Part shown: positions 1 through 37,382 of the stretch, piece after piece | Numbering within the stretch: the first letter of the stretch is position 1 | How the letters are laid out: the number at the start of each line of letters is the position of its first letter | From: a virus | Reading direction: 5' to 3' (one strand) | IMG/VR virus record: IMGVR_UViG_3300022670_000083 | Coordinates: 1-37,382 of that record | DNA: 37,382 nt | Position numbers and translations under genes: made by a program | Notes under the pieces: generated by a model | What the model was told of the DNA's origin: nothing | Seen by the model: the letters and a program-made list of their open reading frames with translations, nothing else | The model's database searches: none

Positions 1-80
1 TTTTCCGTATTCCATTTTATACCCCATATTATTGTTAAACTGTTCAACTGAGTACTACTATAATAATTTTTAGCACAGAA

Positions 81-97
81 TGCAAATAATACTTGCA
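81..97. promoter_or_regulatory. Dyad-symmetric operator candidate TGCAA-N7-TTGCA overlapping both -35 boxes
   Basis: tgcaa (81..85) and ttgca (93..97) are reverse complements 7 nt apart. They sit between the back-to-back promoters next to the Cro-like HTH gene. The same site recurs at 37319..37335. Confidence 0.3.
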
Positions 98-121
98 ATC
101 AATTTAGATAAGGTCTAGTAT
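93..121 (+). promoter_or_regulatory. Rightward sigma70-type promoter (TTGCAA-N17-TAGTAT)
   Basis: TTGCAA 93..98, 17-nt spacer, TAGTAT 116..121, upstream of the first plus-strand gene at 209. Confidence 0.45.
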
Positions 122-208
122 TTAAATCAATCCGGTGACTAGGGTCGCTAACCACACAACCGGCATATAAATTAAAATGCGGTGGCAATAAATTAAAAGG
201 ATAATGTA

Positions 209-388
209 ATGAATAAATTTATGATTTCAAATAACACCCGTGATGCTCATATTCAGCTTAAAGCTATGAAGCAAACAATATTAGACATGTTCGAGTATCA
301 CGAAGAGAACAGTATAGAATTAAGTCGTGCGTCTATTGGTTACATGCACAGCGAGATTGAAAAAATTAATGAAATGTTGGAGGCTTAG
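209..388 (+). CDS. Hypothetical 59-aa protein (below the track cutoff)
   Basis: ATG at 209 preceded by AAAGGA. Reads MNKFMISNNTRDAHIQLKAM...EMLEA and ends at TAG 386..388. First ORF after the rightward promoter. Confidence 0.45.
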   Translation: MNKFMISNNTRDAHIQLKAMKQTILDMFEYHEENSIELSRASIGYMHSEIEKINEMLEA

Positions 389-389
389 T

Positions 390-521
390 ATGAATGAAGA
401 AACTGTAACCATTACCATTAAAGGCGTTAAACACTTCTTTAATGGAGATCCGTTAACCTCGCCAATGCAAGAGGCTATCATGTGGTTAATGGCGCTTGAA
501 AAAGAAGAGAGAGAATTCTAA
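390..521 (+). CDS. Hypothetical 43-aa protein (track ORF 327..521 trimmed)
   Basis: In-frame ATG at 390 with GGAGG (379..383) 6 nt upstream. The longer 327 start would overlap the 209..388 ORF. Confidence 0.45.
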   Translation: MNEETVTITIKGVKHFFNGDPLTSPMQEAIMWLMALEKEEREF

Positions 522-1120
522 TGTCTAAAAATGACTTTCAATCAGTATATGAAATTAACGTTAACCATAAGACTAAAGAGAAAAGCGGGCTTAAATACCT
601 ATCATGGGCCTGGGCTTGGGCAGAATTCAAAAAGGTTTATGCTGATGCAACTTACTCTGTAGATCTTTATGATGGCAAACCTTATCTTTCTGATGATGTA
701 CTAGGTTATATGGTGTCAACAACCGTTACAGTGGGTGAGTTATCAATACCGATGCACTTACCTGTGTTAGATGGCGCAAATAAAGCTCAGAGGTCTGTAG
801 GTTACACTTATAAGACTAAGTATAAAGATAAAGAGTGTAAGGCTGCATCTATGTTTGATATTAACACCGCCATCATGCGTTGCTTAACAAAGAATTTAGC
901 AATGTTCGGATTAGGTTTATATATTTATGCTGGTGAAGATATCCCGAGTGTAGACAATACCGAAACGTTATCAGATGACGAGGTTAAAACTATCAAAGGT
1001 ATGTTGAGCGAAGTAGTGCCAGAAAGCGTTGTTTGTGGGGTGGTCAATGTTAATAAAATAGAAGAGATATTAGCAAGTGATTTTGAAGGTTGTATAACAT
1101 GGATAAAGGGGCAAGGGTAA
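521..1120 (+). CDS. Rad52-like single-strand annealing protein (Sak / DUF1071 family)
   Basis: YLSWAWAWAEFKK motif and overall pattern typical of Sak-type recombinases. The start overlaps the upstream stop (TAATG). It lies in one module with SSB. Confidence 0.75.
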   Translation: MSKNDFQSVYEINVNHKTKEKSGLKYLSWAWAWAEFKKVYADATYSVDLYDGKPYLSDDVLGYMVSTTVTVGELSIPMHLPVLDGANKAQRSVGYTYKTKYKDKECKAASMFDINTAIMRCLTKNLAMFGLGLYIYAGEDIPSVDNTETLSDDEVKTIKGMLSEVVPESVVCGVVNVNKIEEILASDFEGCITWIKGQG

Positions 1121-1809
1121 TGGAAATAACAGTATTTAAAGATATAACAACAGAAGATTCTTTATTGGCATTAGAAGCTGATGGCAAGAAGTACGCGGGC
1201 CTCTATGTGGATATGAACGACAAACCGTCTAGGAAGTACGTTAAAGATCAAGCCGTGCTAATTAATGACTTAATAAAGAAAGTCGACAGAAAGCGCATTG
1301 ACGAATCCAAAGCGTATAAACTAAAGGTTGAAGCGGAAGCCTGTATAATCATATCTCGATTAAAAGCAGCTAATGAACCGTATAGTTTATTAATTGACGC
1401 TTACAAGGCAGAGCGAGCGAAAATACTAGCTGATGAAAAATTAGTTATTGAATTGCGCCAGTTAGCAATAGATAAAGAAGATGATCACGAAATGGCATTG
1501 TTGATCAATAAAACTTTTGAATATGACCGTCTACTTGAAATTAAACAGCAAGAAGCCGAAGCTGCACAAATGCAAAAAGAAGCTAACGACCGTGCCGATA
1601 TTAGACAAAAACAAGCAATAATAGAAAGCTTACAACGAGAAAAGAACGCTGAAAATGCACGCCTAGCAGATAAGGAGCATGTAAGAAATATAAATAGCGA
1701 TGCCCTTCATGGTTTTATGGCTGAATGTAATCTTGACTATGAACAAGCAAAAGTTGTAGTGATCGCATTAGCTAAAAAGAAAATATTAAACGTAACAATT
1801 AACTATTAA
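1120..1809 (+). CDS. DUF1351-like recombinase-associated coiled-coil protein
   Basis: Track ORF 1090..1809 trimmed to the ATG at 1120, which overlaps the Sak stop (TAATG). The K/E/A-rich coiled coil resembles DUF1351 proteins found beside Sak/Erf genes. Confidence 0.45.
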   Translation: MEITVFKDITTEDSLLALEADGKKYAGLYVDMNDKPSRKYVKDQAVLINDLIKKVDRKRIDESKAYKLKVEAEACIIISRLKAANEPYSLLIDAYKAERAKILADEKLVIELRQLAIDKEDDHEMALLINKTFEYDRLLEIKQQEAEAAQMQKEANDRADIRQKQAIIESLQREKNAENARLADKEHVRNINSDALHGFMAECNLDYEQAKVVVIALAKKKILNVTINY

Positions 1810-1827
1810 TAACAGAGGAAAGAAACA

Positions 1828-2124
1828 ATGAATACAGAAGCATGTAAAAATGAAGAAATGGTTACAGGTACAGCGCCTAGACAACCTAAATTTCAAGTCC
1901 TTTTAGATGCCGCTAGCGGTATTAATGGGGTTATTGAGCACTTAAATGAATTGAATAGAGTTTTAGGTGTTCAATATGAAACGCAAACTCCAAAAAATGA
2001 CGCTCCTAAAAACCCTAATGAGCCATCATTATTAAGAGCGCTTAATGAGTTGCCAGAAGAGTTAAGCCAGGCTCACTCGCTTATACATGACATGATCAAT
2101 ACTATAATGAACGAATTAAATTAA
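1828..2124 (+). CDS. Hypothetical protein (98 aa)
   Basis: ORF with GAGGAAAG upstream, packed between the recombination genes. No motif recognised. Confidence 0.5.
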
Positions 2125-2144
2125 CCAATAAGGAAGTAAAGAAA

Positions 2145-2660
2145 ATGGCAGGTGTAAATAAAGTGATTATTTTAGGTAATTTAGGCAAAGATCCAGAAGT
2201 TAAGTTTATGCCTAATGGTGGGGCAGTTGCTAACATGACTATAGCGACTAGTGAAAGTTGGAAGGATAAGCAAACAGGTGAAGCTAAGGAAAAAACTGAA
2301 TGGCATCGCGTGGTAATGTTTGGCAAGTTAGCTGAAATTTCAGGGGAGTATTTAAAGAAAGGTTCTAAAGTTTATATTGAAGGAACTTTACAGACTCGCA
2401 AGTGGCAGAATAAAGAAGGTGTTGACGTTTATACTACTGAAATTGTAGTGCAAGGCTTTAACGGTGTTATGCAAATGCTAGACGGAAAGCCACAAGGCCA
2501 ACAACCTGCACAACAAAGTGGGGGTTTTCAGGCACAACAACAACAACAACCTGCACAACAAAATGGATTTTCTCAACAAGGCCAACAACAAGGCGATTTT
2601 AGACAGCAAGCACCAGCACCACAACAAGGTCAAGGTGGTCAATGGCCTCATGGTCAATAA
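2145..2660 (+). CDS. ssb: Single-stranded DNA-binding protein
   Basis: Canonical OB-fold N-terminus ([18 protein letters not shown]...[13 protein letters not shown]...TRKWQ) followed by a Q/G/P-rich tail. The usual acidic D-D-D-I-P-F type tip is absent. Confidence 0.95.
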
Positions 2661-2698
2661 TTAACTCAACGCTCAAGGATGAGCAATCAAGGATACTT

Positions 2699-2839
2699 AT
2701 GACACTATTTAATAAAGTAGGAAGAGATTTAGACGGCAGTACTACATGGTTATTCATTAGGCGGCTGTTACCTATTGCGGCTGTGTTGTGCTTTTTAATT
2801 GTTACAGGTATTAAAATTAACTTTTGGGATTATTTATGA
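2699..2839 (+). CDS. Small single-pass membrane protein (46 aa)
   Basis: Track ORF 2642..2839 trimmed to the ATG at 2699, which has AAGGA 5 nt upstream. Hydrophobic stretch LLPIAAVLCFLIVTGI. Its stop overlaps the next start (ATGA). Confidence 0.4.
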   Translation: MTLFNKVGRDLDGSTTWLFIRRLLPIAAVLCFLIVTGIKINFWDYL

Positions 2840-3219
2840 TAAAAATTAAAAGAATGTACTTACCACAATGTACGCTTGGAGTTCTCACAGTAGGCGATTT
2901 TAGATGTTTTACGCTTGAGCTACCAATGCTAGATAATGCACCTAATGTATCTTGTATCTATGCCGCAGGAGGCTTTAGAGGTTATAAACACTTTAGCCCT
3001 CATAATGGCGATGTTATAGCGATTGATAATGTAATGGATAGAACTAATATACAAGTTCATGCTGGTAATTTTACCCGTGATGTTAGAGGTTGTATTTTAG
3101 TCGGTGATTCAATCGAGTTTTTAGACGGTGATAATATTCCTGATGTTACCAATTCTAAAGCTACACTTAAAAAGTTACTGGCTGTATTGCCTGATACATT
3201 TAATATTGAGATAACATGA
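2836..3219 (+). CDS. DUF5675-like protein (possible cell-wall enzyme, His/Cys motif)
   Basis: Pattern C.TLELP..DN....S.I.AG.Y......NIQVHAGNF..DV.GCILVG matches my recollection of the DUF5675 family. Start at ATG 2836 (ATGA overlap). Confidence 0.5.
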   Translation: MIKIKRMYLPQCTLGVLTVGDFRCFTLELPMLDNAPNVSCIYAAGGFRGYKHFSPHNGDVIAIDNVMDRTNIQVHAGNFTRDVRGCILVGDSIEFLDGDNIPDVTNSKATLKKLLAVLPDTFNIEIT

Positions 3220-3413
3220 TGGAAATTAAATATTGCATGTTAACTGCTGGTTTTAATTGTAATGAAACGAGACACCCTCAAAAAGTCATGAGGGGACTAG
3301 GTATAAAATATGAAAGCTCAAGGCCTGAATCATTATTTGATTGTTGGATATTTAATGGTTGCACTAACGTACCTAAAAACCCACCTGAGTATTTAAAATT
3401 TAAAGAGATATAA
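3216..3413 (+). CDS. Hypothetical protein (65 aa)
   Basis: ORF with an ATGA overlap to the upstream gene. No motif recognised. Confidence 0.45.
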   Translation: MMEIKYCMLTAGFNCNETRHPQKVMRGLGIKYESSRPESLFDCWIFNGCTNVPKNPPEYLKFKEI

Positions 3414-3415
3414 TT

Positions 3416-4015
3416 ATGAAACGAGTTAAAATGCCGCTCTATATGAGAATGCAAAACTTTTTATATTTACCTGGAGGTGAAATATTTTGGACCAGTGCAA
3501 GTTTATCTATTCCGCAGAAAATAAAACGTTGGTGGAATAAAGATAAATCTAAAATGTGCAATACATCGAGAGGCTTTACCTTGCCTTGGCACGGTCAAAT
3601 GCTTAGGTATATTCCTCGCTTTTTGGTTCGTGACTGGCACGGTTATTCTGAATATTACGACATAGATACAGGTAAGCTCGTCAATAAAGTAAAAGCTGAT
3701 CTGTATGACTACAGTAAAATTAAAGGGTACTGCCCCAGCAAGAACGTTCAAGGGTTATCCTTTAAAGATGGTAAGTTTGACTATGCTTACTTTGGAAATC
3801 GTGGCAAGGATACAATGTATATTATTGACGTTGAATCTGGAATGATTAAGCACCATATTTTGTATGATGATATTAAAAAGAAGCGTTGGCATAGTTTTTT
3901 ATGGGCAAGCTATGAGGCCGAGGGTTTACAATACGGCTTAGATGGAGAGCTAGAGGTAGGAATTAGCGTTAAAACTTGGTTTGGCGCTATCCTTAATTAC
4001 ACTCATAAAGCTTAA
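3416..4015 (+). CDS. Hypothetical protein (199 aa)
   Basis: Last ORF of the rightward operon, followed by the terminator. W/Y/K-rich, no motif recognised. Confidence 0.55.
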   Translation: MKRVKMPLYMRMQNFLYLPGGEIFWTSASLSIPQKIKRWWNKDKSKMCNTSRGFTLPWHGQMLRYIPRFLVRDWHGYSEYYDIDTGKLVNKVKADLYDYSKIKGYCPSKNVQGLSFKDGKFDYAYFGNRGKDTMYIIDVESGMIKHHILYDDIKKKRWHSFLWASYEAEGLQYGLDGELEVGISVKTWFGAILNYTHKA

Positions 4016-4019
4016 TGAC

Positions 4020-4045
4020 TCGCTCAATCTGCTTAGATTGAGCGA
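4020..4045. terminator. Bidirectional hairpin between convergent operons
   Basis: Perfect 11-bp inverted repeat tcgctcaatct / agattgagcga with loop gctt. It lies between the stop at 4015 (+) and the stop at 4051 (-). Confidence 0.6.
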
Positions 4046-4050
4046 TAACT

Positions 4051-6111
4051 TTAAAAGCTAGTTATTCTTGATGTTGCGCTAGAGATAACAAAATCATCAC
4101 TTACTGCCCTAACCTTTAATGTTGCGGTCTGTCCTATCTTGAATTGACTAGATATTTGCGAGCAACCAGCAGGTATATCTGGATTATCTGTAATTGGAGA
4201 AATACCAATAGTACCGCCTGCACCGCCTCCACTTACACCAGCAATTAGCCACTCTACACGACCACCGCTAGTTGTTTGTATTCCACCAAGAACACTACCA
4301 TCTAAGCCACCCGTCCAATTTGAGGTCATGGTTAACTTATTTGAAGCTATTGAATAACGACCATTATCAGCAGCATCAGTTAACGTGACAATTTCTGAAC
4401 TTGCACCGGCGGTTATTGTTTGGCTTGGAATTGTATTTGTAAATACGCCAACAGGTAAAGGAGCAATAAAAGCCTCTGGTGAAACATCGGGGCCAAACCT
4501 TAACAGTGGGTTTCGCATTAAAGCGACAGCCCCGGCACTACTAGCATCAATCAACATGTAAACAGTTGCCGTTACTGCGCCTGTAGCTTGAGCGATACTG
4601 ATAGGATAACGAGCTGTATTTGTATTTAGATCAATTCCCTCTATTTGTTTAGATGCTAATATTGAAGCGCCAGAATCCTTTAACTCAATACCTATAGCTG
4701 AATCATTGCCGAAAGTACCTGAAATACTTCTCAACGTTGAACAGAAAGTCATAAAGTCACCCTTAACCAATCCGTCAGGTAAGACAATATCTTTTTCTAT
4801 TCGCGTTAATGCTGCGTTAGTTATTGTGATATTTACATCACTAACGTTAGTGACAGTCACACTTGTTATCGTACCGCCGACAGCCTCAACGTAATCATTA
4901 GGATTATTGCTTATTAAATCGTCAATGTACCAAGAAAGTAACGGCTCTTTAAAGTCGACAACGTTTCTAACTGCTTCCGATACACCAACTGAAATATCCC
5001 CAAAGCCTATCGCGTTTATGCGATCAAGAACTGCTACGATTTTATCGTAATTCGCATCGTTTAAAATAATGTCATGTGCAAAGTCTATTAATGTACCACC
5101 AAACCTGATTAGATCGTCTACTGCATCAACACATTGTTGTTCTGTTAGCGCTTCAATTCCTAATCTAAATAAGTCATATCGACCAACACCCTTTTGCATA
5201 GGTGAAGAACTTGCCGCTACTGTGAAAGCATAAGAGAAAATCCCGCTTGCCGCTTCTTTGTATACATCATTTAATACACTGTTAGGTGTTTGATAACCTA
5301 TAGCGTGAACACCTATTCTATTAAATTGCGACCATGTTGATTGAGCTTCACCAATAAACTTTAATATACCGTATGAGGTCCCGTTAGGCGCATCACCAGT
5401 AAAGCCGTGATTTATAATTTCAAAACCTGCTTCTTGCATTTCTTTGGTTTGGTTAAAATCTAGCTTAGAACCACCTGATAATAAGTTTGCTCCAGGTATA
5501 GCTAAACCGTATTTATAACCGCGAGCATCAAACAAAGTTTTCAATACTCCGCTTGGTCCTGCTGAGTTGTGCGCGTCATCAAACACCCAAGATAAATGAG
5601 GGGTTATATTTGCCGACTCTCGACGTACAAAACTTATAACTGCATTAGCTACACCGATAAGAATATTTACTGTATTAGGTGTTACGCCACTGGTTAAAAC
5701 TACGTCATAAGTCGCGCCGCCGCCGTTACCCGTTGAAAACTCCGCCGTTTCTACTACATCACCATTTTGATAATTTTTATTAGTATTTACTGTCATTGTT
5801 GCGGTTGTTAATTCATTTGCTGTTATAGCTCCTGAAACTGAGACAAACTCATCAACTGGATCGGCTGACCATATTTGAGAACCATTTTTATCCTTTAATA
5901 CAACTTTATATTTTCCAGTAATAAATATATCAGGAAATAAACCGTTAGAATCTGCAATAACAGGATTAGTATTTGCTGTTAACCCATTTACATCTGTAAA
6001 AGTGTCTTTGTCGTTATTCGTGCCAGTTTCAAAAAAGAATAACTGTGCGCCTGATGAAGGCAATATACCTGAACCTACATCAGCAAACGGTAGTACAAAT
6101 CTGGTTGTCAT
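4051..6111 (-). CDS. Tailspike/tail fibre with central polysaccharide-deacetylase-like (NodB/CE4-like) domain
   Basis: 686 aa and the last gene of the virion block, the position of P22 gp9. The central region (SWVFDDAHNS...ARGYKYGLAI...EAGFEIINHGFTG) resembles the NodB fold, and the C-terminus is G/T/S-rich. Confidence 0.5.
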   Translation of the reverse strand: MTTRFVLPFADVGSGILPSSGAQLFFFETGTNNDKDTFTDVNGLTANTNPVIADSNGLFPDIFITGKYKVVLKDKNGSQIWSADPVDEFVSVSGAITANELTTATMTVNTNKNYQNGDVVETAEFSTGNGGGATYDVVLTSGVTPNTVNILIGVANAVISFVRRESANITPHLSWVFDDAHNSAGPSGVLKTLFDARGYKYGLAIPGANLLSGGSKLDFNQTKEMQEAGFEIINHGFTGDAPNGTSYGILKFIGEAQSTWSQFNRIGVHAIGYQTPNSVLNDVYKEAASGIFSYAFTVAASSSPMQKGVGRYDLFRLGIEALTEQQCVDAVDDLIRFGGTLIDFAHDIILNDANYDKIVAVLDRINAIGFGDISVGVSEAVRNVVDFKEPLLSWYIDDLISNNPNDYVEAVGGTITSVTVTNVSDVNITITNAALTRIEKDIVLPDGLVKGDFMTFCSTLRSISGTFGNDSAIGIELKDSGASILASKQIEGIDLNTNTARYPISIAQATGAVTATVYMLIDASSAGAVALMRNPLLRFGPDVSPEAFIAPLPVGVFTNTIPSQTITAGASSEIVTLTDAADNGRYSIASNKLTMTSNWTGGLDGSVLGGIQTTSGGRVEWLIAGVSGGGAGGTIGISPITDNPDIPAGCSQISSQFKIGQTATLKVRAVSDDFVISSATSRITSF

Positions 6112-8378
6112 TATTTATTTTCCTTGTCTAATTCTCTGAGTTCTAAAAATGCCAATGCTCTAGCGCCTTTTTCTAATTGCGATCTGTTTAACGTAGGGTT
6201 TTGCGCTTTTAATTTATTTATTTTAGTGTTAACAATGCCTTCAAGCGTTGCCTTTCTAGCTTTTATTTCAGATCCTTTTTTACCTGCAGCTATCGCTAAA
6301 GTTCCAAAGTTAAACCTGTTTAACCCTGCAAGGTTTCCTAGGTTTTCAGTAATATTTAAAAATTTAGTAAATGTTCCGCTAGGGTTTGTTGTTCCTGGTG
6401 GTGGAATAGTTGCATCACCTATAACGGCTTGAAGCCTTTTAAGTTCAGCGAATTGCTTTCTTCCTAAAAGTTCTTGCAAGGCTTCTTTGCTAACTTTTTT
6501 CATTGCTGAATTTAATCTAGCGCCTGACATTTCAAGAGTATCTTTATTTATCGCTTGGCCTAGTATATCGCCAACCATTTCAGCTTGTATTGATCGCCAT
6601 GCTGTTTTGGTTTGTTCTGTTGGATTCTCTAATAAAACCTTTTTTAACTTGCGTATATTTGTTACGGCTTTATCCCCTTTTACTATTGAGTTTATAACTG
6701 ACTCAGGGTCTATGTCAGGAGTACTAGTTCCACGTTTAAAGCTGGTTAATTTTTCAATTATATCTTTAGCTGAAAATGTTTCAAACTGCTCTTTTGCTGC
6801 TGCTCTTGCTGCTTTAAATGCGCCTGTCCTTCCAGTTTCTAAGCCTTCATCAACCACTGTGGCTATTTGCTTGTCTAGTTCACTAACAACAGTTTTAGCG
6901 CTTCCTGTTTGGTCTGCGCCTACAGCTTTATTTAATGCTTTTCTGAACTCTTCGGCATTATTTAAAGTTAAAGGTGTAACATCACCTGTAATAGTAATCG
7001 CTTGATCACCATCCATAACCTTAAATTTGTTTCTAGTTGATTGCTCTACGCTATCACCAATTAAACCAAACTTAGCTAATGCTGTATTTATAGACTTTTC
7101 GACTTCTGGCGTTATGGGCCTGTTAACAATTATATCATCAGCTATTTCAACTATTGAAGCGTTGTTTAATGGTAAAGCCTCACCTGCCGTTTCTCCTGCC
7201 AACGTATAAAGTTCAGATACTTCTTGTCTACCTAACTCTTTGCGTCCAAGTAAAACATCCTGTATTAACTCGCCTTTACCTCTTGCTGTGTCTGCTACTG
7301 TTTCGCCTGCTGCTTCTGCGAATCTAGCTGAACCACCAAACTGTTCAGTAAACTTTTCAGCAGCTTGTTTTAATTGTGATTGCTGTCCCTCTGCGAATTG
7401 CCTTGCCTGCTCACCCTCTGGTGATACAGATTTTAATAGTGTTTGCTCGGCTTCTGCTGGTGTGAACTTTTGTGATGCTTGAGCCTTTGTCAACTGCACG
7501 CCTTGAGATTCAGCTTGTCTAATTCTTGCTAATGCCTCTGGCGATAAGTCAGTTTGTGATATTTGTTGTTGTAAAGCTTCTGCTGGTTTTGGTTGATCTT
7601 TGCCAAACTTTCTACTTTTAACAAGTTGCGGCTCAAATGATTTTAGTATTTGATCTGGATCTATATTTGTATCTTTCTTTAATACTTCTCGAATGCTTCG
7701 CCCTGTAGCCTTGGCAACTTCGAAAGCCTTATCTAAAACACCGGCTGTAACTGTATCAATTGCTACTTGTGATAAATCAAATTCACCACCAGATAAAGCC
7801 TGTAATGCTTCTATACCAGCACTAGTAGCGCCAGCAGTTGCACCAACCTTTAAAGCACCAACGGCAGCGCCTGCAGGAGAAAATGCAGCGGCTATACCTA
7901 AACCTTGAAGTATATCTATTTGACTAACACCAGGCTTGTTTAATACTACCTGTGCACCTGTCTTGTTATTAGTGGCAAAAAAGTTTCCTTTCTCGTCTTG
8001 AGTAACACCGATATTTTCAAAGTTATTTCTAAGTATTTCACCCATTTCAAAAGGGTCTGTTGCTGTTAATAGCGCCGGTGTAATTGCTGCAGTTTTTAAC
8101 TTATCTTCACCGAACAATAAACCACCTTGACCAATTTCAGGTAAACGTTTTGTTGCTTCTGTTTCTCGCTCTGAGCCTGTAAAGAATTCGCCTATAGTAG
8201 ATAAAACGCCTTTTTCTGGCTCTACTCTTTGCTGGCTAGACTGCTTAGTAACGATGTCAGTACTAGATAACCCCAAACCACCATTAGGAATATTAACATT
8301 TTGCACCTCTCTTGATTCAAGTTCACGTAACCGCTTTATTTTTCTTAATCGGTCTAGCTCTTGACGTTCATCAGCCAT
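6111..8378 (-). CDS. Large internal virion / ejection protein (gp16-position)
   Basis: 755 aa, A/Q/E/K/G-rich and mostly helical. It is third in a run of three such genes just upstream of the tailspike, as in P22-type genomes. Confidence 0.5.
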   Translation of the reverse strand: MADERQELDRLRKIKRLRELESREVQNVNIPNGGLGLSSTDIVTKQSSQQRVEPEKGVLSTIGEFFTGSERETEATKRLPEIGQGGLLFGEDKLKTAAITPALLTATDPFEMGEILRNNFENIGVTQDEKGNFFATNNKTGAQVVLNKPGVSQIDILQGLGIAAAFSPAGAAVGALKVGATAGATSAGIEALQALSGGEFDLSQVAIDTVTAGVLDKAFEVAKATGRSIREVLKKDTNIDPDQILKSFEPQLVKSRKFGKDQPKPAEALQQQISQTDLSPEALARIRQAESQGVQLTKAQASQKFTPAEAEQTLLKSVSPEGEQARQFAEGQQSQLKQAAEKFTEQFGGSARFAEAAGETVADTARGKGELIQDVLLGRKELGRQEVSELYTLAGETAGEALPLNNASIVEIADDIIVNRPITPEVEKSINTALAKFGLIGDSVEQSTRNKFKVMDGDQAITITGDVTPLTLNNAEEFRKALNKAVGADQTGSAKTVVSELDKQIATVVDEGLETGRTGAFKAARAAAKEQFETFSAKDIIEKLTSFKRGTSTPDIDPESVINSIVKGDKAVTNIRKLKKVLLENPTEQTKTAWRSIQAEMVGDILGQAINKDTLEMSGARLNSAMKKVSKEALQELLGRKQFAELKRLQAVIGDATIPPPGTTNPSGTFTKFLNITENLGNLAGLNRFNFGTLAIAAGKKGSEIKARKATLEGIVNTKINKLKAQNPTLNRSQLEKGARALAFLELRELDKENK

Positions 8379-8380
8379 AA

Positions 8381-9433
8381 TTATTGCCCTAGCTCTGCTC
8401 TTAGTTGTTGTAGTTCCGCTTGCTCTGCCTTGCTTAGTTCGCCTGACTTACCGCCGAACTGAACATCAAAAACGCCTTTAGATTGAGCCTTTAAATTATC
8501 AAACGCTCTCTTTCTTCCTAGTGCTTTTTGCTTTAATACTGCAGCCTTATCACCAACTTGAGGAAAGAATTTTTTATCTTCATTTATAAACTCATCTTTA
8601 CCAATGGCCGCGCCTGATTCTTTACGCAATACTGCAGTAATAAAATCACGTTTAGCCTGTGCAAATCTTTGCTCATTATCAGAAAGTGCTATGTTACCAC
8701 CCGGTATAGCTTCAAAAAATGCTGTCTGTAATGAAGTTGGATCAAATCCTTCTATAGCTTCTAGTTCTGATAGTACGTTATTTGCTGCACCTACTCTGTT
8801 TGCAAATACAGACGAAGCTAATTGCCCTTCGTTAGCCTTATTTAATAAAGCTTGATCACTAGGCTTTAACGATGGATCAGTTCTTGAGCCTTGAGTGATT
8901 TCCCTTGCTCTTGCTTGGCCTTCTGGTGTGTTTGGATCTAAACCTTCTGCAGCTACCTTTTGCTGTAAAGAGCTAAGTTTCTGAACTGGTGCGGCAATAG
9001 GGGCTTTAATAATACCCGCTTGCTGACCTACAGATAACAATTGTTCTGTGCCTTGGGCTAACTCTTGAAAGTTTCCAGCCTGCACAAGCTCTAACGCCTT
9101 TTTGCTTTGCGTCATATCTCTACTTGGATCGGCAGACTGTATTTTATTTATTAAAAACTCAGCCTTTTGATTATCAGGTATAGATTTTAATTCTAATGCA
9201 GAATTGACGTTTTTTTCTAACGCTATAATCTCTGCATCTCTGCCTAATTGTTGCTTAGATGCTGCAAGGTTAGTTTCTGCCTGTTGAAATTGAATAGGCG
9301 CTAGCTTTTGTTGTTGTTGGACGTTAAATTGAGATTGTTGTTGTCTAGCAGATACCGCTTGATTTCCTGCTTCTATCTCGCGACCTCGCTGGAATTGCCC
9401 TGCTACATCAGCAACTATGAAATTATTAGCCAT
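8381..9433 (-). CDS. Internal virion / ejection protein (gp20-position)
   Basis: 350 aa, Q/A-rich, assigned by synteny within the ejection-protein trio. Confidence 0.45.
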   Translation of the reverse strand: MANNFIVADVAGQFQRGREIEAGNQAVSARQQQSQFNVQQQQKLAPIQFQQAETNLAASKQQLGRDAEIIALEKNVNSALELKSIPDNQKAEFLINKIQSADPSRDMTQSKKALELVQAGNFQELAQGTEQLLSVGQQAGIIKAPIAAPVQKLSSLQQKVAAEGLDPNTPEGQARAREITQGSRTDPSLKPSDQALLNKANEGQLASSVFANRVGAANNVLSELEAIEGFDPTSLQTAFFEAIPGGNIALSDNEQRFAQAKRDFITAVLRKESGAAIGKDEFINEDKKFFPQVGDKAAVLKQKALGRKRAFDNLKAQSKGVFDVQFGGKSGELSKAEQAELQQLRAELGQ

Positions 9434-10083
9434 TATGTAGCGCTCCCTACTGCTGGTGGTGGTGTTGATGGTCTTGCAAAGAATTGCCCTGCAACATTAG
9501 AAAGCCCGCCGATTGTTTGTTGTAGTGCTTGGTTCTGGTTCATTATGCCGGACTGTCTAGCCTGTCCAGATTGAAATAAACCTTGTTGTATATTACCAGA
9601 AGCTTGAGCGCCAAACTGACCAACATTGGTAGCTGCCGATTGCCCTTGCCCTGCCACCTGTCCAAGTCTACCAAATTGATTTTGTATATCTTGAGAGGCA
9701 AAACCTGCAGCCTGTTCTTGTAATGCAGTTAACACGTTACCACCTTTAAGCCCACCAGTAGCGGCGGCATTTCTAACTAATGCTCGCTCTTGGCGTTTAC
9801 GAATAAACTGTTGACCGGGTGAATTACCTAAGCCTGAGAAAGCGGCCTGTTGTGCCTCGTCTCCACTTAAACCAAGTAAAGCAAGTTGTTGTTGTCTTGC
9901 TAAGTCTCCTGCCTCTATTGATGGTCTAAGAGACTCTTGCGTTAAATCAAACTGCCTGCGCTGTTCAGCAACGCCAGCTTCTGCGCTTCTTTCGCCCGCG
10001 CTTGCTGCTCTACCTGCAGCATTCGAACCTACAACACCACTAACTAAAGTCGCGCCTGCTACTGCAACTAATCCCCACGACAT
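9433..10083 (-). CDS. Internal virion / ejection protein with N-terminal hydrophobic segment (gp7-position)
   Basis: 216 aa with N-terminus WGLVAVAGATLVSGVVG followed by Q/G/A-rich sequence. Assigned by synteny. Confidence 0.45.
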   Translation of the reverse strand: MSWGLVAVAGATLVSGVVGSNAAGRAASAGERSAEAGVAEQRRQFDLTQESLRPSIEAGDLARQQQLALLGLSGDEAQQAAFSGLGNSPGQQFIRKRQERALVRNAAATGGLKGGNVLTALQEQAAGFASQDIQNQFGRLGQVAGQGQSAATNVGQFGAQASGNIQQGLFQSGQARQSGIMNQNQALQQTIGGLSNVAGQFFARPSTPPPAVGSAT

Positions 10084-10547
10084 AATAATACCCCTTTGCC
10101 CGAGCTTATCAGCCCATCAGTTAATAGATCGCTATAATCTTCAACGATCACTTCTTTCTCTATCTCTTCTAAATCTGTTTTATCTGTTACGTGTACAGTT
10201 TGCCATATACAATCTTCATGTATAACAACTATCTTTTGAGTTCCTGCCTTTGATATAAAAGTATAAGGCGCTACTATTTCAGTTGAACCCTCTGCAGTTA
10301 TCACAGTAACAACACCAGTAAGTAATATATTAAAATGCTCTGTGGCATGTATCTTACCTATAATCCTAGTGCCTTTCGGCATAAATATTTCTCTAAGATA
10401 GCAACCATCAGTAAATCTATGTGTTACCGGGCATTCTTGGCTTTGCAACTCGCCACAATCAATAAGTTCTTGTAAAGATTTAGCTGTAGATTGAATTAAA
10501 TCTCTATTTTCTTTTATTTCATCGTTGTGCTTTGTCGTGATATCCAT
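10068..10547 (-). CDS. Cupin-fold-like protein (159 aa)
   Basis: Motif HRF.DG.Y.REI.MP.GT...G..H..EH.N.L..G resembles a double-stranded beta-helix (cupin). It has its own promoter-like element. Confidence 0.35.
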   Translation of the reverse strand: MDITTKHNDEIKENRDLIQSTAKSLQELIDCGELQSQECPVTHRFTDGCYLREIFMPKGTRIIGKIHATEHFNILLTGVVTVITAEGSTEIVAPYTFISKAGTQKIVVIHEDCIWQTVHVTDKTDLEEIEKEVIVEDYSDLLTDGLISSGKGVLLCRGD

Positions 10548-10570
10548 AACAAACCTTTTTGTATTGGTCG

Positions 10571-10600
10571 ATTATACTAAATTTTAGTGAATATAGCTAA
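10571..10600 (-). promoter_or_regulatory. Promoter candidate sharing a 17-mer with the scaffold promoter
   Basis: Minus strand reads ATTTAGTATAATCGACC (10582..10566), with TATAAT at 10576..10571. The -35 is weak (TTAGCT, 18-nt spacer). Confidence 0.4.
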
Positions 10601-10917
10601 ACTTCACGACCTGTTGCTGTGAAGTAGATAGAATTGAGCGCTGAAGACTCTAATTTAAGTTGTGCACCTGCCGGTATGACCTGGTTCACAATGCCAATAC
10701 CTAAATCTATTTCACCCCAAACGACTATTTTAAATGGCCTTTGTGGCTGCTCTGTGTCAGTTGAAACAATAAATGCTTTGTAGCTTGCGTTAACTGTAGA
10801 ATTATTAGCGGCTGTGAATGACTCAATGATCACGCCTCTTGAGCCTGCTGTAAATAATGTTTGAGGTGTATCGACTATAGTGTTTGGTTGGTTAGTTAAT
10901 ATTTGTGCTGTTGCCAT
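10597..10917 (-). CDS. Hypothetical virion-module protein (106 aa)
   Basis: ORF abutting the fibre gene (start/stop overlap). Composition looks beta-rich. Confidence 0.5.
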   Translation of the reverse strand: MATAQILTNQPNTIVDTPQTLFTAGSRGVIIESFTAANNSTVNASYKAFIVSTDTEQPQRPFKIVVWGEIDLGIGIVNQVIPAGAQLKLESSALNSIYFTATGREV

Positions 10918-12236
10918 TATCTTGCCTCCACTATGTAATAACTATCAGCTTCCGCTGTTATGTCATTTGTTGCGCCAATGTTCGCCACCTCTAAAAATAT
11001 AAAGTCATCTTTATCGAGTGTTGTATTAATGTTTATATTGAAAAAAGCAACATCTCGACCACCTTGCAAGTTGTTTACTTGTCGGGTTTGAGTTAATACG
11101 GTAAATGATGATGAAGTGGAACTATCAAACTTAGAAACTCTCAAGGCTACAACATTGTTTTGAGTTGATTCAAGCACGAAAGATGCAATAACTTTATAAT
11201 CTCTCGGTGTGTTACCTAGATGCTTTAATTGGTTGCTGGCTGGATTGTTAAAGTGTTGCAAGTCTGCCGCTGTCCACACCGCTGCATCTAAGTTAACAAA
11301 TGCGCCATCAGTAGTTATTGTTGTTGTTGCCTCTGTAGTAACTCCAATTGATCCTCCTTCAAACGTGTTTGGCATACCTGTGTTATTTGTCCAATTTGAA
11401 GATAAAGATCCCGCCGATGTGTTTGGCGTGTAATCTGGATCAGTTGAATCAAATACACCCGCACGTGTAATTATCACACCGTCGAGTTGAACTGTTGAAG
11501 GGTTAGCAAATTGACTTGGGGCAAAGTCAAAAAATGATACGCCAGCAGGTAAATCGATGTTTTGATTAGATCTGAAACGTGATGCCATAGCAAAACCAAC
11601 ACCAGCCTTATATAAACTGTAAGAACCAGCCGTTAAGCTTCTAACTATTGAAACATCAATGAAGTAACCACCCACCCAATTTCCAGCGAGTGTTAATTCA
11701 GGAGTACCACCAAAGCGGCCCGTTCCTGTTTCAAGCCCTTGTCTGTAATTTGTGATAGTACCTAAAGATGTACAGTCATTATAATTAACTCTATCAGCTT
11801 CTATTGCATGAAATCCTGTAGCATCTGTTAGGTTGTACACTTGAGAGCCAATACCTGTAATTTCTACAAATAATCTTTCTCTTAATATGTCACCACTACC
11901 ACCAACAGGAGATGTATACAAGGTATAACCATCATCAATACATTTTAATCCTGATATAGCAAAAGTAGAACCGATTATATTTATACCGCCGGCAGGAACT
12001 TCTATATTTAATCCTGTTCCAGAAAAGTCGATAATACCGTTAAGGATATAAACTTTAGCGCTATCTATCGTACCGCCCAAAGTATCAGCTATATTATCCT
12101 GCCTGACCTGTATCTCACTTTCGTTGATGCTGTCATAAAGCTCTGTAAAATTAGCCTCTGTTTTTGTGAAAGCTGAAAACAAGGTATCTCCAAGCTTTGC
12201 ATTTGCTGCGCCTATTCCTATATTCTGCTGTGTCAT
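10917..12236 (-). CDS. Tail fibre / tailspike-like protein
   Basis: 439 aa. The N-terminus (IGIGAANAKLGDTLFSAFTKTEANFTELY) is the motif common at the N-terminus of phage receptor-binding proteins. The rest is G/T/N-rich and beta-helix-like. Confidence 0.55.
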   Translation of the reverse strand: MTQQNIGIGAANAKLGDTLFSAFTKTEANFTELYDSINESEIQVRQDNIADTLGGTIDSAKVYILNGIIDFSGTGLNIEVPAGGINIIGSTFAISGLKCIDDGYTLYTSPVGGSGDILRERLFVEITGIGSQVYNLTDATGFHAIEADRVNYNDCTSLGTITNYRQGLETGTGRFGGTPELTLAGNWVGGYFIDVSIVRSLTAGSYSLYKAGVGFAMASRFRSNQNIDLPAGVSFFDFAPSQFANPSTVQLDGVIITRAGVFDSTDPDYTPNTSAGSLSSNWTNNTGMPNTFEGGSIGVTTEATTTITTDGAFVNLDAAVWTAADLQHFNNPASNQLKHLGNTPRDYKVIASFVLESTQNNVVALRVSKFDSSTSSSFTVLTQTRQVNNLQGGRDVAFFNININTTLDKDDFIFLEVANIGATNDITAEADSYYIVEAR

Positions 12237-12496
12237 TATGCGATCACCTTGTCAGTGGTTATAAAGGTTGTATCTGTGGTAAAGCCTGTGGTGTCAATAG
12301 TGAATTCAGGTAAACCGTCTATTTGCTGCTGTAACCATTGAGACTGAGCGCTAAAAGAGCTAATACCTGACACAGAATCATTAGTTGTATTTGTTGTGCC
12401 GGTTAAGCTCTCTATCCAAGTAATAAATCTTAATGTGGGCTGTCCGTTTTTATCAATTAATTCCTCGCCTCTTTTTGGCGTAATTAAATCAGTCAT
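12236..12496 (-). CDS. Small tail-associated protein (86 aa)
   Basis: ORF coupled between the gp10-like and fibre genes, with a T-rich C-terminus. Confidence 0.45.
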   Translation of the reverse strand: MTDLITPKRGEELIDKNGQPTLRFITWIESLTGTTNTTNDSVSGISSFSAQSQWLQQQIDGLPEFTIDTTGFTTDTTFITTDKVIA

Positions 12497-13944
12497 TAAT
12501 CTATACCTAATTCTGGTGTTGCTGCTAACCTATTCAAGTTGGCTTTTACTGGGTCGGTTACTGTTAACCTTACAAATCTAGATAAAGGAATATCACCTTG
12601 TCTTTTCCATACTGATCGCTGGCCGTACTCGCCAATTTTACCAATATTTCTAGTTGTTTCAAACTTAAAGGACATTGCGCCATTGTCTGAGAAATCCATT
12701 CTAACTTGTGGGGATGCTTTGCCGGTTAAGCCTACACCCGCTTCAAAGCCTGCCTCAAATTCACCAGCAAATACAGTGGTCCCATTACTTGAAAATGGTT
12801 GTAATGTGCATTGTCTAAATAGCGTGTCTCCGTAATCAGTAAAGACCTTAGAATCTAACTCACCGATACGCCCATCAATAGAATCACCACATAAAAACTT
12901 ACCATAAGCTTTTACTATAGTATTAACTCGCCATGAATTCAGAGTAACGCCAGTTTGAAATGTAGACCAAACTAGACCACCTGATAAAGCGCTTGCTGTG
13001 CTGTTATACACAAAAGTAACGCTTGGAATTCTAATTGAGTTTATGGTAAATATTGCTAAGAATTGACCACGCTGCGAATAAGTCATAGCAAAAGAATCTG
13101 CTATTTCTTCTTTAGTAAATTTCTGTATAGCATTATCAATAGCATCAGTTGATACCTTTGATGCTTGAGAGCTTGAAGCTTGCCTCCATATTGCAGGCTG
13201 TTCGTTAACACCACCACCTATAAACATATAGGAATTATCAAACTTAACTATTCCAAACTTAGCAGCAGAGCCTTTTTCTGTAAATGCTCCTGGTATGATT
13301 GTAAGAGGAAACCCAACACCACCAACCAGTTTAAATTTTTCTGTTGTGCGTTGACCTAAAATAGATAGTTCATCATGGTCTAGTACTTGGGTAACTATTC
13401 TATCTGGATCACCCTCTGCGCTACCAAAGTCTAAAGCATCAAAAGTTAATGGTGCATTTAGATTAGAAACAAATAATTGCTTACCATCTGATGTAGTGAA
13501 TACAAAGAATCCGCGATAAAATAATACTGTGTCTGATCTTTGATAATCAACATCTGTTATTTGTGTTAATGCTGTACCATCCCAAACAAAGCCATCACCA
13601 CCAGGAACAACAATCACTAAACTAGTTCCGTTATCAGCCATTGATACTTGGCCAATTCCTGTAATTGTACCTCTATCTGTTGGAATTCCATCAGCATCGA
13701 TAGATATTAAAGAGTTACCATTAACAAAGAACGGTGTATCTGCTAAATCATGACTACCTCGACAAGGTTTAGTGTTGGTAGTGCCGAATTGATTTAATCC
13801 TTCACGCTGAATTAATGCGCGATCATTTAAAGCTGCAGCCTCTGGAATAATAGGTAACCAATTAACGCAAGTACTACTTGCTAATGCTGGGCTAACTGCT
13901 TGGTAGAATCCTAGAGGGATTGGTAAAGGTATTCTTTCGCCCAT
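12496..13944 (-). CDS. P22 gp10-like tail hub / DNA-stabilisation protein
   Basis: 482 aa directly after the gp4-like gene. Size, position and C-terminal WKR.G......R motif match my recollection of P22 gp10. Confidence 0.55.
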   Translation of the reverse strand: MGERIPLPIPLGFYQAVSPALASSTCVNWLPIIPEAAALNDRALIQREGLNQFGTTNTKPCRGSHDLADTPFFVNGNSLISIDADGIPTDRGTITGIGQVSMADNGTSLVIVVPGGDGFVWDGTALTQITDVDYQRSDTVLFYRGFFVFTTSDGKQLFVSNLNAPLTFDALDFGSAEGDPDRIVTQVLDHDELSILGQRTTEKFKLVGGVGFPLTIIPGAFTEKGSAAKFGIVKFDNSYMFIGGGVNEQPAIWRQASSSQASKVSTDAIDNAIQKFTKEEIADSFAMTYSQRGQFLAIFTINSIRIPSVTFVYNSTASALSGGLVWSTFQTGVTLNSWRVNTIVKAYGKFLCGDSIDGRIGELDSKVFTDYGDTLFRQCTLQPFSSNGTTVFAGEFEAGFEAGVGLTGKASPQVRMDFSDNGAMSFKFETTRNIGKIGEYGQRSVWKRQGDIPLSRFVRLTVTDPVKANLNRLAATPELGID

Positions 13945-14381
13945 TAGAAGTTCTCTATTTTGTTAGGATTAAAGAAACGTTGATCGGTATCTAAGCCCGG
14001 ACATTCATTACCTGAACCCATTGGAAGTGTATCGGGAAATTCGACATTACCTATAAACGCGCCAGAAGCTTCTAGCCTTGATAATGTACTTCCTGCTATT
14101 GAGCTTAAAGCAGAAGATACGACCTTTCTAAATGAAGGTGCCAATCTAATAGCTAAATTGTATTTAATAGCAGCTACGGAATTACGGTCAACTTCTAATA
14201 CATCATCACCGTTTAATACAGGATTATAACCTGAGATTATTCCTATATCGTCCCACTCGGTAAGCATATCATTACAGCGCCTAATACCTGACTGTAACTC
14301 ATCATCTTCTAAAGGTATCTCTGCAGTTTTTGCGCCTATTTCCTCGGCCGCATCTTCTACAACTTCTCTCATAGTAACCAT
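13944..14381 (-). CDS. P22 gp4-like head-tail adaptor
   Basis: 145 aa. Motifs L.EWDD.GI.SGY, NLAIRLAPSF and LPMGSGNE resemble P22 gp4 as I recall it, and the position is correct. Confidence 0.6.
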   Translation of the reverse strand: MVTMREVVEDAAEEIGAKTAEIPLEDDELQSGIRRCNDMLTEWDDIGIISGYNPVLNGDDVLEVDRNSVAAIKYNLAIRLAPSFRKVVSSALSSIAGSTLSRLEASGAFIGNVEFPDTLPMGSGNECPGLDTDQRFFNPNKIENF

Positions 14382-14382
14382 G

Positions 14383-14727
14383 TTAACCGCCTATAAGTTT
14401 TTTAACTTGCTTGCGTAGTGCACCAATTCTTTTATTCATTTCTAGATCAACATTAAAATGTTCTTTAGCAAACATTTGTAATTGCTCTTTATCCATGACC
14501 TTAACGTTTAATTCACCGTTAATTCTATCAGCAACACCTTCAATAGCTTCACCTAATGTCTGAACCTTTTCTTTATCTTTAGGATCAACACCAAAATCAG
14601 TAGTTTTACAAAACTCTGCTGGTGAATCTTTCCACCCGTCTTTTTCATAAGTTTTGAACTCATCAGAATTAATTATCTTTGCTTCTTCTGTTTCGTGGTA
14701 AATCCAACGTCTATATTCTTTGGCCAT
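14383..14727 (-). CDS. Hypothetical protein (114 aa) between coat and adaptor genes
   Basis: ORF with AAAAGGA as SD, preceded by an extended -10 element. Confidence 0.5.
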   Translation of the reverse strand: MAKEYRRWIYHETEEAKIINSDEFKTYEKDGWKDSPAEFCKTTDFGVDPKDKEKVQTLGEAIEGVADRINGELNVKVMDKEQLQMFAKEHFNVDLEMNKRIGALRKQVKKLIGG

Positions 14728-14753
14728 TATTTCGTCCTTTTGACTATTATTTG

Positions 14754-14762
14754 ATTATATCA
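14754..14762 (-). promoter_or_regulatory. Extended -10 promoter candidate (TGATATAAT)
   Basis: Minus strand reads TGATATAAT at 14762..14754, just downstream of the coat-gene terminator and upstream of the gene at 14727. Confidence 0.4.
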
Positions 14763-14774
14763 TAAAACAGAAAT

Positions 14775-14806
14775 AAAAAAGGCCACCGTTTAAAGTAGCC
14801 TTTTTT
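14775..14806 (-). terminator. Intrinsic terminator after the major capsid gene
   Basis: aaaaaaggccac-cgtttaaa-gtagcctttttt. The stem has one G-U on the minus transcript and is followed by a U6 run, 15 nt past the coat stop codon. Confidence 0.65.
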
Positions 14807-14820
14807 CATTCAAGTCAAGA

Positions 14821-16044
14821 TTAAGAAGTTGTACGAACTGCGAAATCAGGGTTTTGAGCTTTAACACCGTAAAGAATATCAAAACGATAAACTGTTTCGT
14901 CATCTGTGATGTTGTATTGACGTACTGCACGTATAGAGATATTACCAAAGCTTTCACGACTAGCGCTTGCTCCATCAGTAGGTAAATCTAAAGGAGCCAT
15001 TGCAAGAGTGATAGCATTCTGATGGAAAGCTAAGTTTTGCTTATGCTCTGCACCACCTGCACCAGTCTTAACTGTGATAACTGCACCATCTGCCGGTGCT
15101 GCTGTTACAGTTTGGAAAGGCCCACTTGTGATCATAGGTGGTGAGATTGTCAATGTAGCCGGACCAGTAGAAGCGCCAGAAGTTGCATCAACAGTAACCA
15201 CGAATGTTTGTAAATCACCTGTGTTTTTACGTGTTTTACGGTTAACTGAGTTTACACCTGCAATAGTAATTACATCACCAGCAAGTAAAATATCAGTAGT
15301 TGAATTTGTCCAACCATCAGTAATTAATGATTGAGTCCATGAGTCACCAGAAGCGTCATAGGTTACGTTCTGAGTTGCGCCATTAATCAATGGTGTACCA
15401 GTAGCGATACCAACAGTATGTAATGCTAAAGATTGATTTTCAAACAATTCAAACTTACTGTAGCGGCCAATTGAAGCTTCTTCGATAGCTTTAACTGCAA
15501 TCTCTGAAGGGAATACGTTCTGTAAACCATCAGCTAATGCAAGGGAAGCATCTTCATCGTAGAAAGCAGACCAACGAATATCCATTGGTACGCCAAGCTT
15601 AGTTAATACTTTAGCTGCTGCACCAACTGCTAAAAAGTTAGCAGGAGCAGTACCAGGAGTACCGACAAAATTACCGATTTGCTTATAAACTTCACCAATA
15701 TCAGTTTCAACTTGTTGTGCTAACTCTGCAGCAGCAGGGCGAACATAACGAGTAGTGAAATCCTCAACCTTTAAAGTTAAATCTTGAGATGTAATAGCAA
15801 AACCAACATGCTTACGCTTATCTAGCGTTACAGTTGCTGCTTTCTCTTCAACATCTTCTTTAACTAACGTTGCACCATCAGTTGCGGTGAACATAATAGG
15901 GCGGCGCACTTCAATACTTGCACCAACCTTGCGAAATTGACTGTCTAACTGACGATCAACCTTTGCGCCCATTTGAAGAGCGTTCATAAATTCTTTTAAC
16001 ATGATTCGAGTTACAAGACTCGTATTTTTAAACGTATTAGCCAT
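14821..16044 (-). CDS. Major capsid protein (P22 coat-like)
   Basis: 407 aa, immediately after the scaffold gene and followed by a terminator. The segment GDVITIAGVNSVNRKTRKNTGDLQTFVV and the C-terminal pattern resemble the P22-type coat. Confidence 0.8.
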   Translation of the reverse strand: MANTFKNTSLVTRIMLKEFMNALQMGAKVDRQLDSQFRKVGASIEVRRPIMFTATDGATLVKEDVEEKAATVTLDKRKHVGFAITSQDLTLKVEDFTTRYVRPAAAELAQQVETDIGEVYKQIGNFVGTPGTAPANFLAVGAAAKVLTKLGVPMDIRWSAFYDEDASLALADGLQNVFPSEIAVKAIEEASIGRYSKFELFENQSLALHTVGIATGTPLINGATQNVTYDASGDSWTQSLITDGWTNSTTDILLAGDVITIAGVNSVNRKTRKNTGDLQTFVVTVDATSGASTGPATLTISPPMITSGPFQTVTAAPADGAVITVKTGAGGAEHKQNLAFHQNAITLAMAPLDLPTDGASASRESFGNISIRAVRQYNITDDETVYRFDILYGVKAQNPDFAVRTTS

Positions 16045-16066
16045 TTTAGTTCCTTATGTCCCTTTC

Positions 16067-16873
16067 CTAGTTGTATTTACTCATCCACGCATCAATAGAC
16101 ATTTCATCATCTATCTTATCGCTTAACGAGCTACCTGCTGTTACAGGCTCTATAGGATCGGGCGCTGCACTTGTTTTAATTTCGGGTTTAACAGACATCT
16201 GCGCTGAAATACGTCCAATTTCTGCCATTGCTGCCATAGGTGTCATTCCTGCTAATGAATCAGCTTTATCCAAATGATTACCAAGATGATAAATCATCTC
16301 CGCGCCATTCTCTAAACTCATCATTGCACTAGCTACGCCTGGTGGTAGGTCTGGTATTGCATCGGCCTTTGCGTCAAAATCATCTTTACCTAAAGCGGAA
16401 ATCTGCTCATTAAATGAGTCAGTTAGTTTTTGCTGTTCGGCTTCTTGATTAATTTGCTTCTGTGCTGTTGCTTGTTTTGCTAACTCTACTTTAACTTGTT
16501 CCTGCACGTTATAACTAACATTAGCTTTATTAAAAGCATCTTCATCATAGTCGTGATCTTCAAGTTTCGGTTCTGTCAAAGCTGCGCTTTCGTTTAGCTT
16601 ATTAAGTTGAGCTTGCAAGTCATCAGCACGTTTATCGGCTAACTCTTGTTTACGTATTGCATCGTGTTTATCTGCTGTTACTTTATTGATGCGCTTTTGA
16701 AATCCGTCCTCTTTTGGCGTTTCTGCTTCGGTTGAGTCGGTTTTATTCGCATCTTCTACGGGGGCTGATTCCGTGGTTTGTATTTCCTCTGTCTTTTGTT
16801 CTAAGTCATGATCAATGGCTTCTTGAACAAACGCATCTAAAGGATCTAGCTGTGCAGCGGTTTGGTCTGTCAT
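16067..16873 (-). CDS. Scaffolding protein
   Basis: 268 aa, acidic, A/E/K/Q-rich and helical, located just upstream of the coat gene. Confidence 0.7.
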   Translation of the reverse strand: MTDQTAAQLDPLDAFVQEAIDHDLEQKTEEIQTTESAPVEDANKTDSTEAETPKEDGFQKRINKVTADKHDAIRKQELADKRADDLQAQLNKLNESAALTEPKLEDHDYDEDAFNKANVSYNVQEQVKVELAKQATAQKQINQEAEQQKLTDSFNEQISALGKDDFDAKADAIPDLPPGVASAMMSLENGAEMIYHLGNHLDKADSLAGMTPMAAMAEIGRISAQMSVKPEIKTSAAPDPIEPVTAGSSLSDKIDDEMSIDAWMSKYN

Positions 16874-16939
16874 TTATTACGCATCCTATAAGGAAGAATT
16901 TTAGCCGTTATTTAAAGGCATAACGTAAGCCCGTGGTCA

Positions 16940-16968
16940 ATTATACTAAATAATGGTTAACTTGACAA
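16940..16968 (-). promoter_or_regulatory. sigma70-type promoter for scaffold/coat genes (TTGTCA-N17-TATAAT)
   Basis: Minus strand: TTGTCA (16968..16963), 17-nt spacer, TATAAT (16945..16940). It is embedded in the 17-mer ATTTAGTATAATTGACC (16951..16935). Confidence 0.55.
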
Positions 16969-16983
16969 ATAATGTATTTTAGG

Positions 16984-17012
16984 TAATAAAAAACCACTCG
17001 TTAAAGTGGTTT
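16984..17012 (-). terminator. Intrinsic terminator closing the portal-scaffold moron
   Basis: Minus strand reads aaaccact-ttaacg-agtggttt followed by ttttatt: a perfect 8-bp stem plus a U-run. Confidence 0.7.
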
Positions 17013-17138
17013 GTGTGCTTCTAAGTGATCAACCCAACAATGCAATATCGTGAGTGTAAACTTATTCGGTATATGTTCACCATCAAAGAAAGTTATCCTA
17101 GCTGAGCCGTTAGCGTTTATCCTGATCCTTGGTTTCAT
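17001..17138 (-). CDS. Candidate 45-aa ORF, third gene of the moron (below the track cutoff)
   Basis: The ATG overlaps the upstream TGA (ATGA). Reads MKPRIRINANGSARITFFDGEHIPNKFTLTILHCWVDHLEAHKPL, with the stop codon in the terminator loop. No SD of its own. Confidence 0.3.
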   Translation of the reverse strand: MKPRIRINANGSARITFFDGEHIPNKFTLTILHCWVDHLEAHKPL

Positions 17139-17329
17139 AAATCACCATCTGGAAGCACTCTTTGATCGTCAATAATAACCCAACTAGAGTTATCTATTGG
17201 GTGTAATAAATACTCCTGCCTAACCTCTCCATTAGTCTCTAACTGCTGAATAATTACACCGTTAGCTTTAGCCTCTTTTAATACTTCTGCTCGCTTATGG
17301 GTTAGGTCGCTGGATTTATATGTTTTCAT
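17135..17329 (-). CDS. Phd/YefM-like (antitoxin-fold) small protein
   Basis: The N-terminus (MKTYKSSDLTHKRAEVLKEAKANGVIIQ) follows the Phd/YefM N-terminal pattern. TAATG overlap with the upstream ORF. Confidence 0.4.
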   Translation of the reverse strand: MKTYKSSDLTHKRAEVLKEAKANGVIIQQLETNGEVRQEYLLHPIDNSSWVIIDDQRVLPDGDL

Positions 17330-17682
17330 TAGTAATAAGCTCCTCTAATTAAATTTGACATTTGTTGTGCACCTATATTTCCCATGCCTTGTGCATAAGT
17401 ACCTAGTCCACCACATAAAGCGTTATTACTTTGCGTTTGTGCCATTGCCATTTGCTGAAAACCTAAAGCGCCGTGCTGAGTACCTCTATTTAATTGACTT
17501 TGATATAACGCAGATAACTGACGATCACGAGCTAATTTAGTGGCGGGATTCATAGTAGCAATAGATTTTACCTTCATTACTATTCTAGGCTTCTTGGCAT
17601 AACAACTAATAAAGCTTTGCTTCTTAGCGCCAAAGAACTTTAACTGTTCAGATAGTGAGCCTTTCTTTTCCCAATCAAACAT
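17329..17682 (-). CDS. Hypothetical 117-aa protein with Q/G/A/M-rich C-terminus (first gene of the moron)
   Basis: Track ORF 17329..17742 trimmed to the ATG at 17682 (AAGG upstream). The longer start lies upstream of the predicted transcription start. Confidence 0.5.
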   Translation of the reverse strand: MFDWEKKGSLSEQLKFFGAKKQSFISCYAKKPRIVMKVKSIATMNPATKLARDRQLSALYQSQLNRGTQHGALGFQQMAMAQTQSNNALCGGLGTYAQGMGNIGAQQMSNLIRGAYY

Positions 17683-17713
17683 TATTATTGCCTTAATTAA
17701 AATTAGTTTTAGT

Positions 17714-17742
17714 AATATAGTAAAATAAAAGGCATGTGTCAA
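17714..17742 (-). promoter_or_regulatory. sigma70-type promoter (TTGACA-N17-TATATT) for the moron
   Basis: Minus strand: TTGACA (17742..17737, inside the terminator loop), 17-nt spacer, TATATT (17719..17714). Confidence 0.5.
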
Positions 17743-17750
17743 ATGCCTTT
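17721..17750 (-). terminator. Intrinsic terminator after the portal gene
   Basis: Minus strand reads aaaggcat-ttgacac-atgccttt followed by tatttta, 7 nt after the portal stop. Confidence 0.6.
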
Positions 17751-17756
17751 AGTTAT

Positions 17757-19922
17757 TTAGATATTATCCTGCCCAACACTAGCGCTAGGTTGTTGAACCG
17801 TCAATCTTCTGGCGTTATCTGCTTCAATAGCTTGACCTTGAACTACAGCATCTTGAACTATACTTGCTGCTTGCTCAGTGTTTGGTCCTTCATCAATAGC
17901 TTGCTGACCTTCTTCCATAATATCTTGTTGCTTAATTCTGATATTGTGGTCTGCTTGCGTTAAAGGTATACCGGCCAATTGCTGTTTCTCATAAGCTTCT
18001 ATTAATGTTTTATAAGTATCAATAGTTGTTTGTTGTGCTTTAAGTTGTTTAGCTATTGTATCTGCATCTTGGTTTTCAATATCACTGATTAGTTTTTCAG
18101 TTTGTATCTGAATGTTTTCAGTAATAGCCTGCTGTTGTGGATCTGGTGCTTGTTCTTGGTTTAATCCTAAATCTTCAATCTCTTGCTCTGTTGGTTCAAT
18201 AATACCTTGAGCAATCATTTGCTTTCTAACACGCTTAGTAAGCTCTTTAGATTCAAGTATAGGTAAGTCTTTAGCGACTAAATCCATTGCCAACGCTTCA
18301 AACTGTGGAGACGATGCGATTAAATCAATAATCTGTTGTGCTGATTCTTGTCTTTGTGTTGCAAATGCTGGTCCTGATTCTGCTACTACGTCATATTTAC
18401 CCATAGATAAATCATTAACTAATACCGGCTTACCTGTTTGCTCGTCAATAACCTCTTCGTTAACTGTGTTTATTTCTACATTTTCAGTCTCGCCGTCTTG
18501 TTGCATGATGCGAACCTGTCTTGCAGTGTCATAAATACGAGGTATTAGGTCTACTAATATTTCTGCTGTGAATTCTTGAGACTTAACCAAATTATCAGTA
18601 AATATAAATGAGCCTCTATCACCTTGCCTTTCTTGTGCTTGGATAGCCTTTCCTGATTTCAACTCAGGATTAGTACCTATTGATGGTGGTTGCATACCTG
18701 TTACATGATATAAATCCATTGAAGCTTGTTGTATTTGCTGAATGAATGCGCCTTGTACTGCTGGCGCTCCACCTCTTTGCGGCATACCTGGCGCTTTAGG
18801 GTCTGAGTTATAAAATAAGAAAGGTACATTGCTACTGTTAAAGTTTCTTAATTGCGCTTCATGCCCTTTTGCTTGTGCTGGTGTAATCCATACGGGATCT
18901 TTAGGTGTTAAGGCTGCAGTTTCAATAGCTGAACTTGTGGCATAGTTATAAATGCGGTTAGCATCTTTGGCAAACCTTACAACTCCGCGAGTGTATGTTT
19001 GACCTTCGATGTGACTTTGACGACCGTACATAGGAATTAACGGAATAAACTTACCGGCCCATTCTTTAGCATCTTCTAAAACTTCTGCACCATCCATTAA
19101 ATACATCTCAACTTTGTGAGACTTAACGGATACAGTCTTTTTAACTGTTATGCCATTAGCTTTCATTTCATCTAATACGCTTTGCTCTTCGTCTTGATCA
19201 ATGATTCTACCATCAGATAGTAAAGCTATGTTTTTAGTTATAGGAGTCTTAACCCAGTATTCAGCAACACGTACAGTATTCTCATTAACCCAACCATTAC
19301 AAGCGTTGTTATTGAATTTCTCTTGCGCCCAACCTGATATAACAGATTTAGGGTAACGCTCTTTAAACTCTTCGGTAGGCATATCAACAGTAACAAAGCC
19401 CCACATTGAATCTCTTTTATCATATTCTTTAGCTGCATCATCAAGCCATAGTGAGGTTGTAGCAGTATTCAAACCTTTAATTTTGATAGTCTGAATAAAT
19501 GGATCATCTTCGTCTAACTCTGTAATTACACGCCACCCACCAAAGCCACCGTTAACCACTTCATCGAATGCAGTATCATAAGCATTGCTTGCCTTGCTTA
19601 CTGATTCAATATTTCTGATTAAGCCCGTCATTACTTTGGCGGTATCTTCTGTAGCACCACCGCTAACAGGCCTTATCTTGATGTCTGTACGGTTTTGACG
19701 TTGATCACCAATCAATTGATCTATTGCACCGGCTACCCGATTAATGGTAAACCTTGGGCGATTCTTGCGCTTAGTCTTTGCGCCCTCATCCCATTGGCCA
19801 TCTTCTGTTTGTGCGAATTTAATATCTTCAACGGCTAATTTGCGTTGAGAGCGCTCTTTCTTTTCTACTCGCTCAAATCGTTTGATTGCCAGCGCGTGAA
19901 TCTTTTCTTTTTTGTTAGCCAT
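17757..19922 (-). CDS. Portal protein (P22-size class)
   Basis: 721 aa, directly downstream of TerL, with a long helical Q/E-rich C-terminal barrel-like tail. Confidence 0.85.
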   Translation of the reverse strand: MANKKEKIHALAIKRFERVEKKERSQRKLAVEDIKFAQTEDGQWDEGAKTKRKNRPRFTINRVAGAIDQLIGDQRQNRTDIKIRPVSGGATEDTAKVMTGLIRNIESVSKASNAYDTAFDEVVNGGFGGWRVITELDEDDPFIQTIKIKGLNTATTSLWLDDAAKEYDKRDSMWGFVTVDMPTEEFKERYPKSVISGWAQEKFNNNACNGWVNENTVRVAEYWVKTPITKNIALLSDGRIIDQDEEQSVLDEMKANGITVKKTVSVKSHKVEMYLMDGAEVLEDAKEWAGKFIPLIPMYGRQSHIEGQTYTRGVVRFAKDANRIYNYATSSAIETAALTPKDPVWITPAQAKGHEAQLRNFNSSNVPFLFYNSDPKAPGMPQRGGAPAVQGAFIQQIQQASMDLYHVTGMQPPSIGTNPELKSGKAIQAQERQGDRGSFIFTDNLVKSQEFTAEILVDLIPRIYDTARQVRIMQQDGETENVEINTVNEEVIDEQTGKPVLVNDLSMGKYDVVAESGPAFATQRQESAQQIIDLIASSPQFEALAMDLVAKDLPILESKELTKRVRKQMIAQGIIEPTEQEIEDLGLNQEQAPDPQQQAITENIQIQTEKLISDIENQDADTIAKQLKAQQTTIDTYKTLIEAYEKQQLAGIPLTQADHNIRIKQQDIMEEGQQAIDEGPNTEQAASIVQDAVVQGQAIEADNARRLTVQQPSASVGQDNI

Positions 19923-19925
19923 TGT

Positions 19926-21503
19926 TTACCATTCCGAAGTAAAGTTAATTTCTTGAACCTGATTATCTTCAAGGTCGCCGCTAATATTCATTTGACCGAA
20001 CTGTCTAAAAGCATCTGCACACTCTGAATGAACATCATGAACAGGTTGATCTGTAAACCTTCCTGTCGTGTTATTCCATCTTTTTCGGTAAGAGTCTAAA
20101 TGTATTATACCATCTTTACAGCCTACCTCGTCAAACCAGCATGTAGCAAACGAATCTCTCGTTGCTTGTATGCCGTGGGATATCTCGCTAACCCTTGGTA
20201 CAATCTCTATATTTTTAAGTCCTAAATTACTAAGGGCATCAGACGGGGATATATTAACAACCTCGCCTTGCCTTTCATGGTTGCCATCATGAGGTAAGAA
20301 ATGAGTACCCCAAACGTAATCAAGTTTATTCATTTGACTAACGTAATACTTGTAAGGCTCGCCCCATCCTTCAATGTAACCTATGAAATTATCTTTTTGC
20401 CCTATTTTTTGATGTAACCATATGCCTGTTCCGTCACTATTTCCTATATCCCAAAAAGTATTTACGGGATACCCTGGTCGATAAGGGACGGTTGTAATTC
20501 TTTCATCTTTGCGAACCTTAGTCATTTGCACAGTATAATAACAACCCTCTTTAGACTTCTGAAAAGCCTCTTTAGGGGTGCTAGGGTATTCCTGCCACAT
20601 CTTTTCTTCTTCGCCGGTAAACTCTGAATCTCTAGTCATTACCCACCATGCACGCTGATTAATATCAATTAAGCATTTAGCTTCACCCTCTATTTTATCA
20701 AAATACTGATGGTCTTTAGGTGTGATAATAACATCATCAGGGTTTGTACTGTATTTACTTTCACCGTGCCAAGGATAGAAATGAAACTTATAATCTTTAG
20801 GGTTTAGCTTCTTTCCCGATAACATTAAAGCCTCTGCTCTCTTTGATATCTTATAGAAATGCCCGTCTTGACCTTCTGCCGTTGATTCAATAAAAACCAT
20901 ACCATTTGTAGGTACAGCAGGAATTGAGCCGGTAATAACCTCGTCAGCCCTATCTGGAAACTTAGCGCATATCTTTCCAAACTCTGATATATGCAAATAC
21001 TGTAGCGTTCCTGATCTTGCTGATGTCGCTACCCTTATTGAACTGTTGTTATGAGAAAATAATAATTCACTCGCGCTATCTCTTTCTAATGGCATAGCTG
21101 CTTTTAATGATGGTGGTAAATTGTTATAGGCAAAATAAACCTTGTCTCTGAATATAGTCTTTGCCACATCTTCACTTTGTGCTATTACTGCCGCCCTGAC
21201 ATTTGCTTTAAACAGGCAGCAGTCAAGAAAGAATATCTCAATTAGTGTAGTAAAGCCTAATTGACGGGCTTTTAATATATCATTACGGGTATGTAGATTT
21301 GATAGTAAATCTAGTTGCGGATCGTTCGGTATAAAATCAGCAACAAGTGACTCTTCATCATCATCACCCTTTATCATTATCTTGTATAACTGGCCGCTTG
21401 TTAATCGCCACCACGGATCTGCAAGACACTCTTTAAACTCGTCAGCATCTTTAGGTATCCTAGTGTCTCTTTCGCGAATAGCTCTAACCATTCGAAGGGC
21501 CAA
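19926..21503 (-). CDS. terL: Terminase large subunit
   Basis: 525 aa. Walker-A-like KARQLGFTT, a C-terminal nuclease-like region, and a position between TerS and the portal. Confidence 0.9.
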   Translation of the reverse strand: MALRMVRAIRERDTRIPKDADEFKECLADPWWRLTSGQLYKIMIKGDDDEESLVADFIPNDPQLDLLSNLHTRNDILKARQLGFTTLIEIFFLDCCLFKANVRAAVIAQSEDVAKTIFRDKVYFAYNNLPPSLKAAMPLERDSASELLFSHNNSSIRVATSARSGTLQYLHISEFGKICAKFPDRADEVITGSIPAVPTNGMVFIESTAEGQDGHFYKISKRAEALMLSGKKLNPKDYKFHFYPWHGESKYSTNPDDVIITPKDHQYFDKIEGEAKCLIDINQRAWWVMTRDSEFTGEEEKMWQEYPSTPKEAFQKSKEGCYYTVQMTKVRKDERITTVPYRPGYPVNTFWDIGNSDGTGIWLHQKIGQKDNFIGYIEGWGEPYKYYVSQMNKLDYVWGTHFLPHDGNHERQGEVVNISPSDALSNLGLKNIEIVPRVSEISHGIQATRDSFATCWFDEVGCKDGIIHLDSYRKRWNNTTGRFTDQPVHDVHSECADAFRQFGQMNISGDLEDNQVQEINFTSEW

Positions 21504-21978
21504 GCGTATTACCTGATATTTCTTGTATAACTAAAGTTAAAGGATTCTCTACGCTTCCAGATAATTCTTTCTTATCTGTAAGCCCTAAATCCCTAGCTAT
21601 AATGTTAGGATTTAATAGCCCTGCGCTTGCTCCTTCAAACTTTTGAGTCTCTATAATTTCTTTGATTGTGCTTATGACTGAGGAAAAATCTTGATTTACT
21701 TTTTCATCCAAATTTAAATTACCAATAAAATCATTAAGATACTGAGTGTTAACTCCCCAGTAAATACAAAGACCTTTTATAGTCATTGCTCGCATTAGCT
21801 TCTCAGGATTAGCACATACCTCTCCTTGGTATATTATTGCTTTTGTTAGTGGGTTATCCTCTACCCATGCAAAGTAATCAAAAGCAGCTTCGAGCATTAA
21901 CTCAGGAGTTTTAAATATCTTATCTCTACCATGCTTTGCTCTAGCTTTCCAAAACTGATTACCTTTAGTTGCTGCCAT
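21484..21978 (-). CDS. terS: Terminase small subunit
   Basis: 164 aa. The N-terminus (KGNQFWKARAKHGRDKIFKTPE...YF.W...NP) is typical of this TerS family. It overlaps the TerL start. Confidence 0.8.
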   Translation of the reverse strand: MAATKGNQFWKARAKHGRDKIFKTPELMLEAAFDYFAWVEDNPLTKAIIYQGEVCANPEKLMRAMTIKGLCIYWGVNTQYLNDFIGNLNLDEKVNQDFSSVISTIKEIIETQKFEGASAGLLNPNIIARDLGLTDKKELSGSVENPLTLVIQEISGNTLGPSNG

Positions 21979-22292
21979 TACGGTAACACCTTAAACTTTT
22001 GAAAGTCTGTTTGTCTAATGTCTGTAGAAGTGAAATCAAGTTTAGCTTTGAACTTCCATCTACCCACGTAATCAAGATCTTTATCTTTGGTAAAGTATTC
22101 TATGTACTCGTTAGCGTTTAGTGTTTCACCACCCACAATTACAGGTATTGCTGGAATAGTTACACCATCAGTAATGTTCTTTGTATTACCTAGTTCAGGT
22201 TGTAAGATTAAAGTAGGAGTTGATAAACTAATATCTTCACCTAAGTTAATTCTTATTGGCTGACCTATTTCATTAAAATTCATGTTACCCAT
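21978..22292 (-). CDS. Ig-like (BppU-type?) small structural protein
   Basis: 104 aa with a beta-rich pattern ending GRWKFKAKL......F.V. Last gene of the fibre-like module. Confidence 0.35.
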   Translation of the reverse strand: MGNMNFNEIGQPIRINLGEDISLSTPTLILQPELGNTKNITDGVTIPAIPVIVGGETLNANEYIEYFTKDKDLDYVGRWKFKAKLDFTSTDIRQTDFQKFKVLP

Positions 22293-22505
22293 TTATAATC
22301 TCCCTCTACCCGTTAAGCTTCCGTTCAAGCTTTGAGTTGATACAATACCGTTACCTGTGCTTTGATTCCCCAGCAGCCCATCACTTACTGGAACCGTAGG
22401 AGGAATAAAAGTTGATATGTCATAACCTGCAGTTACAGCAAGAGCGATAGTACCTAGTAAAGTACCATTACCAAAACCCCTTGTAACTACTGTTGCTATT
22501 GTCAT
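22293..22505 (-). CDS. Hypothetical G/T-rich 70-aa protein
   Basis: ORF coupled within the fibre-like module. VVTRGFGNG motif. Confidence 0.4.
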   Translation of the reverse strand: MTIATVVTRGFGNGTLLGTIALAVTAGYDISTFIPPTVPVSDGLLGNQSTGNGIVSTQSLNGSLTGRGRL

Positions 22506-23332
22506 TAGCTGGCTCTTGTTTTAGCTGTTGGATTGGTTGCGTCATCTAAAGTATATGTTGCCGCTGTTGTACTTCCATCTATCCGTCTAACTGTTTGTGT
22601 TGTTCCTACGTAAGCATAGTCTTGTAAGTTTTGCATAGTTAAGAATAAGCTTTGTGCCAGCGTTGGCGCTACCCCATCAGCAGAATAACTCTCTGTCATT
22701 TGAGTTGTTAATATATCACTTACTGAAATATCATTTAAATTAGTTCCGGCTGTTAATACTCTTGTACTCTCAGCCCATATTTGAGCTGTTGTTGGTGGAG
22801 TAGTTGTATTTGCTCCATCAGTGCCGCGCATATCAGTATTTGTGGTTGTTGTTGCGACCGTTGATACATTGGCTACAGTATCAGTTGCAGGATTAAAATC
22901 ATTAAGCCCTGTTATCTGTGCCGGTAAAGTTGTCCCTGTATCTACTAAGATAGCATCAACATTGCTATCAACTGTAGCTAGGTTTGCCGCTGTTGCCGCT
23001 GAGTCTGTTCCTCTCATTGCTGTAGTAGGTATTAATGATATTTTAGTATTGTTATCCACTGTTTGAGGAAATGAAGTATAAACCTGAACCGTTGAAGTTA
23101 TAGCACCTGTACCTGTAAAGGTAAAAGCAACATGATCACCATTAGTTTCAGCTTGAGTTGGTGTATAACTATGATAGCCATTACCCTCATGTGCTGGGGC
23201 TGTCCCACCACTAGCTGATTGCGTACCATTATCAATAGTTATTAGCACAGTTACAGCACCCGTAAATATAGTGCCATCTGCTGCCGTTATCATTTCAGCC
23301 CCAATGGACTGTGAAGCTACATTTTTTTTCAT
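22505..23332 (-). CDS. Fibre-like structural protein (275 aa)
   Basis: T/A/G-rich, with an internal MRGTD...repeat occurring twice at the protein level. ATGA-type coupling to neighbours. Confidence 0.45.
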   Translation of the reverse strand: MKKNVASQSIGAEMITAADGTIFTGAVTVLITIDNGTQSASGGTAPAHEGNGYHSYTPTQAETNGDHVAFTFTGTGAITSTVQVYTSFPQTVDNNTKISLIPTTAMRGTDSAATAANLATVDSNVDAILVDTGTTLPAQITGLNDFNPATDTVANVSTVATTTTNTDMRGTDGANTTTPPTTAQIWAESTRVLTAGTNLNDISVSDILTTQMTESYSADGVAPTLAQSLFLTMQNLQDYAYVGTTQTVRRIDGSTTAATYTLDDATNPTAKTRAS

Positions 23333-23336
23333 GATG

Positions 23337-24557
23337 TTATTGTACCATATTGATTAATTTATTTGAATGTATGGCCCATGCCACTTGAAATCCTGACACT
23401 ACGGCGGTTACTGTATGTGTTGGCGTAGCAATTACAGGAGTTGCGCTAGTTGTTAATGATGCTGCTGGAATTGTCCATGTAATAGTTTCTGTTGTTGGTA
23501 TGTCATAAGTTGCAAACGCTGGTAATGTGATTGTAGCAACTGTATCACCAACAGATAAAACCACATCAGTATTATCTAAAGCAGTTTTTATTAATGAATC
23601 CCAGTTTGTACCACTTGCCGCAATATCTGAATCTGAACCGCCAGCTATACCATCTTCGCTTGATGTACCTGTTACAAAGGTATCACCCGTTAGAGTGAGT
23701 ATTATTGTTTTGCCGCCGGTTACAATATCAGCTTCGGTTTGAGTTGGTACTGCTGTTCCTGTTACTGTTACTGATATACCACCAGCAGTTTGAATAAATG
23801 CACCAATACCGTTTGTATCTAAATCACTACCCGCCTTTATTCTATAATCCCCGCTTGCAACTGGTGTAGCGTCTACGAATTCAGTAGCAATAACAATATT
23901 AGTTAAATTATCTGCTGTAGTGTCTGTTGATGCGTTGTTTGACTGAGTTACACTTGCGTCAAAATCATCACCGCCATTATCATTAGAAACTACAGTATCA
24001 TTAGCGGCTAAGGTGTTTGCTTGAGCTAGGTTATCAGTAGAGTCAAAAAATACTGTCGTATTATTAAAAGTATTTGTGCCAGTTATAGGATCAACTGTAC
24101 TAACTTTTGTATTCACTAGTACTGTGTTATTAGTTACTGTATTTTCACATAATTTATTACATGACACCTTAACAAGACAGTTATCTAATACTAAAGAGCC
24201 AGCTACGTTAGATTGCGCTCCTCTTCCTGTCCCTGTGGCTGTACAATATATTTCCAGACCATCTATAATTATATTAGGGACTAGTGTTCTTAATGCTCTT
24301 GAATTATTGGAAGATGTAAGACCACAAAGTTGCCTTTCTGTACCATCAAAACCATCAGCACTATCAAAAGGTTCTAACCTAGCGCCATTCGTCCAAGTTC
24401 CGCCAATAGCTAACGCTGATCCACCCTGATCAAAGAAACCATCTACACGACCGACAGTAGTAGCTCCATAATCACTATCTTGTTCCCCAGCCTCCCAAGC
24501 TATGATAGTTGTATAATCACCACCTCCGCCAGCAACTATATGTGCATTTTGTGGCAT
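23337..24557 (-). CDS. Right-handed beta-helix-like protein (406 aa)
   Basis: N-terminus GGGGDYTTIIAWEAGEQ followed by repetitive N/T/V-rich turns (NCLVKVSCN, NNTVLVNTKV), with an Ig-like T-rich C-terminus. Confidence 0.45.
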   Translation of the reverse strand: MPQNAHIVAGGGGDYTTIIAWEAGEQDSDYGATTVGRVDGFFDQGGSALAIGGTWTNGARLEPFDSADGFDGTERQLCGLTSSNNSRALRTLVPNIIIDGLEIYCTATGTGRGAQSNVAGSLVLDNCLVKVSCNKLCENTVTNNTVLVNTKVSTVDPITGTNTFNNTTVFFDSTDNLAQANTLAANDTVVSNDNGGDDFDASVTQSNNASTDTTADNLTNIVIATEFVDATPVASGDYRIKAGSDLDTNGIGAFIQTAGGISVTVTGTAVPTQTEADIVTGGKTIILTLTGDTFVTGTSSEDGIAGGSDSDIAASGTNWDSLIKTALDNTDVVLSVGDTVATITLPAFATYDIPTTETITWTIPAASLTTSATPVIATPTHTVTAVVSGFQVAWAIHSNKLINMVQ

Positions 24558-24913
24558 TATGCGCCCCTATCGTTTACTAGTGAAAGTAAGATATTTTTTG
24601 TTGTTGTTATCTCTGCGCTTTCTAGTAATTGATTGTAATAGGGCGAATCTGAACCTTGAGGTGTTAAAAAGTAACGCCGGCCATCTTCGTTATCATCTAA
24701 TAAATAACTAAGTTCTGATTCGTTTGCATCTGATATGTTTATAATAACGAATTGTCTAGGCCAATCATCTATTGATTCACCTTCTTTTAAGGTTTCCCTA
24801 AATTTAGTTTTGCTTTCCATCCTACCGAACGGTTGACTTTCAGGAGTTACACATATAACGTCACCCGTAGACCAACTATTCGCTATGTTTTTAACTAGTA
24901 ATCTACATGCCAT
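24557..24913 (-). CDS. Hypothetical protein (118 aa)
   Basis: First ORF of the fibre-like module. No motif recognised. Confidence 0.45.
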   Translation of the reverse strand: MACRLLVKNIANSWSTGDVICVTPESQPFGRMESKTKFRETLKEGESIDDWPRQFVIINISDANESELSYLLDDNEDGRRYFLTPQGSDSPYYNQLLESAEITTTKNILLSLVNDRGA

Positions 24914-24960
24914 TATTATATCTCTTCATATTCAATTGATTCTATACAGTGTATAGATAT

Positions 24961-25296
24961 TTATTTTCTTGCCAATAGCGCTTTAATGCCATCACCAAGA
25001 AACTTAAATTGTTCTGTTGATTCTTTTATATGGGCGTCTAGTTTATCGCCATGATTAGCCAATTCTTTTTTATTTGAATCCAGTTCTTTTTTATTTGTTT
25101 CAGCTAGTGTTGATTTCTTCCATGTAAGGTAGTAAAAGATTAGCCCGATAACGCCAAAGAAGAATGATAATAATACACCTATCCCTGGTGCATTCTCGTT
25201 AATAAAAGTAAACCAGCCAAAATAACTACTTGCGCCCGTACTTACTGCGGATATAGTTGCTCCATCCGCCAAATGTTTGACGCTCTCCTGCTTCAC
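24961..25296 (-). CDS. Membrane protein with charged coiled-coil tail (holin- or spanin-like)
   Basis: 111 aa. Hydrophobic segments ISAVSTGASSYFGWFTFI and GIGVLLSFFFGVIGLIFYYLTW are followed by a K/E-rich tail. Confidence 0.4.
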   Translation of the reverse strand: MKQESVKHLADGATISAVSTGASSYFGWFTFINENAPGIGVLLSFFFGVIGLIFYYLTWKKSTLAETNKKELDSNKKELANHGDKLDAHIKESTEQFKFLGDGIKALLARK

Positions 25297-25805
25297 GATT
25301 TTGTCTCTCTTTTTGCTTGTATAGGTAAACTCTTATTAACACCGTGACTATAAAAAACAATCCTAGGTAACAACTTCTGTAAGTTGCTAAGTGCTGTAGT
25401 AAATCCATTATAAGAAACACCCATTTGTAAGAGTCCTACCACTATGATTAATTCATCATACCAAGTATAAAAGAAATTACTAAATATGGATGAAGCTATT
25501 GTTAAGTCATATATTATCATAGTATGGCATGTAATCGCAAAAGCTAGTAATAGTGCCTGTTTTACTGCTAGCTTATCAAAAGCAAAGCACATGGTAAGCG
25601 CTACGGCTGTAACTCCGTCCCAAGATATGTTTATACTTCTATTGGTTATGTACTCTTCGATGCTATTTGATACTGGCAATTCAAAGTATATATTTAAAGA
25701 TGTAAACAATAAAATAATAGCTGAATGCACCCTATATCTTGGCTCGGAGAATACCAAGATAAAAAGGAAGTAAACAGCTATTATGTGCATTAAATTAAAA
25801 GACAT
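25293..25805 (-). CDS. Multi-pass membrane protein (170 aa)
   Basis: Four to five hydrophobic segments. No SD of its own, and the start is coupled (TAATG) to the 19-aa ORF. Confidence 0.5.
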   Translation of the reverse strand: MSFNLMHIIAVYFLFILVFSEPRYRVHSAIILLFTSLNIYFELPVSNSIEEYITNRSINISWDGVTAVALTMCFAFDKLAVKQALLLAFAITCHTMIIYDLTIASSIFSNFFYTWYDELIIVVGLLQMGVSYNGFTTALSNLQKLLPRIVFYSHGVNKSLPIQAKRETKS

Positions 25806-25864
25806 TATTTACGGCTTTTACTTTTTGGCTTTTTGGGTTTTGGATCTTTAGTGCCTGATGCCAT
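25805..25864 (-). CDS. Candidate 19-aa Lys/Pro-rich leader peptide
   Basis: AAGGA lies 6 nt upstream of the ATG at 25864. Reads MASGTKDPKPKKPKSKSRK, and its stop overlaps the next ATG. Confidence 0.3.
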   Translation of the reverse strand: MASGTKDPKPKKPKSKSRK

Positions 25865-25895
25865 GTTAAATCCTTAATCATTTGAGGGTATCCCT

Positions 25896-25904
25896 ATTAT
25901 ATCA
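25896..25904 (-). promoter_or_regulatory. Extended -10 promoter candidate (TGATATAAT) at the end of ninG
   Basis: Minus strand reads TGATATAAT at 25904..25896, overlapping the NinG stop codon. This is the position of a lambdoid late promoter. Confidence 0.35.
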
Positions 25905-26487
25905 AATCTTGCTCTAACTTTCTAATTTCAGCATTAAAGCCTTTTCTCATTAACTTTAATTCAGCGCCAGTCCATTTTTTTACTTGTGTATTTGTTTCGC
26001 AGTAATCAATTATCTCTTTAGCTTTTTTATCTCCGAACCTTTCTGATAACCCGACCAAGTAACCGCGAGTAGTTTTGTTACCGTTTATATTTCCGCTTAA
26101 GCCTTTATTGCAATATCTGTTACATTGCAAATATGTATTAACCCTGTCGTAAGCTAAGTTCTTTTGTGATCCTCTTGTTTTAAAATGACCACAACACCAG
26201 TCCATATTCTTTTTACTGCATGAAATACATTCAGGCTCTAAACCTCTTTCTTTAAACCATTTCTTTTCCTGTAGCACCCTCATTCGATTATATACAGGCT
26301 GTGTTATGCTGTGCTGATATTTAACATCACTTAAATTAAACTCTTTCTTTCTAATTTTAAACTTTTCATCGGCTTTCTTTTCCCTGTCAAGCTTTGACCA
26401 TTCAGCCAAGCAAGCAGGGTTTAAACAAGCCTTTTGTAAGAAGTACCTAGCCTCGAATTTATCACGGCATATCTTGCACCTTGGCAT
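25897..26487 (-). CDS. ninG: NinG/Rap family recombination endonuclease
   Basis: N-terminal Cys cluster, then CISC....W..GHF......L.....N...QC..CN...SGN, which is colinear with lambda NinG. Confidence 0.85.
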   Translation of the reverse strand: MPRCKICRDKFEARYFLQKACLNPACLAEWSKLDREKKADEKFKIRKKEFNLSDVKYQHSITQPVYNRMRVLQEKKWFKERGLEPECISCSKKNMDWCCGHFKTRGSQKNLAYDRVNTYLQCNRYCNKGLSGNINGNKTTRGYLVGLSERFGDKKAKEIIDYCETNTQVKKWTGAELKLMRKGFNAEIRKLEQDLI

Positions 26488-26542
26488 TATCTTCTCCTGT
26501 ATTTAACTTTACGCTGTTTATGCTCGCTTCTTGTTTTAGGTT

Positions 26543-26701
26543 TTATAAGTTTCTGTAGCATGTTATACATTTGCAATTCTCCCTACCCATTGAATCGTTA
26601 TTGATGTGATAAACTGGTGTACCTGGAGCAAATAGATTTTTACATTTAGTACAATGCTCGTTTGCTGTTTTTGGTAAAGTTTTCGAGTATCTACCTTTCA
26701 T
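26543..26701 (-). CDS. Small zinc-ribbon protein (52 aa, below the track cutoff)
   Basis: The ATG is 1 nt after the upstream stop. Reads MKGRYSKTLPKTANEHCTKCKN...ENCKCITCYRNL, with CxxC plus CxCxxC. Confidence 0.45.
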   Translation of the reverse strand: MKGRYSKTLPKTANEHCTKCKNLFAPGTPVYHINNDSMGRENCKCITCYRNL

Positions 26702-26702
26702 G

Positions 26703-26915
26703 TTAATCCTTTGGTGGTTCAGGTAGTGCCATCCAGTGAGTAACTATACAAGGAAAATCCTCACCATCTAAAAACAGCCATTCGTGTGTTTTGTATTCAG
26801 GGCAAACATAAGACTCCAAAACCTCTTGCCACTGACTTACTATATCGTTAGCAACTACAAGAACCTTAGTTAATGTCTCGGGAAGCTTATCTTCAACACT
26901 TATCCATTTACTCAT
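26703..26915 (-). CDS. DUF551 family protein
   Basis: WISVEDKLPE...VTHWMALPEPP is the DUF551 signature. Confidence 0.7.
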   Translation of the reverse strand: MSKWISVEDKLPETLTKVLVVANDIVSQWQEVLESYVCPEYKTHEWLFLDGEDFPCIVTHWMALPEPPKD

Positions 26916-26920
26916 AATTA

Positions 26921-27151
26921 TTATCCTTTAAATTGAGCAAAAAAATCAGTCAGCTCTTTAGCTTCTTTTTCTACTTGACTAAAAAATGATGAGCTTTCCA
27001 TTTGCTCGAATCGCTTAAAGTAACGACCTCTAGGATTTAACATTTTAGCTGACTTGGTTTTTACATTATCCCATGCTTTTCCGTCACCCTGTTTTAAGGC
27101 TTTATTATTTACTTTGATACGCTCAAGGTGTAAGTTTTCTAAATATGTCAT
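26921..27151 (-). CDS. Hypothetical protein (76 aa)
   Basis: ORF with TGGAGA as SD. No motif recognised. Confidence 0.45.
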   Translation of the reverse strand: MTYLENLHLERIKVNNKALKQGDGKAWDNVKTKSAKMLNPRGRYFKRFEQMESSSFFSQVEKEAKELTDFFAQFKG

Positions 27152-27167
27152 TGTTATTCTCCATTAG

Positions 27168-27308
27168 TTAAAACTCTAACATTGTAGTTTGTAATAGTTC
27201 ATCAACTTCGTGGTGATACCAGATATAATTATGATCACCCCATAACCTTATGTGACTTGAATGCAATCTCCATTTGTCATAATTGCCATACCAATTTTTA
27301 ACCCACAT
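27168..27308 (-). CDS. Hypothetical W-rich 46-aa protein (below the track cutoff)
   Basis: The ATG is 1 nt after the NinB-like stop. Reads MWVKNWYGNYDKWRLHSSHIRLWGDHNYIWYHHEVDELLQTTMLEF. Confidence 0.35.
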   Translation of the reverse strand: MWVKNWYGNYDKWRLHSSHIRLWGDHNYIWYHHEVDELLQTTMLEF

Positions 27309-27309
27309 A

Positions 27310-27753
27310 TTAATCCCCGTACCCTAAATCTAAACCCATTGCACCGAAGAAGTTTTGAAGCTCATCTCTAAGCCTGTTGTGCATCTTGGTATCGAATAAT
27401 CTTGTAACGTGCATTTCAGTCATTTGTATTAATTGATCTTCATAACTGAGTTGAAAGAAACCTTCAACGTTTAGCCCTTCGTTTATAATTTTTCCCATAA
27501 ACCCACCAGAAAACAGTATAGGTAAACCAAACTCTAGCTTTATATACCTTGTAGCCTCTGGAATAGTTAAAGCTAATTCATCAGCTATAGCAGGATACCA
27601 ACCTTGATAAGTTCTGTTAGCTGCATCACTGCGTTTCTTTCCTACCTCGACCAAAGTTACCCTGTACTTCTTTTGTGGACTCTTACCCATGAACACATCG
27701 ATTTTACGGTAAACGTCCTGACGTGTTGATAGTGTTATTAGCTGGTTTTTCAT
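27310..27753 (-). CDS. ninB: NinB/Orf-like recombination mediator
   Basis: 147 aa, the same length as lambda NinB. The segment RVTLVEVGKKRSDAANRTYQGWY parallels lambda VVTIQERNRSLDQNRKLW. Nin-region context. Confidence 0.45.
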   Translation of the reverse strand: MKNQLITLSTRQDVYRKIDVFMGKSPQKKYRVTLVEVGKKRSDAANRTYQGWYPAIADELALTIPEATRYIKLEFGLPILFSGGFMGKIINEGLNVEGFFQLSYEDQLIQMTEMHVTRLFDTKMHNRLRDELQNFFGAMGLDLGYGD

Positions 27754-28073
27754 ACCGCAACCAATTCTTGAGCTACGCCTCTTGTCCCTCTAACACCTCT
27801 AACACCTATGCGTTGTGGTAATACTCTGATTATATTGTCTTGGCATAATATTCTTATATCTCGACGAATTGTTTCCACTTTCCCTATATTTTCTTTAAGG
27901 CATATTTCTATTAAATCAGGTCGAGTTATCCCGTTATTTTCCGTTATTAAACTTAATACAGCCTTTCTTCTATCTGTTATACCTTTGCTAAATGAAGGAA
28001 GTAAATTTGTCGGCATGTCAGCTATCAAATTTGGTTTTTTAAACATCACTTTTAATGTTGATAAATTCATCAT
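27750..28073 (-). CDS. DeoR-like winged-helix protein, paralog 2
   Basis: The motif GITRPDLIEICLKENIGKVETIRRDIRIL matches the DeoR-type HTH pattern. Aligns with the upstream paralog, and both end in AV. Confidence 0.5.
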   Translation of the reverse strand: MMNLSTLKVMFKKPNLIADMPTNLLPSFSKGITDRRKAVLSLITENNGITRPDLIEICLKENIGKVETIRRDIRILCQDNIIRVLPQRIGVRGVRGTRGVAQELVAV

Positions 28074-28375
28074 ACGGCAAGAATACTGTATGAGTGCTGT
28101 CTGTTTAATCTAGTGCTAGATGTAATTGCCACTCTGCCAGCTTCCTTTAACACTAACAGGTCACTTCTAATAGTTGACTCGTCAGCTATTCCGACCTTCA
28201 TACAGAGCGTTATTAAAGCGCTTTGTTTAATGTTTGGAGTCTTAACCAGTTCGTCATAAATAAGCTCTCTTCTTTTTTGCTTAACTTTGCCTCGTCTTTT
28301 TCTTTGCGCGACTTGTACAGTTGGAATAACGCTTGGTACTCTATGGAACATTGACATTACTATTTGTAAATTCAT
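28070..28375 (-). CDS. DeoR-like winged-helix protein, paralog 1
   Basis: The motif NIKQSALITLCMKVGIADESTIRSDLLVLKEAGRV, with a basic N-terminal region. ATGA overlap with paralog 2. Confidence 0.5.
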   Translation of the reverse strand: MNLQIVMSMFHRVPSVIPTVQVAQRKRRGKVKQKRRELIYDELVKTPNIKQSALITLCMKVGIADESTIRSDLLVLKEAGRVAITSSTRLNRQHSYSILAV

Positions 28376-28827
28376 TAGTTAACCTCTAATAGTTCAGGGT
28401 TTTCATGGATATTGCCTATGACTTTAATGTATCCATGCTTACCGCACCATAAGTGAGTGTGTTCAATTTCATCTTCAACATAGTTACTAGGATATGCTAA
28501 CTGAAAAGCTGAACCGTAAAAATCAACGGTAAATATTTTTGTTAGTGAATCTAAGTATTCATTCAGGCTTATTTCAGCATGAATAGACTGGCTAGCCCAA
28601 TCAGTAAATAAAACCTTAACAATATCACCCTCATATATCTCTACACCGTTTTTATCTTTTAATCCTGTGTATTGCATAATCTTAGCGCAAGTGTGGCTTT
28701 TTCCTGAGCCATCATCTTTCCAAGGTAAGTGGTCGTAATGCTCGCCATAACTAAACATCATGCTTTCTACATCAATGGCGTCTAGCATATCAACCCCATC
28801 CCAAGCTCTAAATTTAATACTCCTCAT
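28375..28827 (-). CDS. YopX family protein
   Basis: IKFRAWD at the N-terminus, IYEGDIV in the middle, and GNIHENPELL at the C-terminus. Confidence 0.85.
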   Translation of the reverse strand: MRSIKFRAWDGVDMLDAIDVESMMFSYGEHYDHLPWKDDGSGKSHTCAKIMQYTGLKDKNGVEIYEGDIVKVLFTDWASQSIHAEISLNEYLDSLTKIFTVDFYGSAFQLAYPSNYVEDEIEHTHLWCGKHGYIKVIGNIHENPELLEVN

Positions 28828-29027
28828 TAGTTAACCTTCCTTATATGTAACTGCTGTTTCAATAAAGCGTTTTCAGCTTTAATCGTCATTAATTGATTGC
28901 CGTAGAATTCAACCATTTCACCCTGGTCAACTACCATTTTTATTAATAAGTTAGACATTTCATGGTAATCACTTTCGTTTATTGATCCAGCGTTGTGATG
29001 CTTTATTAATTGGTTAAGTCTGCTCAT
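28827..29027 (-). CDS. Hypothetical coiled-coil protein (66 aa)
   Basis: ORF in the coupled gene chain. Confidence 0.45.
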   Translation of the reverse strand: MSRLNQLIKHHNAGSINESDYHEMSNLLIKMVVDQGEMVEFYGNQLMTIKAENALLKQQLHIRKVN

Positions 29028-29157
29028 TATTATTACCTTTACTGTAAGGCGCTGGCATTACGGATTTAGCTAATTCTAAATCCTTCTCTCTGTCACCAGT
29101 TGGATTAATGCCTTTTCTTTTTAATAGGGCTATTAACCCATCTGATGTAGTTGTCAT
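29014..29157 (-). CDS. Hypothetical 47-aa protein (below the track cutoff)
   Basis: The ATG overlaps the upstream stop (TAATG). Reads MTTTSDGLIALLKRKGINPTGDREKDLELAKSVMPAPYSKGNNNEQT. Confidence 0.35.
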   Translation of the reverse strand: MTTTSDGLIALLKRKGINPTGDREKDLELAKSVMPAPYSKGNNNEQT

Positions 29158-29645
29158 TATTTAACCTCAATTATCTCGTTTGGATAATCATCTGTAGGAC
29201 AGAATACCTCAACGGCTTTTTTCTGCTCATAAGGGAATTCAATATAAAATCTATCACCGCCTTTGCTAAAATGTGATTTATAAACTTCTCCCTCTTCGTT
29301 TTTATACCACTCCCAATATACTCGACCATCAATATCGTAAGGCTTTCCAGATTCGTCTTTAAATACTGTTGATAATCTTATGTTTTGAAGCGCACCTTCA
29401 CCGACATCATGCCATTCGCAATCGTCACCAGTTAATGGTGTTATCAACTTAAACTTAGCTAGCTTTTCAAATAAGTTAATTGCGTAACCGTAACTAGAGC
29501 CGCTATGCCCATGAGTTCCGAAAACCTCTAGCAACTCCAAAACCTGTTCACACATTAACTTTTGCACACTACATTCAAACTCACCTTTTGAATTAGACCA
29601 GCCAGCAAGTTCAAATTCTTTTTTAGCGTGTGTTATATAACTCAT
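29157..29645 (-). CDS. Hypothetical protein (162 aa)
   Basis: First gene after the divergent intergenic region 29646..29778. GTHGHSGSS motif, family not recognised. Confidence 0.55.
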   Translation of the reverse strand: MSYITHAKKEFELAGWSNSKGEFECSVQKLMCEQVLELLEVFGTHGHSGSSYGYAINLFEKLAKFKLITPLTGDDCEWHDVGEGALQNIRLSTVFKDESGKPYDIDGRVYWEWYKNEEGEVYKSHFSKGGDRFYIEFPYEQKKAVEVFCPTDDYPNEIIEVK

Positions 29646-29778
29646 TTTTTATATTTCCTTTTCGTTTAAGTTGATTTAACTATACATCACAAAGACTGTT
29701 TAACAGATTAGACCAGTTACATAAATCACAAATAAATTAAATATGTTAAACTTACCTTAACTAATAGGGGTTTATATT

Positions 29779-29835
29779 ATGAATGAAGAGCTTTATGACA
29801 TTTACAACGAAGAAGATTGGGGTTTATTTATATGA
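29779..29835 (+). CDS. Candidate 18-aa upstream ORF coupled to the holin-like gene
   Basis: AGGGG lies 9 nt upstream of the ATG at 29779. Reads MNEELYDIYNEEDWGLFI, and its TGA overlaps the ATG at 29832 (ATGA). Confidence 0.25.
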   Translation: MNEELYDIYNEEDWGLFI

Positions 29836-30197
29836 GTTGGTTTACTAGTTTGTTCAGTGGTGGTGGTATCGGTAAGTCTATTGAGAATATAGCAAGCGAA
29901 TGGATCACTACCGATATGGAAAGCGCAGAAGCTAAAGTTGTTATGATTAAAGCTCTTGACCCTAACGGTAAGATGCGAAGAGACTTATCCAAGAGGGTTA
30001 CTACTTTATACACGCTTTACATAGTAGTGGCTCTTATATTGCTTATCTGTGAAAGCTTTGGCTTAGGTGATGCTGAGCAAATAGCAATGGCAACAACTAA
30101 GGTTACCGGGTTATTCGTTCCTATAACTGGAATGTTTACAATGATAATCGGCGCGAGCTTTGGCGTGAACTATAATAATATCAATAAATCTAAATAG
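29832..30197 (+). CDS. Holin-like membrane protein (3-TM GTA-holin-like architecture)
   Basis: Track ORF (TTG at 29817) trimmed to the ATG at 29832. G-rich N-terminus, amphipathic D/E/A/K helix, then hydrophobic segments LYTLYIVVALILLI and GLFVPITGMFTMIIGASFG. Confidence 0.4.
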   Translation: MSWFTSLFSGGGIGKSIENIASEWITTDMESAEAKVVMIKALDPNGKMRRDLSKRVTTLYTLYIVVALILLICESFGLGDAEQIAMATTKVTGLFVPITGMFTMIIGASFGVNYNNINKSK

Positions 30198-30200
30198 AAT

Positions 30201-30223
30201 AAGGGCGCAATGCCCTTTTGTTT
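30201..30223 (+). terminator. Intrinsic terminator after the plus-strand holin-like gene
   Basis: aagggc-gcaat-gccctt followed by ttgttt, between convergent genes. Confidence 0.6.
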
Positions 30224-30235
30224 ATCTATCCTTGT

Positions 30236-30445
30236 TTATTTATTTTTAGCGTTCTTGCTTCTTTTTACAATCAACTTCTTAGCTGTAACTATCGCCTCAG
30301 ATATTAATTTAGTTACCTTTATAAACTGGTTATTTTTATAAGCTTGCAAGGTCATTACTGCGGCATCTCTTGCTTGATGTTCAGCACAACCAGCTCTTAA
30401 GCAACCTTTGTAAACTTCGTTGTATACCATGTCGTTAGGTGTCAT
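30236..30445 (-). CDS. Hypothetical protein (69 aa)
   Basis: Last ORF of the replication-region operon, with a basic C-terminus. Confidence 0.45.
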   Translation of the reverse strand: MTPNDMVYNEVYKGCLRAGCAEHQARDAAVMTLQAYKNNQFIKVTKLISEAIVTAKKLIVKRSKNAKNK

Positions 30446-30714
30446 ATCCTTTCCTCTATTTTAAAGTTTAACCATGATTTTAATACAAACTCTGAATTTG
30501 CGCCCGACTTATAGCCTGAATAAAAAGCCCTTTCAGATACTTCTTCCCTATCTGTTAATGCAGAATTAACCTCGTCAAGTTGCCCTTGAAGTTCTGATAC
30601 TTCATCTTCTAGCTCACTAGCTTCACAAACTTCCTGCTCTAGCTCTTCAATCTTTTCGTCGCGATCTTCTAGTAATTCAATTAACTCTTCTTCTGTTTTG
30701 TTTTCGTAGTTCAT
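30442..30714 (-). CDS. Highly acidic coiled-coil protein (90 aa)
   Basis: 25 of the first 62 residues are D/E by my count. ATGA-type overlaps on both sides. Confidence 0.5.
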   Translation of the reverse strand: MNYENKTEEELIELLEDRDEKIEELEQEVCEASELEDEVSELQGQLDEVNSALTDREEVSERAFYSGYKSGANSEFVLKSWLNFKIEERI

Positions 30715-31283
30715 GTTCTATCCTCGTTTAGTCTATATTTCTTGATACCTGCTTCAATCTTTTTATAGACATCGCTTGATTCTTTTTTGTGAGCCTGTAA
30801 ATCAACCAAGCCAGGCAGCGAACTAGGAAGCAATTCAACAGGTGTATTTTCATAGATAGCATAGTTAGCTATGAATTCCTTTTTAACCCAAGTTAAGTCT
30901 TTCTCAGGCATTGCGCAAAGGTCTTTCCACGATTTAACAGCTTTGATTGCTGCTAATGCTTGCTTGTCATCTAATTTAAGTGAGCCATAAGCGCCAGTAA
31001 CTCTTATTTCTCGCATGATTTGATTCCATGCTAATGTTGCTTTATCTTCTGTGCTTATATTAGTGCTTTGTAAGTGGCGAATAATATCAGCAGCTTTAGG
31101 GAAAAACGTTCCATGCTTTGGATCTGCTCTATGTAGCTTTGCCCCGACCTTAATATCGTCAATAGTAAAATCAATCAAGTCATCAAAAAGCATCATTAAA
31201 AGCTCAAGACTAACTTTTTTGTCGTAATACTCGCCCATGGCATAAAATAGTTTGGCGAATTCTTCTTTGTTTGACTTATCCAT
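30711..31283 (-). CDS. Replication protein, G39P-like helicase-loader N-terminal domain
   Basis: The pattern FAKLFYAMGEYYDKKVS.ELL.MLFDDL.DF...D......L.......FFPKAADII resembles the G39P/loader family. Adjacent to the initiator-like gene. Confidence 0.45.
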   Translation of the reverse strand: MDKSNKEEFAKLFYAMGEYYDKKVSLELLMMLFDDLIDFTIDDIKVGAKLHRADPKHGTFFPKAADIIRHLQSTNISTEDKATLAWNQIMREIRVTGAYGSLKLDDKQALAAIKAVKSWKDLCAMPEKDLTWVKKEFIANYAIYENTPVELLPSSLPGLVDLQAHKKESSDVYKKIEAGIKKYRLNEDRT

Positions 31284-31740
31284 TTATAAAATCCTCACAT
31301 GCCGAAAAGTTACCAGAAGTTTTACCGTTAGATTGTTTATTACCGCCGGTAGACTTAACTGAGTTTTGCGCTCTATTTAACCAAGCGTTTAAAAACTTCT
31401 TACAACCGCTTACTGTCTTTTTAGGGTTTGAATCTAACCATGCAACAACTTTGTTTAGTTCTGCTGGTATATCGACATTAGGGTAAGCTTGCACCCATGT
31501 ATCAACATTTGACTGAGTTACTTCATAAGTACCGTTTGTGCAAGGAACATAGCCAGCTATAACTTCATTATCTTTAGGAGTTAAGGATTGAGCTTTCTTC
31601 TTAACCTTGGTGTGTTTAGCCATTAAATCTTTAAGTAGCTTATTAAGAATGTATGAGCCACTTCTATCGTCTAACTTGCCATGGTCTTGTGCAAACTTCC
31701 ATAGCACAGGATCTAATACTACATTTGTTCTAACCTTCAT
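31276..31740 (-). CDS. Replication initiator/organizer-like protein with RHH-like N-terminus
   Basis: N-terminus MKVRTNVVLDPVLWKFAQ is CopG/RHH-like. The C-terminal motif W.QAYPNVD...EL.K...WL..NP.K......KFL..WL.RAQ is seen in phage replication-organizer proteins. Confidence 0.4.
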   Translation of the reverse strand: MKVRTNVVLDPVLWKFAQDHGKLDDRSGSYILNKLLKDLMAKHTKVKKKAQSLTPKDNEVIAGYVPCTNGTYEVTQSNVDTWVQAYPNVDIPAELNKVVAWLDSNPKKTVSGCKKFLNAWLNRAQNSVKSTGGNKQSNGKTSGNFSACEDFING

Positions 31741-31845
31741 ATTATATGACCTCGGGTAATTGGTGTTTAATCTTTATTTACTAGGTGTGTATAAGTTATC
31801 AATAAAAAAGACTTATGTAAAGCCCTTATGTATTATTGTTGTGTG

Positions 31846-32130
31846 TTAAAGATCGATTAGGCTATTAGTGTTATTGGTTGATGCGGTTAACGTTATATCT
31901 CCAAGGTTCCAAACTCTCCACACCCAAGACTCACCCTTATGGAACATCGACCATATAAAATAAGAGTTAGTGCTTTTATTTAAAATAATTTCAACATCTC
32001 CATCAATATGAATAACATCCTTCACCTTAACCAGTATCTTTTTTGGCTTTGATTTCTTAGTGGTTATTACTATAACATCGCCTTTTTTCGGTGGCTTTGT
32101 TGCTGTGTTTAAATGTGTAAACATAATCAT
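31846..32130 (-). CDS. Hypothetical protein (94 aa)
   Basis: ORF with AGAGG as SD. Confidence 0.45.
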   Translation of the reverse strand: MIMFTHLNTATKPPKKGDVIVITTKKSKPKKILVKVKDVIHIDGDVEIILNKSTNSYFIWSMFHKGESWVWRVWNLGDITLTASTNNTNSLIDL

Positions 32131-32138
32131 TACCTCTG

Positions 32139-32231
32139 TTAGTCTTTAAATAAGAACCAATATAAAACAACCAGCCCACCTATACCGATTATCGCCAACG
32201 ATATTAAATTTTGATATTCTTCATAGTTCAT
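32139..32231 (-). CDS. Tiny single-pass membrane protein (30 aa, below the track cutoff)
   Basis: AGGGG lies upstream of the ATG at 32231. Reads MNYEEYQNLISLAIIGIGGLVVLYWFLFKD. Confidence 0.35.
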   Translation of the reverse strand: MNYEEYQNLISLAIIGIGGLVVLYWFLFKD

Positions 32232-32251
32232 TCTATTCCCCTAGTAGTTAA

Positions 32252-32419
32252 TTAATCGAAACTTTCTGAAAAGTCTTTAAAGTATTTAAGCACCTCTTTG
32301 TCACAATCGAAGTATTGGTGTCCCATCTCTTCCCTTGCGTAAATACAGATGCTTTTTTCTAACTCTTTTATTCTTGATTCGTGATTATTTATAACTGCTT
32401 GCATTTGGTTCTTAGTCAT
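32252..32419 (-). CDS. Hypothetical 55-aa protein (below the track cutoff)
   Basis: AAGGAAAG lies upstream of the ATG at 32419. Reads MTKNQMQAVINNHESRIKELEKSICIYAREEMGHQYFDCDKEVLKYFKDFSESFD. Confidence 0.4.
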   Translation of the reverse strand: MTKNQMQAVINNHESRIKELEKSICIYAREEMGHQYFDCDKEVLKYFKDFSESFD

Positions 32420-32470
32420 TATCTTTCCTTATATTTTAATTATAGTTGTCTCTTAGATACGGTTACTTGG

Positions 32471-33172
32471 TTACCCTTGAGTAACTAATACAACATGGCC
32501 ATCATCTAATAACTTCTTAATTTCTAGTTGGTAAAGCTCTTCGGTACCACCTTGTGACCATACACGATTCATCTGGCCAGTTAAATTTGTTCTCCTTATA
32601 TCTTCAACGGTAAAGTTTAATATGCCTTTCTTTCTATTCTTGGTCACGCTAATCAGTTTAGCAAACTCCCACTTGGCCACGTGCTTTTGATTAGGGTTGA
32701 ACTTGTTGACGGTACCAATGCACTCCATAGTGAACCATTCACCTCTTACATGGAATTGCTTACAAGCTCTGTGAAGTCTTTTCTCTATACTTATCGCGTC
32801 CTTTGGTGTGTTGGCTATATAATACTTCCAAAGCAAAACTAGCTCACTTGGGCTTGATGTCTGCAGCGTTTTTAATCTTCCGTCTACATTGCTAGACATT
32901 CCTAATTTTACTTGTTGGCCATTACTGATCGCATAAAGATAATGCTTTTTAACTACTGCAGGTTTTTTCTTTACATAAGTTAATTGATTGGCCAATTGTT
33001 TTTGAGCTGCAGTAAAGTAGTTATTAATCTGGTACCACTTAATTAACGATACTGCTTTTTGTTTATCATCGTGACCAGTTGTTTTAGCTAACGAGAATTT
33101 CTTTAACTTGATCACCGTCAACTGTTCGTAGCTTAAATGTGATTTATACTTGTTCTTTTTAACTTTAGACAT
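32471..33172 (-). CDS. T5orf172/MUG113 domain protein (GIY-YIG superfamily)
   Basis: HYLYAISNGQQVKLGMSSNVDGRLKTLQTSSP.EL.LL......A..IEKRLH.....F.VRGEWF is the T5orf172 core. It has extra N- and C-terminal regions. Confidence 0.7.
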   Translation of the reverse strand: MSKVKKNKYKSHLSYEQLTVIKLKKFSLAKTTGHDDKQKAVSLIKWYQINNYFTAAQKQLANQLTYVKKKPAVVKKHYLYAISNGQQVKLGMSSNVDGRLKTLQTSSPSELVLLWKYYIANTPKDAISIEKRLHRACKQFHVRGEWFTMECIGTVNKFNPNQKHVAKWEFAKLISVTKNRKKGILNFTVEDIRRTNLTGQMNRVWSQGGTEELYQLEIKKLLDDGHVVLVTQG

Positions 33173-33672
33173 AACTAAATCCCTTTCTTATCTCTAGAAG
33201 CTCTAATCAAGGATACATTCCTCTAAGCGCTAGATGATAATAATAAGGTCCCCCTAAATTAATATTTCATCATTGATAACATGGATACAAGTAATAGCAT
33301 TGCCATGATTTATAAAACCGTATTTATACTCTTGTTTCCCTGAGTGCGGATTATTTTACGATAGTTACCGAGAATATCGGCAGTTTGATTAATCTGTATA
33401 TAAGAATGAGCTAGCCAATGGGCTTTAACCGTTGAAATCTACTCTCGTAAACATTATCGCTTTTTCTTGGATAACGACATCGCTTACTAACTCACTCATA
33501 TATACAGACTATAGAAGCTACTTGAAAGGAAACAAAAAAGGTACTTAGAATACATGACCCCTGTTTAGTAGAGGGAAGAACTTCAGTGAGAATAACCCAT
33601 CAAAGATCACATATTCTAAATACCCTTTACCAAAGTTACTATTTTCAAGCAGCTACTAAACTGCGGTTTACT
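33173..33672 (-). ncRNA. ORF-free, promoter-driven structured RNA or long 5' leader of the T5orf172 gene (class unknown)
   Basis: No credible ORF on either strand. It has a dedicated promoter and several long-range helices whose wobble positions are G-U only on the minus transcript (see findings). Confidence 0.45.
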
Positions 33673-33677
33673 TAACT

Positions 33678-33706
33678 ATTATATTATTTATCAGCTTGTT
33701 TTGCAA
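33678..33706 (-). promoter_or_regulatory. Near-consensus sigma70 promoter (TTGCAA-N17-TATAAT)
   Basis: Minus strand: TTGCAA (33706..33701), 17-nt spacer, TATAAT (33683..33678), starting 7 nt after the stop of the upstream gene. Confidence 0.55.
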
Positions 33707-33712
33707 TGTTAA

Positions 33713-34000
33713 TCATCTTCGTGTAGTTGAAAATGTCTTATTCATGTCTTTATTACGAATAGCATCCTTGCAATCTATGAACGTCTTAGCATTCATATAA
33801 AGACCTGTATCCATTTTTATTATCTGACCATCCTCAAGTGTATCAACAAGTGTTTTTACCTCTTTATCTTTAGTGAGCGGCGTAAATGGTAATGTAAATA
33901 ACCTTTCTTTCCATGTTCTTTTTATAAGTTCAGTACAATTTACTGGCTCTGATATTGTTACAGGTACGCCTTGTAATGTTTGCGGGTTAAATATACTCAT
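33713..34000 (-). CDS. Hypothetical protein (95 aa)
   Basis: ORF overlapping the Lar-like stop (ATGA type). Confidence 0.5.
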   Translation of the reverse strand: MSIFNPQTLQGVPVTISEPVNCTELIKRTWKERLFTLPFTPLTKDKEVKTLVDTLEDGQIIKMDTGLYMNAKTFIDCKDAIRNKDMNKTFSTTRR

Positions 34001-34212
34001 TTCTTTATTTGCTCCTGTTCTATTTGAAATCTTTTATTCCAATACGTGTAATCAAATGAGCCATCATCGTTTTTATATACCGTCATTGATGGATTAGGAC
34101 AAAGCATTGATAGTTTACTGCATCCTATTATTTGATACGTACTGTGGTCTTTTTCGCTAACTATGACCTTTGCTTCTTCACCACAAAATGGACAGGGTTT
34201 TAATTCACTCAC
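33997..34212 (-). CDS. Lar-family restriction-alleviation-like zinc-ribbon protein
   Basis: The N-terminus MSELKPCPFCGEEAKV is the Lar family signature, and there is a second Cys pair downstream. Confidence 0.55.
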   Translation of the reverse strand: MSELKPCPFCGEEAKVIVSEKDHSTYQIIGCSKLSMLCPNPSMTVYKNDDGSFDYTYWNKRFQIEQEQIKK

Positions 34213-34214
34213 TA

Positions 34215-34427
34215 TTACTCTCCTACTATTTTATTAAATTTAATAGCCCAGTTATATAAATCATTTACTCTATCTACATCACGTTGAATAACACCCCTGC
34301 ATAGTCCGTGCTTGGATTCTGCTGGTGTTGCTGTTAATCCGTTAAAGATTACATCGGCAACAGCGTCAAGGCGCTCTGGTTTGATATTAAGCTTTGCAGC
34401 TATGTAGTTAAATTGTGTTTTGTTCAT
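34215..34427 (-). CDS. Hypothetical protein (70 aa)
   Basis: Track ORF 34215..34484 trimmed to the ATG at 34427 (MNKTQFNY...), downstream of the previous stop at 34441. Confidence 0.45.
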   Translation of the reverse strand: MNKTQFNYIAAKLNIKPERLDAVADVIFNGLTATPAESKHGLCRGVIQRDVDRVNDLYNWAIKFNKIVGE

Positions 34428-34440
34428 TTCGTTATTCTCT

Positions 34441-34830
34441 TTAATTATATTTAATTTCGTTAACAGCTCTATCTTCAAAATCATTGAATGCCATATGCTG
34501 CTCTAAATCTTTAAATATATACTTGATTTCGGTGTTTGTAGGCTGGTTGTGTGGATACCTTGACATATTTGCAATATGCATAGCCCGAACTAAGCATTCC
34601 TCACCGTTAATATCTAGTGATTCGATGCGTATGTATTGCACCTTATTAAACCTGTCCACTTCACGCACTAGCCCAATTTCAGTATATTGATCTTTATCCA
34701 TAATTAACCATGCATTAAGTAATTTATTGTGGTGCTCTAGCCTTTCTAATCGCTCTAATACGCTAGGCATCAACTCGCTATTTTTTTTAAGCTCTCTGTG
34801 CCTTATTTGGCTTTTAGTTAACTTAGTCAT
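34441..34830 (-). CDS. Hypothetical protein (129 aa)
   Basis: Track ORF trimmed to the ATG at 34830, which forms ATGACTAA with the upstream stop. Confidence 0.45.
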   Translation of the reverse strand: MTKLTKSQIRHRELKKNSELMPSVLERLERLEHHNKLLNAWLIMDKDQYTEIGLVREVDRFNKVQYIRIESLDINGEECLVRAMHIANMSRYPHNQPTNTEIKYIFKDLEQHMAFNDFEDRAVNEIKYN

Positions 34831-35158
34831 TGTAATAATCACTCGTTGAATCAAGTTCAGGGAATTGCTCACAACAACAAGCAAACAGCACAAACATTCT
34901 TTTTTCATAACCATCGTGTAGATAATCTTCAGGCATAACCTCCTGTCCGTGATCTTTAACTAATCGCTTAATTATCTCCAACATAGAACTGCGCCTTAAC
35001 TCTTTTAAGTCTCCAAGGTTTTTGTATTCGTTATCCTCATACTTCATAAGCAAAAATATTTCTTCTACTGTAAAGCTTATTTCAAACCTAAGCTTTATAC
35101 ATAAATCACCGTTTGATTTTCTTTTATAAATTTTCATAATTAATAATCCAAGTTGCAA
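34823..35158 (-). CDS. Hypothetical protein (111 aa)
   Basis: ORF in the early operon. No motif recognised. Confidence 0.45.
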   Translation of the reverse strand: MQLGLLIMKIYKRKSNGDLCIKLRFEISFTVEEIFLLMKYEDNEYKNLGDLKELRRSSMLEIIKRLVKDHGQEVMPEDYLHDGYEKRMFVLFACCCEQFPELDSTSDYYND

Positions 35159-35322
35159 TCGTTAGCCACAAACTTTCTCAAGTCATTTAATACGTCAGCA
35201 GTTGTAAATACTAATCCGTAGCGGTGGTTATCCATAAATAAGCTTCTGTATACTGGTCTTATGTTTCTGCCTGTACGGCTTTCGCATACTATCGTTTTTA
35301 TGTTTTTGTCTTGAATTCTCAT
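35140..35322 (-). CDS. Hypothetical protein (60 aa)
   Basis: First ORF after the promoter at 35355..35383. Confidence 0.4.
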   Translation of the reverse strand: MRIQDKNIKTIVCESRTGRNIRPVYRSLFMDNHRYGLVFTTADVLNDLRKFVANDCNLDY

Positions 35323-35354
35323 TTGATTTATTCCGTTGCGTTGTTGATAAGTTA

Positions 35355-35383
35355 ACTATAGACGTAAACTATTACAGTGTCAA
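35355..35383 (-). promoter_or_regulatory. sigma70-type promoter (TTGACA-N17-TATAGT) flanked by ACTGTAAT repeats
   Basis: Minus strand: TTGACA (35383..35378), 17-nt spacer, TATAGT (35360..35355). The octamer ACTGTAAT occurs immediately before and after the -35 box. Confidence 0.55.
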
Positions 35384-35420
35384 GTAAATGATTACAGTTT
35401 ATTTATACTTTATTCCAGAT

Positions 35421-35445
35421 AAAAGAAAACCGAAATTAATCGGCT
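35421..35445 (-). terminator. Weak intrinsic terminator candidate
   Basis: Minus strand reads agccga-uuaauu-ucgguu (one G-U) followed by uucuuuu, 18 nt after the stop at 35463. Confidence 0.35.
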
Positions 35446-35462
35446 TGGTGGTGGTTGTTTAT

Positions 35463-35648
35463 TTATATCCATATCAATGTGAGCGAGGATATTATTAGTA
35501 TAACTAGACTAACAAGTAATATAACAACCGATATTACTTTTTCCGTATCTCCTGTTATGTAATTATTCGCTCTAAAGTTTATGTAACCTAAAGTAAGTAT
35601 GAACACTAAAAGGCTTGTTAAAAATACATTATCCACTAATTCAATCAT
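35463..35648 (-). CDS. Small two-pass membrane protein (61 aa)
   Basis: Hydrophobic segments VFLTSLLVFILTLGYI and VISVVILLVSLVILIISSLTLIW. Confidence 0.5.
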   Translation of the reverse strand: MIELVDNVFLTSLLVFILTLGYINFRANNYITGDTEKVISVVILLVSLVILIISSLTLIWI

Positions 35649-35851
35649 TTCTCTAACTCCAAACTGTTAATCATATCTAGTAATTCATGCTCGCAAGAGT
35701 GATTGCTGTTGATGAATTTATCTCTTAGCTTGTTTAGTAGTGCTATGTTACTTCGTTTTATTGTTTGAGATACTGTGAGCCCGTTTCTATAGTTGGCGAT
35801 TACTGATTTCAACCCGCTTATTTCTTTTAGTGCTTCTGATTCCATACACAT
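35645..35851 (-). CDS. Hypothetical protein (68 aa)
   Basis: The track ORF begins at a GTG (35860). The first ATG at 35851 lies 2 nt after the upstream stop. Confidence 0.4.
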   Translation of the reverse strand: MCMESEALKEISGLKSVIANYRNGLTVSQTIKRSNIALLNKLRDKFINSNHSCEHELLDMINSLELEK

Positions 35852-35853
35852 AA

Positions 35854-36009
35854 TTAACACTCCAGCGTATTAAGGTCATTAGATTTCTTAAGGTCTAAAA
35901 TATCCTCTATTCTGCTTCTTGCCAGGTACTTATTGTGTAGCTCGGTTTCGATAGCTGTATCTCTTACTGCTTTAGCGTTGTCTATAACTGCTTGTTGTTC
36001 TTTAGTCAT
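35854..36009 (-). CDS. Hypothetical protein (51 aa)
   Basis: Track ORF 35854..36081 trimmed to the ATG at 36009 (MTKEQQ..., AGGGG upstream). The longer version would overlap the 36020..36172 membrane ORF. Confidence 0.4.
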   Translation of the reverse strand: MTKEQQAVIDNAKAVRDTAIETELHNKYLARSRIEDILDLKKSNDLNTLEC

Positions 36010-36019
36010 GTTATTACCC

Positions 36020-36172
36020 CTAAGTAAACCAGATATAAAAGCCGTGAAATACTGCAACTGGAAACATAATAGCGCCAGCAATTAAGAAGCCCCATGTAGC
36101 AGCAGCGAAACAAGTTATTACATGAGTTAGCCATGCTGCGAACAGTATTAGAAATATAATTAGTTGTGTCAT
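36020..36172 (-). CDS. Small two-pass membrane protein (50 aa, below the track cutoff)
   Basis: AAGGATAAG lies upstream of the ATG at 36172. Reads MTQLIIFLILFAAWLTHVITCFAAATWGFLIAGAIMFPVAVFHGFYIWFT. Confidence 0.4.
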   Translation of the reverse strand: MTQLIIFLILFAAWLTHVITCFAAATWGFLIAGAIMFPVAVFHGFYIWFT

Positions 36173-36176
36173 TGTC

Positions 36177-36272
36177 TTATCCTTGATTGCTAAGTGTGAT
36201 TAAAAATAATATATAACCCATGAATGCCCAAGCTATATAGCAAGCTGGTAATATGTATTTAGTTAGGTTCAT
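36177..36272 (-). CDS. Tiny single-pass membrane protein (31 aa, below the track cutoff)
   Basis: The ATG overlaps the upstream TGA (ATGA). Reads MNLTKYILPACYIAWAFMGYILFLITLSNQG. Confidence 0.35.
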   Translation of the reverse strand: MNLTKYILPACYIAWAFMGYILFLITLSNQG

Positions 36273-36592
36273 TGTTCGCCCCTTGCTTTAGCTAATAAAA
36301 CTTGAGCATTGTGACAGCTTTCTTTATCCCAATGATCGGCAGGTGTTATATTGTCGGTGTGGTGCATGTCTCGCATAGCGTTTATTTCATCAATCGCCAT
36401 ATTTAACTCACTTGTTAATAATTCAATCATTTTATACATACAAGGAGCGACACCTATTAAGTGTGCGTCATGCTTATCGTAAGTGTCAGCTATACAGCCA
36501 CCACTAACTGCGTTTATATTAAAGTGTTCACTCTCTGTTATAGGTAAGTCGCATTGCTCAACCAACCATTCACCTTTAGTAAATTTAGTCAT
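36269..36592 (-). CDS. Hypothetical phage protein (107 aa)
   Basis: MTKFTKGEW...AHLIGVAPCMYKMIELL resembles a widespread phage family of unknown function. Confidence 0.5.
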   Translation of the reverse strand: MTKFTKGEWLVEQCDLPITESEHFNINAVSGGCIADTYDKHDAHLIGVAPCMYKMIELLTSELNMAIDEINAMRDMHHTDNITPADHWDKESCHNAQVLLAKARGEQ

Positions 36593-37050
36593 TATTCTTC
36601 TCCTGATTTATATATTTCAATCATAGATTTATTTGCTGCAACCTCTATATCTACCATTAATTTATTGAGGTCACTTGTGGATATATAAATAGAACCTCTT
36701 CTAGAAAAAGAAATAGGAAGCTCTCTTATTATTTTTTTTATTTTAACGTCAGCCACATCAAAGGCTTGGTTTATTAATATAAAATCTTTATTTGCTGGTA
36801 TGTTTAAATTTAGTTTTGGATTAAATTTTACTATGTCTGTAGCCTCTGTATTTGACATTTCAGGGCCAGACTCTAACCTTTTAAACTCAACTGAACAAAA
36901 ATCTTTATCGCTACATATATGAGCGTAAACTCTTCTTGATGGATAGTAAGAGCTACCTATGTACACAATCTCATTTTCACTATTGATTAAATGATAAACA
37001 CAATAGAAGTTTTTACCGCTAAACTCTTTTACAAAGGATTTTGGTCCCAT
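36592..37050 (-). CDS. GIY-YIG-like domain protein
   Basis: The N-terminus FYCVYHLINSENEIVYIGSSYYPSRRVYAH fits the GIY...YIG...R spacing. Second gene of the early operon. Confidence 0.45.
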   Translation of the reverse strand: MGPKSFVKEFSGKNFYCVYHLINSENEIVYIGSSYYPSRRVYAHICSDKDFCSVEFKRLESGPEMSNTEATDIVKFNPKLNLNIPANKDFILINQAFDVADVKIKKIIRELPISFSRRGSIYISTSDLNKLMVDIEVAANKSMIEIYKSGEE

Positions 37051-37265
37051 TACTTTTCTCCTTTACTTACAAATTCAATTGGTACACATAAAAAATTAAT
37101 AGTTTTCACAAGGTCCATTAAACGTACACTCTTATCGCTTGCTAGTAATCTAAGCGTTATGCCGTAACTAACCCCTGTAGCTTCACTAAGCTCCTTAGCT
37201 CCGCCTATATTCTTATCAACCATCGCCTTCTTTAGTTCTTTTCCGTATTCCATTTTATACCCCAT
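37050..37265 (-). CDS. Cro/XRE-type helix-turn-helix regulator
   Basis: AKELSEATGVSYGITLRLLA is a classic HTH. First gene leftward of the divergent promoters. An alternative start at 37253 (MEYGK) has GGGG upstream. Confidence 0.7.
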   Translation of the reverse strand: MGYKMEYGKELKKAMVDKNIGGAKELSEATGVSYGITLRLLASDKSVRLMDLVKTINFLCVPIEFVSKGEK

Positions 37266-37382
37266 ATTATTGTTAAACTGTTCAACTGAGTACTACTATA
37301 ATAATTTTTAGCACAGAATGCAAATAATACTTGCAATCAATTTAGATAAGGTCTAGTATTTAAATCAATCCGGTGACTAGGG
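37239..37382. repeat. Terminal direct repeat, right copy (identical to 1..144)
   Basis: Exact 144-nt match to the window start. It contains the first 9 codons of the Cro-like gene and both divergent promoters. Confidence 0.95.
37295..37323 (-). promoter_or_regulatory. Leftward sigma70-type promoter (TTGCAT-N17-TATAGT) for the Cro-like early operon
   Basis: On the minus strand: TTGCAT (37323..37318), 17-nt spacer, TATAGT (37300..37295), about 30 nt upstream of the ATG at 37265. The same sequence is at 57..85. Confidence 0.5.

Follow-up and report, generated by a model that had tools for sequence, protein, structure and literature searches.

The portal and scaffold genes of the phage analysed here (IMG/VR virus record IMGVR_UViG_3300022670_000083, positions 1 to 37,382; this whole stretch of 37,382 nucleotides is referred to as the window) are separated by three small genes that probably constitute a mobile, insulated accessory cassette, PeSL- or moron-like in character and built around a solo antitoxin-like protein of 64 amino acids (o64). 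Re-examination of the locus reproduced the coordinates, gene overlaps, two promoters and two terminators of an initial annotation, and its description of an autonomous unit bounded by a promoter and a terminator of its own held at the level of sequence. The cassette starts 6 nt past the portal stop codon and contains three minus-strand ORFs encoding 117 (o117), 64 (o64) and 45 (o45) amino acids, with o117 and o64 joined by a TAATG overlap and o64 and o45 by an ATGA overlap. Also on the minus strand are the genes for the portal (17757..19922; Pfam P22_portal, 2e-163; phrog_156, 2e-130), scaffold (16067..16873; Pfam Phage-scaffold, 2.9e-08; phrog_8865, 4.4e-38) and coat (14821..16044; P22_CoatProtein, 2e-46) proteins. 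The genome has direct terminal repeats, and none of the ORFs scanned was recognised as an integrase; the phage is probably a virulent marine podophage with a P22-like head. Only three near-consensus sigma-70 sites occur in the 37-kb genome, and the promoters of the cassette and of the scaffold gene are two of these.

The 5' boundary of the cassette is a hairpin (17721..17750, minus strand), recognised by genome scan and covariation, which has a stem of 8 pairs (AAAGGCAT/ATGCCTTT, 17750..17728), the loop TTGACAC and a T-run after the stem. It resembles an intrinsic terminator and is predicted to insulate the cassette from portal transcription. Inside its loop lies the −35 box of the cassette promoter, TTGACA-N17-TATATT (17714..17742, minus strand), which agrees with the consensus at 11/12 positions and is followed by the leader ACTAAAACTAATTTTAATTAAGGcaataata (17683..17713, minus strand). 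Hairpin, promoter and leader were present together on at least 18 independent viral contigs. In an alignment of 18 loci, the hairpin loop TTGACA was invariant, 7 of the 8 stem pairs had undergone compensatory changes, 90.3% of the cells were able to pair, and the score of the hairpin was matched by none of 500 shuffles. This recurrence, the compensatory pairs and the shuffling result place the arrangement beyond chance. The leader columns were likewise invariant or nearly so across the 18 loci, whichever ORF came first, and include an AAGG Shine-Dalgarno site 8 nt ahead of the ATG and an inverted repeat, (A)TTAAAA-CTAA-TTTTAA(T), at about +1 to +18 (17713..17696). We regard this repeat as a candidate operator on the basis of its sequence; alternatively, it could be conserved for translation or mRNA stability. 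The candidate operator is AT-rich, and its left arm carries a mismatch in the window.

The cassette promoter was kept in all occupied relatives, including phages with portals only 23–30% identical, and in the latter an o64 homologue followed the 5' element every time. The leaders of the window and of L038 are near-identical, and the portals of these two phages share only 28% identity. A collection-wide pattern scan showed that each true copy of the leader has an o64 homologue 0.3–1.2 kb downstream. Ten matches on contigs of 43–158 kb were rejected as one unrelated conserved sequence, and 7 further matches as unrelated sequences that also lack the hairpin. No repeat of the promoter element was found elsewhere in the window, and the element occurs as a single copy per genome.

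At its 3' end the cassette is bounded by a second terminator found by genome scan (16984..17012, minus strand; stem and loop at 17012..16991), in which the stem AAACCACT/AGTGGTTT encloses a TAA that serves as the stop codon of o45; a T-run follows. The conserved sequence TTTTTTATTRCC comes after this terminator. In L005, L006, L011, L012, L027, L031 and L060 the stems differ in sequence yet still pair, in L008 only a terminator scar is left, and truly empty relatives lack the terminator. The promoter of the scaffold and coat genes, TTGTCA-N17-TATAAT (16940..16968, minus strand; 11/12 consensus positions), had been interpreted as a fresh promoter that restarts these genes after the cassette. 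The site itself is real, but in cassette-free relatives (L007, L010, L015, L019 and L020) it lies directly 3' of the portal stop codon, and because it adjoins the portal without a cassette it did not result from the insertion; its position there marks it as ancestral and not as cargo. Outside the cassette, covariation across 19 loci also revealed a conserved, structured 5' leader of the scaffold mRNA (16906..16931, minus strand), in which the helices GGC/GCC and CGTTAT/ATAACG interleave in a pseudoknot topology; 99.4% of the cells pair, compensatory changes occur in 53 cells and none of 500 shuffles matched it. No Rfam family was detected at positions 16000–18500.

The cassette is an optional, mobile insertion at a junction where close relatives have the two flanking genes side by side. 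Among 28 relatives with portals 55–81% identical, the portal–scaffold junction was empty in 17, held o64 in 9 and carried other cargo in 2, which bears out the earlier proposal of an insertion between otherwise neighbouring genes. On the portal tree, this presence and absence demands at least five gains or losses, and deletion scars are visible in L012 and L008. The identity of o64 (48–96%) was uncorrelated with that of the portal (23–81%). Homologues of o64 were also found at the portal–scaffold junction of phages with portals 23–33% identical, as well as in P0225, an o64 member with 41% identity; in L039 and L067 the cassette lies before terS instead. A profile search of 185,579 prokaryote genomes recovered no bacterial or archaeal copy of o64. 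No match turned up among GenBank phages (INPHARED), either at the DNA level or by tblastn with o64 and o117, and no cultured relative carrying either gene was found in this collection.

The core gene, o64 (17135..17329, minus strand), was characterised through its homologues, codon-position bias, an AF2 model and Foldseek searches. Its family comprises at least 162 clusters at 50% identity. Differences among the homologues concentrated at third codon positions (550, vs 274 at position 1 and 237 at position 2), a pattern indicative of purifying selection. Residues 1–42 are predicted to form a Phd/YefM-like N-domain with a beta-alpha-beta-beta arrangement; the AF2 model (pLDDT 87) places strands at residues 2–5, 25–30 and 36–42 and helices at 8–23. 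In Foldseek searches of the PDB the top matches were N-domains of Phd and YefM (probability up to 0.96, target-normalised TM 0.54–0.62), and such domains made up most of the top 16 (rmsd 1.8–2.8 Å over 44–47 columns), with E-values that were weak (0.1–1) because the domain has only about 45 residues. Structure matches in BFVD included phage proteins named 'Antitoxin' and 'PhDYefM', among them solo Phd/YefM-like 'antitoxins' annotated in other marine phages. By sequence, 12 of 41 distant family members reached PF02604 at E<=1 (best 6.6e-4, below threshold), and the family stayed short of the curated cut-off of this PhdYeFM_antitox profile (29.8 bits); o64 itself gave no match to PF02604 by hmmscan at E<=1, nor did the six-frame genome at E<=10. 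Profile searches of PDB sequences with the o64 and o117 families yielded chance matches only. The Phd/YefM-like N-terminus noted in the initial annotation is thus upheld as a prediction, by the model, the structural matches and the distant members together.

The C-terminal tail of o64 varies across the family, with at least 120 clusters and some modules that recur; that of the window is of the type 'vIIDDxxVLxxGDL'. The motif 'vL.s.eEYe.l' after strand 3 is typical of Phd/YefM, and many members of the o64 family have kept it. Where canonical Phd/YefM proteins have a helix after strand 3, the tail in the window has a short beta-hairpin-like segment. Judging from the models, o64 is a solo protein belonging to a divergent branch of the Phd/YefM antitoxin fold that is found in viruses only.

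The other two genes are less widely shared. For o117 (17329..17682, minus strand), 15 homologues aligned over the N-terminal 35 amino acids, with a conserved basic motif (L.EQLKFFGAKK..FISCYAKKPRI) and variable tails. Beyond the motif, the protein is predicted to form a long helix and ends in a Q/G/A/M-rich, glycine-zipper-like tail; the AF2 model was of low confidence (pLDDT 67, pTM 0.24), with helices at 4–16 and 46–89 and a disordered tail. No match to o117 was found in Pfam, PHROG, PADLOC or PDB. A TTG at 17742 was rejected as its start codon, since it falls inside the −35 box. The product of o45 (17001..17138, minus strand), encoded at the 3' end of the cassette, is small and non-hydrophobic, and the last codons and stop of its gene lie inside the terminator. 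Full-length homologues were found on two other contigs only, L011/L048 (49 amino acids) and L071 (46 amino acids), where other ORFs intervene before the 64-amino-acid gene; a 3' remnant of o45 is fused after the portal stop codon in L012. No match to o45 was obtained among 5.8 billion proteins or in any family library (Pfam, PHROG, PADLOC), so there is no sign of it in public gene calls.

We infer transcription timing, DNA binding and a partner for o64 as follows. The recombination hot spot would be flanked by the portal stop codon and the ancestral promoter of the scaffold gene. Portal transcription would end at the 5' stem-loop, whose loop would supply the −35 box of the near-consensus sigma-70 promoter, and the second terminator would close the cassette at its 3' end. 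With terminators on both flanks and a promoter of its own, the cassette would be transcribed separately from the late operon, with host RNA polymerase reading its three small genes. The promoter element and o64 would form the constant core across phages, with o117 and o45 as interchangeable ORFan cargo. The near-invariant N-domain of o64 may dimerise and bind the inverted repeat at the transcription start of the cassette, which would provide autoregulation by analogy with type II antitoxins, and the hypervariable tail may bind a partner whose gene lies elsewhere, possibly a host toxin or defence effector. The protein would thus probably act as a repressor of the cassette promoter, recognise a partner by means of its hypervariable tail, or do both. 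The invariant inverted repeat in the leader and the strict co-occurrence of leader and o64 are circumstantial observations relating to binding of the operator.

The initial annotation had also suggested that the 64- and 45-amino-acid proteins might be a toxin–antitoxin pair. A type II module with o64 as antitoxin and either o45 or the glycine-zipper-tailed o117 as an unrecognised small toxin would fit the antitoxin fold of o64, its build of conserved N-terminus and variable C-terminus as in Phd/YefM antitoxins, and the coupling of its gene to both o45 and o117. Across 46 loci, however, the downstream neighbour of o64 was variable or absent, and no cognate toxin of the Doc/Fic or YoeB/RelE/ParE type was co-inherited beside it. 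ORF lists and gene-order maps showed that tail types and neighbours mix freely, the same tail standing beside different genes and different tails beside the same gene. In L028, L031 and L064–66, o64 is the last or only gene; o117 accompanies it in a minority of loci and occurs without an adjacent o64 in L007 and L023; and o45, besides being non-hydrophobic, is rare and is not next to o64 on the two other contigs that carry it. No toxin or defence domain was detected in any locus with Pfam, PHROG and PADLOC; with the three ORFs and seven neighbour families of the relatives as queries, these libraries returned only HNH endonucleases (in relatives) and one weak C-terminal match to phrog_2585. A toxin–antitoxin module is therefore very improbable, the proposed pair is not borne out, and the locus does not reveal a new system of this type. 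Another reading is that o45, and possibly o117, are not genes. The absence of o45 from protein searches, its few homologues and an end dictated by the terminator sequence would suit a scenario in which o64 alone has a function and recombination has retained the rest as spacer, but we consider this highly improbable, since o45 in L011 and L071 retains its frame, its length (45–49 amino acids) and the motif F.LTIL.CW...L at about 46% identity, and o117 has 15 homologues that share a motif at the N-terminus, as well as a good Shine-Dalgarno site.

Two further explanations concern what the cassette does for the phage. Were o64 purely a counter-defence orphan antitoxin, its tail would neutralise host toxin or Abi effectors with neither DNA binding nor autoregulation, and the leader would serve only strong early expression. 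The hypervariable, modular tails agree with this, as do the virus-only distribution of the family, which is missing from the 185,579 prokaryote genomes, the host sigma-70 type of the promoter, the solo Phd/YefM-like 'antitoxins' annotated in other marine phages and the counter-defence genes of this sort already known in phages (PMC11825919). Near-invariance across residues 1–42 nevertheless exceeds the need of a mere dimerisation scaffold, the strict linkage to one promoter and leader suggests that another ligand is conserved as well, and the same genome set contained no homologous bacterial antitoxin as a source of capture; this explanation is accordingly rather unlikely in its pure form. It is quite unlikely that the three ORFs encode non-essential accessory proteins of head assembly or the virion (a portal/scaffold chaperone, for instance, or an internal protein). 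Such a role would explain the constant site beside portal and scaffold in very distant phages, seen where portals are 23–33% identical and in P0225, and the long helix and disordered tail of o117 recall some scaffold or ejection proteins. Against it, 17 of the 28 close relatives lack the ORFs although their head genes are otherwise collinear, the cassette precedes terS in L039 and L067, terminators would insulate it from the late operon, and the predicted fold of o64 is that of a DNA-binding or antitoxin domain.

The insulated mobile cassette that we favour shares features with several known systems. PeSLs (promoter-early stem-loops) of T4-like myoviruses combine a sigma-70-type promoter, a stem-loop terminator and a Shine-Dalgarno sequence with start codon, and these terminator/promoter cassettes shuffle ORFans (Arbiol et al. 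2010, PMC2839356; Comeau et al. 2014, PMC4122927). The 5' element described here likewise appears to join a strong sigma-70-type promoter, a stem-loop and a 3' Shine-Dalgarno site with start codon; both flank ORFans that change between close relatives by insertion, deletion and replacement, and about 60–100 bp are conserved, which offers a substrate for homologous recombination. In contrast to PeSLs, the cassette resides in a podovirus with a P22-like head, is present in one copy per genome and not in dozens concentrated in hyperplastic regions, has its −35 box inside the hairpin loop, ends at another, distinct terminator, and has an element, known here from sequence, that always travels with one gene, o64. 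To our knowledge, T4-like myoviruses are so far the only phages for which shuffling elements of this composite terminator/promoter kind have been described.

Morons are expressed from a repressed prophage and often differ in base composition from the phage that hosts them. They were reportedly described for lambdoid and P22-like phages by Juhala et al. and Hendrix et al. in 2000. Like morons, the cassette genes come with a promoter and a terminator of their own and are inserted where relatives have two neighbouring genes, in a fixed slot of varying content. Unlike them, the cassette is not distinct in GC content (36.2% vs 37.3% for the genome), its boundaries are themselves conserved mobile sequences, and no sign of lysogeny or of prophage expression was found. 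The initial designation as a moron therefore applies to the promoter, terminator and place of insertion; in the sense of prophage expression it is unproven, because the scanned ORFs include no integrase and the prokaryote genomes no copies.

The likeness of o64 to Phd/YefM (PF02604; PDB 4zlx, 3hs2 and 2a6q) lies in the modelled beta-alpha-beta-beta N-domain, the conserved N-terminus with variable tail, the helix motif after strand 3 that many family members keep, and a small gene in an operon with overlapping genes. The family differs in never reaching the PF02604 threshold, in having no Doc, YoeB, RelE or ParE partner or indeed any conserved neighbour, in being virus-only and, for the window, in the exchange of the post-strand-3 helix for a short beta-hairpin-like tail. 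Phages are known to carry orphan antitoxin-like counter-defence genes, for example that of the T4-like anti-DarTG1 protein (PMC11825919). As there, o64 is a lone antitoxin-like gene of a probably lytic phage in a variable region, but the former are DarG-like enzymes with a shown target, whereas o64 is Phd/YefM-like and known from sequence and model.

If the favoured reading holds, terminator/promoter shuffling elements would also operate in small marine podophages with P22-like heads, and here a single conserved small protein would go with the shuffling element. The solo Phd/YefM-like proteins, at least 162 clusters of them at 50% identity, would then constitute a family restricted to viruses, in which the modularity of the tails suggests autoregulation or counter-defence against toxins as candidate roles. 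For practical use, the locus offers a compact natural promoter/terminator/leader part, together with a well-defined group of small proteins for experiments. A bolder and doubtful extension is that the hairpin-promoter and o64 form a portable self-regulated platform, moved by homologous recombination among unrelated marine podophages with changing ORFan cargo, and that the tails are a repertoire of neutralisers against different host toxin or Abi effectors. Were that so, o64 would represent a counter-defence family, so far uncharacterised, that is widespread among lytic marine phages.

The window is a complete viral contig of 37,382 bp with direct terminal repeats of 144 bp. On the minus strand the gene order is terS, terL (19926-21503), a P22-type portal gene (17757-19922; Pfam P22_portal, 2e-163), three small ORFs, the scaffold gene (16067-16873) and a coat gene, likewise P22-type (14821-16044; 2e-46). 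The early region contains Sak, SSB, NinB and NinG-like genes, and no integrase was found among the ORFs scanned. The closest cultured phages are Vibrio VvAW1 and Thalassomonas BA3, with portal identities of just 34-37%; in both, the scaffold gene comes next after the portal gene, across a gap of ~75-100 bp. The elements listed in the initial annotation were all found in place: a hairpin (17750..17728) with the loop TTGACAC, a TTGACA-N17-TATATT promoter (17742..17714), ORFs of 117, 64 and 45 amino acids joined by TAATG and ATGA overlaps (o117, 17329-17682; o64, 17135-17329; o45, 17001-17138), a terminator (17012..16991) whose loop contains the TAA of the last ORF, and a TTGTCA-N17-TATAAT promoter (16968..16940) before the scaffold gene. 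The two promoters represent two of only three near-consensus sigma-70 sites in the whole genome. The interpretation stood as regards an optional insulated cassette and a Phd/YefM-like o64, but not as regards a toxin-antitoxin pair or a promoter restarting the scaffold operon.

Viral contigs were retrieved via the portal (32) and via o64 (37), and all six proteins were mapped onto them. Occupancy was counted on 28 informative relatives with portals 55-81% identical. The junction was free of ORFs in 17 of these (portal-scaffold gaps of 100-255 bp), contained an o64 homologue in nine and carried other cargo in two; of these two, one has an HNH endonuclease and the second an ORF of the 'MNN' family (described below). 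On the portal tree, presence or absence of o64 must have changed at least five times, even with well-supported branches alone counted, confirming that the cassette is optional between genes that are adjacent in relatives. In the empty genomes the scaffold promoter (TTTGTCA...TAGTATAAT) and its conserved leader lie directly after the portal stop codon, and this promoter is therefore ancestral rather than 'fresh' and insertion-borne as had been proposed. Deletion scars were seen in two relatives: in L012 (6151-6240) the terminator and the 3' half of an ORF homologous to o45 (WLKGNQFRLTILSCWLDFLDKNKTP) are fused directly to the portal stop, and in L008 (6145-6200) the terminator alone remains. 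HNH homing-type endonuclease genes occupy the portal-scaffold slot at L026:6200-6772 and L031:5695-6279 (Pfam HNH_3, 2.7e-10; phrog_99, 2e-36), and homing could help to spread adjacent cargo. The HNH gene of L031 splits the conserved leader. A second hot spot for the o117, MNN and o64 families was located away from this junction, upstream of Ig-like and terS genes (L007:1037-1782, L023:102-700, L039:3300-4400, L067:1900-3400).

Every occupied site opens with the same 5' element, a hairpin whose loop contains TTGACA, followed by TTTTATTTTACTATATTAYTAAAACTAATTTTAATTAAGG and then by a first ORF of any kind. In an alignment of 18 loci the loop, -10 region and leader were invariant or nearly so, and the stem showed compensatory substitution in seven of eight pairs with 90.3% of cells paired, a covariation score matched by none of 500 shuffles and far above slid controls. 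Phages with portals just 23-30% identical to that of the window (for example, L038, L043, L050 and L069) have the element in almost identical form. A collection-wide pattern scan added one divergent case of element plus o64 (L088) and revealed no true copy of the element lacking an o64 homologue 0.3-1.2 kb downstream. The scan also matched an unrelated, near-identical 90-nt sequence (…TTGACAACGATATTTTTTTTAAGTAGTTTTGCCTAAAACTAATTTTATATG…), without a hairpin or a nearby o64, in ten large viral contigs (43-158 kb, nearly all from one sample; including L082, L084, L086, L087, L089, L093-L095 and L103). At the 3' end lies a terminator, again with a stem that varies in sequence but stays paired, and a conserved TTTTTTATTRCC comes after it. 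The ends of the cassette are thus conserved and portable, and its interior is interchangeable, the same logic as in morons and in the promoter-early stem-loop (PeSL) cassettes of T4-like phages (PMC2839356, PMC4122927), although, unlike PeSLs, the 5' element is single-copy in the window genome.

Searches identified 171 o64 homologues among 5.8 billion sequences and, in a set of 1.84 billion representatives, at least 162 clusters at 50% identity, none named and almost all from marine metagenomes or viral contigs; there were no copies in 185,579 prokaryote genomes and no match in GenBank phages. Residues 1-42 are nearly invariant within the close family, and DNA differences fall mainly at third codon positions (550 versus 274 and 237 at the other two), indicating conservation at the protein level. 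Identity to the window o64 was unrelated to portal identity. When 210 sequences were compared, their C-terminal tails formed at least 120 clusters, and some modules recurred; the tail type of the window, 'vIIDDxxVLxxGDL', is common to six proteins. The AF2 model of o64 was confident (pLDDT 87), with beta-alpha-beta-beta over residues 2-42, and its top Foldseek matches in the PDB were Phd and YefM N-domains (4zlx, 2a6q, 3hs2, 3hry; probability up to 0.96, rmsd 1.8-2.8 Å over ~45 columns), in agreement with the initial assignment; the weak E-values are in line with the small size of the domain. BFVD matches, after two family members, included phage proteins named 'Antitoxin' and 'PhDYefM'. PF02604 did not match the window o64 itself; among the 41 remotest members of the family, 12 gave a match at E<=1, the best at 6.6e-4. 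Many members carry a '...vL.s.eeYe.l' helix motif after strand 3, which is typical of Phd/YefM. We conclude that the o64 family, with this predicted fold, represents a divergent Phd/YefM branch restricted to viruses, lying outside the Phd/YefM family by the curated sequence criterion.

The proposed toxin-antitoxin pairing of o64 with a small coupled ORF was contradicted by the rarity of o45, the variable neighbours of o64 and the lack of any toxin or defence profile match among the ORFs of all these slots. Full-length o45 homologues occur in L011/L048 and L071 only, each separated from o64 by one or two ORFs, and o45 is also unlike a type I toxin because it is not hydrophobic. In relatives, o64 is followed by a 52-aa membrane protein, by 61-75-aa ORFs of several families or by nothing. 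Its commonest neighbour is the upstream 'MNN...EKLLRAFIEA' family (~25 loci, immediately adjacent with an ATGA overlap; for example, L038:3685-4014, L031:6650-6952 and L013:5127-5426), whose members, of 45-179 aa with a conserved N-terminus and variable remainder, are absent from the window, unannotated and without family matches. One o64 tail type adjoins different neighbours and one neighbour adjoins different tail types. Most close relatives lack the cassette ORFs, which makes a structural or assembly role for them unlikely. The main alternative is that o64 acts purely in counter-defence, a role known for orphan antitoxin-like genes (PMC11825919).

In the o117 family (15 sequences) a basic motif is conserved at the N-terminus and the tail is Q/G/A/M-rich, with a GxxxG-like spacing; AF2 predicted a single long helix without any compact fold. 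The family is also present at the second hot spot, upstream of terS, in L007 and L023. A KKPRI motif is also internal to this family. Though rare, o45 is probably a real gene, as its homologues preserve the frame, the length and the motif at ~46% identity. An MKPRIR(I/V) N-terminus and a K-T/P-P/L-stop C-terminus within the terminator stem are common to o45 and the otherwise unrelated last ORFs of other cassettes (window 17121-17138; L005:6776, L059, L070 and L071:4752), which hints that these shared ends may act as recombination joints.

Two interleaved helices, GGC/GCC and CGTTAT/ATAACG, with a pseudoknot topology lie at the start of the scaffold mRNA (16906-16931, minus strand), just 3' of its promoter. 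They are kept in 19 relatives (99.4% of cells paired, 53 compensatory cells, 0/500 shuffles), and no Rfam family matched the structure. Scaffold autoregulation is known for P22 gene 8, and the leader might have a role in mRNA stability or scaffold autoregulation.

The window cassette is PeSL- or moron-like, with a solo Phd/YefM-like core gene; it is insulated, optional and horizontally exchanged, its constant parts being the hairpin-promoter-leader and o64. Host RNA polymerase would transcribe it independently of the late operon. A candidate operator lies at the start site, a conserved inverted repeat that reads ATTAAAA-CTAA-TTTTAAT in most loci and has one mismatch in the window (17713..17696); o64 dimers would bind this repeat and may thereby autoregulate in the manner of a type II antitoxin, and the o64 tail would engage a partner encoded elsewhere.

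Follow-up and report, generated by a model that had tools for sequence, protein, structure and literature searches.

The window analysed here, a stretch of 37,382 nt of viral DNA, contains a gap of 540 bp (33173-33712) without any open reading frame of credible size, and the question that it raises is what such a gap encodes. The longest ORFs within it are of 38 aa on the plus strand (with a TTG start) and 24 aa on the minus strand, confirming the absence of a credible ORF reported in a preliminary description of this DNA. The gap was also said there to be by far the largest in the genome; a second large stretch (29646-30235, 590 bp) likewise has no minus-strand gene. That stretch is unstructured (fold z = -0.5) and contains a 126-aa ORF on the plus strand. 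Genes near the 540-bp gap are rich in accessory types (Lar-like, Tad3 and GIY-YIG), and the locus lies in an early or accessory region, with anti-defence genes (Tad3, Lar-like) around it. Searches of the phage collection and the viral contigs gave no relatives of the flanking 95-aa protein, of which no exact copy was on record.

Predicted transcript and strand asymmetry

The minimum free energy of the RNA read from the minus strand of the gap was -143.4 kcal/mol (z = -5.97, with none of 100 shuffles as good), compared to a z score of -1.78 for the plus-strand fold. This asymmetry agrees with the earlier observation that non-Watson-Crick pairs are G-U on the minus transcript and A-C on the plus strand, which had been read as selection on a sense-strand RNA. 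Significant structure was confined to about 33671-33340, the z scores being -6.45 for the 5' domain, -6.46 for the domain closed by helix i and 0.06 for the last 138 nt (33310-33173). The gap had been described as a structured RNA of about 500 nt; the structure stands, but the length was overstated.

Four helices, i to iv, had been proposed, and all of them exist. An independent inverted-repeat search recovered helix i (repeat I1, 33390-33414/33487-33511), helix ii (I4, 33512-33527/33643-33658) and helix iii (I5, 33557-33571/33653-33667), while helix iv is visible in the sequence. The same search recovered as I2 a long hairpin of 25-28 bp (33626-33602/33562-33538), the largest helix of all, which had been omitted from the earlier list together with the U-tract that follows it.

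A sigma-70-type promoter is located on the minus strand at 33678-33706, with a -35 element TTGCAA (33706-33701), a 17-nt spacer and a -10 element TATAAT (33683-33678), and transcription is predicted to start near 33671. Promoter-like sites in the AT-rich DNA of the window numbered 7 compared to 7.9 expected, and a single site is not above chance. The window promoter is convincing because each of the 14 homologues examined has its counterpart at this position, 6-29 nt ahead of the 5' hairpin, with the -35 element at 16-17 nt and the -10 element TATAAT in 12 and TAAAAT in two. The near-consensus promoter noted previously is present, and the broader reading of a promoter-driven, ORF-free structured RNA from the minus strand is supported, its transcription being predicted.

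Members and surroundings of the RNA family

Homologous RNA loci numbered about 22 among the matches listed, the metagenome scan giving a lower bound on the number of members. The carriers include the Vibrio phages NF (two copies) and 1.054.O and the Pseudoalteromonas phages HS1, HS5 and BS5; further homologues were located in a Colwellia MAG, viral contigs and metagenome contigs. NF is a phage of Vibrio alginolyticus, and cultured phage-host pairs are among the carriers. The RNA unit is 400-650 nt long, shows lineage-specific domain insertions and occupies different genome positions in unrelated marine phages, always co-oriented with the neighbouring genes. About half of the copies lie inside head-morphogenesis gene clusters. 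The terminase of the window is PEp14/Parlo-like, so that its phage backbone appears unrelated to those of the other carriers. One copy, L292, is split by 1.2 kb with two ORFs, suggesting recombination at the RNA loci.

With a covariance model of the 5' domain (hairpin P1, linker, long hairpin and U-tract), sense-strand scores were 95-132 bits and antisense-strand scores did not exceed 24 bits. The match in the window (33530-33664, minus strand; 104.8 bits, E = 2e-21) was the sole copy there and is partly by construction, as the window was in the seed. Members L288 and L290 were also in the seed, yet had been found independently by a scan for the 3' motif, and the second NF copy, outside the seed, scored 42.4 bits. 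The two NF paralogues have orthogonal pairing sequences.

The locus had no match among phages by Megablast or among plasmids by blastn, and the first DNA patterns used (TAAGTACCTTTTTTGT; GTGATCTTTG..GGTCAYGTAT) gave chance matches only. When the canonical 3' domain was compared with phages by blastn, only weak matches appeared, in ORFs of the Vibrio phage K-series (E = 0.02), and the copy in BS5 was missed, showing that BLAST was too insensitive for this domain. Scans of genome contigs yielded mostly chance matches and one real genomic copy, that of the Colwellia MAG. No Rfam 15 family was matched in the gap at E<=10, or in 16 homologous loci, searched as two sets at E<=5 and E<=1, in line with the preliminary description, which could not place the RNA in any family. 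From these searches the family appears to be absent from Rfam 15, and no description of it was found in the literature. Group I and II introns were rejected for lack of an Rfam match at E<=10 and on account of the locus having its own promoter and lying between complete ORFs; tmRNA, RNase P, 6S RNA, riboswitches and leaders were likewise rejected for lack of an Rfam match.

The variable domain of member L272 holds a tRNA-Val (ARAGORN; Rfam tRNA, 46.5 bits) in register with an RNA helix, and inserts with a tRNA-like GGUUCGAnUCC T-loop are present in L289 and the second NF copy. No tRNA was found in the window copy at ARAGORN or Rfam default settings. A tRNA-Leu-like call at 33495-33408 under relaxed ARAGORN settings was poor and was judged to be noise, as were those in L288 and L294.

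The genes downstream of the RNA at other loci encode metallophosphatases (three times), a methyltransferase, scaffold, portal, minor head and ParB-like proteins, and small proteins. Metallophosphatase was considered as a conserved partner of the RNA and rejected: it follows at three loci, but at least 15 others have different downstream genes. The variety of downstream genes combined with a conserved promoter of its own suggests that the RNA is autonomous.

Domain architecture

The RNA begins with a 5'-terminal hairpin, P1 (33649-33664, minus strand), in which GCAG (33664-33661) pairs with CUGC (33652-33649) around the 8-nt loop UUUAGUAG (33660-33653). Among 13 sequences, 100% of P1 cells were paired, with pair 3-14 being AU in five, GC in four and GU in four. 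The long hairpin (33538-33626, minus strand) has its 5' arm at 33626-33602, its 3' arm at 33562-33538 and an apical GGG/CCC pairing (33598-33596/33575-33573), and it ends in CCUUUUUUGUUU. The base of this hairpin, GGGUAUUUAG/CUAAGUACC, hardly varies, and a U.G wobble there is present in 13 of 13 sequences; over the 25 pairs of the hairpin, 98% of cells were paired and six pairs had changed on both sides. For P1 and the long hairpin combined, 98.3% of 348 pair cells were paired, with seven compensatory pairs and many G-U pairs. None of 500 shuffles reached these values, and slid controls of the long hairpin gave 38-53% pairing; the shuffle tests overstate independence, as the family is small and its member sequences are related.

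Directly 3' of the long hairpin is the U-tract UUUUUUGUUU (33530-33539, minus strand), which resembles that of an intrinsic terminator. The hairpin followed by a run of six U is found in the window and most members, the run being absent from HS1, HS5 and L050, and is skipped by a simple terminator scan because its loop exceeds 8 nt. Conserved RNA, including the tRNA of L272, lies downstream of the U-tract, so read-through must occur.

Inside the long hairpin, the 3' bulge CUACUAAAC (33563-33571, minus strand) pairs with the P1 loop and G33661 to give helix iii, which crosses the other helices as a pseudoknot or possibly as an intermolecular loop-bulge contact. Across the family, 16 distinct complementary versions of the loop and its partner were identified, each of 6-9 bp. 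Because a duplex search across an entire hairpin interior or a 140-nt window downstream is not a clean control, position-restricted tests were used instead. Own partners had a mean energy of -9.1 kcal/mol compared to -4.4 for crossed partners and ranked first in 12 of 16 cases, and the observed mean was reached in none of 100,000 permutations. The window version, UUUAGUAG/CUACUAAA (8 bp, -6.8 kcal/mol), ranked first among the 16 candidate partners.

Helix ii is a long-range pairing of 12 bp that closes the 5' domain. Its 3' strand is UUUCAAGUAGCU (33516-33527, minus strand) and its 5' strand, AGCUGCUUGAAA (33643-33654, minus strand), overlaps the 3' strand of P1 and the last two loop bases. 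In most members an equivalent is formed by a CCUUUC segment pairing with GAAAG in the linker, and other sequences occupy the same position in L092 (ACCG.UUAA/UUAA.CGGU), HS5 and L050 (AAUGGUU/AAUCAUU) and L294 (AGAUGC/GCAUCU). The permuted order of the partners of helices ii and iii had been interpreted as a pseudoknot or as two exclusive, switch-like conformers. The first of these agrees with the crossing by helix iii, in cis or in trans, and the second is possible given the overlap of helix ii with P1.

The helix-i domain (33390-33511, minus strand) has a closing helix of 13+9 bp (33508-33486/33415-33393) around a three-way junction. The base of the helix, UCUGUAU/AUACAGA, is common to the window, L054, L264 and L289, whereas its inner part differs but remains complementary (UGUUGAGUUAACC/GGUUAAUUCAACA in L054, UAGUCUGAG/CUCAGACCA in L289). 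It is followed at 33344-33382 (minus strand) by the helix iv hairpin, (U)GCCGA-UAUUC-UCGGU(A) at 33382-33366 with one G-U pair (33382-33377/33371-33366), and then by the conserved block ACUAUCGUAAAAUAAUCCGCAC. The stretch 33384-33307 shows 81% identity to L203, identity to L292 being 92%, and the motif CCGA..YCGG..UCGUAA..AUCCGC is present in at least 11 members. The helix iv stem is invariant and so gives no covariation evidence for or against it. Helices i to iii are maintained through sequence change in relatives, in keeping with the earlier reading of selection on RNA structure, and for helix iv it is conservation alone that was found.

The remainder of the gap (33173-33310, minus strand) combines a reduced or divergent 3' region with the 5' UTR of the next gene, whose Shine-Dalgarno sequence AAGAAAGGG is at 33189-33181. 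It contains a hairpin, CAUGG 33307-33303/CCAUG 33284-33280. A segment at about 33214-33189, AUCCUUGAUUAGAGCUUCUAGAGAUA, resembles the 3'-terminal motif of the family with weak homology: by eye, 20 of 28 bases match CAUCCAUGACUAACGCUUCUAAUGAUAC of L054, and direct repeat D2 shows the motif twice. An HMM of the canonical 3' domain (UAGAUACG...CAUGG...CCAUG..AACG..UCUAAUGAYAC) had no match in the window or in NF, and the window copy may be a partly decayed member. In the family, the helices of the 3' domain covary, with six pairs changed on both sides, and the domain is present even in members with a different 5' domain. A second promoter 3' of the RNA is visible in L092, L290, L291, L292, L293 and BS5.

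Proposed role, alternatives and known systems

The best explanation, with a probability of about 0.6 on sequence evidence, is that the gap encodes a large non-coding RNA, modular and structured, that is autonomous and horizontally mobile and belongs to a new family. Host RNA polymerase would start at the strong sigma-70 promoter near 33671 and transcribe, in order, P1, an A-rich linker, the conserved 25-bp hairpin with its bulge-to-P1-loop pairing, and the U-tract. Helix ii would close the 5' domain, followed by the three-way-junction domain and the CCGA hairpin with its AUCGUAAAAUAAUCCGCAC block, and the reduced 3' region would lead into the next gene. Such a unit would be comparable to a phage 'moron' but RNA-coding, rather than a partner or regulator of one protein. 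The RNA would most likely be stable and abundant and act in its own right, like the phage-borne ornate RNAs GOLLD and ROOL. The invariant helix and the loop-bulge contact could build a compact core or link copies, and this core may bind a factor, of the host or of the phage, with a link to tRNA or translation.

This explanation is supported by the strand-specific structure, the many versions of helix iii, the covariation of the 3' domain, the spread among phages and the promoter in 14 of 14 homologues. Against it, no copy has a recognizable terminator at its 3' end, the window RNA runs into the Shine-Dalgarno sequence of the next gene, which also fits a leader, and its 3' region is degenerate. 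Most transcripts could terminate at the internal hairpin and U-tract, after about 135 nt. The covariance models of GOLLD and ROOL had no match, making the analogy one of kind only.

A more specific, tentative and less probable model is that the RNA represents a new class of ornate phage RNA in which the covarying loop-bulge contact, acting between molecules, would mediate formation of a defined multimer or docking onto a partner, the RNA carrying, presenting or mimicking tRNAs to manipulate host translation or to act as a decoy for tRNA- or RNA-targeting defences. The orthogonal pairings of the NF paralogues, the tRNA or tRNA-like modules at defined insertion points and the Tad3/Lar-like surroundings are consistent with such a reading.

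The alternative that survives best, though we consider it unlikely, is a cis-acting leader or attenuator in which promoter-proximal RNA sets transcription or translation of the downstream genes. Switching between P1 with the pseudoknot and an extended helix ii might modulate the hairpin/U-tract terminator, or the RNA might modify RNA polymerase for read-through in the manner of HK022 put RNA. Consistent with this, the RNA is co-oriented with and abuts the next gene, lacks a 3' terminator of its own, contains an internal terminator-like element and begins a few nucleotides from the predicted start, as put RNA does. In the window, NF, L272, L264 and L294, the 3' strand of P1 and the last loop bases are also part of the 5' strand of helix ii, which makes P1 with the pseudoknot and full helix ii mutually exclusive while both pairings are maintained. 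However, both alternative pairings leave the lower stem of the terminator-like hairpin untouched, so that termination would not be prevented by either, and some members lack the U-tract altogether. No common feature links the downstream genes, a second promoter lies between them and the RNA in several members, and the 300-500 nt of conserved covarying structure past the U-tract, including a tRNA, exceed the needs of an attenuator.

It is rather improbable that only the first ~135 nt are functional, as a terminator-ended, Hfq-type trans-acting small RNA with P1 as its seed, an A/U-rich linker and a poly-U terminator hairpin, the rest being read-through UTR or unrelated. What the window, NF and others have conserved is indeed the 5' domain, and a hairpin with a U-tract is a classic small-RNA 3' end. 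However, the loop of P1 that would serve as the seed is free to vary and does so in concert with an internal bulge, rather than remaining constant for a host target. Helix ii joins the 5' domain to sequence past the U-tract, the run of U being missing from three members, and the downstream domains are themselves conserved and covarying, the 3' domain even accompanying different 5' domains.

An element acting at the DNA level (an origin, a packaging or recombination site, or a non-autonomous mobile element with protein-binding repeats) would fit the different sites in unrelated phages and the 1.2-kb interruption of L292, but is very unlikely. Both the fold and the model scores are strand-asymmetric, the invariant G-U pairs would be A-C on the other strand, a conserved promoter lies directly upstream and the embedded tRNA keeps register with an RNA helix. 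No iterons, AT-rich unwinding block or skew change were found at the locus, and no tandem repeats in 33100-33760. A replication origin in particular was rejected, the structure being strand-specific and iterons absent.

Slightly less credible still is the RNA-protein module favoured by the preliminary description, in which the RNA would control, neutralize or partner the GIY-YIG-like protein of the downstream gene (32471-33172, minus strand; 233 aa; MUG113/T5orf172 domain, Pfam PF13455 4.5e-11 and PF10544 6.9e-07). The two are adjacent in the window, in an accessory-gene-rich region, with the RNA ending at the Shine-Dalgarno sequence of the gene. However, no T5orf172/MUG113 gene lies 3' of the RNA at any of roughly 21 other loci among the matches listed, and this varied synteny largely refutes the link. 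The relatives of the protein that tblastn detected in Vibrio phage 1.110.O and PE elements did not emerge from any match to the RNA. The suggested role as an RNA antitoxin-like partner also fails for want of tandem repeats; a ToxI-like type III toxin-antitoxin system was rejected on this ground, the downstream protein moreover being of the MUG113/T5orf172 and not the ToxN/AbiEii type.

A decayed protein-coding gene can be practically dismissed: beyond the gene-sized length nothing favours it, the longest sense-strand ORFs in 16 homologous RNA regions (24-73 aa) are unconserved and at non-homologous positions, indels between homologues are not multiples of three, and conservation tracks base pairing rather than codons, so that this anticipated objection to the RNA reading was not borne out.

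Few large bacterial or phage RNA classes with elaborate conserved folds have been described, e.g. GOLLD, ROOL, OLE and raiA, and cryo-EM has revealed that two such RNAs form RNA-only cages. A further unrelated family with the same habits (phage-borne, modular, sometimes tRNA-carrying, with its own promoter) would indicate that ornate phage RNAs recur and are not a curiosity. The family is tractable, as 400-650 nt is a size suited to structural work, the carriers NF, HS1, HS5 and BS5 are cultured, and its 16 natural pseudoknot versions could be swapped. For annotation, it accounts for 'empty' gaps of 0.5 kb in the genomes of marine phages, several of them now annotated with spurious short ORFs.

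Among known systems, HK022 put and lambda PR'-6S-tR' likewise have, within a phage operon, a structured RNA at the start of a strong-promoter transcript, followed by a terminator-like hairpin. Put RNA is about 70 nt with two stem-loops, and the fold of lambda 6S RNA is not conserved; the new RNA differs from both in its 300-500 nt of conserved structure past the U-tract and in having no fixed genome position. As in the antisense immunity RNAs P1 c4 and P4 CI, two other sites of the transcript can pair with a single segment of it. The c4 and CI RNAs are processed molecules of about 80 nt with target sites upstream of a specific anti-repressor or operon, whereas here the complementary sites lie within one conserved fold, the neighbours vary and no anti-repressor context was found near the locus. 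The c4-like antisense role proposed earlier is unsupported, there being no Rfam c4 match and no repeated target sites. As in phi29 pRNA, two loops covary through mutual pairing, which in pRNA is between molecules. The pRNA phages are Bacillus podoviruses; the new RNA is much larger, has no Rfam pRNA match and has a pairing that is not known to be intermolecular.

ROOL (RF03087), carried by phages or prophages, measures about 500-600 nt and has multiple pseudoknots, and no protein partner is known for it (PMC12286853). The new RNA is similar in size and carriage and differs in hosts and architecture, without an RF03087 match. Relative to GOLLD (RF01998), it had no match to the Rfam model of the conserved 3' half in the gap or 16 homologous loci, is shorter (about 400-650 nt compared to > 800), has its own conserved promoter directly upstream, is not beside tRNA arrays and is so far found, among the matches listed, in marine gammaproteobacterial phages. 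Both are phage-encoded RNAs of hundreds of nucleotides with many helices and a pseudoknot, modular with a conserved and a variable part. The linkers of GOLLD sometimes contain tRNAs (PMC12286853), as does the variable domain of L272.

Fold of the minus-strand RNA

The gap at 33173–33712 lies between two minus-strand genes, an upstream ORF of 95 aa without relatives (33713–34000) and a downstream gene for a 233 aa protein with a MUG113/T5orf172 domain (32471–33172). ORFs within it reached at most 38 aa (plus strand) and 24 aa (minus strand); neither tandem repeats nor iterons were found in the gap region, and the gap showed no composition break. The minus-strand RNA had a folding energy of −143.4 kcal/mol (z = −5.97 against shuffled sequence), whereas the plus strand (z = −1.78) showed no comparable excess of folding over shuffles. 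Domain z-scores were −6.45 for 33671–33510 and −6.46 for 33515–33385, and 0.06 for the last 138 nt (33310–33173). The preliminary description had proposed a structured RNA of about 500 nt; the structure was supported but the length was not, since the lack of folding in the last 138 nt leaves a structured part of only ~330 nt.

Three of the four helices proposed there (i, ii and iii) were recovered by an independent repeat search as inverted repeats I1, I4 and I5, and the fourth, helix iv, is visible in the window sequence. The search also returned a hairpin absent from that list (I2, hereafter the long hairpin), with 25–28 bp between 33626–33602 and 33562–33538 and UUUUUUGUUU directly after it. 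A further inverted repeat, I3 (33371–33389/33599–33617, 19 nt, 74% complementary), connects the long hairpin, through its 5′ arm, to the region of helix iv; it may reflect an alternative pairing, a tertiary contact or a chance match.

Relatives and common architecture

Searched against Rfam 15, the full window gave no hit at gathering thresholds, and the matches within the gap at E ≤ 10 were noise; the preliminary description had likewise placed the RNA in no family. ARAGORN predicted no tRNA or tmRNA in the window, and the phage and plasmid collections contained no close relative of the locus. Sensitive blastn returned one partial match, within a 546 bp unannotated gap of Vibrio phage NF, the similarity spanning the −10 box and the first ~150 nt. 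With NF as query, matches were obtained in Vibrio phage 1.054.O and Pseudoalteromonas phages HS1, HS5 and BS5, each within an ORF-poor gap of 550–750 bp. Further members were sought using degenerate patterns from these phage sequences with an nhmmer filter, yielding viral contigs L050 and L054, the Colwellia MAG contig L092 and metagenome contigs L203, L264 and L272; a 3′-end pattern added L288–L294 and a central-block pattern L297, L298 and L300. When the complete NF genome was scanned with the covariance model, a second, divergent copy was located (~10262–10871, minus strand, 42.4 bits), which has no annotation in the record (L295, MN812722.2) and a pseudoknot, GGUGAGAG/CUCUCACU, unlike that of copy 1. 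The family thus comprises at least ~22 loci. A description of it was not found in the literature, and a bulk catalogue of ~10,000 short candidate viral RNAs (PMC10690425) might contain a fragment under an unnamed identifier. The window terminase is closest to those of PEp14/Parlo-type podoviruses. The tail and head genes annotated in NF and in the Pseudoalteromonas phages suggest that these are phages of different kinds, and the RNA thus seems to have been transferred between unrelated phages.

The common architecture begins with a 5′-terminal hairpin, P1 (consensus GCNG, 8 nt loop, CNGY), followed by an A-rich linker and the long hairpin, whose base GGGUAUUUAG/CUAAGUACC is nearly invariant, with a U·G wobble in 13/13 sequences. 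The U-tract after the long hairpin is missing from HS1, HS5 and L050, and the optional domain that follows, with closing helix GUAUCUG/CAGAUAC, is absent from the window and HS5. A CCUUUC segment pairs back to the linker, forming helix ii. The variable middle domains are, in turn, the helix-i domain, a CCGA hairpin and a AUCGUAAAA.AAUCCGC block, and the family 3′ domain ends ...CCAUG..AACG..UCUAAUGAYACUUAUU. Membership of the window copy is clear from its 5′ domain (104.8 bits), from helix ii, the helix-i domain and the central block (81% identity to L203 over 33384–33307). The 3′ region of this copy is short and unstructured, with only a faint likeness to the canonical 3′ end, and the copy may be reduced or in partial decay. 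In L292 (860–2320, plus strand), a normal 5′ part (~865–1040) is followed by ~1.2 kb with two ORFs of 83 and 174 aa, after which only the final ~70 nt of the canonical 3′ domain remain. This arrangement suggests recombination or insertion inside these RNA genes.

Conservation of pairing and promoter

Across the 29 pairs of P1 and the long hairpin, 98.3% of cells were paired in a model-guided alignment of 13 sequences, and seven pairs had changed on both sides. None of 500 shuffles reached these values and slid controls gave 38–53% pairing; shuffle tests overstate independence because the sequences are related, yet distinct compensated versions are still numerous. Covariance-model scores were 95–132 bits in sense orientation and ≤24 bits in antisense. 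Pairing in helices i, ii and iii was likewise found to be maintained through sequence change in the relatives. Helix iii, between the P1 loop and the 3′ bulge of the long hairpin, occurs in 16 distinct sequence versions of 6–9 bp and is also kept by members with another type of 5′ domain; its energies averaged −9.1 kcal/mol with own partners against −4.4 when crossed, the own partner came first in 12/16, and 0/100,000 permutations reached the observed mean. Most members have helix ii at the homologous position, with different sequences in L092, HS5/L050 and L294, and the base of helix i is common to L054, L264 and L289 while its inner part varies yet remains complementary. Helix iv is conserved but invariant and therefore gives no covariation evidence either way. 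The canonical 3′ domain had six pairs changed on both sides, its closing helix occurring as UAGAUACG/CGUAUCUA, UAGAAGCG/CGCUUCUA and UAGACACG/CGUGUCUA.

The 5′ strand of helix ii in the window (33654–33643) takes in the 3′ strand of P1 together with the final two bases of its loop, an overlap also found in NF, L272, L264 and L294. The nested minimum-energy fold of the window RNA has helix ii formed and P1 open. Because pairing is maintained for both, a conformational switch between them is possible.

The promoter proposed for the minus strand (TTGCAA, 17 nt spacer, TATAAT) is present at 33706–33678 as a sequence match. Alone it proves nothing, since such matches are as frequent in the AT-rich window DNA as expected by chance (7 found versus 7.9 expected). 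It is made credible by conservation: in 14/14 members examined a promoter lies 6–29 nt 5′ of the first hairpin, the surrounding upstream sequences being otherwise unrelated. The −10 box is TATAAT in 12 of these and TAAAAT in two, with the family −35 at 16–17 nt from it and a TG extension often present. Pseudoalteromonas-type copies have a conserved block, GAAATAACAAAT...GCATATARCTAAACGGTATTTA, ~100 nt 5′ of the RNA promoter (HS5/HS1 2650–2744; L050 ~2790–2840; L294 ~8960–9060), which could be a regulator-binding site. Opposite-strand 'hypothetical protein' CDSs of 29–91 aa across the RNA locus in the HS5, HS1 and BS5 records (L044, L045 and L046) are probably spurious calls.

Genomic context and interpretation

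The gene 3′ of the RNA varies by locus: a calcineurin-like or Ser/Thr phosphatase in 1.054.O and both NF copies (in NF, each copy lies directly 5′ of a metallophosphatase gene), a methyltransferase in HS1 and HS5, a scaffold protein in BS5, the portal in L289, an SPP1-gp7-like minor head protein in L292, a ParB-like protein in L272, small zinc-finger proteins in L054 and L288, and other small or uncharacterized proteins in the remaining loci. T5orf172 is downstream in the window only. About half of the copies lie within head-morphogenesis clusters, and a second promoter-like sequence follows the conserved 3′ end in L092, L290, L291, L292, L293 and BS5. The varied downstream genes, these second promoters and the disrupted L292 copy favour a self-contained RNA unit over a module with any single protein, including the RNA–T5orf172 module first suggested.

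The window copy is in an early region rich in accessory and nuclease-like genes. These include a Lar-like restriction-alleviation domain (33997–34212, minus strand; below the Pfam cut-off, also PHROG 599), a GIY-YIG domain protein (36592–37050, minus strand) and, 3.5 kb from the RNA, an anti-defence gene whose 162 aa product matches Pfam Tad3, the type I Thoeris inhibitor (29157–29645, minus strand; E = 3e-34). A second stretch without a minus-strand gene (29646–30235, ~590 bp) is unstructured (z = −0.5). It contains a GC-rich hairpin with a U-run, close to the 5′ end on the minus strand, and on the plus strand a TTG ORF of 126 aa with no Pfam match.

What these loci share is an RNA structure of several domains that is conserved and strand-specific and has a conserved promoter; it occurs in many unrelated marine phages and is absent from Rfam. 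The main rival to an RNA acting in its own right is a cis-acting leader or attenuator. This alternative is favoured by the lack of a 3′ terminator, by the internal hairpin with its U-tract and by the overlap of alternative helices; it is opposed by the diversity of downstream genes, by the second promoters, by the extent of conserved structure 3′ of the U-tract and by the absence of a U-tract from some members. Four other readings are largely excluded: that a short sRNA is the sole product, that the element acts as DNA, that it is a decayed gene, and that it forms a module with T5orf172.

The optional domain of L272 is a genuine tRNA, a tRNA-Val with the unusual anticodon AAC (2196–2269, minus strand) called by ARAGORN and by the Rfam tRNA model (46.5 bits; gathering score 29), whose acceptor stem, GUGUCUG/CAGACAC, stands where other members have the closing helix of this domain. 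GGUUCGAnUCC T-loop motifs, perfect (GGTTCGAATCC or GGTTCGATTCC) and accompanied by an acceptor-like stem, are present within the helix-i-like domain of L289 (~4370–4470, plus strand) and the optional domain of NF copy 2 (~10690–10590, minus strand). Neither insert was called by ARAGORN or the Rfam tRNA model, and both resemble degenerate tRNA or tRNA-like modules. No tRNA-type insert is present in the window copy, and a relaxed ARAGORN call at 33495–33408 was poor. GOLLD linkers at times hold phage tRNAs (PMC12286853). GOLLD and ROOL are phage-borne RNAs of unknown function that form RNA-only cages (PMC12286853; see also PMC7567579). By analogy with these RNAs, which are thought to act in their own right, the window family would be made as a discrete stable species and would likewise act in its own right.
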